Source of the DNA: a virus
Taxonomy: Duplodnaviria; Caudoviricetes
Virus record (IMG/VR): IMGVR_UViG_3300005611_000110
Location: 1-33,928 of that record
Reading direction: 5' to 3' (one strand)
Length of the DNA: 33,928 nt
Below, in pieces: positions 1-33,928 of this stretch. Within the stretch, counting starts at the first letter, position 1, and the number at the start of each line of letters is the position of its first letter. The position numbers were made by a program, and so were the translations under genes. Under the pieces are notes generated by a model. It was not told the DNA's origin, did not search any database, and worked only from the letters and a program-made list of their open reading frames with translations.

Positions 1-377
1 CAGATAGTCGGTCGGGGGAATCCGTCGTCAGTTTCGAGATCGTCCAGGTGAAGGAACCTGGAACCGTAGGAACCTTTCTGCGCAATCCCTACGCCGGTGA
101 AGCCATGCCCTAGTGCTACACACAGCAGCTTGTAGGCATCTTCGCCATAAATGGCAACGTCTGCTGCATGACCAGACGTATGCGCGCCAGGCTTTGACTT
201 CCTCGCCTCGATCGGATGATGCGGACAGCGGTACCCTGAAGTGATGACCATTGGTTGACCCCAGTCGGCGCGCAAATTGGTCAGCTTCTCCATGAAGTCA
301 GGGTCCATGCCGTCTTCGTTGCAGCCACACTGGCAGCGCATCTCATCTTGTGTGAAGTACGGAGACTCCCAGCTCAT
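1..377 (-). CDS. Endolysin, peptidase M15 family (3' end truncated by window edge)
   Basis: Not in ORF track. Manual translation from ATG 377: MSWESPYFTQDEMRCQCGC...ITSGYRCPHHP...GAHTSGHAADV...RFLHLDD...PRPTI. SGYRC, HxxGxAAD and HLD are M15 Zn-peptidase motifs; lies next to the holin. Confidence 0.9.
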   Translation of the reverse strand, partial: MSWESPYFTQDEMRCQCGCNEDGMDPDFMEKLTNLRADWGQPMVITSGYRCPHHPIEARKSKPGAHTSGHAADVAIYGEDAYKLLCVALGHGFTGVGIAQKGSYGSRFLHLDDLETDDGFPRPTI

Positions 378-514
378 TTGCTATCCTTCTTTGGCGCAAA
401 GCCGCCTTTCTTCTGCTTCATCTTCTTGTACATCTTTTCGCTGATCGTGCTCTCGCTCTTTGGCCGAGACGTACCTGCCTTGCGGCGCTTGTTAATGTTT
501 TCGTATAAGCTCAT
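374..514 (-). CDS. Small basic protein, 46 aa
   Basis: Manual translation MSLYENINKRRKAGTSRPKSESTISEKMYKKMKQKKGGFAPKKDSK; ATGA overlaps with both neighbours. Confidence 0.8.
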   Translation of the reverse strand: MSLYENINKRRKAGTSRPKSESTISEKMYKKMKQKKGGFAPKKDSK

Positions 515-882
515 TTATTTCTCCTTGCTGATCCGACTGATTCTGCTAAGCCTCCGCCGAAATAAAATGAGACGATGACCAAAACGATCTCGCCAATCCA
601 AAAGTCGCCCAAGATTTGTTTGACTGCGTCAACATCTCCTTGGCCGGCTAACGTCATCCCCATAACCAGGACAAACATTCCCAAAAACACAGCGGTGAAC
701 ATCAACGCCAGGTAACGCTGCGCTAGTTTGAATGGTGCATATGCGGACAACAAGTCCGTTTTTGCCTTGGCCTTTGCCTGGATCTCTTCCTCTGTGCTTG
801 TGTGCATCGAGTCGATCAGGTCCATCCCTTTCGAGATTACATCACCTGATCCAAGCATTTTACTGATGACACTGAACATCAT
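511..882 (-). CDS. Putative holin (3TM/GTA-holin-like)
   Basis: Two clear hydrophobic helices (YLALMFTAVFLGMFVLVMGMTL; FWIGEIVLVIVSFYFGG), xxFYFGG motif, basic C-terminus, beside the endolysin. Confidence 0.75.
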   Translation of the reverse strand: MMFSVISKMLGSGDVISKGMDLIDSMHTSTEEEIQAKAKAKTDLLSAYAPFKLAQRYLALMFTAVFLGMFVLVMGMTLAGQGDVDAVKQILGDFWIGEIVLVIVSFYFGGGLAESVGSARRNK

Positions 883-1061
883 GTGCCTCCTATGTTGTGA
901 TCTGTCTGTACGCAGACAACTTCGTAGTTAATCTTCGGCTGTGGTGCAGTCTGCACTACAAACTCACGCGCCTCAAAGCAGTCCTGCATTGTTGGGTACA
1001 CACCTTGCGGACCGACAATATATCTGTCCGCCTCCAGTAAGATGACGAACAAGATCCACAT
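879..1061 (-). CDS. Hypothetical protein, 60 aa, hydrophobic N-terminus
   Basis: Likely start MWILFVILL at 1061, just after the upstream stop; the ORF-track extension to 1187 overlaps the upstream gene. Confidence 0.65.
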   Translation of the reverse strand: MWILFVILLEADRYIVGPQGVYPTMQDCFEAREFVVQTAPQPKINYEVVCVQTDHNIGGT

Positions 1062-1062
1062 T

Positions 1063-1779
1063 TTACAAATCCTCTTCCAGTAATACGGCGCCAAGATATA
1101 TCGACAGCTCGTTGGTTCCGCTACTCGACTTCGCTTCAATGGTGAAGTCAGTCTTTGGTGGCACGCGGAATGGTACAGCCAGGTCAAAGATCACGTCTTG
1201 TTGGAATGTGGATTCCCAGAACCTGATGATGCGTCCTGTGCTTGACCTGGTGACGCCTCGACTGGTGAGGTACTTGTTTGGGTTGACGGTTCCAGATGTG
1301 AACTGGGCCGTGAAGACATAAAGTGACTGGCGTGCCGGCGTCGTATAGATGATCGCCTGTTCCGTACCATGTTCCGCCTCGATGTAGGCATAGGTTGTGC
1401 CTCCATTTGTCAGGCTAATGTTGCCGACATTATTGCCAGACAGAATGACGACAGTGTTAATGCGAAAGAACGGTACGTTTGTGCTGACAGGTGTGGTGCC
1501 GGTCAGGACAACGATGTCGTCTAGCGCCTCATAGTTTGCGTCGAGTCCTTGGATCAAGATGCTCATGGTGTCTGATGTAGACGATGACACGCAGCTCATG
1601 GTGAGCGCTTCAGTTGGGAATGTGTAGAGTCCACCGCCATTGTTCCAGACAGTTTCGTAGCCGGTCTCAATGGATCGATTGAATCCGAACAGTTGCACTT
1701 GTTGTGCGTCGCCAAGACGCCGGTGTGCCATCTCCAGCTGTGCATGTGGGGACATGATCCCCGACTTAAAATAACTCAT
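1063..1779 (-). CDS. Putative virion structural protein, 238 aa
   Basis: Ser/Thr/Gly-rich beta-type sequence (FGFNRSIETGYETVW...SSSTSDT) in the late operon; coupled to neighbours. Confidence 0.6.
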   Translation of the reverse strand: MSYFKSGIMSPHAQLEMAHRRLGDAQQVQLFGFNRSIETGYETVWNNGGGLYTFPTEALTMSCVSSSTSDTMSILIQGLDANYEALDDIVVLTGTTPVSTNVPFFRINTVVILSGNNVGNISLTNGGTTYAYIEAEHGTEQAIIYTTPARQSLYVFTAQFTSGTVNPNKYLTSRGVTRSSTGRIIRFWESTFQQDVIFDLAVPFRVPPKTDFTIEAKSSSGTNELSIYLGAVLLEEDL

Positions 1780-2210
1780 CCTCTTGCCTCGCTGATTGCC
1801 CAGAGAAACGTCGCAATCACAACCAATGTTGTCAGAACTCCACCGACAATGATCGCAATGTCGATGTACAGTTTCTTCTTGCGCTGCGCTTCACGCACCT
1901 GTCGGATCTTGGCTTGCTTCTCTTGCTCGCGTCGATCCTGGACGAACTTTTCGTATGCGTTCCAGTGGCCGGTCCACATCAGCATCTCTTTGATCTCTGC
2001 CCACTTCTGATCCAGCTCTACCTTGGCAGCATACAGCTCCAGGTCTGATTTCTCTGGGCTACCGGCGTTTGCTTTCTCGACTGCTTGCCTGGCTGATAGC
2101 ATCTTGCCGATGCCAGCAAAGATCTCTGAGATCTCACCAGCATTTTGAGCAGCTGTTTTGACGACTGCGTAACTTGCGTTGAAGGCAGCTATCGCAGTTA
2201 GGGGGTCCAT
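1776..2210 (-). CDS. Hypothetical membrane protein, 144 aa
   Basis: MDPLTAIAA start, coiled-coil middle, one C-terminal TM helix. Confidence 0.7.
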   Translation of the reverse strand: MDPLTAIAAFNASYAVVKTAAQNAGEISEIFAGIGKMLSARQAVEKANAGSPEKSDLELYAAKVELDQKWAEIKEMLMWTGHWNAYEKFVQDRREQEKQAKIRQVREAQRKKKLYIDIAIIVGGVLTTLVVIATFLWAISEARG

Positions 2211-2212
2211 GA

Positions 2213-2413
2213 CTATCCCTTTGGCAGCGACCCGTTACCAGCCAGCCATAACGCCAGGCCAATAACTGCCACCCCTGTCAGCCATGCCATTCTCTTGAGG
2301 ACGTTCTTGCCGACGTCTGCGTAAACCTTATTCAGAGCGACCTCAGCTGCACGTTCCGCAATCGCTTCAATCTGTGAATCGGTCAATGGAATGTTTTGCT
2401 TTTGGTCGCTCAT
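2213..2413 (-). CDS. Hypothetical membrane protein, 66 aa
   Basis: C-terminal TM helix; tight operon spacing. Confidence 0.7.
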   Translation of the reverse strand: MSDQKQNIPLTDSQIEAIAERAAEVALNKVYADVGKNVLKRMAWLTGVAVIGLALWLAGNGSLPKG

Positions 2414-2427
2414 TGCTAAGTCTCCGG

Positions 2428-2730
2428 TTAGCCGTTTGGCAAGTCGTTGTAACCTATGCGGATTGTAACAGTGTCAGATCCATAGTCACCTGTCTTGATA
2501 CCCGCACGATAGTACACATCTTCTGGCTCAAAGCCGACCTCTTCAGCCGACGCAGTGAATGAGTCCACGTCTTCCCAGTTGGTAATGGTGTCCTGGTCGT
2601 ATGACTTCTGCACTGTCACTGTTGAGTCGCTGAGTCCTTGGATCGACAGGCTGAAGTAGCCGGCGCGAATCAAGACTGCATCGGTGAAAGTGTTTTCTGC
2701 GCTGATTGATTTGCTAGTAAGTTCAGCCAT
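2428..2730 (-). CDS. Hypothetical (probable virion accessory) protein, 100 aa
   Basis: AGGAGG SD upstream; acidic beta-rich sequence in the tail region. Confidence 0.65.
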   Translation of the reverse strand: MAELTSKSISAENTFTDAVLIRAGYFSLSIQGLSDSTVTVQKSYDQDTITNWEDVDSFTASAEEVGFEPEDVYYRAGIKTGDYGSDTVTIRIGYNDLPNG

Positions 2731-2731
2731 G

Positions 2732-3004
2732 TCACGCCTCCTGCTCGGCTATATTAGCCATATGAGCTGCATATGCTGCCTGTGCATCAGCATCAAATGT
2801 TGCTTGGATGATCGCCAGCACATCAGCGTCTTGCTCTGCAAGGAAGTCATCGCCTGGTGTGACCACACGGCGGTGAAAGTTCTTGCTGATAGCTACGCCA
2901 TCCTCTTTGATGATCGTCGCAGTGCGAACCTGAATTACTGGATAGCCAGCTTCAGTGCGTACCACCTCAATCTTGTCGTTTATTACTTCTTTCGTGAGTG
3001 CCAT
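2732..3004 (-). CDS. Tail-fibre-associated small protein (possible chaperone), 90 aa
   Basis: AGGAGG SD; MALTKEVINDKIEVV...QVRTATIIKEDGVAISKNFHRRV, a type I recall following DDYEEG fibre genes. Confidence 0.65.
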   Translation of the reverse strand: MALTKEVINDKIEVVRTEAGYPVIQVRTATIIKEDGVAISKNFHRRVVTPGDDFLAEQDADVLAIIQATFDADAQAAYAAHMANIAEQEA

Positions 3005-3056
3005 GTTTTCCTCCTATGGCTTGGACTGTCAGTCACCAGAATCCACTGGTGATAAG

Positions 3057-3650
3057 TTAAACATTGTAGATTACAAAACCTGTGTATATTCCAAAATTCA
3101 ACACATCTGCATCAGTATGAGCAGCAGTGTTCCCAGCGTTGGCGTAACCTAATTTTATAACAGTTGTGCTGCTCTCAACATAGACGGCTTGATTGTTTTC
3201 CCAGTTGGATCCACTATTTCCGTAATAATGCAAAGACCCACCCTGTCTACCGGTACTGCCTGTGGCAAAAGGTAATCCCTCTATGGTCACGTCGCCAGTT
3301 GAAGTTCCTTTGTTGAGTATACGAACATCAAAATACGCATAAACCATGTTTCCATTTTTTGTATATCTGCCGACAGGCCATCCACCAGGATAATATGACA
3401 ATGAAACACTTGCTCCGCCAAACCTCAATACAGGCGTCCATGCGCCTTCTTCATAATCGTCAAATAGCTCGCTTGTGCCAGTTCCAGCGGTTGCTGAGAA
3501 GTCGATGCCGTTGCCAGAAGCAAACGCCAAGTTCGCAACTTGCGTACCGAGGCTTGTAATGTTTGGTTGCGCCGCAGTAGTCAGTGTGCCGCCGATCTCG
3601 TTGAATGTTGGGTTGCGGCCAAAGATGCCGCCATGTTGCTTAATAGTCAT
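3057..3650 (-). CDS. Short tail fibre / receptor-binding protein, 197 aa
   Basis: GTLTTAAQPNITSLGT shaft motif, GIDFSAT...LFDDYEEGAWTP...GRYTKNGNMV...GLPF fibre-tip signature. Confidence 0.75.
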   Translation of the reverse strand: MTIKQHGGIFGRNPTFNEIGGTLTTAAQPNITSLGTQVANLAFASGNGIDFSATAGTGTSELFDDYEEGAWTPVLRFGGASVSLSYYPGGWPVGRYTKNGNMVYAYFDVRILNKGTSTGDVTIEGLPFATGSTGRQGGSLHYYGNSGSNWENNQAVYVESSTTVIKLGYANAGNTAAHTDADVLNFGIYTGFVIYNV

Positions 3651-3661
3651 TGCAGTAATCC

Positions 3662-5197
3662 TTAAAGAGCCAGGTTAATTGTTGCGTCAATAAACACATT
3701 AACAAATGGATTTGACGGTACATTTGTATCATCAAGAATCGCACCCGTTGCCGCATCAAATAAAGCGCAATCTCCGTTTGCGTCGAATGAGCCAACCGCC
3801 GAATAAACAGATCCAACCAAATTTTGAACTTGTACGGGAACTCTAATGCCAGTCGACACAATTCCTGCTGGCAATCCAGTGATAACCATGTTGCCAGTTC
3901 CATTTTTGCTTCTAATATAGACATGAACATTTATATAAAGAATGTCATTCATAATTGAGAAGAAGCCCTTTCTTACCGCATAGGTTACTGCGGGAGTTCC
4001 ACCAAGCTCAAAGGACGGAATAAATGCTTCTGAGTCTGTTGAGCTTATTTGCTCTAGTGTGGCGCCACCTGCAAACGTGGAGTTATAGCTCCTAAGATAG
4101 TTTGGCTTACCTAAATAATTGTGTGGATTGATTATCGTAACCTTAGCGTTATCATTGATATAAAACATTTTGTAGGCTTTGTCTGTTGTTGAGTGAGGTG
4201 GCAGCTGACGATCAATCGCATCACTTATAAATGTCACCTCATCATCTGTGTCTAAACTAATGTAATGAATAAAATCTGTTGGAGCGTCTGAATCACCAGA
4301 TATTTGGTCAAACGCCCTGAAGGAATTTATTGTTGCTTCGTTATTACCTAAGAACTGTATGTACGCGCCTTTCCCAGAATAATCGTATCCAGTACCAAGT
4401 GCCTCATTGATGCCCTCAACAGCACAGCTATTTACCGTTAATCCTCTGACACTATCAAATTTATATCTGCCGTAAGCCCCGACATCTGAGGCGCAGCAAT
4501 TCATCGTAATATAAGAGCCAGAAATGTAATAACCTTCTCTGTTGTTGAATCCAGCTTCGCAAGAGTTGTAAACGGTAGATGTCCCTGCGCCTTGGTATAT
4601 TCTCCCATACCCCACAACATTGCTGACCTCGCTCAACCAACATCTCTGGATGTGAAGAATGTCGTCGCAATTCACGATTGTCAGATCTCTTGCTTTGAAA
4701 TTCTCCCCCGAACCCCTAAAAACCCCATAGGCATTTGTTCTAGATGATCCTCCAGAGACGATACTTAAACTAGATGAGGGATTATTCCCAAATAACGTCA
4801 AGCCAGATATTGACACGCTTTCTGACTTCAATTCTGGTGCATAAGGAGGTGACTCAACATCGTCGTGGATTGAAATAATTGAGTCCAATCCTTGCGAATC
4901 TACGGTGTTTGTTACCTTGTGAATAAGACATGGAGCAGATGCCGCATTGTTTATCACTGAATTTATTGGGCCTCTGATAGATTTTTTTGATGACACTACC
5001 AAAGGAGCCGTAATCTTATAAAGACCTGGAGGGAAGAATATGTCTGTCCCAGAGTCTATAGCTGCTTGCAAGTTTGCTGTAACGTCAAGGTTCTCTGTTC
5101 TTGATTGTACGTCTTCAATTTCTGCCGCAGTCAAAAAGTCAAATACGTTGACCGTAGCTCCATCTATCATCCGATTATTTACTTTGGTCAACGCCAT
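3662..5197 (-). CDS. Tailspike / beta-helix depolymerase (pectate-lyase-3-like), 511 aa
   Basis: VNVFDF...DVTANLQAAIDSG..IFFPPGLYKIT..L N-terminal beta-helix motif; Asn/Ser/Cys-rich ladder; AT-richer than the backbone. Confidence 0.8.
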   Translation of the reverse strand: MALTKVNNRMIDGATVNVFDFLTAAEIEDVQSRTENLDVTANLQAAIDSGTDIFFPPGLYKITAPLVVSSKKSIRGPINSVINNAASAPCLIHKVTNTVDSQGLDSIISIHDDVESPPYAPELKSESVSISGLTLFGNNPSSSLSIVSGGSSRTNAYGVFRGSGENFKARDLTIVNCDDILHIQRCWLSEVSNVVGYGRIYQGAGTSTVYNSCEAGFNNREGYYISGSYITMNCCASDVGAYGRYKFDSVRGLTVNSCAVEGINEALGTGYDYSGKGAYIQFLGNNEATINSFRAFDQISGDSDAPTDFIHYISLDTDDEVTFISDAIDRQLPPHSTTDKAYKMFYINDNAKVTIINPHNYLGKPNYLRSYNSTFAGGATLEQISSTDSEAFIPSFELGGTPAVTYAVRKGFFSIMNDILYINVHVYIRSKNGTGNMVITGLPAGIVSTGIRVPVQVQNLVGSVYSAVGSFDANGDCALFDAATGAILDDTNVPSNPFVNVFIDATINLAL

Positions 5198-5205
5198 GTC
5201 TTACC

Positions 5206-6630
5206 TCACGCATACCCATAGAGTTCGATTAAGAATTGGCCTGCGGTGTATGTGGCATCGCCACCACCTTGACCGACTAAATACAAATACTGGTCTGCTG
5301 CTGGGCTGGCTGCAATTAGATCCACGTCACCCGCAGTATGCGTTCCGCCATTGACAATTTGCGTTTCAGTTAGTGACGCGATTGCGCCATCTTCTACACC
5401 AGTGCCTTCGTCTGCCGCATACAAGTCTATGTCTGTGTCACCGCCAGCAGGGGTTTCGATGCAACGCATTTGCCCAAAGAAGATCGTGCCATTTTGCGCC
5501 GCAGTGATCTGCCCGATATGGCATGGGTCAGCCGTTCCGTCATCGCCAATAATATCGCCAGCAGCATCGCCACAGTTTAAGTCCGTCAAGTCAATAAAGA
5601 TGCGGGTGATAATTAAGTCGCCCTGGTGAATGACTGAAGATTTGTAAAGCGTACTAGTGCCAGTGAATCCTGCGCCTTTTGTTAAAGTCCGATTCACTGC
5701 AAGATCAGCTGCAACGCCAGTGCCGAGTCCAGATATGCCGGTTGATAACGGCAGTCCTGTGCAGTTTGTTAAGATTCCACTCAATGGAGTACCAAGTGCC
5801 AATGATCCTGCGAACAGTCCAGTTGCACCAATCTCTTGCAACGCACCTTCTACAGCTGTAGATGAGTAGTACCCATTAACGTCTGTAATTGAAACTTGAG
5901 AACCAGCTGTGGAGCCGAGATCGTCTACACTAAAAATCGTAAATTCAATAGATGCGTTTAGCGGTGGCGCTTCAGTGAATGTGATATTAGACCCACTAAT
6001 TGAGTATGTATTAACTTCTTGGTGTACGCCGTCAATATAAATTTGCACACTTGATGGATTGGCAGAAAGACTAACTGGCACCTCAAAAACTGTTTGTAAT
6101 CCTGTGCCAGTTGCTCGAGAGGAAAAAATAGCTGTTGGTGTGAACACACTCGCAAAAGATACGTTGACGTCACCATTTGCATCAAACGCTAAAAACGCGT
6201 TAGCTCTATCAGACTTGCTCGGCAACGTCATATTGATGCCGGTCGGATCATACGCCGGCGCCTTGATGCTGCGCTCCACGCGCTCATCGATCTGCTGGTC
6301 GAAAATTGTCAGCGAGTCGAGCTGCTCATTTAGAGATGAGGCACGCAGGTCACCAGCCGTCACAAAGTCAGTAGTGCGCTCAATGTCGCGTGCGCCGATA
6401 ATAACGATGGTGTCAGCTGATGTGGCCGCCACAACAAGAGTGACAGAGCCGGTGCCGTTGGCATTGACTGTCACTGTGTAGTCTGTGGTCAGGGTCAACA
6501 GCGTCGCGTTCTTGTAGACTGCAACGTCTGTTTGATCCAATACCTCAAACGAAAACGCATACGGCCCAACACCAGCTGATCCGGTGTAGGATACTTTTCG
6601 CGCTATTGCGTTGATGTTGTAATCAGCCAT
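5206..6630 (-). CDS. Tail fibre / adaptor (T7 gp17-like N-terminal domain), 474 aa
   Basis: YTGSAGVGPYAFSFEVL...DYTVT...DFVTAGDLRASSLNEQLDSLT N-terminal podovirus fibre anchor; follows the ejection genes. Confidence 0.8.
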   Translation of the reverse strand: MADYNINAIARKVSYTGSAGVGPYAFSFEVLDQTDVAVYKNATLLTLTTDYTVTVNANGTGSVTLVVAATSADTIVIIGARDIERTTDFVTAGDLRASSLNEQLDSLTIFDQQIDERVERSIKAPAYDPTGINMTLPSKSDRANAFLAFDANGDVNVSFASVFTPTAIFSSRATGTGLQTVFEVPVSLSANPSSVQIYIDGVHQEVNTYSISGSNITFTEAPPLNASIEFTIFSVDDLGSTAGSQVSITDVNGYYSSTAVEGALQEIGATGLFAGSLALGTPLSGILTNCTGLPLSTGISGLGTGVAADLAVNRTLTKGAGFTGTSTLYKSSVIHQGDLIITRIFIDLTDLNCGDAAGDIIGDDGTADPCHIGQITAAQNGTIFFGQMRCIETPAGGDTDIDLYAADEGTGVEDGAIASLTETQIVNGGTHTAGDVDLIAASPAADQYLYLVGQGGGDATYTAGQFLIELYGYA

Positions 6631-6666
6631 TTATAAGTCCTCTGAATTGCTTCCTATATACCAGAT

Positions 6667-9138
6667 TTAAGGCGCTTCCTCTAGCACATTACTTATGTCT
6701 GGAGCCCTGTCAGGTTGTGTTTTTCCAGGGCGCCACCAATACTTTTGCCCATACTCGCGCCGGAACCTGGACTCCAATCTCTTCATGTTCGATCTTGCCT
6801 TTGGATCTGCATACAATTGCATTTGATCGAGCACCATTCTTTCTAATGCCAGGCGCGAATACCAAAGCGATGAGCCTGGCGTATACCGACCAGCAAACTT
6901 AATCAGCTCCCTGGCAGCATTAGTATCCTCGCCCTGGGATGCTTCAACCAGGTTACCGACTGTTAGCTTTCTAAGGTCATCAGCGAATCCGACTACTGGA
7001 CCGGCGACTGTTTCTGCCAGGCCACGATCGAATCGGTTGACGTCACTAAATGCAAAGTCACCATAGATCCCTAGGCCGCCGCCCTGGAGAAACGCTGCTA
7101 GCCAAAACGCGTTGTCATCCATTGGACGAGGGTCGCGGCCTTTCGAGATCTCTTTCATCTGCAGCGCCAAGGCGCCCATCAGTGTGGTTGAGATCAGAAG
7201 GTCTGCATAGTAACGACCCTTGCCTTTCACGCCTGGCTGTTGCATGCCTCGAGCGACGTGTGTGTTGATGAGCGTCACGCCAAAGTTTTTGTACATGGCA
7301 AACGATCGAGTGAGCTCACCTGCAATAGTGCCTGGCCGTGTCTCGCCGGTAAGGGCGATTCGGCCACGCAGCGAGCTCGATGGCACTGCAAAGTTTATTT
7401 CAGTTTCAATCATCTCCATCATACGCGTCGCCAGGTCTCGAGCGACTGTCGGCTCCAGATCTGTCCTGGCCTCAATGTCTTCAGCGCGTAGAAACTTGGC
7501 ACCATCATGGTCATACAATTCTGTGCTGCGCATGATGTCCCAGTGATCGGCACGAATGTTGTAACGCTCCATTGTTTTCTGCATGCGCGGATCGAGCTGG
7601 TCAAAAGTTTTGCCAGCGTTGTCGGCCAGGTCTCCCAGGAACTCCATGCCAAAGGCCCACCGCCCTGCGCTAGTCATTGGTGACAGCAGCGATGCACGCA
7701 TTACAAAATCAGAAATACGACGCGTAATCTCTGGTCCAGAGATGTCGCCGACATATCGCATTTGCGCCGCAGCTAATGAGGACCATCCTTCAGCGATTAA
7801 ACCCAGGCGAATTGCCAAGCGCCCTTTTTCGTCAGCTGATAATGGCATTATCAATTTTAGATAGTTCTGCAGCATCTTGGTCTGTGGCAAGCCAACAAAA
7901 CCACGCGCCATTCGGCCAAAGTTAAGGTCAGTGATTGCAGATATTGCAGCTGCACCCAGCTGAGCTGATTGCAAGATCTGACGCAAACCTGCGAATCCTG
8001 CGCCAAACTTACTGTTGATCGGCGCATTGGTTTTGCCGGTCACCGCCATGTAGAAATTATCTAGCCTGGACGCAGCGCTTCGCGCAGCTGATTCTGCTGC
8101 CTCGTCCCCTGCAGCTTGCTTCTGTATCGTCTGCTTTAAGAACTGCACCGTGGATTTTGGATTCGGGCCGAGCACTTCCATCATGGCAATATCACGCGCC
8201 ATATTGCTGATATGCCCCATCATCGCGTCGAATATTTCAGGATTGCCATATTCTTTTTGGTAAGCCGTCCAGGAATCTGCATTTTTGAACACTAGGAATC
8301 GATGATCGAGACGCTGGTTTGCCAGAGATTTACCCTGGCCCATTGCGCCTGGCGTCAATTTATTCATCCCGTCTGTACGAATCGTTTCGTACACGTCAAA
8401 CAATGCCAGCTCCAGGCTTTCCGGCGTGAACTGAACGCCAGTCTTTTGGTCGATCATCCGGGTCGGATCAAGTTTCGGTACGATAAATTCACGCCATTGC
8501 TGAAATGTAGATTTGCGTACTGCAAGCATGTTGTGAGATTGCGGAAATCCCCAGTTTTCTAACTTAGGGATACGCCCGCCAGCTGCGTTAAAACGCGCCC
8601 GGCCATATTCAGCTGCAGCTGCCCAGGCTTCTGCCATTTCTTTAGCGCTGGCGTCCTCAACTTTTTCACCAAACGCGGCGCGAATAAAGTTTTCCTGCTG
8701 CGCTTTGTTTCGAGTTTGACCAACCAGGTTGCGCCTAAAATTGCCCAGGACGTTATACAGTTTCCTGGTCATTGCGTTCTTTACCGCTTGCTCTCGAAAC
8801 TCGATATTTGAGTAACGCGCTAAACCATCGCTTGCAAACAGCGCCTCAGCTGCACGCCCGTAATCCATCTCGCCTTTAATGTTGCGATACGACTCCAGGT
8901 TGATCCTGATTTGCTGCCAGTTTCTTGCCTGTAGCAACTTGCGACGTTTCTTTTCCATCGCTTCGCGCTTGATTGCATTAAATGTATCTTGCGCTGCTTT
9001 GACCTCAGCCGAGCCAGGGGCCATTTTGCCCTTGTAATTTGCGTCGAACTCATCAAACAAATCACGCGCTTCTTTAGCCTGATCTGTTGTGATAGTGCCT
9101 TCTGCTTCAGCGTTATCAATACATTTTCTAAAACTCAT
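6667..9138 (-). CDS. Internal virion (ejection) protein, 823 aa
   Basis: Large helical protein with C-terminal Gly-rich hydrophobic segments (FLQGGGLGIYGDF); last ejection gene before the fibre. Start set at the ATGA overlap (MSFRKC). Confidence 0.75.
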   Translation of the reverse strand: MSFRKCIDNAEAEGTITTDQAKEARDLFDEFDANYKGKMAPGSAEVKAAQDTFNAIKREAMEKKRRKLLQARNWQQIRINLESYRNIKGEMDYGRAAEALFASDGLARYSNIEFREQAVKNAMTRKLYNVLGNFRRNLVGQTRNKAQQENFIRAAFGEKVEDASAKEMAEAWAAAAEYGRARFNAAGGRIPKLENWGFPQSHNMLAVRKSTFQQWREFIVPKLDPTRMIDQKTGVQFTPESLELALFDVYETIRTDGMNKLTPGAMGQGKSLANQRLDHRFLVFKNADSWTAYQKEYGNPEIFDAMMGHISNMARDIAMMEVLGPNPKSTVQFLKQTIQKQAAGDEAAESAARSAASRLDNFYMAVTGKTNAPINSKFGAGFAGLRQILQSAQLGAAAISAITDLNFGRMARGFVGLPQTKMLQNYLKLIMPLSADEKGRLAIRLGLIAEGWSSLAAAQMRYVGDISGPEITRRISDFVMRASLLSPMTSAGRWAFGMEFLGDLADNAGKTFDQLDPRMQKTMERYNIRADHWDIMRSTELYDHDGAKFLRAEDIEARTDLEPTVARDLATRMMEMIETEINFAVPSSSLRGRIALTGETRPGTIAGELTRSFAMYKNFGVTLINTHVARGMQQPGVKGKGRYYADLLISTTLMGALALQMKEISKGRDPRPMDDNAFWLAAFLQGGGLGIYGDFAFSDVNRFDRGLAETVAGPVVGFADDLRKLTVGNLVEASQGEDTNAARELIKFAGRYTPGSSLWYSRLALERMVLDQMQLYADPKARSNMKRLESRFRREYGQKYWWRPGKTQPDRAPDISNVLEEAP

Positions 9139-12100
9139 CGCACGCATCCTTCGAGTCGATCAAGCATTACCTGATCCTGGTCAATTTCTTCTTTCATCTG
9201 GCGCAATGTCATTGTCTGTGATACTACCTCACCGTTCTCATCAATTTGTAAATCAAACGGTATTTCGTCGTCCAAATTGATGTCAGGGATCAAATCGTCT
9301 ACACTGTCCTCTGGAGGATTTATGGCAGAAACATTTGCTTTGGTTGAACCAGGTACGTCTAGGGCTTGGCTTTTCCTCGATAACGGCACGTCAGTGCTTC
9401 GCACATTAGACGGTACTTGGGTCTCTAGACCTCGTACTGCAGACGATGTCATTTCCGCTGAAGACTTAATTGACTTCGAGGCCGCCTCTGATATGGCTCT
9501 TTCTGCGTTGGTCCAGGAAGCCTCTGCTGCTTCTCTTGAAACCCCCAGTCGATCTAGCGACGCCTGAAACGCGTCGTCATATCCTTCGTAACTTTCTCGA
9601 ATTGCAGCCTGGTAATCATCCCATTGCTCTGCAATCTCGTCGTCTGTCTTGTTGCGCCACTCTTCAAAAATCGCGTGTCCGCGTCCTTTCTTTTGCGCCT
9701 CGAGCTCTTTGATCGGTAGATACCATTCGACTAGCTGCCCATTCGGCATGCGCAAATCAAACGCAATAATTCTCCAGCCCCATTCTTTTGGCTTAAATAG
9801 TTTTTGCGTGTCGATCTTGACCAGGCTAATTCCTTCCGCTAGCAGCTCATCAAAGATTGCTGGTACGTCGCGGAAGTCTTCGATCACTGTCTTGAATCGG
9901 TAGCTGTCTCGAATATGCGAAACTTTGTGCCAGGGCTTCTTCTTAATAATCGATGGCCGGTTAGCCTTTTGGATAACTTTAGCCAGGTCTTTGATATTGT
10001 CGCCTGACTCTGTGCCAAACTTCGAGTCGATGCGATCGATCAAACCTTTAATGATTGGCACGTTTTCTTGTGTTAGCGCCTGGACCTGAGCTCTGATCTG
10101 ATCGTTTGGCAGCGTGTCATCGATCGGCATGCGGATCTCTTCGAGCGGCGCATTGTCTTCTTCAACTGGTGACCGCAGCGCAGGATCTGCCTCGACTTCA
10201 TCGAGACCGCCGAGCATATCTTCGGTTAGCTGATCTGCCTGTCTGGCTGCAGCTGTTCCGCTGGCGTCATCGAATCCTTCGAGCTCTGGCTCTGCTTGAT
10301 CCGGGCGGACGCTGCTTTGCGTTGGATCATGGCTAGGGCGTCCAACATCGCCAGCTCCAATCCTTTGGAAATCGCCTGATTCAATTGCGTCTCGGACAGC
10401 GTCGACGAATCCGCGAGTAGGTTCTGTATAGCTGCCGGTCTCTCTTGCTTGCCTGGCTGCTGCCGTGAGCGCATCTGAGAGGGGGCCGACTTTGTTTGCG
10501 AGCGCTTGGAGGAGCGCGAGGGCTTGGGCGTCATTTTCTGCTCTCCTTTGGTTGGCATTTTTTGCCAGGATATTACCTTCTGCTGCGAGCCGGTCTGCAT
10601 TGTTTACCAGCGACCCAAACGCGTTTTTGTCCTGGCGTAATGCTTTTTGAGTACGGTCCAGGATTCTTGCGCGCTCAGTAAAATACGACTCAGTGATAAC
10701 TTCTTCACCAAACAATCCAACCTGTTCACGCTGCTCGAATCCTGCTTCACGCACCTGGCGCACAATTGCTTCGGCCTGAAACTCGTTAGCCGGATCTGAT
10801 TTTGCCAGGATATCAATTGCATTTTGCTGCAGCCCTGGATTATCAGGAATGAGCCGTCCGACTACTGCGCCGTAATTTGCAGGGATCAACCCATTGATGA
10901 TGGCGCCAAACGCATCATCATCTAGCATTACCAGCTCTTGAGCCTGGCGAACTAATGCTGATCGAGGCGGTAGCTCCCCGGCTCGCTCTGGAGCAACTCG
11001 CAACACCTTTGCCGCATCGATCGCAGTACCTGTGCCTTCAGCAATGTTTTTCATCGCCGCAATCACGCGAGCCATTTCAGGCGTTATGCCGTCGACTTCT
11101 CTTAGCACATGACCATATAAACGAACATCTTGTGTTGGGTCTTGCGCCTGGATGCGCTTGGCTAGCCCGAGACGCTGATGTCCATCGGCAATAAACTTTT
11201 GACCATCTGCAAACTCGAATACAGTAATTTGACCCGCTTTGATTGGGTCCCACTGCGTGACGCCCTGCAGCCGATCCGATACGCCAAACTCATCGCCGCC
11301 GGCTTTGAATTGGAATGTCTCTGCATCGACCTGGATTTCTGCTGGATCAAATCGAAAGATCAGGCCGTCGATATTGTCCGCGTCGTAAACACTTGCTGGC
11401 GTTTTAACGTCAACTGGTGGTTCATCAGAAATAGCAGGCGCACGATTATTCTCAACAGCCAGTGCAGCTTGTTTAATGCGCTCCTGATGAGCATCCTCAT
11501 TAACTAATGGGTTAGCATCAGCAATGTCTGTTTGCGTGTCTCTGAGCTGCTCTGCAGCTCTGGTTGTGCCTCTTGGTGTAAATGCTCCGCTGTCGACTAA
11601 TGCTTCGTAACCTTTTCTAGCCTGGTCAGCTGTCAGATTAATTGTGTCTCCGCCGATCTTAAACACCAGGGGCGCACCTGCACCAAATACGCCACCGATC
11701 GCCACGTTTGTCGCAAAATCTTCCCAGGTGTATTTAAGGCCCAGGCTTTCGTACCAGTCTTTAACGCTGGTCTGGATGATTGCTTCTGTGCCTGCGCCGA
11801 TCGCTGCTTCTCGAAACATTACGCCAGTCAGGCTTGCAGCTAGTGAACCGCCTCGAGTTTGAGCCATCGAGTACAAAAGGACAGGATCGTCAACTGTACC
11901 AAACACTGCTCCGCCAAAACGCGCTGCGCCAGCCATGAAGCCAGGCGACTTGTCAGCTGTTTCCTCGTACTGGCGGCGCAAAGCAAGCGCTTCTATTTTC
12001 GCGTTTTCTAGCAGCCCTTCTGTCGTGATCCCGTACAGATCAGGGTACAGGTCTGGATTTTCGTTGATGTGCTTGATGATCTCATCAGCATCCTGCTGGT

Positions 12101-12383
12101 AAAACGATTCGACCATCGATGGCATAACGATGCCAGACAGCGCGTTTTCTAAATAAACGTCAGCAGGGTTTGGGAATGGAATACCGTCATTACGGGCATT
12201 GATCTCATCGATTAGCGGCTCCCACTGCTGCTGCAGCAAACGCCCCTTGCTCACCGATTGATCTCCGACATAAGCAGACTGCTGTGCAGCGTCAAAATTC
12301 TGCTGCAACGTTGGAACTGCAGACTGCTGCTTCTGGTCCGGGAGAACGTCTAACGGATCTTTTTTGCCGTAAAGAAAACTCAT
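9135..12383 (-). CDS. Polyvalent internal virion protein with ParB-like and RelA/SpoT-like domains, 1082 aa
   Basis: In the ejection cluster; Gly/Ala hydrophobic helices in the N-terminal third; FIADGHQR ParB/Srx motif; IKxxxKxxxK..IRDSYR..GWR..NGQLVEW..GHAIFEEWR RelA/SpoT-like pattern. Confidence 0.7.
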   Translation of the reverse strand: MSFLYGKKDPLDVLPDQKQQSAVPTLQQNFDAAQQSAYVGDQSVSKGRLLQQQWEPLIDEINARNDGIPFPNPADVYLENALSGIVMPSMVESFYQQDADEIIKHINENPDLYPDLYGITTEGLLENAKIEALALRRQYEETADKSPGFMAGAARFGGAVFGTVDDPVLLYSMAQTRGGSLAASLTGVMFREAAIGAGTEAIIQTSVKDWYESLGLKYTWEDFATNVAIGGVFGAGAPLVFKIGGDTINLTADQARKGYEALVDSGAFTPRGTTRAAEQLRDTQTDIADANPLVNEDAHQERIKQAALAVENNRAPAISDEPPVDVKTPASVYDADNIDGLIFRFDPAEIQVDAETFQFKAGGDEFGVSDRLQGVTQWDPIKAGQITVFEFADGQKFIADGHQRLGLAKRIQAQDPTQDVRLYGHVLREVDGITPEMARVIAAMKNIAEGTGTAIDAAKVLRVAPERAGELPPRSALVRQAQELVMLDDDAFGAIINGLIPANYGAVVGRLIPDNPGLQQNAIDILAKSDPANEFQAEAIVRQVREAGFEQREQVGLFGEEVITESYFTERARILDRTQKALRQDKNAFGSLVNNADRLAAEGNILAKNANQRRAENDAQALALLQALANKVGPLSDALTAAARQARETGSYTEPTRGFVDAVRDAIESGDFQRIGAGDVGRPSHDPTQSSVRPDQAEPELEGFDDASGTAAARQADQLTEDMLGGLDEVEADPALRSPVEEDNAPLEEIRMPIDDTLPNDQIRAQVQALTQENVPIIKGLIDRIDSKFGTESGDNIKDLAKVIQKANRPSIIKKKPWHKVSHIRDSYRFKTVIEDFRDVPAIFDELLAEGISLVKIDTQKLFKPKEWGWRIIAFDLRMPNGQLVEWYLPIKELEAQKKGRGHAIFEEWRNKTDDEIAEQWDDYQAAIRESYEGYDDAFQASLDRLGVSREAAEASWTNAERAISEAASKSIKSSAEMTSSAVRGLETQVPSNVRSTDVPLSRKSQALDVPGSTKANVSAINPPEDSVDDLIPDINLDDEIPFDLQIDENGEVVSQTMTLRQMKEEIDQDQVMLDRLEGCVR

Positions 12384-14530
12384 GGCTTGATCTCGAGGTA
12401 TCTCAATGCGTCGAGCTCAAGAATGTTGCCATTCTTGTCAGTCATTACCTTGAATTTTGGATCGCCTGGCTTGCCAAACACAACCCGATATACACCCATG
12501 TCTGTTGCCATTAGTGAATAATCACCAGACCAAGAGTCGTTTTCTTTGATTTGCTCCACCAGGTCTGCGTCCATCTCCAAGCCTGTCAGCTCATTAATTT
12601 TTTGCACATCCAAAGTTTCGAGCATGGTCTCGATATCTTCAGCATCAAGCTGAGGCGGAAGTAATACAGGCAACTCGCGAACAGTTTGAACGCCGCCGCG
12701 TCCTGTGCGGTTGTCATAGCCAAACGCCATTTGTATGGACGATTCCCACAGCGCCTCGTCGAACTCAGATAACCCTCGCTCGAACGCCATTGCCGTGTAG
12801 ATATTTTCTGCAACCTGGCGCCCGGCTTCAAATGCTTCGCCCTGGTAAGCCAGTGATACACCAAGTCTCTCTCTGAACAGGAGCTCTGTATTGGACTTTG
12901 TGAGCTCTGGGTTTGCTTCTAGGTCCTGGCCTTGCAGCGCATAACTGACAGCTTCTAGCTTGCCCATCGTGACCAGGCCGCCAACATGCGCAAGATCTGG
13001 CGCCTTCTTCGATACCTCTGCTAGCAAATCTGGAGTGTACCTCCCGAATTGCTCACTAATCACGCCCAGGAATCGTGCCTTCTGCAGCCGGTCCATGCCT
13101 TTCATTGATGCGACCAGGGCAGACGACTCTTCATCTGTTAAAAATCTAGGCTCAGTCGCATATGTCCTGGATACTTTCAGTGCGTCTTCTTTGCGCTTCT
13201 CGATCGACGGCTCAAGGTTTTCAGGATTTGTGAAGTCAATCGGTGTGAACTTTATTAAGCCAACTTCAGATGCGAACGATAGCGGATCTTCTTCGAGGCG
13301 GGTATTCATCCGGCGCAGCATGCCATCAGCTGTTTTCAATACCTCAGCTTCAAACAACGTGTCTACACCGTCTTCACCAAATCCAGGCATACCTGCGCGC
13401 ATTTCATTGATATTGCGCTGCAGCTCACCGGGATTCATGCCGCGAAACGCAAGTGTTGCCTCTCGCAGTAAAAGCAAGTTTTCGTATTCTTTTTGAGCGT
13501 CTTCGCCATAAGTTCCTGTTTGAGGAATCTGCGCGCCGATCTTGTACAAGTTTTCTAGCCCAGGGTCTCCGCCTTCAGTCAGGATTGTGCGCATGTCCTT
13601 GATCTCAGCCTCGATGTCACGCGCCGTGTTTTTTAGCAGTGACACCTCATTGCTTAGGTCTGATCTAAGTTTAGTGCGCAGCGTCCTGGTCGCTTCAACC
13701 CCAAGTTCTGCTGGTGGCTTTTCTTCGAGTTCATCTAAAAAACTTTGTTTAGCTTCTAAACCTTCCAGGTTTTGAAAGTCGTAAATGATGCCTTCAACAC
13801 GCGCTTGCTCCATTGTGTTGATTTGCATCTTGCTGATTGCGTCTTCAGGGAACTGAAGGTCGCGCATATAGTTTGCAAGAGACTCAATTTCAAGGCTAAC
13901 GATAGTGTCGCGATCAGGAGATTCTGACGCCGCAAGTGAATAAACATCTTGCTGCCGTTGTGATATGCCGAGTAGCGCTCGACCCTGGGCATCTTTAATT
14001 GCCTGCTTGTTGGTGTACGCGCCGTACTTACTCAACGCTGTTGCGCTAACGCCTTGCAGCCTAGTGCCAATAATTGCTGCGCTTTCTGGGTCCAGGTCAA
14101 TTAAGGCAGCGGGAAAGCCATCTTGGATATCATCAATACGCTGTGAGAACGTCTCGAAATCCATATTGGTTGTTTCTGCATCTGACAACAGTTTGTCGAT
14201 TTCAATGCGCGCTTCGGTCTCAACTTCTGCAGCTGCCACACGATTTGCGACTGCATAGGCTTCACGCTCGATGAGATCAGCTGGTCCGCCCTGTGCTGCA
14301 AGCTCTTGCAGTGTTGGCTGCGCACCTTTTGTGCGGACCATTTCTGCGCCCAGCTGCTTGGCTTCAATTTTATATTCTTGTTCTGCGCGCTGAAATGCAA
14401 AACTTGCTACACGGTCCAGGGCTTGAGATAACATTTGCTGTGTGCGAGCGCCTTCACGCAAACCGATCGGATCAATCCTTGGTTGATCTGCGATCTGTAA
14501 TCCTGCTCTTTGATACCGTTGAATCGCCAT
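12380..14530 (-). CDS. Internal virion (ejection) protein, 716 aa
   Basis: MAIQRYQR start, acidic helical composition, position equivalent to T7 gp15. Confidence 0.7.
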   Translation of the reverse strand: MAIQRYQRAGLQIADQPRIDPIGLREGARTQQMLSQALDRVASFAFQRAEQEYKIEAKQLGAEMVRTKGAQPTLQELAAQGGPADLIEREAYAVANRVAAAEVETEARIEIDKLLSDAETTNMDFETFSQRIDDIQDGFPAALIDLDPESAAIIGTRLQGVSATALSKYGAYTNKQAIKDAQGRALLGISQRQQDVYSLAASESPDRDTIVSLEIESLANYMRDLQFPEDAISKMQINTMEQARVEGIIYDFQNLEGLEAKQSFLDELEEKPPAELGVEATRTLRTKLRSDLSNEVSLLKNTARDIEAEIKDMRTILTEGGDPGLENLYKIGAQIPQTGTYGEDAQKEYENLLLLREATLAFRGMNPGELQRNINEMRAGMPGFGEDGVDTLFEAEVLKTADGMLRRMNTRLEEDPLSFASEVGLIKFTPIDFTNPENLEPSIEKRKEDALKVSRTYATEPRFLTDEESSALVASMKGMDRLQKARFLGVISEQFGRYTPDLLAEVSKKAPDLAHVGGLVTMGKLEAVSYALQGQDLEANPELTKSNTELLFRERLGVSLAYQGEAFEAGRQVAENIYTAMAFERGLSEFDEALWESSIQMAFGYDNRTGRGGVQTVRELPVLLPPQLDAEDIETMLETLDVQKINELTGLEMDADLVEQIKENDSWSGDYSLMATDMGVYRVVFGKPGDPKFKVMTDKNGNILELDALRYLEIKP

Positions 14531-14542
14531 TACTATCCCTTA

Positions 14543-15007
14543 CTAAATCTTTAGCGCTGACCAGCCGCCGGCTTGCTGGATGCCAAAAGCAGCAGTGCCA
14601 AAGCTACTTACCGCGCCAATATATCCCTGGCGTCGCGCCTGGCTTGCTGCGGCCTGGTATTGATACGCTTGTTGCTCGCCGCCAATTTCGGCCAAGGCAG
14701 CGTTTTCCTGGGCGATCTGATATTCCTGCGTACCTTGCTTTAATGCAAAACGCTGAAATGAAGCTGGAGTACCAGCAAAAGGATCTAGTCCAGCACCAGC
14801 TGCTCGAGCTCGAGTAGCAGATACGTTCTCTCGAATACGCCGCAGCACAGCGACACCTTGTTGGCGATATTGAATGGCCTGCTGCCGGCCTTGAATTTCA
14901 GCCTGCTTTGCTTGCGCCTGGTAAGCCTTTGCTTGGGCTTTACCTGCTTGGATCTGCGCAACTGCGCTGACTCCTGATGCGATCGCTCCAATTACTGCAA
15001 AACTCAT
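14543..15007 (-). CDS. Small internal virion protein (T7 gp14-like), 154 aa
   Basis: Hydrophobic Ala/Gly termini, Gln/Ala-rich coil, ARAAGAGLD motif; directly after the nozzle gene. Confidence 0.75.
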   Translation of the reverse strand: MSFAVIGAIASGVSAVAQIQAGKAQAKAYQAQAKQAEIQGRQQAIQYRQQGVAVLRRIRENVSATRARAAGAGLDPFAGTPASFQRFALKQGTQEYQIAQENAALAEIGGEQQAYQYQAAASQARRQGYIGAVSSFGTAAFGIQQAGGWSALKI

Positions 15008-15008
15008 A

Positions 15009-17204
15009 TCATTGCCCTACCGATACTTTGTAATCCAGCGCCAGCACATTCATCTGTAACGGCACTGTCTGTGTAATTGTAATCTTACCTTCATTTGAGA
15101 ATCCGAGTAGTGGCCCAGATTTCTTAATTCCAGTAAACGGCTGAACTGCAATATCAAGCACGTCCTCCCCAAACTGACGAAACGCAACTTGTTCGCCATT
15201 GACTGTAACGGCCTGAGACTCAAAATGCTCACTGTTGACTTCCAGGATGCGCTTCTTAAATCCGCGAATATTTCCTGACGCAAGACGTGGTTCTGCTGGC
15301 AGCGTTACGACTAATGGCGTGTAATCCAATCCGATCTGATAGCTAGTCGTGGCAGGCGTGGCAAATGTGATGCTATTCAGTAGAACACTTTGGTCAGCCT
15401 CAACCACGCCATCTCGGATTACCTTAACTGTCTCGAACCGCAAATACTCTAGACCAGTGATTGTGGTCCCTGATGTTCCTTTTGTTGCGCAGTCGAGCGT
15501 CAGCTCGTCGTCAAAGATCTCAACATAGTATTTAGGCCCGCCATCAATGGTTCGCTTGACAACAACATAGGTGTCAGAGATGTCGACTCCAACGGCCTGG
15601 AACTCGCCGTCAGTCGTCCATTCTGTTGGCGCAATAACTTCCTGAGAGCGCAGCAGCGTGTAACAAGCAATTGACCCATCATCATCGTTGACGATCAAAA
15701 GCCGGTCGCCTTCGTCTGTTGATGTGGCTTTTCGCACAGCCATATCTGTTGGCGATTTCAAAAGGTGCGACGACAACAAAGAGATTTTAGTTGCGATATA
15801 GCCATTAACTGTGTCGCTAAAAACAAACTCTGCCAAAGCCTTGCCCTGGCGCTGCACAAATACTGTTGCTCCATCGACGTTGACTACTCTGATACCAGGG
15901 CGCACGCCGTTTGATGTTTGCTCTTGAACTGCAAGCGTCGCGGGTGTAATTGGGTCACCTAGTGTCTGAGGAATATAGAACTCAGCTCCTGTCGTAAATA
16001 TTTGCAAGTTGCGACCAGCATACATATCAACGACTGCGTTGAATCTGCCGGTGTCCAGGGTCGCCTCGAGAGCAGCATCATCGAATGATTCGCCTGGATC
16101 AAAATTGAAAAACTGCCCTACGCGGCTGCCCCAGATAGTCGACGGTCTTGACGACGCGCCGCCAAAGTACAACCGCCCTTCATAAAAAACAGCTGCTCGA
16201 GGCCATCCTCTAGTGACAGACCAGGTGTCTTCGTAACCTGATTCTACCTCCCAGTTACCCTCATCAATCTGACTGTCATCGAACAAAGGCACTTCAGAAA
16301 TAGCTTTGATAGACGTTGCGCTAACATATTCGACAACACGCACACGCCCTTGTGGCGTGATATTGATGTATTGGTTTAGCAAACTTTCGCTGAATGACTG
16401 TATTGAATAAGTGCTTGTTGCGTCTGGCTGCGTGTCCCAAGCCGAATCTACCGTTGCGATTTTAGTCGATCCGACATAATCAGTAATTAATCGAGTCTGA
16501 CCAGATCCGGTGCCGCCTGTGATTAAAATGTACAGGTTATTGTACTCATCATCAGTAGCAGAAGCGCCCGCTGCCAGGGTAATGGTAGATGCTGCTCCAG
16601 CCTGAGCTGTTCCTGTGACTGCAGTGTAATCAGATGTAAACGTGATATTGCCGTCTGGCGCGTCAGGCGTGATATTACCTTTTCCGTTAAATGCAGTCAG
16701 CGTGTATGCAAACTTGGGTATAAAGTCAAACGCTAGGTCAGAAATCGTCCAGGACGCATCAGTCGCGCCGCGCAATATGCGCTGAGGAATCATTGTTTCC
16801 TGGCAAATAATTAAAGTATCAGCTGACTGAGCCCAGCACATAGTTGGGATAACGGACGATGTGATTTTGGGGACGTCTAGGTAGTCGTCGCCAGAGCCGT
16901 TAATGTCTGTAATCAGCACGCCGTCTTTGAAGACATACATACGCTCATCGACAAAAATTAACATATAACTGTCGTTGATCGAGAACTCAAAGTGTACAAA
17001 ACGCACACCATTCGCTGCAGACGCCGGCAATTCAGTTAGAAATTTAGTGCCGTCGCGGCGAACAAATCCGCCTTGTGGCTGCACGACAACATTCTGTGCT
17101 GTCTCCATGCCGTTGTAATATTGCTGCAGATCGATACGAGCGCGCAGCTTTGGATCAAGCTCGCCCGACGTGAAGTTTGTTTGAACCTGGATAACCCGAC
17201 TCAT
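15009..17204 (-). CDS. Tail tubular protein B (nozzle), 731 aa
   Basis: QTNFTSGELDP...NVVVQPQGGFVRRDGT...GWPRAAVFYEGRLYFGG...IWGSRVG motifs. Confidence 0.9.
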   Translation of the reverse strand: MSRVIQVQTNFTSGELDPKLRARIDLQQYYNGMETAQNVVVQPQGGFVRRDGTKFLTELPASAANGVRFVHFEFSINDSYMLIFVDERMYVFKDGVLITDINGSGDDYLDVPKITSSVIPTMCWAQSADTLIICQETMIPQRILRGATDASWTISDLAFDFIPKFAYTLTAFNGKGNITPDAPDGNITFTSDYTAVTGTAQAGAASTITLAAGASATDDEYNNLYILITGGTGSGQTRLITDYVGSTKIATVDSAWDTQPDATSTYSIQSFSESLLNQYINITPQGRVRVVEYVSATSIKAISEVPLFDDSQIDEGNWEVESGYEDTWSVTRGWPRAAVFYEGRLYFGGASSRPSTIWGSRVGQFFNFDPGESFDDAALEATLDTGRFNAVVDMYAGRNLQIFTTGAEFYIPQTLGDPITPATLAVQEQTSNGVRPGIRVVNVDGATVFVQRQGKALAEFVFSDTVNGYIATKISLLSSHLLKSPTDMAVRKATSTDEGDRLLIVNDDDGSIACYTLLRSQEVIAPTEWTTDGEFQAVGVDISDTYVVVKRTIDGGPKYYVEIFDDELTLDCATKGTSGTTITGLEYLRFETVKVIRDGVVEADQSVLLNSITFATPATTSYQIGLDYTPLVVTLPAEPRLASGNIRGFKKRILEVNSEHFESQAVTVNGEQVAFRQFGEDVLDIAVQPFTGIKKSGPLLGFSNEGKITITQTVPLQMNVLALDYKVSVGQ

Positions 17205-17821
17205 CAGGACCTCACGGCTATCAGCGTGTAATCCTCGATCGATTCGATCGAGTTTGTTGACCCGTCGATAGTAGTTGCTACTCGGAAGTATCCGCCACGG
17301 CGGTTCTCGTCTGGAGATCCGAACGCTTTGCGTTCAAAATATTCTGCCTTTGTGAGCTGGTCTGTGACTGTCTCGGCAATATCTGCTGCCATTGCATACT
17401 TCAACAGCTGCACAAAATAGGTTGGCAGCGCAGATTCGTTTGGCGAAAACTGATAATCAACAACGATAGCTTCTTCGCTCGTATCGAGCGCGTCACCCTG
17501 GATTTCCCATCCATACTGGATCGGCATTACTCCAGTTTGAGTTGATCTATAAACGGCGCGTACCCCGGCAATGCGATCGCCAGGCAAACCATATTGATAT
17601 TTCCATTCATTAACAGGCGTTGATGTTAGCCTGGCTAATTGAACTTTTTTGAAAGACCACGACCAAGGGTAGGCCGCGATCAGGGAATCCTTGAGATCAT
17701 CATAAAGACGGTCACAGATCTGTGCTGAGTCTGTACCTTCCGAAAACGACGAAAGAGGCGATGCCCCCAAAAGAATTAGTGCGTCCGAACAGATGGACAG
17801 TTTGGTATCACCTGATGCCAT
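17204..17821 (-). CDS. Tail tubular protein A (adaptor/gatekeeper), 205 aa
   Basis: SICSDALILLGASPLSSF...YPWSWS...EWKYQYGLP pattern; lies between capsid and nozzle genes. Confidence 0.85.
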   Translation of the reverse strand: MASGDTKLSICSDALILLGASPLSSFSEGTDSAQICDRLYDDLKDSLIAAYPWSWSFKKVQLARLTSTPVNEWKYQYGLPGDRIAGVRAVYRSTQTGVMPIQYGWEIQGDALDTSEEAIVVDYQFSPNESALPTYFVQLLKYAMAADIAETVTDQLTKAEYFERKAFGSPDENRRGGYFRVATTIDGSTNSIESIEDYTLIAVRS

Positions 17822-17835
17822 TTGCCTCTCCTATG

Positions 17836-17857
17836 AAACGGCCCCCTTGCGGGGGCC
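17836..17857 (-). terminator. Intrinsic terminator-like hairpin after the capsid genes
   Basis: Minus strand GGCCCCC-GCAA-GGGGGCC (7-bp stem, GNRA loop) followed by GTTT (short U-tail). Confidence 0.65.
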
Positions 17858-17864
17858 ATCCATC

Positions 17865-18143
17865 TTAGGTGTCAGTAACAGTTAATGCAGTTGCATTACC
17901 TGTATCAACCACAGTGCCTGTGTTTGATAGTACAACCAAGAAGCTAGCTGTTGGGACGCTTGAGTCCCAGACATAGACCACGTCGCCGACTTTCAAGATG
18001 TCAGCTACTTCATTGAAGTAACCTTCGTCGTCGATGTCTGCGATCGCGTCAGCAGTAGGAGCCACATATGAAAACATTTGTGGAGCGTTACCTGCTTTTG
18101 CTTGTCCGCCGATTGGCTGGAAACTTGCCTTATCAAAAGCCAT
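17865..18143 (-). CDS. Capsid decoration/cement-like protein, 92 aa
   Basis: Directly after the MCP with AGGAGG SD; GYFNEVADILKVGDVVYV motif. Confidence 0.6.
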   Translation of the reverse strand: MAFDKASFQPIGGQAKAGNAPQMFSYVAPTADAIADIDDEGYFNEVADILKVGDVVYVWDSSVPTASFLVVLSNTGTVVDTGNATALTVTDT

Positions 18144-18156
18144 TATCTAATCCTCC

Positions 18157-18999
18157 TTATGATTCACGGCAAGTGATCTTGACGATACCTTCGTCATCGA
18201 TCGCTACCGCACCAGCTGAGAACATTGACGCAACCAGGAAGGAAGTCTTCTCTGGGATGTAGTCAACGCGTGAAGTCTGGTTCATGCCGATACCAAGACC
18301 TACGGCGTCGCGATGGAACGCGTACAAAGTACGATCGCTTGATCCATCAACCGGCAAGCCGCCTTCGTCACGATCACCGAAAGTGATGAAACGGAAGCCC
18401 ATGAAGGTATTGATTTCGCCAGTAACCAGGGCGCGCACTGTGTTGAAGTCTGAAGATGTAACTTCAGTTTCACCTAACAATGCTTGCAAGCTGTTCGCGT
18501 GAAGCAAAATTGTGCGGCCTTCCATTGGTACGTTGTTTGTGTCGAGCAGGTTCTTGGTCTCACGCAACTTAGTCACGTTGAGGTTAGAGTCTGTTCCACC
18601 AATGTCGTTAGAAACAGTCGCAGTTGTTCCTGACGCGTCTAATGCGTCCAACACGATCTGATCCATGCGACGTGCAATCGCACCAGATACAACCTGAACG
18701 AGCTCTTGACGATCGTTAAAGTTGACTTTCTGCTGGTTGAAAATGTCTGAGTATTCCGCAGCAATGTAGTCTTCCATTGTCGCAGTGACCTGAGAGTAGG
18801 ACACGTTGAGTGGAGTCACATCTGTCTGTGGAACGCGGATAGTTGCTGATCCCTTACCAATCTTAGGGAACTTAACTGTAGAACCTTCGACCCCTGAGCG
18901 CTCGCGGGTAACACCGGCCAGGAGACGTTGTCCCTGGTATGCCTGTTTTACCTCTGCGTCAAAGAGGGTAACAAAGGCATTTGAAATTTGTACTGCCAT
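18157..18999 (-). CDS. Major capsid protein, 280 aa
   Basis: FVTLFDAEVKQAYQG...GSTVKFPKIG...AIARRMDQIVL...SSDFN..ALVTGEINTFMGFRF...GAVAIDDEGIV; follows the scaffold. Confidence 0.92.
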   Translation of the reverse strand: MAVQISNAFVTLFDAEVKQAYQGQRLLAGVTRERSGVEGSTVKFPKIGKGSATIRVPQTDVTPLNVSYSQVTATMEDYIAAEYSDIFNQQKVNFNDRQELVQVVSGAIARRMDQIVLDALDASGTTATVSNDIGGTDSNLNVTKLRETKNLLDTNNVPMEGRTILLHANSLQALLGETEVTSSDFNTVRALVTGEINTFMGFRFITFGDRDEGGLPVDGSSDRTLYAFHRDAVGLGIGMNQTSRVDYIPEKTSFLVASMFSAGAVAIDDEGIVKITCRES

Positions 19000-19035
19000 T
19001 GTACTTTCTCCAAAACAAATTTTTTAAGGGTAAAA

Positions 19036-19101
19036 CCTGTGTCGGTTATCCAGTGAGGGCCGCATTAATCAGGTCGCCGGCTCAGGAATCTGAGTTGTCG
19101 G
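19036..19101 (-). promoter_or_regulatory. Structured 5' leader of the capsid gene (two hairpins with C/AYAA internal loops)
   Basis: Minus: CCG-ACAA-CTCAG-ATTC-CTGAG-C-CGG and CGG-C-CC-TCACT-GG-ATAA-CCG, the latter enclosed by CCTG/CAGG. Confidence 0.55.
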
Positions 19102-19109
19102 TTAGCAGG

Positions 19110-19140
19110 AATATATCAGATTTTGCGGGGGTGGAAACAA
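19110..19140 (-). promoter_or_regulatory. Putative sigma70-type promoter for the capsid gene
   Basis: Extended -10 TGaTATATT (19118-19110); weak -35 TTGTTT 19 bp upstream; directly after a terminator. Confidence 0.45.
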
Positions 19141-19143
19141 GGG

Positions 19144-19164
19144 AAAAGGGCGCAATTTGCGCCC
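19144..19164 (-). terminator. Intrinsic terminator after the scaffold gene
   Basis: Minus GGGCGCA-AAT-TGCGCCC followed by TTTT. Confidence 0.6.
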
Positions 19165-19171
19165 CTGGGCG

Positions 19172-19996
19172 TCAACCTTCCCCGTGTAATTTGTACCATT
19201 TATTCTGGACATCGTTAGTGAAGCCCATGTCATTTCCATAACGCGGATCATTCATCATCGACATTAAGTCATCTTTAGAGTATCCAGTGCCTTCCTGGAT
19301 AGATGTATCAGGAATTGATCGCTCTCCATAACTTTCCCGGATCTTCTGCAGCGCTTTAACACGATCTGCGCGATCCATTGCCGACGCCAGGGCGTCAACT
19401 TCTTCGTATGACAATGCACCTGAATTACCAAGTTTGCTTAACCACTGGTTCAATCCAGCAATTACTTTTTCGCCTCTTGGACCTAGCTTTGCGAGCTCCG
19501 CCTCTCGATTTGTTTCAGTCTGCTCGAACAGCTCATTCATGTGCTGCAAGTGCATTTGCGCAATCTGATCGAACTGATCCTGGCTCAAACCGTTGTCTGC
19601 TGCAAAACTTCTAAAGTCTCCAAGCAGCGGATCGTCATCTGCGACGCCGTGATCGACTAATGTTGAGATATCGTACTTGCCGTCCTTTGGCGCCTTGTGC
19701 TTGCCAGCTGACATTTTGGCGCGCAACTCATTGTACGATTTTGCCATCTCTTCAAGCGCTGGACCGTTTTCTTTGTCCCAGAACTGCTCTGGCATCCAAT
19801 CAGGGCGATCGCCCCAATCGATTTCATCATCAGCTTCATGTTGCTCATCCTCGGTAACCAGGTGAGGAACCGATCCGTCTTCTTGCGGCTGCTCTGCTTC
19901 CTCAGTTGCGGCGCCTGGATTCAGCAGGGAGCCAGATTCTTCAACAGATGATTCTGTTGATTCTGTGCTTTCAGCTACGCTCATGTCTTCACTCAT
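19172..19996 (-). CDS. Capsid scaffolding protein, 274 aa
   Basis: Very acidic; RPDWMPEQFW...AKSYNELRAK...MMNDPRY C-terminal motif; between portal and MCP. Confidence 0.85.
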   Translation of the reverse strand: MSEDMSVAESTESTESSVEESGSLLNPGAATEEAEQPQEDGSVPHLVTEDEQHEADDEIDWGDRPDWMPEQFWDKENGPALEEMAKSYNELRAKMSAGKHKAPKDGKYDISTLVDHGVADDDPLLGDFRSFAADNGLSQDQFDQIAQMHLQHMNELFEQTETNREAELAKLGPRGEKVIAGLNQWLSKLGNSGALSYEEVDALASAMDRADRVKALQKIRESYGERSIPDTSIQEGTGYSKDDLMSMMNDPRYGNDMGFTNDVQNKWYKLHGEG

Positions 19997-20256
19997 AGGT
20001 TTCTACCTCTTTCAATTCGGCGCATGATTTCGCGCACTACACTGTTTTGGCCTTCACGCGCAAAGCCGTGACTTGGATCTTCGCCTGGGTACCAGGACGG
20101 TTGATCCAATGTCATTGCTTTGAGGTGATCGAGAACTTCCTGCCCTGCTTCCGTAGAGAAGCAGCGCACATAGGAAATATCGACATCATCTTGCGATATC
20201 TGGCTGTCTTTCAGGTGATAGTTTTCTGCTTCACGCAGGCCATCCCATCCTTCCAT
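19993..20256 (-). CDS. Conserved head-associated protein (Bbp19-like), 87 aa
   Basis: FSTEAGQEVLDHL...AREGQNSVVREI motif, typical between portal and scaffold. Confidence 0.75.
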   Translation of the reverse strand: MEGWDGLREAENYHLKDSQISQDDVDISYVRCFSTEAGQEVLDHLKAMTLDQPSWYPGEDPSHGFAREGQNSVVREIMRRIERGRNL

Positions 20257-20265
20257 ATGTCACTC

Positions 20266-21804
20266 CTAAACAGCTGGTGCCTCTGGTGATTGCATCGCTG
20301 CTTGTTGTTGTTGTTGCATTTGCTGCGTAATAATTTCACGCTGCTCTGGTGTATTGAGCAGTGATTGAGGTACGCCCATCTTCACTGCAATGTAGTCCAG
20401 CATTTCTTCCTGGTTCACGGCAACCTGGCCGAGCATACCGAATTGCTGGGCAATTTGACCAAACTGCAAAACCTTCTCGAGCTCGTCCATGTTTTGAGCC
20501 TGGGCGAGAGGCGCATTTGGCACAATCTTCACCTGTAATCCATTCACCTCGAGAGGCAAATCGATAATGTTCATTTCGTCCATGACGTACAGGATTCGAC
20601 GCACAAGCGGAGTCATTGCCTCAGTAATCAAACGCCCATATGCCGAGCCTAGGTTCTGAGATAACTCCTTCATCCGCTGCACGATTTCAGTCGCTGATCG
20701 CGCAGACATAGTGTCTGGCGGCAACGAATCGTCGTACAACATCCGCTTGATTGATGTGACCAGGTCATTCCGCACCAGCTGCGAGACGTTGAAATCCGCA
20801 CCTGTGCGTAATGGACGCAGCGACTCACCTTGTGGTCCGCCGTTACGCGCCACGGGAATGATGGCGCCTGGAGTAATCTTGATTGTTTGCGGGTTTAGCA
20901 CCCCGTCATCAGCTGCTGTGTAAACGCCTGATACTGCAAGCGATCCGTTTTTCAACACCAGCTCAACGACTTTATTCAATGTCTTGATGTCTGGCAGGGC
21001 AGTGACCAGAGGGCCACGGCCATAAACTTCGCCAGGCACCTTCATAAATCGCGCCACGATCCAGGGCGAAATTGTCATCGTGCGGTACACGAGCTCTGAT
21101 TTATCCTTCGGCCAGATCAAGTGGTAACAAAAGATGTCCTCGTCCACATTGAATATCGTCGCTTCAATCAGATCAATCTCCTGGTCAGGTTTTTGATCGA
21201 TCTGCTCCTGCAGCCGTTGCGGAATATCTGCGTCAGGCCATTGGCGAGAGATCGCCTCGCCGCGAATACGCAACCGACGATACACGTTGTCGACCGTACC
21301 GTATGGACCTTCCTCAAGCGAAACCAAGTATTGCGGCACAGGAATAAAGCGCACTGGCGCATCATCATCACCTGGCTGCACAAGCATGACGGCTGTGCCA
21401 ACACAGAGATCGAGCAAGAACTCAGAGATAGCCAGGTCAAAATTTGTCTGCCGGATTACATCAAACATTCGCTCTGAGTAAACCTCAAGCGCTTCGCGAA
21501 TCTCACCGCGCCGCTCTTTAGGAATCTCGTTACCAGGCGTCAGCTCACACCAGGCTCGATAAGGCGGGAACAATGCTGACTGGATGCGGTTGGCAAAACG
21601 CTGCGTTGAATTGATCGCAGTCGAATCCATGACCCTGTTCATTTTGTTTTGACCAGGTGTCTTGCCTTCGTAGTAGCCGTCATACAAGTTTCGCTGCGGG
21701 AGTGCAAATTCGTAACACTCCTCATAAATCGTGCGCCACTCTTCTTTCCTGGCGTCCGCCTTCTTGTGGCGTTTTAGGACCTCTTCAGGTGAGATGCGTG
21801 CCAT
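20266..21804 (-). CDS. Portal (head-tail connector), 512 aa
   Basis: DSTAINSTQRFANRIQSALFPP..W, GEVYGRGP...ALPDIKTLN, RSATEIVQR motifs of T7-type portals. Confidence 0.95.
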   Translation of the reverse strand: MARISPEEVLKRHKKADARKEEWRTIYEECYEFALPQRNLYDGYYEGKTPGQNKMNRVMDSTAINSTQRFANRIQSALFPPYRAWCELTPGNEIPKERRGEIREALEVYSERMFDVIRQTNFDLAISEFLLDLCVGTAVMLVQPGDDDAPVRFIPVPQYLVSLEEGPYGTVDNVYRRLRIRGEAISRQWPDADIPQRLQEQIDQKPDQEIDLIEATIFNVDEDIFCYHLIWPKDKSELVYRTMTISPWIVARFMKVPGEVYGRGPLVTALPDIKTLNKVVELVLKNGSLAVSGVYTAADDGVLNPQTIKITPGAIIPVARNGGPQGESLRPLRTGADFNVSQLVRNDLVTSIKRMLYDDSLPPDTMSARSATEIVQRMKELSQNLGSAYGRLITEAMTPLVRRILYVMDEMNIIDLPLEVNGLQVKIVPNAPLAQAQNMDELEKVLQFGQIAQQFGMLGQVAVNQEEMLDYIAVKMGVPQSLLNTPEQREIITQQMQQQQQAAMQSPEAPAV

Positions 21805-21806
21805 AG

Positions 21807-21941
21807 TTATGATCCTTTCTTTTCGACGCCTTTGATGGTGCCTTTCTTTTCCGACGCGTAGAAGACTTGCTCACCCTTCTTCTTGCCGTACTTCTTCTTC
21901 ATGGCAGACATAATTTTGTCGCCCTTCTTAGTCATTGGCAT
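21807..21941 (-). CDS. Small Lys-rich protein, 44 aa
   Basis: Manual translation MPMTKKGDKIMSAMKKKYGKKKGEQVFYASEKKGTIKGVEKKGS; AGGAGG SD; fills the gap exactly. Confidence 0.85.
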   Translation of the reverse strand: MPMTKKGDKIMSAMKKKYGKKKGEQVFYASEKKGTIKGVEKKGS

Positions 21942-21942
21942 C

Positions 21943-22215
21943 TCACGCCTCCTGTCTGTTTCGCTTGGCAAAAGCCCTGGCTTGCGCAGGGGATGAGAAT
22001 CCCCACTTCTTTAGCGCCAGGGCATAACGAGTCGGTTTGCCATCCTTGTCTTTCATAGGATGATTCTGAGCAGCGAACCGAGCAGCGAAAGATACACGGC
22101 GAGGGTTAGTGCCAGAAGACACAGGACGCTGTAGGTTTCCACCTTCCTTCGCCTCAAAGTGTCTCCTCCCCGCCTCAGTCAGGCCACCTGTCTCGCTCTT
22201 ATGCTCTTTACGCAT
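21943..22215 (-). CDS. Basic hypothetical protein, 90 aa
   Basis: GGLTEAGRRHF...RRVSFAARF...ALKKWG pattern; coupled to neighbours. Confidence 0.8.
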   Translation of the reverse strand: MRKEHKSETGGLTEAGRRHFEAKEGGNLQRPVSSGTNPRRVSFAARFAAQNHPMKDKDGKPTRYALALKKWGFSSPAQARAFAKRNRQEA

Positions 22216-22406
22216 TACGCTGATGGATAGTCGTTATCCTGGATAAAGCGAATCGCGTACTCAAGCAAACGCACTGCTTCACCAGGCGTTGTGACTGCCG
22301 TGTCGTCAATCACAATATCGATATCATCAGCTGTCAAAGTTGTTCCAGATGCTGATGTCACTTCAGGCTTTTGATCGCCCACACTTAAAGATATAACGTG
22401 GCTCAT
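22215..22406 (-). CDS. Hypothetical acidic protein, 63 aa
   Basis: Overlapping start/stop junctions on both sides. Confidence 0.65.
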   Translation of the reverse strand: MSHVISLSVGDQKPEVTSASGTTLTADDIDIVIDDTAVTTPGEAVRLLEYAIRFIQDNDYPSA

Positions 22407-22618
22407 TGCCCACCTCCGAGTTTAGTTGATAGTCCAGTTTGCGCACCTTCACGCTGCGCAGATAGTAAAGATCTTGTGCCAGCTCCGCGACGACGTGCGG
22501 TCATAGCAGCTGCCTGCTCACGACGTTCTGTGTCAGGCTTCTGCACTTGCTTCGCTTCTTCTGGTTGTTTTGGCGCTGGTGCTGCTTTACTGCCGCCCCC
22601 GCCGAATAATCCACCCAT
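22403..22618 (-). CDS. Small virion protein paralog 2 (T7 gp7.3-like position), 71 aa
   Basis: MGGLFGGGG...GTRSLLS...GLSTKLGG; GAGG SD. Confidence 0.75.
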   Translation of the reverse strand: MGGLFGGGGSKAAPAPKQPEEAKQVQKPDTERREQAAAMTARRRGAGTRSLLSAQREGAQTGLSTKLGGGQ

Positions 22619-22622
22619 GATG

Positions 22623-22844
22623 CTATCCTCCTAGCTTCGTTGAGAGACCCCGGCGCGCATCTTCACGCTCAGGTGAAAGCAACGATCGAGTTCCGCCGGT
22701 ACGGCGAGCTCTTTGCTGCGCTGCCAGGCGACGCTGCTCTTCTGCTTCCTGGCGCGCAGTACGCGCCTCTTGCTTTTCCTGCAGCGCTTCCTGCTTGCTT
22801 GTATCTGGTGCTTTCGGCCCACCGCCGCCAAACAATCCGCCCAT
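22623..22844 (-). CDS. Small virion protein paralog 1 (T7 gp7.3-like position), 73 aa
   Basis: MGGLFGGGG...GTRSLLS...GLSTKLGG. Confidence 0.75.
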   Translation of the reverse strand: MGGLFGGGGPKAPDTSKQEALQEKQEARTARQEAEEQRRLAAQQRARRTGGTRSLLSPEREDARRGLSTKLGG

Positions 22845-23329
22845 TAATACGTCCTCGCGTACATGTAATAATCCTTTCCTTCCGGCCCGTAGCGGCGCAT
22901 CAAACCTTCTCGCTCAAATTTCAAGAACTTGGCCCACTGTACCGCTTTTTCCCGATCGACACATACCACTATTTGCATGCGCAGTAAACCGAGTTTGGCG
23001 CCAATCTTATCAAAAAAACGTCGCGCACCGCGAGTTAAAAGTGCGCCGTGTTCAATTGATAATTCGCCAGGCACCAGCCAAGCCTCATAATTTGTATCCC
23101 ATTTATATTCTAATCCCATGACAAGCGCGGGTTTGCCTCGATAAAAAATTGTCCAGGCAGTCTTTGCTTTTGACACATGTTCTAAACGATTTTGAATATC
23201 TGGGATCGAGGCGAACATGTGCTGGTCGTCAGAGGAAAGGCCGATTTGATCCACATGCTGCGGAACAAATGGCAGCACCACTAAATGCCTCATGTTAATC
23301 ATTCGGTGTATTTCTGCTGCAGTTACCAT
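22844..23329 (-). CDS. GNAT-fold acyltransferase-like protein, 161 aa
   Basis: EAWLV...AVQWAKFLKFEREGLMRRYGPEGKDYYMYAR, a RimJ/RimL-like C-terminal motif; between terL and portal. Confidence 0.75.
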   Translation of the reverse strand: MVTAAEIHRMINMRHLVVLPFVPQHVDQIGLSSDDQHMFASIPDIQNRLEHVSKAKTAWTIFYRGKPALVMGLEYKWDTNYEAWLVPGELSIEHGALLTRGARRFFDKIGAKLGLLRMQIVVCVDREKAVQWAKFLKFEREGLMRRYGPEGKDYYMYARTY

Positions 23330-24915
23330 AATTCAAAATCCGTCGTTGCCTGGAATTGCTGTGGACCGGCAGAGCCATAGCGACCGCCGTACCCCCTGGT
23401 AATGACTCGATGCTCACCGCCACCGAGCATGAGATAACCAAACGCATCGCCGACGTGTGAGTGTTCGTTCTTGTTCGGCGCATCGCGGAATCGCTCCTGC
23501 CCACCACCGACGGAGATCCGCTTGAAGTGATAGCCGCCGGCCAATGACTTACGCAGTCGCTGACAATCCTTGTGTACCTGTAGCCCAGGCTTGCGATCAA
23601 TAAACCTGTTCATAGGCATTGCTCCCGCTTCACGGCGCACCTGGAAGTCGTTACTGGCTGTCGGCCTGGCATTAAGACCGATCGTCCTGAGATGATCGAA
23701 CGCCGTCACCTCAAAGATTTCGTCACGCTTTGAGCCGGCTGGATCGCCCCAAACCAATATATCGTTTTTGCTATAATTTACGTTTATTTCGTTTAGCAAA
23801 ATCAGACCGAATCGCTCAAGGCCCATGTCGTCGGTGACGATCTCCTTAAATATATGCCAGGCACCAGCAGCTGTTCGCTGACCAAAGACTGCCGCAGGCG
23901 TCAAACCAAAGTCGAGTCCGATGTGGATTGGCAGCGTTGGGTCGATTTGTATTTCGTCTGTCGACATGACCGAGTCATCGTACTCCGGCCACACTGGCCG
24001 ACCTTCCTGCACATACACATACTCGCCGCCGGCATAACAGCGAATCCAGTCGAGGTTCTTGCCGCCGAGCTGCTGATCGTAATAGCCAGGTGGTAGGTTG
24101 TTGATGTTCTCAGCCTGCGGGTTCACCTTCCAAAACTTACGCGCTGCAGGGATGCTAGCTGGGTCATCTTGGTTAGTTTCGATCACACCGCCTGGCTGCT
24201 TAAAAAACTCCCACTTGTACTTGCCGCGCACCGGCTCTTTTTCTGACAGGCGATACCACCAGTGGTCATCATCCATCGGGTTTGTATCCATCCAGATGCC
24301 ACGCCAAGGACAACCGCCGTTGCCTTTGGTTGGATAACGACCGACACGGTGTGTGAGCCCCTGTACGACAGCCAACGGCATTTCCCTGGCTTCGTTGACC
24401 CAGGCGCCAGTGAGCTCGAGAGACAGCAGCTTTCTGACGTCCTTCGGCTGATCGAGCGCCATGAAGATCACTTCGCAGTCGATACCGGCTGCGTCACCGC
24501 GAGCAGGTAGCTTGATGTGGTGACTGATTGGTGGTGACCAGCGCATCGGCCCCCAGATGTTCTCTGGGAATAGCTCAAGCCATGTCTTAATTGTGGTGGT
24601 ACGCAGCTCAGGGTAGCTGTTCCGCACGATCACGAACCGTGAGTATCGTATGCCGTCCTTCGGCGATGGTGGCTGCTTCACGGCGCGCAGCATGATTTCG
24701 GCAGCGCAGCCGTATGACTTACCGGAACCTACCGGCCCCATCAATCCGCGTACAAACGAATTGTCATGTAGGAACTTCCAGGTTGTCGGCGCGCCAGAGA
24801 AATCTAGGTTAAGACCGCCGAGCGCTTCTTCAGAAGAGATTGTCCTGTCCGTCGTCGCTCTTCGGCGTCGGGTCGATCTCTGGCTCTGATCTGTCGCTTG
24901 CTTCGCTCTCGCCAT
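23323..24915 (-). CDS. terL: Terminase large subunit
   Basis: Walker A GPVGSGKS, Walker B AWVNEARE, DTNP coupling motif, RNase H-like IGLDFGLTP, SHVGDAFGY. Confidence 0.95.
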   Translation of the reverse strand: MARAKQATDQSQRSTRRRRATTDRTISSEEALGGLNLDFSGAPTTWKFLHDNSFVRGLMGPVGSGKSYGCAAEIMLRAVKQPPSPKDGIRYSRFVIVRNSYPELRTTTIKTWLELFPENIWGPMRWSPPISHHIKLPARGDAAGIDCEVIFMALDQPKDVRKLLSLELTGAWVNEAREMPLAVVQGLTHRVGRYPTKGNGGCPWRGIWMDTNPMDDDHWWYRLSEKEPVRGKYKWEFFKQPGGVIETNQDDPASIPAARKFWKVNPQAENINNLPPGYYDQQLGGKNLDWIRCYAGGEYVYVQEGRPVWPEYDDSVMSTDEIQIDPTLPIHIGLDFGLTPAAVFGQRTAAGAWHIFKEIVTDDMGLERFGLILLNEINVNYSKNDILVWGDPAGSKRDEIFEVTAFDHLRTIGLNARPTASNDFQVRREAGAMPMNRFIDRKPGLQVHKDCQRLRKSLAGGYHFKRISVGGGQERFRDAPNKNEHSHVGDAFGYLMLGGGEHRVITRGYGGRYGSAGPQQFQATTDFELW

Positions 24916-25303
24916 CTTCTAATACCTCATAGGTGGTTACTTCAGGGCCTTTCAAATTGATGCCCAGGATACTTGGCCTGCTGTCTGAATCACTGTTGGG
25001 CTCATGCAGCCCGTGATAACGCGCCAGGACACGCAATGCAGATAGCTTGTCATGCATTTCGACCTCGATCGCATTGCCGTACTGATTGGGCGTGACTTTA
25101 ACTTTCTTGATCGCCTTCTGCACATGCACTGGTATGTCAGAGCTTTTGAGCAGAGCCATGCCACCTGTTTGCGTCCACTGCAACACATCGGTGATGTTCG
25201 ACGCGGCGATCGCTTGCAGCTCCTGCTTGACGGCCTCTTTCTCATCGTCCGATCCGATTGCCAGGATTTTGCGCGCCTCGCGGACTGTCATCTTGTTAGT
25301 CAT
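24830..25303 (-). CDS. terS: Terminase small subunit
   Basis: ELQAIAASNITDVLQW...AIKKVKV...EVEMHDKLSALRVLARY; directly upstream of terL. Confidence 0.8.
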   Translation of the reverse strand: MTNKMTVREARKILAIGSDDEKEAVKQELQAIAASNITDVLQWTQTGGMALLKSSDIPVHVQKAIKKVKVTPNQYGNAIEVEMHDKLSALRVLARYHGLHEPNSDSDSRPSILGINLKGPEVTTYEVLEDGESEASDRSEPEIDPTPKSDDGQDNLF

Positions 25304-25575
25304 AACTTTCTCGCAATCTCAATGAGCGACGCCTCAGCTTGCAGCTCTTCTTGGTATTCGATCTCTTCAAGATAATCAACCATTCTCTGGATAAACCACT
25401 TGGCTTTGTTGAGGTCGTCCAGGCCGCCTTTCTCTTTCCAGCGCCACAGATACTTGATTGCGGAGCCGGTAGCGTAGGCTTCTGCGCCGGATAGGTTTTG
25501 CACTGCTGCTTCAATTGCGTCGATGCACTCCATGCCGTCGCGCTGGTAGTGGTTTGGGTTGATGATGTCTTTCAT
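25300..25575 (-). CDS. DUF3310 / T7 gp1.7-like protein, 91 aa
   Basis: INPNHYQ..GMECIDAI...AIKYLWRWKEKGGLDDLNKAKWF; start reset to ATG 25575 after AGGAG SD. Confidence 0.88.
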   Translation of the reverse strand: MKDIINPNHYQRDGMECIDAIEAAVQNLSGAEAYATGSAIKYLWRWKEKGGLDDLNKAKWFIQRMVDYLEEIEYQEELQAEASLIEIARKL

Positions 25576-25640
25576 CTTACTTCTCCTGTTGGATTCCGGA
25601 AAAATTTTGAGCGAGAGCCCCCACACACAAGCGGCACCCG

Positions 25641-25648
25641 GGGGAGGG
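25641..25648 (+). promoter_or_regulatory. KOPS octamer (FtsK orienting sequence)
   Basis: GGGGAGGG matches GGGNAGGG; 45 bp before the XerD arm and oriented towards it. It sits in a G-run, so could be incidental. Confidence 0.45.
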
Positions 25649-25658
25649 GGGAAGGTCG

Positions 25659-25667
25659 ATATCCACA
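25659..25667 (+). promoter_or_regulatory. DnaA box, one mismatch
   Basis: ATATCCACA vs consensus TTATCCACA. Confidence 0.4.
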
Positions 25668-25693
25668 GGGTCCGGCGTTGTGCAGCGCACAAG

Positions 25694-25721
25694 ATTTAAC
25701 ATAAATATAGTTATGCGACAT
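25694..25721 (-). other. dif: dif-like XerC/XerD recombination site (28 bp)
   Basis: Minus ATGTCGCATAA-CTATAT-TTATGTTAAAT vs E. coli dif GGTGCGCATAA-TGTATA-TTATGTTAAAT: XerD arm 11/11, XerC inner CGCATAA conserved, 6-bp spacer, intergenic. Confidence 0.85.
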
Positions 25722-25732
25722 CGGCCCTTTTG

Positions 25733-25745
25733 TAAGTCGTTGTTT
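25733..25745 (-). promoter_or_regulatory. IHF-like binding site
   Basis: Minus AAACAACGACTTA vs WATCAANNNNTTR, one mismatch. Confidence 0.4.
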
Positions 25746-25764
25746 TAATTGACGATTCTCAATC

Positions 25765-25773
25765 TGTGGATAA
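25765..25773 (-). promoter_or_regulatory. Perfect DnaA box
   Basis: Plus TGTGGATAA = minus TTATCCACA. Confidence 0.6.
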
Positions 25774-25799
25774 CTGTTGTTCATTTCTTGCTCAATTGG

Positions 25800-26519
25800 C
25801 TAATTCTTGTACAGCTTGGCCCACTTTGCGACCTGCTCCAGGGTCATCGGCGGCGACGCTCCTCGACGCAGGTTTTCCCTGGTCATTGCGATCGCTGCAT
25901 CCCTTACCTCGTCAGCTGTCACGCCTTGTGAGCCCAGCATTTGCGCGGTCTGCAGTGATTTGTCGGCCATCCTGACGGCGCCTGACGCCCTCTCGACTCC
26001 GGCGCGGAACGCATGCGCCAAACTCCTAAAGTCCGTTTTTCCATCCCCCAGACCCCCTGATCTTTTATTGTTGTCGTCATTGTCAGCAAGTTGGCTTGGC
26101 TCCTCCACGATCTTGGGGCGCGGCGCCTCGAACTGCTCCTTAGTTGGCAATGGATCGTTACCGTTGAACAGCACCTGGTATCGATTCGTAATGCCAGGAC
26201 TCTTCCGCTTGATGTGGATCGGGTACGCCTTTCGCTGCAGCTTCCTGATGTAGCCAGCCTTGATGAGCTTTTGTACATGCCTGGATACTGTCTCGGCGCG
26301 AACATTGACATGCCTGGCTAACGTAAGCAGCGACGGCCAACAGATTCCGTAGGCGTTTGTGTGGATACAGATCGCTCCCAGGACTCTCAGCGTGTTGTGA
26401 GACAAACTGTCGTCCTGGATCGCTCGAGCAGGCAGCACAGAGTATGTCCTGGTTGCTGGCTTCTCTTTCGGATAGTCCCCGACCTTCGGGAACCTCGGTT
26501 CAGAAGGGGATTTCGTCAT
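25800..26519 (-). CDS. Winged-HTH protein (HTH_36 / replication-initiator-like), 239 aa
   Basis: YSVLPARAIQDDSLS...LRVLGAIC..TN..GICWPSLLTLA...TVSRHVQKLIKAGYI...TNRYQV. Confidence 0.8.
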   Translation of the reverse strand: MTKSPSEPRFPKVGDYPKEKPATRTYSVLPARAIQDDSLSHNTLRVLGAICIHTNAYGICWPSLLTLARHVNVRAETVSRHVQKLIKAGYIRKLQRKAYPIHIKRKSPGITNRYQVLFNGNDPLPTKEQFEAPRPKIVEEPSQLADNDDNNKRSGGLGDGKTDFRSLAHAFRAGVERASGAVRMADKSLQTAQMLGSQGVTADEVRDAAIAMTRENLRRGASPPMTLEQVAKWAKLYKN

Positions 26520-27012
26520 CTAGCTGCTCCTGGTTGTGCTTAAATTCGATTGACCTGACATATGCGCCAGGGAATTGCTTCTTGATTTCGTCGGCTACAT
26601 CGACTTTGTCCGCCTGGATGATCGTCACGATCTCGTCCAGTGTGTACACGATCGGGTCCTTACCTTTCATCAATGGCAACACTCGCTGCATGTCCATCTG
26701 ATCCGACACAAAGTAATAGTTCTTTTTGTTGATCCTGGCAGTCAGGTAAAAGACATCGTCCGGCGCTCGCTCTTCAAGCAGCTGCCGATCGATCACCTTT
26801 AACCCCTTGCTCAGGTTCTCGCAGCATTTGACCAGGTCACCAATGCCATCGATCGCGTCCATGTATCGCTGCCTGGCTTTTGAATACTTCGCCGCTAGAT
26901 CAGGAGTCGTCATCTTCTGCCAGGCATACCAGCCCCATTTTCGATTCATTTGCGTTTCAGCTGCATGAAACGATTCATAAGCAGCTTTCTCTTCTGGTCT
27001 TAAATCTCTCAT
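26500..27012 (-). CDS. Hypothetical replication-module protein ending in DDEIPF, 170 aa
   Basis: Long ORF coupled to the HTH gene; C-terminus EQLDDEIPF. Confidence 0.75.
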   Translation of the reverse strand: MRDLRPEEKAAYESFHAAETQMNRKWGWYAWQKMTTPDLAAKYSKARQRYMDAIDGIGDLVKCCENLSKGLKVIDRQLLEERAPDDVFYLTARINKKNYYFVSDQMDMQRVLPLMKGKDPIVYTLDEIVTIIQADKVDVADEIKKQFPGAYVRSIEFKHNQEQLDDEIPF

Positions 27013-27024
27013 CTCTCACCCCTG

Positions 27025-27243
27025 CGCGAACGCGAACAGCGAACAGAACTAAGGGTTCTGTTCTGTTCGTTCGCATTGTCTTGCTGTGCCATTTTTTGTT
27101 CGTTCGTTGTTCGCTCTTGTTCGCACCAGCCGCAAACCCGCATAAACACTGGGTTAGTCATTGTTCGCTCCTTGTTCGCTGCTGTTCGTTTCTTGCATCC
27201 AGGTAGCAGTTTTCTGGCCCACCGCGAACAAGACGATGTTCGC
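27025..27243. repeat. GTTCG/CGAAC iteron array, probable replication origin
   Basis: By hand count, 10 GTTCG and 4 CGAAC in ~220 bp; converging inverted arrays around 27050-27054; several copies 10-11 bp apart. Confidence 0.75.
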
Positions 27244-29070
27244 CTCTAACAGCGCATCAAGTGCGCGTTTCCAGGCCATTCTCAGCCGCGCTTTTGCCTT
27301 CGCGTCGGTAGGGTCCAGCTCTTCTTTTTCGGCCAACCAATAGTTGAAACTGTCCCTGGCGATGCCGACATTGATCTGTCCATTCTTGTCAGTTGCGTCG
27401 CGTAAACAATTCATCGCCTTGATCTGTGACTCATTCAATGACGCCTTGTTCGCGTTGATCTCATCGGCGCTGCACTTCGATAAATACACGCTGCTCTCGT
27501 CCGCAATCAAGCCGACCTCCGCGACATTCATCTTGAACAACATGTCATCAGCTGGCTCGGCGTCCTTCTGCTTCTCAGTCGATAGCGTGATGACGTCCAC
27601 TGATTTCTTCACAGCAATGCTTGTATCAACAGCTCCCAGGAGTGCGCTTGATCCACGCATGCCTTTGCCGCCGTCCTTACCTGAGTGGTGTATGCCCAGG
27701 ACTGCAGCCTTGGTGTGCTCTTTGATCGTGTCGCATGCCTTCACAAACTTACCCATATCTGTCGCGCTGTTCTCGTCAGCTCCTAGCAGTGCTCTTGCCA
27801 CCGTGTCGATAACCACAAGGCTGAACTGACCACTCTGGCTCTCAAGTTCGTCAATTGTGGCAAGCAGCTTTTCCACATCACCTGAGCCGGCAAAGTTCAC
27901 AGCAGTCGGCAGGATATAAAAAGGCAGCTCGTGCTCCACACAGCCTGCGCCCCGGTTGTTGATCCAGGCTTTCACCCGTTTGCCGAGACCGCCGACGCCC
28001 TCGCCTGCAATGTATAAAACTGCGCCCTGGTCTGTTGCCATGTCGTGAAAATCTCTGCCTGCAGCGACACTGAGCGCGATATCTAGCGCCACAAATGTCT
28101 TGCCGCATCCAGGCGGGCCATACATGACAGAAAACCCATGCCTGGTCAGCAGTGAGTTAGTCAGCCATTTGATCGGCGGCATCGACATCAGATCATTGAG
28201 CCGCATGACCTCGAAAACTGCAGGCTTTTCCTGCTCGATCTCCCCTGGGTCCGGCAGCTGCTCGATGATCGATTTAGCGGCCCTGGCTTTCGCAATAAGG
28301 CCCTCTTTAGTTTGTCCTGCTGCTAACCAGTCAACGATGTCGCCCTTGTTCGGCAGCTCCTGGCTTAGATCGAGCAGCTTGATATCTGCAGCGACGCCGA
28401 CCAGTGAGTTGATCACCTTGGCTGCGTGCTTTTCTCCTGCTGCATCATTGTCCGGGACGACAACGACCTTTCGATCTTTCAGCCACTGGCTATGCTCTTC
28501 GGTCCAGTTGCCTGAGCCGCCATTGTTCGTTGTGGCAACGATCCCAATCTCTCTGAGCCGGTCCACACACTTCTCACCTTCAACAATCCAAACGGCGCGC
28601 TTGTTGTGGTGCAAGATCTCCGGCAGGTTGTACGGAATCTTGCGTACATCCTTCAGGTTCCTGATCCAGCCGCCTTTGCCGTCGGGTCGCTGCTGCCTAA
28701 ATGTTTTGCTGCCATCAGCAAAGTCGGTGCGAATGACCTGGTACTCCAGGACACCGTGGTCACCGATGTAGTCGTAAGTCGTGATCTGATCGCGTTTTTG
28801 CGACGCAAAGGAAGGATCTTTTTCAATGTGAAACTTCTGTTCCAGGAAGTCGGCCATGTGTCCATTTGCTTCTGGATAGGCAATCTTGCATAGGTCAGTG
28901 AAGCCGCCAGACTCCTGGCTCTCGTGATCGAACCAGGTGCCTTTGTCTGTGTCGACACTCTTCGATCCCTGGCTACCGAAACGCAACTCTGACCCGTGGG
29001 ATAATCTTTTGTTCTCATCTCCCCACAGATCTCGCGCTACCTCAGCGATGTGTTCTGCATACTTGTTCAT
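27154..29070 (-). CDS. Primase-helicase (Toprim + AAA_25/RepA-like SF4 helicase), 638 aa
   Basis: Toprim IVEGEKCVD...PDNDAAG; Walker A GPPGCGKT; Walker B LVVIDT; HHSGKD...MRGSSALLGAVD. Confidence 0.92.
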   Translation of the reverse strand: MNKYAEHIAEVARDLWGDENKRLSHGSELRFGSQGSKSVDTDKGTWFDHESQESGGFTDLCKIAYPEANGHMADFLEQKFHIEKDPSFASQKRDQITTYDYIGDHGVLEYQVIRTDFADGSKTFRQQRPDGKGGWIRNLKDVRKIPYNLPEILHHNKRAVWIVEGEKCVDRLREIGIVATTNNGGSGNWTEEHSQWLKDRKVVVVPDNDAAGEKHAAKVINSLVGVAADIKLLDLSQELPNKGDIVDWLAAGQTKEGLIAKARAAKSIIEQLPDPGEIEQEKPAVFEVMRLNDLMSMPPIKWLTNSLLTRHGFSVMYGPPGCGKTFVALDIALSVAAGRDFHDMATDQGAVLYIAGEGVGGLGKRVKAWINNRGAGCVEHELPFYILPTAVNFAGSGDVEKLLATIDELESQSGQFSLVVIDTVARALLGADENSATDMGKFVKACDTIKEHTKAAVLGIHHSGKDGGKGMRGSSALLGAVDTSIAVKKSVDVITLSTEKQKDAEPADDMLFKMNVAEVGLIADESSVYLSKCSADEINANKASLNESQIKAMNCLRDATDKNGQINVGIARDSFNYWLAEKEELDPTDAKAKARLRMAWKRALDALLEANIVLFAVGQKTATWMQETNSSEQGANND

Positions 29071-29081
29071 AAATGCACCCT

Positions 29082-29107
29082 AAAAAAATGCCCCCGTTGC
29101 CGGGGGC
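29082..29107 (-). terminator. Intrinsic terminator between SSB-like and primase-helicase genes
   Basis: Minus GCCCCCG-GCAA-CGGGGGC-A-TTTTTTT. Confidence 0.85.
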
Positions 29108-29113
29108 TAATCG

Positions 29114-29689
29114 TCAAAACTCCCAGGTTTCATCGTCCGATGAAGATGCCGGCTGGGGTGCAGGTGCCGGCTCGGGAGCGGGTGTTGACACTGGTTCTGG
29201 CGCTGCAGCTGCTGGCGCTGCTTGACCCTCTGGCCGATCGGTCCAGCCGACAAGCTCGAATTGTGGCACTCGGGTCTGGCCTTTCCCGATCGCTTGCGCT
29301 ATTGCGCCGTTGTATTTGACCTTGGCAACTTTGCCCTGGTTGCTCGCTGCGCCGTTATGGATTGCAGGCCATACAGCTTCAAGTCCCATCTTGGGGCCGC
29401 TGCCTGTTGTGGTCCATTCACGCCAGCCGCTGTCCTTCAGGTAAACCATGACGCTGAATCCGCGCTTGTGATCTGGTGATGGTTGATGCCCACGCACTCC
29501 GGCACGCTCATCCCAGGACCATTCCGGTGCGACGCCTTCGCTGATTTTGCCCCAGCCAGTCTTAAGACTGTCCGGATCGATCAACAAACCCTTGAGCTCG
29601 ATCTCTTCGCCGTCGACTAACCACTGGTTCAACGATGGCTTGAAGCGGACGTACTCCGCAGCTGAATCACTCAGTCCTAACATACTCAT
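29114..29689 (-). CDS. ssDNA-binding-like protein, 191 aa
   Basis: Trp-rich core (LKTGWGKI...), Pro/Ala linker and acidic aromatic tail DDETWEF; start reset to 29689 after GAGGAG SD. Confidence 0.6.
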   Translation of the reverse strand: MSMLGLSDSAAEYVRFKPSLNQWLVDGEEIELKGLLIDPDSLKTGWGKISEGVAPEWSWDERAGVRGHQPSPDHKRGFSVMVYLKDSGWREWTTTGSGPKMGLEAVWPAIHNGAASNQGKVAKVKYNGAIAQAIGKGQTRVPQFELVGWTDRPEGQAAPAAAAPEPVSTPAPEPAPAPQPASSSDDETWEF

Positions 29690-29690
29690 A

Positions 29691-30101
29691 CTATTTCTCC
29701 TCACTCTCTTCGAGCGTTTCTCTGACGATGCCGCACCACAGCTCGAAACTGATTTCTGCGACGCTGTTGAAGTCATGCTGCTCATAGCAGTCATGACCAG
29801 GTCCCATCCAGTTCACAAAAACTTGGATAGGCTTCCTGTCCTGCTTGACGATTAACACGGGCCGACACTCCCTGGCAGCTGCTTGTGCTTCACACTGCAG
29901 CCAGAATGTCTTGAGGTCTGAGGGTACGCAGGTCGCGTACCTTTTACACTCGATACTCCAACCAGGCACACCCGACAGATCGTCACCGCCCTGCTGGTAT
30001 TGCTCCAGGTTTCGTTTGCAATCAAAGCCCAGGTTGTCCCGGATCTTGTTAGCGATCTCTCTCTCGAAAGCAGCGCCTTTGCGCCGGCTCATCGCACCCA
30101 T
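29691..30101 (-). CDS. Holliday-junction resolvase-like PD-(D/E)XK nuclease, 136 aa
   Basis: SRRKGAAFEREIA...GGDDL...WSIECKR...W.QC..QA...PVLIVKQDR. Confidence 0.85.
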   Translation of the reverse strand: MGAMSRRKGAAFEREIANKIRDNLGFDCKRNLEQYQQGGDDLSGVPGWSIECKRYATCVPSDLKTFWLQCEAQAAARECRPVLIVKQDRKPIQVFVNWMGPGHDCYEQHDFNSVAEISFELWCGIVRETLEESEEK

Positions 30102-30131
30102 TTGCGCCTCATGTCGTCAAGGTTTCGGGCA

Positions 30132-30165
30132 ATCTTATAGCAGCTGCTTGATCCTTTGGAATCAA
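30132..30165 (-). promoter_or_regulatory. Possible leftward promoter for the replication operon
   Basis: Minus TTGATT/TTCCAA ... TGCTATAAGAT; spacing ambiguous. Confidence 0.35.
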
Positions 30166-30171
30166 AAAGGT

Positions 30172-30200
30172 TTGCAATTCGGTAAACGTTTGTTTACTCT
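30172..30200 (+). promoter_or_regulatory. Rightward sigma70 early promoter with overlapping palindromic operator
   Basis: TTGCAA-17 bp-TACTCT; GTAAAC-N4-GTTTAC inverted repeat at 30182-30197. Confidence 0.7.
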
Positions 30201-30245
30201 ATCTGTGTGGTCGGTGTGGGACTGGCCCGGAAAGGAGAGTGAGAC

Positions 30246-30671
30246 ATGTACGAACGCAGTTACGGAATCAACTACCAGGCTGGCATGGACATCAAGGACA
30301 TTGCCAAAGAGGTCCGCAAAATGTTGAAGGCTGAGATGCCTGACTTCAAGTTCGCAGTTCGCATCGAGCGATTCGCCGGTGGTCAGAGCTTAAACATTGG
30401 CATCAAAGAGGTGCCTGCCGGTTTTCGGTTTGTTCGAGAAAATCCTAAAGACTTCGAGCGTGACTACCGCCCAATGGTTTGGACTGAGGAGTTACGCGAC
30501 GCCCAGGAGAAAGCCAGGGCGATCGGGTTGCGCTTCAACTACGACGGCAGCGAGATCCAGTTCGACTACTTCGACGTGAACTACTACTGTCATGCCTTCG
30601 TTGAGTTTCAGAGCCCAGCCTATGAAGCCCAGCGTGAGCAAGAACAAGCATTTATGAAGGTGGCGGCGTGA
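30246..30671 (+). CDS. LPD29-like early protein, 141 aa
   Basis: AKEVRKMLK...KFAVR..RFAGGQSLNI...YDGSEIQFDYFDVNYY resembles large-polyvalent-protein domain 29; AAGGAG SD. Confidence 0.7.
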   Translation: MYERSYGINYQAGMDIKDIAKEVRKMLKAEMPDFKFAVRIERFAGGQSLNIGIKEVPAGFRFVRENPKDFERDYRPMVWTEELRDAQEKARAIGLRFNYDGSEIQFDYFDVNYYCHAFVEFQSPAYEAQREQEQAFMKVAA

Positions 30672-30692
30672 GCCGCCCAGGAGGAGAGTGAG

Positions 30693-30962
30693 ATGAAATA
30701 CCAAAACTTAGCAAAAGTCGGCGACGTGATCCGCGCCTATGACTTTCAATACACCCGCGCCTGCTACCTTGAAGGCCGTGTGATTGCCAAGGGCATGATT
30801 ATGCACCCTAAGTATGGGATGCCATTGTACGACGGCTACACCATCGAGGTGACTGTGGACAGCACTGAGACTGGCCGCGACAAAGACATTGCCTACGTCC
30901 CATTTGAGACTGGTATGGACTACGACGGACGCGTTGAGATTGTTGAGGAGGCAGCAGCGTGA
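30693..30962 (+). CDS. Hypothetical early protein, 89 aa
   Basis: AGGAGG SD; KVGDVIRAYDF SH3-like start. Confidence 0.8.
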   Translation: MKYQNLAKVGDVIRAYDFQYTRACYLEGRVIAKGMIMHPKYGMPLYDGYTIEVTVDSTETGRDKDIAYVPFETGMDYDGRVEIVEEAAA

Positions 30963-31120
30963 AAGAGAAACGGATTATTGTGAGGGGCGCCGTTGTTCGG
31001 CGCCTTGAGTTTGACACTTTCGAGGAGGTCGAGGCTTACTTCTTAGACCACATCTGTTGCCGAGACATCAAGAGCAAAGTGATCGGCAAGGTGTTAATCA
31101 TTTGGGAGCGCGAGCAATGA
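30959..31120 (+). CDS. Hypothetical early protein, 53 aa
   Basis: Manual: GTG start in GTGA overlap after GGAGG; MKEKRIIVRGAVVRRLEFDTFEEVEAYFLDHICCRDIKSKVIGKVLIIWEREQ. Confidence 0.65.
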   Translation: MKEKRIIVRGAVVRRLEFDTFEEVEAYFLDHICCRDIKSKVIGKVLIIWEREQ

Positions 31121-31275
31121 CAATTGAATACGGCGACGTGCTTCACACAGTGTTCGGCCAGGTTGGTGTCGTCATTGAGATCAAACCAGGCAGCATCAAG
31201 ATCCGCATGGAGAATGGCGCTAAGGTTTTGATCCAGCGCAAACACATTGAGATGTTAATCAAGGCGGAGGATTGA
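31117..31275 (+). CDS. Small SH3/KOW-like protein, 52 aa
   Basis: ATGA overlap; MTIEYGDVLHTVFGQVGVVIEI...; start reset from the ORF track. Confidence 0.65.
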   Translation: MTIEYGDVLHTVFGQVGVVIEIKPGSIKIRMENGAKVLIQRKHIEMLIKAED

Positions 31276-31277
31276 TT

Positions 31278-31421
31278 ATGGACTTTATTAACGCAGCCGG
31301 CCTTGTCGCCCTGTTCTTTGGGATGTACCTGGGCGTCATGTTTGTTGGGTTTGTAGTCGATAAACTACTGCGCCGTGTGTTCAAGCGCGGCATCTTTCCA
31401 GAGGGGTATTTCAAATTATGA
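31278..31421 (+). CDS. Small single-pass membrane protein, 47 aa
   Basis: Manual: GGAGG SD; MDFINAAGLVALFFGMYLGVMFVGFVVDKLLRRVFKRGIFPEGYFKL. Confidence 0.7.
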   Translation: MDFINAAGLVALFFGMYLGVMFVGFVVDKLLRRVFKRGIFPEGYFKL

Positions 31422-31744
31422 GCGAGCGACTCGAGCTCGAGGTGAGCGAGCGATCATCTTCACCTGAATTAAAGTTATGGGCAGCAGTCGTTGCCCTGGC
31501 AATCAAAGACCTGGGCTTGAAGCCTGATAAATATAACAAGCTGCCAATAGAAACCAGGAGCGCTTTTCGTTTTCTTTTAACTGACCAGTCTGACTGGGCA
31601 TTTGAGGTCCTGGACTTGGACGCGACAGTCTTCCGCGAAAAAATCTACCGATTAATGCAGCAAGGCAGAGACAGACACTGGCGCACTGCTCGAATCAATC
31701 ATCAGCTGTACTGGCAGTTGATCGAGGAGGGCGGCGTCAAATGA
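31418..31744 (+). CDS. Hypothetical protein, 108 aa
   Basis: PELKLWAAVVALAIKDL motif; ATGA overlaps. Confidence 0.75.
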   Translation: MSERLELEVSERSSSPELKLWAAVVALAIKDLGLKPDKYNKLPIETRSAFRFLLTDQSDWAFEVLDLDATVFREKIYRLMQQGRDRHWRTARINHQLYWQLIEEGGVK

Positions 31745-31962
31745 TTAAGATCTATTACCAGCGCGTCGAGTTTGAGGGGAATGAATACGACATTCGATTC
31801 AGCGAAACGTCGCTCAACGACACTGAAGAGATGCCTGGCATGGAGCTGCTCGATGTCGATGGCATGGAGTCATACAGCGTACCGGCGCGTATCTGGGAGT
31901 ATTGCCAAGCGCAGATGGATACCAAGGTCGCACTAACAGACGAGGATTTATACAGATGGTAG
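31741..31962 (+). CDS. Hypothetical acidic protein, 73 aa
   Basis: GGAGG SD, ATGA overlap; strongly acidic. Confidence 0.7.
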   Translation: MIKIYYQRVEFEGNEYDIRFSETSLNDTEEMPGMELLDVDGMESYSVPARIWEYCQAQMDTKVALTDEDLYRW

Positions 31963-32909
31963 GTAAAGTCACCACAATCCAGAAGATGAGCGCGAGCCGT
32001 CTTCCAAACATCATGGGCTTCTCGCCCTGGTCGACGCCAAACGACGAGCTCAATCAAACGATCCGCGCCAGGAAGGAAGGCGTGCATCACTATGAGATCC
32101 AGGTCGGCGAGGCTGCAGACTGGGGCAATGACCTGGAGGATATTATCTTGACCAGGGCAGCCGAGCGCTTAGGGCTGACAGATCTGAAACTCGAGTATCC
32201 AGAGGCGTACAACTACAAAGATATTTTGCAGGCGTCGCTTGATGGTGGTGCCATGGCGCAGAACCTGGTTATCAATACGGACGTCGCCAGTAACATATAT
32301 GTTATGAACCAGGAAGGCAGCATTACCCTGGATGGTCCTGGTGTGCTCGAGGCCAAGCTCACTCGCGTCGCGCCTAGTGATACACCAGCTGCGTACCGTG
32401 GACCAATCCAGCTGCAAGGACAAATGCTCTGCACCGGCGCACAGTGGGGCGTGATCGCGACGTTGTACCAGGGAGTTGAGTTGTACCTGTATGTGTACAA
32501 GGCTAACCCAGAGATGCAGCAAAAAATTGTCATGGCGTGCTCCGACTTTGAGCGGCGTGTGCGTGATGAGGATTGGTATCCGGCGATGTCTGCAGCTGAG
32601 GCAGCCGACATGAAAGGCGACGCGCCTGAGAATGTTGAGATGGATGCTGACCAGGAGCTGCAAGAAAAGGTCGAGCGGTTAGCACATTTGCGAACCGAGT
32701 TGAAATCTTATGAGGCCCTGGTCGCTGATCTGCAGCTCGACATTATGAACAGCATGAAAGAGAAGGACGCAAACATTTGTAACGCTGGGCGCTACAAGAT
32801 CACCTGGCCTGTGCGGCGGATCAAAGCAAAGCCGGCGCAGACCAAAGAGATCGCAGCTGTTGAAGAGCGATGGGAGAGAGCCAAGACGCTAAAGGTGGAG
32901 GAGCTATGA
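31956..32909 (+). CDS. YqaJ / lambda-exonuclease-like nuclease, 317 aa
   Basis: MSASRLPNIMGFSPWST...DWGNDLE...QASLDG...VLEAKLT...IQLQGQMLCTGAQWG; start reset to MVGKVT. Confidence 0.88.
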   Translation: MVGKVTTIQKMSASRLPNIMGFSPWSTPNDELNQTIRARKEGVHHYEIQVGEAADWGNDLEDIILTRAAERLGLTDLKLEYPEAYNYKDILQASLDGGAMAQNLVINTDVASNIYVMNQEGSITLDGPGVLEAKLTRVAPSDTPAAYRGPIQLQGQMLCTGAQWGVIATLYQGVELYLYVYKANPEMQQKIVMACSDFERRVRDEDWYPAMSAAEAADMKGDAPENVEMDADQELQEKVERLAHLRTELKSYEALVADLQLDIMNSMKEKDANICNAGRYKITWPVRRIKAKPAQTKEIAAVEERWERAKTLKVEEL

Positions 32910-33157
32910 GCAGAGAGCAGATCGAGATCATCATCGCCATGTATCGAGAGGAGACGCCGTACTCCAAGATTGCAGCTGAGCTGGGCTTGACTGAGCACTC
33001 TGTCAAACATTGGGTTCGCCGCAATCGTAAGCTCTATGAGCTGCCAAGACGTCGGAACCTGGGTGAGAAGACAGGCGTCCTGTCTGAGTCAGTGATGCTC
33101 GACAGTAAATGGGACGTGCGGCGCGGCATCGAATGGATCAAGAGGAAATGGTTATGA
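32906..33157 (+). CDS. HTH DNA-binding protein, 83 aa
   Basis: YSKIAAELGLTEHSVKHWVRR HTH; GGAGGAG SD, ATGA overlap. Confidence 0.75.
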   Translation: MSREQIEIIIAMYREETPYSKIAAELGLTEHSVKHWVRRNRKLYELPRRRNLGEKTGVLSESVMLDSKWDVRRGIEWIKRKWL

Positions 33158-33333
33158 AAGTGACGATTGAGATTGAAGGCAAACCAGAAGAGTTCCAGGA
33201 AGTGTTTGTGCCGTCAGAAAAACAGACTGAGTTTCTGACAATGACATACGACGCATACACTGAAGCGTTGAAAAAATTCATTTGGGACAACATTGACCCA
33301 CACAAATTTATCAGGGGGAAAGATGGAGAGTAG
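33154..33333 (+). CDS. Hypothetical protein, 59 aa
   Basis: MKVTIEIEGKPEEFQE...; ATGA overlap. Confidence 0.65.
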   Translation: MKVTIEIEGKPEEFQEVFVPSEKQTEFLTMTYDAYTEALKKFIWDNIDPHKFIRGKDGE

Positions 33334-33544
33334 AGATCAGCAGCTGCTCGAGTTTATTCGAGACTTTGTCAGCGCCAATGGATACGCGCCGACGTTTGAA
33401 GAGATGATGGAAGGCATCGGCCTGGGCAACAAGAGATCAATCACTCTGTCCCTGGGCCGACTGGAGGCGGCGCATCGGATCAGAAGATCACCAGGAAAAA
33501 GCAGGTCAGTGCGTGTCCTGGACGCGACGCCCGTGGTAGACTAA
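33323..33544 (+). CDS. LexA-type DNA-binding domain protein lacking the peptidase domain, 73 aa
   Basis: QQLLEFIRDF...GYAPTFEEM...LGRLE...IRRSPGKSRSVRV aligns with the LexA N-terminal wHTH. Confidence 0.85.
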   Translation: MESRDQQLLEFIRDFVSANGYAPTFEEMMEGIGLGNKRSITLSLGRLEAAHRIRRSPGKSRSVRVLDATPVVD

Positions 33545-33561
33545 ATGTTCCAGCGAAACAC

Positions 33562-33928
33562 TCACTCCCGCTGGTTTCCCTCATGGCCCCCTTCGGGGGG
33601 CTTTTTTATTAAGCGCAGCTGAATCTTCGACTGCTTCTCTTGATTGAACCTGGCTGCCTTGCGCCGGTTCTGTCTCTTGGTGAGGATCTGTACATTACCT
33701 GGCACATCCAGGCCGCAGACCTGGCTATGGACCAGAGGTATGATGTGGTCGATCTCGTGCTTCACACCAGTATTGATAGATAGCAACTGTGCCTCAAGTC
33801 GTAGCCGGCGTAATTCCTTAACGCCTTCACTGGTTGCGACTCTTGCGTTTCTCTCAAAATATCTGCGACGCGCAACGCCTTGCTTGTGGTTTGCTGATTG
33901 AGCATAGCGCTTGGCTCTGTCTCTTTTA
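33562..33928 (-). CDS. HNH endonuclease (5' end truncated by window edge)
   Basis: HEIDHIIPL...VCGLDVPGNVQILTKRQNRRK; the frame stays open from 33786 to the window end. Confidence 0.8.
   Translation of the reverse strand, partial: KRDRAKRYAQSANHKQGVARRRYFERNARVATSEGVKELRRLRLEAQLLSINTGVKHEIDHIIPLVHSQVCGLDVPGNVQILTKRQNRRKAARFNQEKQSKIQLRLIKKPPEGGHEGNQRE
33586..33607 (+). terminator. Intrinsic terminator of the early operon
   Basis: GCCCCC-TTCG-GGGGGC-TTTTTT (cUUCGg tetraloop). Confidence 0.9.

What the first reader, a model, noticed from the sequence alone, without database searches (positions are those of the whole stretch)
25694..25721. Intact XerCD dif-like site in an integrase-less tailed phage
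Seen: ATGTCGCATAA-CTATAT-TTATGTTAAAT, with the XerD arm identical to E. coli dif and correct 11-6-11 geometry. It is intergenic at the replication/packaging boundary with phage genes on both sides (attP-like). Known: IMEX elements (CTXphi, VGJphi, TLC) integrate at dif via host XerCD, and plasmids use Xer sites for dimer resolution; I do not recall this being well described for T7-like podoviruses. Inference: (a) integrase-free lysogeny at host dif, (b) monomerisation of circular or carrier-state genomes, or (c) control of concatemer formation. The arm sequence suggests a gammaproteobacterial host.
Basis: partly seen in the sequence, partly recalled or inferred. Interest (0 to 1): 0.88.

Follow-up and report, generated by a model that had tools for sequence, protein, structure and literature searches.

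The report
Host dif site beside phage packaging
A marine short-tailed phage and most of its close relatives keep a copy of the bacterial chromosome-untangling site dif next to their DNA-packaging genes, which likely lets the host XerC/XerD enzymes join the phage's own two genome ends rather than insert it into the host chromosome.

Summary
The 28-bp dif-like site is real (0 of 100 shuffles) and lies in a near-complete, integrase-less MEP301-like podovirus, not a T7-like phage. It sits at the same place in 44 of 47 close viral loci and 0 of 26 distant ones, with conserved arms, at least 17 spacers and two orientations.

Integration is unlikely. The spacer mismatches the usual gammaproteobacterial dif spacer at all six positions, and no junction or close prophage was found. 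Integrase-bearing phages carry the same kind of site.

Among 34 dif-bearing viral records with a detectable terminase, 28 have it within 2 kb. Sites beside TerL occur in nine unrelated terminase lineages. Cultured phages Gotham and DP carry dif inside annotated terminal repeats. One sequencing run hints at a ~370-bp terminal repeat here that includes the site; another run does not.

Best reading (0.5): host XerCD recombines the two terminal copies, circularising incoming DNA or monomerising concatemers. No activity was tested. I found no report in six literature searches. This scan noted the same idea earlier on other DNA (rV5-like phages, a giant phage).

The parts
25711..25721 (-). XerC-arm of the dif-like site
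   Evidence: the inner CG(C/T)(A/G)TAA is kept in relatives, the outer four bases vary
25705..25710 (-). 6-bp spacer CTATAT; differs at all 6 positions from the common host spacers TGTATA and TATATA
   Evidence: 15 different spacers among 40 distinct forward sites plus 2 in inverted sites
25694..25704 (-). XerD-arm, canonical
25733..25745 (-). IHF-consensus-like 13-mer (8 of 9 consensus positions here; consensus recalled) ending 11 bp before the XerC arm
   Evidence: perfect consensus at this offset in 29 of 40 distinct relatives; no perfect match anywhere in the window
25765..25773 (-). DnaA-box-like 9-mer (consensus recalled), the only perfect one in the window
   Evidence: present at this offset in 34 of 40 distinct relatives
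25659..25667 (+). second, inverted, one-mismatch DnaA-like box on the XerD side
   Evidence: present in a subset of relatives
25600..25655 (-). poly-C ... GGGGG ... CAAAATTTT motif, kept also in dif-less relatives; likely marks the end of the terminal repeat. It contains the window's only KOPS-like octamer (25641-25648, + strand, pointing at the XerD arm)
   Evidence: a similar poly-C/GGGGG motif lies at the right end of the annotated 357-bp terminal repeat of phage phiM5
25679..26047 (.). candidate direct terminal repeat (about 370 bp, perhaps extending to about 25610) that contains the site; inferred
   Evidence: run X4: contig depth 12.6 against 5.7 and 5.3 on either side, ending in Illumina adapter at 26047; not seen in run X7
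25800..26519 (-). HTH_36 'replication-initiator-like' gene that stays linked to terS in dif-bearing and dif-less relatives
25300..25575 (-). DUF3310 gene
24830..25303 (-). terminase small subunit
   Evidence: PF03592
23323..24915 (-). terminase large subunit, MEP301-like
29691..30101 (-). RusA-like junction resolvase; a possible finisher of an XerC-made Holliday junction (inferred)
   Evidence: phrog_244

Best explanation
The phage carries one intact dif-like site just upstream of its terminase genes, in a stretch that is likely its short terminal repeat, so a packaged genome would hold two identical copies that host XerC/XerD would recombine to close the incoming DNA into a circle, or to cut head-to-tail concatemers into unit circles. 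Shown: the site, its position, its conservation, its free spacer and the absence of a phage recombinase. Inferred: the terminal repeat, Xer binding and recombination, and the route of activation (FtsK, or an XerC-first junction finished by the phage RusA-like resolvase, possibly shaped by IHF on the XerC side). Because both partners are copies of one site, any spacer and either orientation would work, and a spacer unlike the host's would keep the phage from recombining with the chromosome.
For: Position is conserved: 13 of 14 loci with TerL 78% or more, 44 of 47 with TerS 68% or more against 0 of 26 at 62% or less, and 31 of 34 against 0 of 35 in metagenome contigs. These sets share contigs. 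A TerL tree gives a 24-row clade (SH-aLRT 99) with 21 sites, one nested loss of 3 rows, and one more inverted site on a long branch outside it (quick search). The spacer is free: 15 variants in 40 sites, 2 more inverted. Of 76 dif-bearing viral records, 34 had a phrog_2 TerL, and the site is within 2 kb of it in 28 of 34; among 20-50 kb records 10 of 11, against 1.4 expected. Nine TerL lineages that do not link at 35% identity have an adjacent site, usually 38-170 bp before a poly-C tract in either orientation. A second family has it between terS and terL in 20 of 21 loci. Cultured phages Gotham (459-bp repeat) and DP (514-bp repeat) carry dif inside annotated terminal repeats. Integrase-bearing YeP4 and yong1 carry it beside packaging genes. 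Run X4 shows doubled depth over 25679-26047 with an adapter at 26047, and X1 is compatible. ERF was found in 0 of 22 dif-bearing and 7 of 27 dif-less family records, including both near-complete nested losers.
Against: No binding or recombination was tested. The terminal repeat rests on one contig of one run. In X7 the contig over this stretch (9.2) is not deeper than its neighbour (8.25), X1 and X2 are confounded by strain mixtures, and X3 and X5 are single spanning contigs. Most of the wider MEP301-like family, and cultured MEP301 and phiM5, lack the site and mostly lack an integrase too, so it is dispensable. Most dif-less records also lack ERF (20 of 27, including six near-complete ones), and the nested loss is one event. 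A 28-bp site with a 6-bp spacer normally needs FtsK or accessory proteins (PMC11724359, passages), and no activator was identified. KOPS-like octamers are barely enriched (31 of 45 against 23 of 48 dif-less, p 0.06). The data cannot separate end-joining from dimer resolution.
Confidence: 0.5

Rival explanations
1. The site works like a plasmid Xer site on an already circular genome: XerCD resolves dimers or unlinks catenanes during theta replication or a carrier state, and its place by the terminase only reflects a tolerant non-coding gap.
For: A free spacer and either orientation fit equally well. DnaA-like and IHF-like motifs on the XerC side occupy the position where plasmid accessory sequences lie (PMC11724359, passages). 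Four large dif-bearing records have the site 14-44 kb from TerL. The phage encodes a YqaJ exonuclease that could make dimers.
Against: No ParA or ParB in 5 of 5 records tested. It does not explain 10 of 11 mid-size records, or nine TerL lineages, placing the site at the packaging start, nor dif inside annotated repeats of lytic phages.
Confidence: 0.22
2. XerC/XerD, with IHF and DnaA, only bind near the genome end and act as a protein cap or scaffold: shielding ends from exonucleases, stopping a translocase, recruiting Topo IV or shaping the terminase cut, with no strand exchange.
For: Arms are conserved while spacers drift freely. IHF-like and DnaA-like motifs recur beside the site in other lineages (perfect IHF in 16 of 38, DnaA in 8 of 38 sites).
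Against: The 6-bp spacing is kept in all but one relative examined (L310 has 5 bp, possibly an assembly slip), although cooperative binding would also need it. Members such as L001 lack the IHF and DnaA motifs yet keep the site.
Confidence: 0.15
3. The site is an attP for integration at the host dif by XerCD (a tailed IMEX).
For: Full-length arms and no integrase. Three of 17 clade spacers also occur among listed host spacers. The true host is unknown, and dif spacers vary between species (PMC2731167, passages). Unchecked scan notes describe integrase-less tailed prophages at dif in other phyla.
Against: Described double-stranded IMEX sites share at least part of the central region with the host dif (PMC5357621, passages). 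This spacer matches none of 149 listed host spacers and mismatches TGTATA and TATATA at 6 of 6 (hand count). Both halves of the spacer vary in close kin. No close prophage in GTDB genomes. No loose end at the spacer among those shown for 6 runs (149 loose ends were not displayed). The HTH gene was found upstream in every site-bearing metagenome contig. The family is integrase-less with or without the site.
Confidence: 0.1
4. A non-functional relic picked up once from a host or plasmid.
For: It is confined to one clade of the family and was lost once.
Against: Arms stay nearly invariant while the spacer and flanks turn over, and unrelated lineages hold it at the same functional place.
Confidence: 0.03

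Closest known systems
Phage P1 Cre-loxP
   Same: A tyrosine-recombinase site on a tailed phage genome used self-by-self for genome maintenance (PMC7192630, passage on unlinking). Its role in closing the terminally redundant genome is recalled, not read here.
   Different: P1 encodes its own recombinase and is a partitioned plasmid prophage. Here no recombinase or Par gene was found, and the site is of host XerCD type.
Plasmid Xer sites (ColE1 cer, pSC101 psi, R27 xrs)
   Same: 28-bp XerC/XerD core with an unconserved central region, acting between identical copies; extra protein sites on the XerC side (PMC11724359, passages).
   Different: Carried by a 34-kb tailed phage at the packaging start. 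The neighbouring motifs are IHF-like and DnaA-like; ArgR or ArcA boxes were not looked for.
IMEXs (CTXphi, VGJphi, TLCphi, gonococcal genetic island; also gokushoviruses, PMC7062461, search listing only)
   Same: Dif-like site on a mobile element without its own integrase.
   Different: IMEX sites mimic part of the host central region and are found integrated. This site has full arms, a host-unlike spacer and no integrated copy found.
Methylophilales phage MEP301 (PMC8024684, passages)
   Same: Genome size, TerL (71%), virion gene order, no RNA or DNA polymerase, YqaJ and RusA genes.
   Different: MEP301 has no dif-like site and carries ERF and a resolvase-domain gene; GC is 40% against about 50%.
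rV5-like Vequintavirinae (Gotham, Klebsiella phage DP)
   Same: Dif-like site with a non-host spacer; there it lies inside an annotated terminal repeat.
   Different: Large phages (137-146 kb) of enterobacteria. The site is not annotated in those records, and I found no paper on it.

Membership tests
IMEX | dif-like attachment site on the element | tested here: met
IMEX | no element-encoded integrase | tested here: met
IMEX | central region homologous to the host dif on at least one side | tested here: inconclusive
   0 of 6 matches to the two common class spacers and no match among 149 listed; actual host unknown
IMEX | integrated copies flanked by hybrid sites | tested here: not met
   none; hosts may be unsequenced, so absence is limited evidence
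IMEX | XerCD-dependent integration | not testable with these tools
   needs host and phage in culture
Plasmid xrs (cer/psi type) | 28-30 bp XerC/XerD core with free central region | tested here: met
Plasmid xrs (cer/psi type) | accessory sequence with ArgR or ArcA box beside the XerC arm | not tested
   IHF-like and DnaA-like motifs found there instead; ArgR/ArcA boxes not scanned
Phage-plasmid | partition genes | tested here: not met
   no ParA or ParB in 5 of 5 records
P1 Cre-loxP type | phage-encoded recombinase | tested here: not met
P1 Cre-loxP type | site inside the terminal redundancy | tested here: inconclusive
   X4 for, X7 against, others unclear; analogy to phiM5
T7-like (Autographiviridae) | single-subunit RNA polymerase and DNA polymerase | tested here: not met
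   none among 43 ORFs scanned
MEP301-like podoviruses | related TerL, about 34 kb, shared virion gene order, no polymerases | tested here: met
   no formal taxonomy was run

The most novel reading that the evidence does not exclude
Many unrelated tailed phages, from marine podoviruses to enterobacterial lytic and temperate phages, have repeatedly placed a host dif site with a private spacer in their terminal repeat, so that host XerCD joins their genome ends: a recombinase-free counterpart of P1 Cre-loxP and a general, overlooked host dependency of tailed phages.
Probability: 0.45. Interest if true: 0.85.

Novelty: new variant of a known kind. Interest (0 to 1): 0.72.

Why it matters
Xer hijacking is described for integration by small or non-tailed elements and for plasmid dimer resolution. 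If tailed phages use it on their own ends, it would offer one answer to how short-terminal-repeat phages without an annealing protein handle their ends. It would also add XerC/XerD, and perhaps FtsK and IHF, as host factors, and make dif-like sites a marker of genome termini and host class in uncultured phages. It warns against reading every phage dif as an attP. Cultured coliphages carry the same arrangement, so it can be tested at once in laboratory E. coli.

Tried and rejected
1. Chance match: rejected.
2. T7-like identity: rejected.
3. Prophages of the clade in GTDB genomes: the 12 loci found were all distant (TerL 72% or less).
4. Junctions at the spacer in Logan contigs: none among the loose ends shown.
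5. A different dif type in dif-less relatives: a relaxed scan found nothing convincing.
6. Dif replacing an integrase: no; 1 of 50 family records has one, 0 of 14 near-complete.
7. KOPS polarity: largely explained by the poly-C tract.
8. CTX-style fold-back, promoter or terminator at the site: folding z 0.83, no consensus sites.
9. Phage-encoded activator: the 170-aa ORF 26500-27012 tracks the site (18 of 18 against 2 of 34), but this is confounded by kinship, the Atlas gave only unnamed viral clusters below 0.9, and it was not folded.
10. Contig ends: 12 of 27 ends within 1.2 kb fall at window-equivalent 26044-26235. The interval was chosen after looking and overlaps a variable linker, so I give it little weight.
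11. BLAST with the window's own 36-mer found no related site in cultured phages.
12. Host identification failed.

Full report
Observation. The minus strand at 25721-25694 reads ATGTCGCATAA / CTATAT / TTATGTTAAAT. It is the only match in the window to a recalled dif pattern at up to 3 mismatches, and none of 100 shuffles gave one. It lies in the gap between an HTH gene (stop at 25800) and a DUF3310 gene (ATG at 25575), followed by terS and terL.

The phage. Scans of 43 of the 157 listed ORFs show a podovirus with a T7-type portal and scaffold, a primase-helicase, a RusA-like resolvase, a YqaJ exonuclease and small HTH/LexA-like genes, but no RNA or DNA polymerase. The closest cultured relative is the OM43 phage MEP301 (TerL 71%; PMC8024684, passages). 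The window is 98% complete, and its ends lie about 230 bp apart in a relative. Six-frame searches of the window and 4 dif-bearing relatives found no tyrosine integrase, serine resolvase, ParA or ParB. Runs that hold the stretch are labelled marine, estuarine or marine sediment.

Conservation. With TerL as query, the site was at the same place in 13 of 14 loci of 78% identity or more with enough upstream DNA, and in 0 of 51 loci at 65-73% (best 80 of 600 stretches kept). With TerS, it was in 44 of 47 loci at 68% or more and 0 of 26 at 62% or less (7 loci with under 800 bp upstream left out). In metagenome contigs it was in 31 of 34 and 0 of 35. One of those three misses has a 5-bp spacer. These sets share contigs and are not independent. 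A quick TerL tree of 66 rows puts 21 site-bearing rows in one 24-row clade (SH-aLRT 99), with 3 site-less rows nested as one loss and one more inverted site (L101) on a long branch outside.

Anatomy. Among 40 distinct forward sites there are 15 spacers, and two inverted sites add two more. Arm conservation is partly built into the search pattern; the spacer freedom is not. A perfect IHF-like consensus lies about 24 bp before the XerC arm in 29 of 40 sites and a DnaA-like box at about 52 bp in 34 of 40 (both consensuses recalled). Some members lack both and keep the site. Downstream is a poly-C/GGGGG/CAAAATTTT motif that dif-less relatives also keep, so the dif block is an insert in front of an older motif.

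Against integration. Of 401 Gammaproteobacteria genomes, 177 matched the pattern. By hand count of the 149 listed matches (34 more were not listed; one genome flagged unpublished is left out), 117 spacers are TNTATA, 146 start with T, none starts with C and none is CTATAT. The window's spacer mismatches TGTATA and TATATA at all six positions. Three of the 17 clade spacers do occur in that list. VGJphi, TLCphi and the gonococcal island share part or all of the central region with the host site (PMC5357621, passages). Dif spacers are conserved within but not between species (PMC2731167, passages), so an unusual host remains possible. No close prophage was found in GTDB, no loose end at the spacer was shown for six runs (part of the list was cut), and phage genes flank the site in every metagenome contig. 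The family lacks integrases whether or not it has the site (1 of 50 records). Three of 50 other dif-bearing viral records have their own integrase, as do cultured YeP4 and yong1, which carry a site beside packaging genes.

A wider pattern. About 1,400 IMG/VR stretches hold the pattern; 120 were returned and 80 came with flanks. I searched 76 of those records (three of this clade and one duplicate end left out) for phrog_2 TerL; 34 matched. The site is within 2 kb of TerL in 28 of 34. Among records of 20-50 kb it is 10 of 11, against 1.4 expected, the exception being a host-type site in a provirus. The other misses are four records over 70 kb and one at 3.5 kb. Site-adjacent TerLs fall into nine groups that do not link at 35% identity, and in most the site lies 38-170 bp before a poly-C tract, in either orientation (these loci were hand-picked for long flanks and mostly non-host spacers). 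A second family has it between terS and terL in 20 of 21 loci and shares arm and spacer variants with this clade.

Why the terminal repeat. Phage phiM5, whose TerL groups with one of those lineages, has an annotated, exact 357-bp terminal repeat that ends 42 bp after the start of such a poly-C tract; phiM5 itself has no site. Transferred to the window, that span would cover about 25965-25610 and include the site. In run X4 only three contigs lay on 25450-26300: depth 5.7, then 12.6 over 25679-26047 ending in Illumina adapter, then 5.3. X1 is compatible (25.8 against 12.6) but has mixed strains. X7 does not show doubling (9.2 against 8.25). X3 and X5 are single spanning contigs. Contig depth is a blunt measure, and this is a hint only. 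In cultured phages the link is direct: Gotham has dif at 170-197 in a 459-bp annotated repeat, and Klebsiella phage DP at 274-301 in a 514-bp repeat. SYP and the T7-like p2106 have it within 170 bp of a record end. I wrote the terminal-repeat idea down before seeing scan notes that reach the same reading for rV5-like phages and a giant phage. Those notes are not independent support; I checked the rV5-like claim myself.

Mechanism. If the repeat holds the site, each virion DNA has two identical direct copies, and XerCD recombination between them would give a unit circle; the same reaction on a concatemer would release unit circles. Self-by-self pairing explains the free spacer and orientation, and a host-unlike spacer would avoid crossing with the chromosome. 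Activation is open. Such 28-bp sites need FtsK or accessory proteins (PMC11724359, passages), and activated XerCD works on short oligonucleotide substrates (PMC3130261, passage). A KOPS-like octamer points at the XerD arm, but such octamers are nearly as common in dif-less kin (31 of 45 against 23 of 48). An XerC-first junction finished by the phage RusA-like enzyme is the alternative. ERF, recalled as the protein that closes P22 DNA, is in 0 of 22 site-bearing and 7 of 27 site-less family records, including both near-complete nested losers. That is suggestive but one event, and most site-less records lack ERF too.

Novelty. Six full-text searches on dif or Xer with tailed phages, terminase, terminal repeats, phage-plasmids, circularization and Vequintavirinae listed IMEX, plasmid and chromosome papers and nothing on this arrangement. 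I saw listings and abstract openings, plus passages of the papers cited. Subscription papers and supplements were not seen. I file it as a new variant of Xer hijacking, not as an IMEX. Confidence that the site serves the phage's own DNA rather than integration is about 0.85; confidence in end-joining or concatemer cutting specifically is 0.5. Interest 0.72.

Noticed in passing
window 26500-27012 (-): 170-aa protein ending in an acidic tail ...DDEIPF that resembles the recalled C-terminal tip of bacterial SSB; no PHROG or Pfam family; tracks the dif clade (18 of 18 against 2 of 34).
   Followed up: partly
window 29114-29794 (-): Unannotated protein with a Pro/Ala linker and acidic aromatic end, beside the primase-helicase; likely a single-strand binding protein. 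The Atlas gives only unnamed viral clusters (0.97).
   Followed up: partly
window 27020-27200: Non-coding stretch with short TTGTTCG-type repeats and an inverted pair between the helicase and the 170-aa gene; a candidate replication origin.
   Followed up: no
G004 (L289:7521-11047): A close relative without the site has a different replication block (DnaB helicase, replication protein, ERF, NinB, anti-restriction gene) and an HNH gene splitting terL.
   Followed up: partly
L087:2569-4489: A 110-kb viral record has a dif-like site next to a replication protein, far from TerL; looks like a phage-plasmid dimer-resolution site.
   Followed up: no
L415:35819-35846 (OP947225.2): A true T7-like phage (Ralstonia phage p2106, Serkorvirus) has a dif-like site about 80 bp from its record end.
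   Followed up: partly
L410:355-382 (ON470579.1): Escherichia phage 606R2 has a dif-like site between the Q and holin genes, 1.5 kb before terS.
   Followed up: no
listing: 362 phage records matched a host-type dif 32-mer, among them 19 Rheinheimera Barba phages and many rV5-, CR3- and PVPSE1-like phages; most rows shown have no annotation at the match.
   Followed up: partly
L291-L292 (G005): An unrelated 36-kb podovirus with its own DNA polymerase has a site with the same XerC arm as the window about 30 bp from its contig end.
   Followed up: partly
family loci: KOPS-like octamers outside the site region are rarer in dif-bearing loci (23 in 356 kb) than in dif-less ones (74 in 409 kb); the loci overlap and composition was not controlled.
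   Followed up: no
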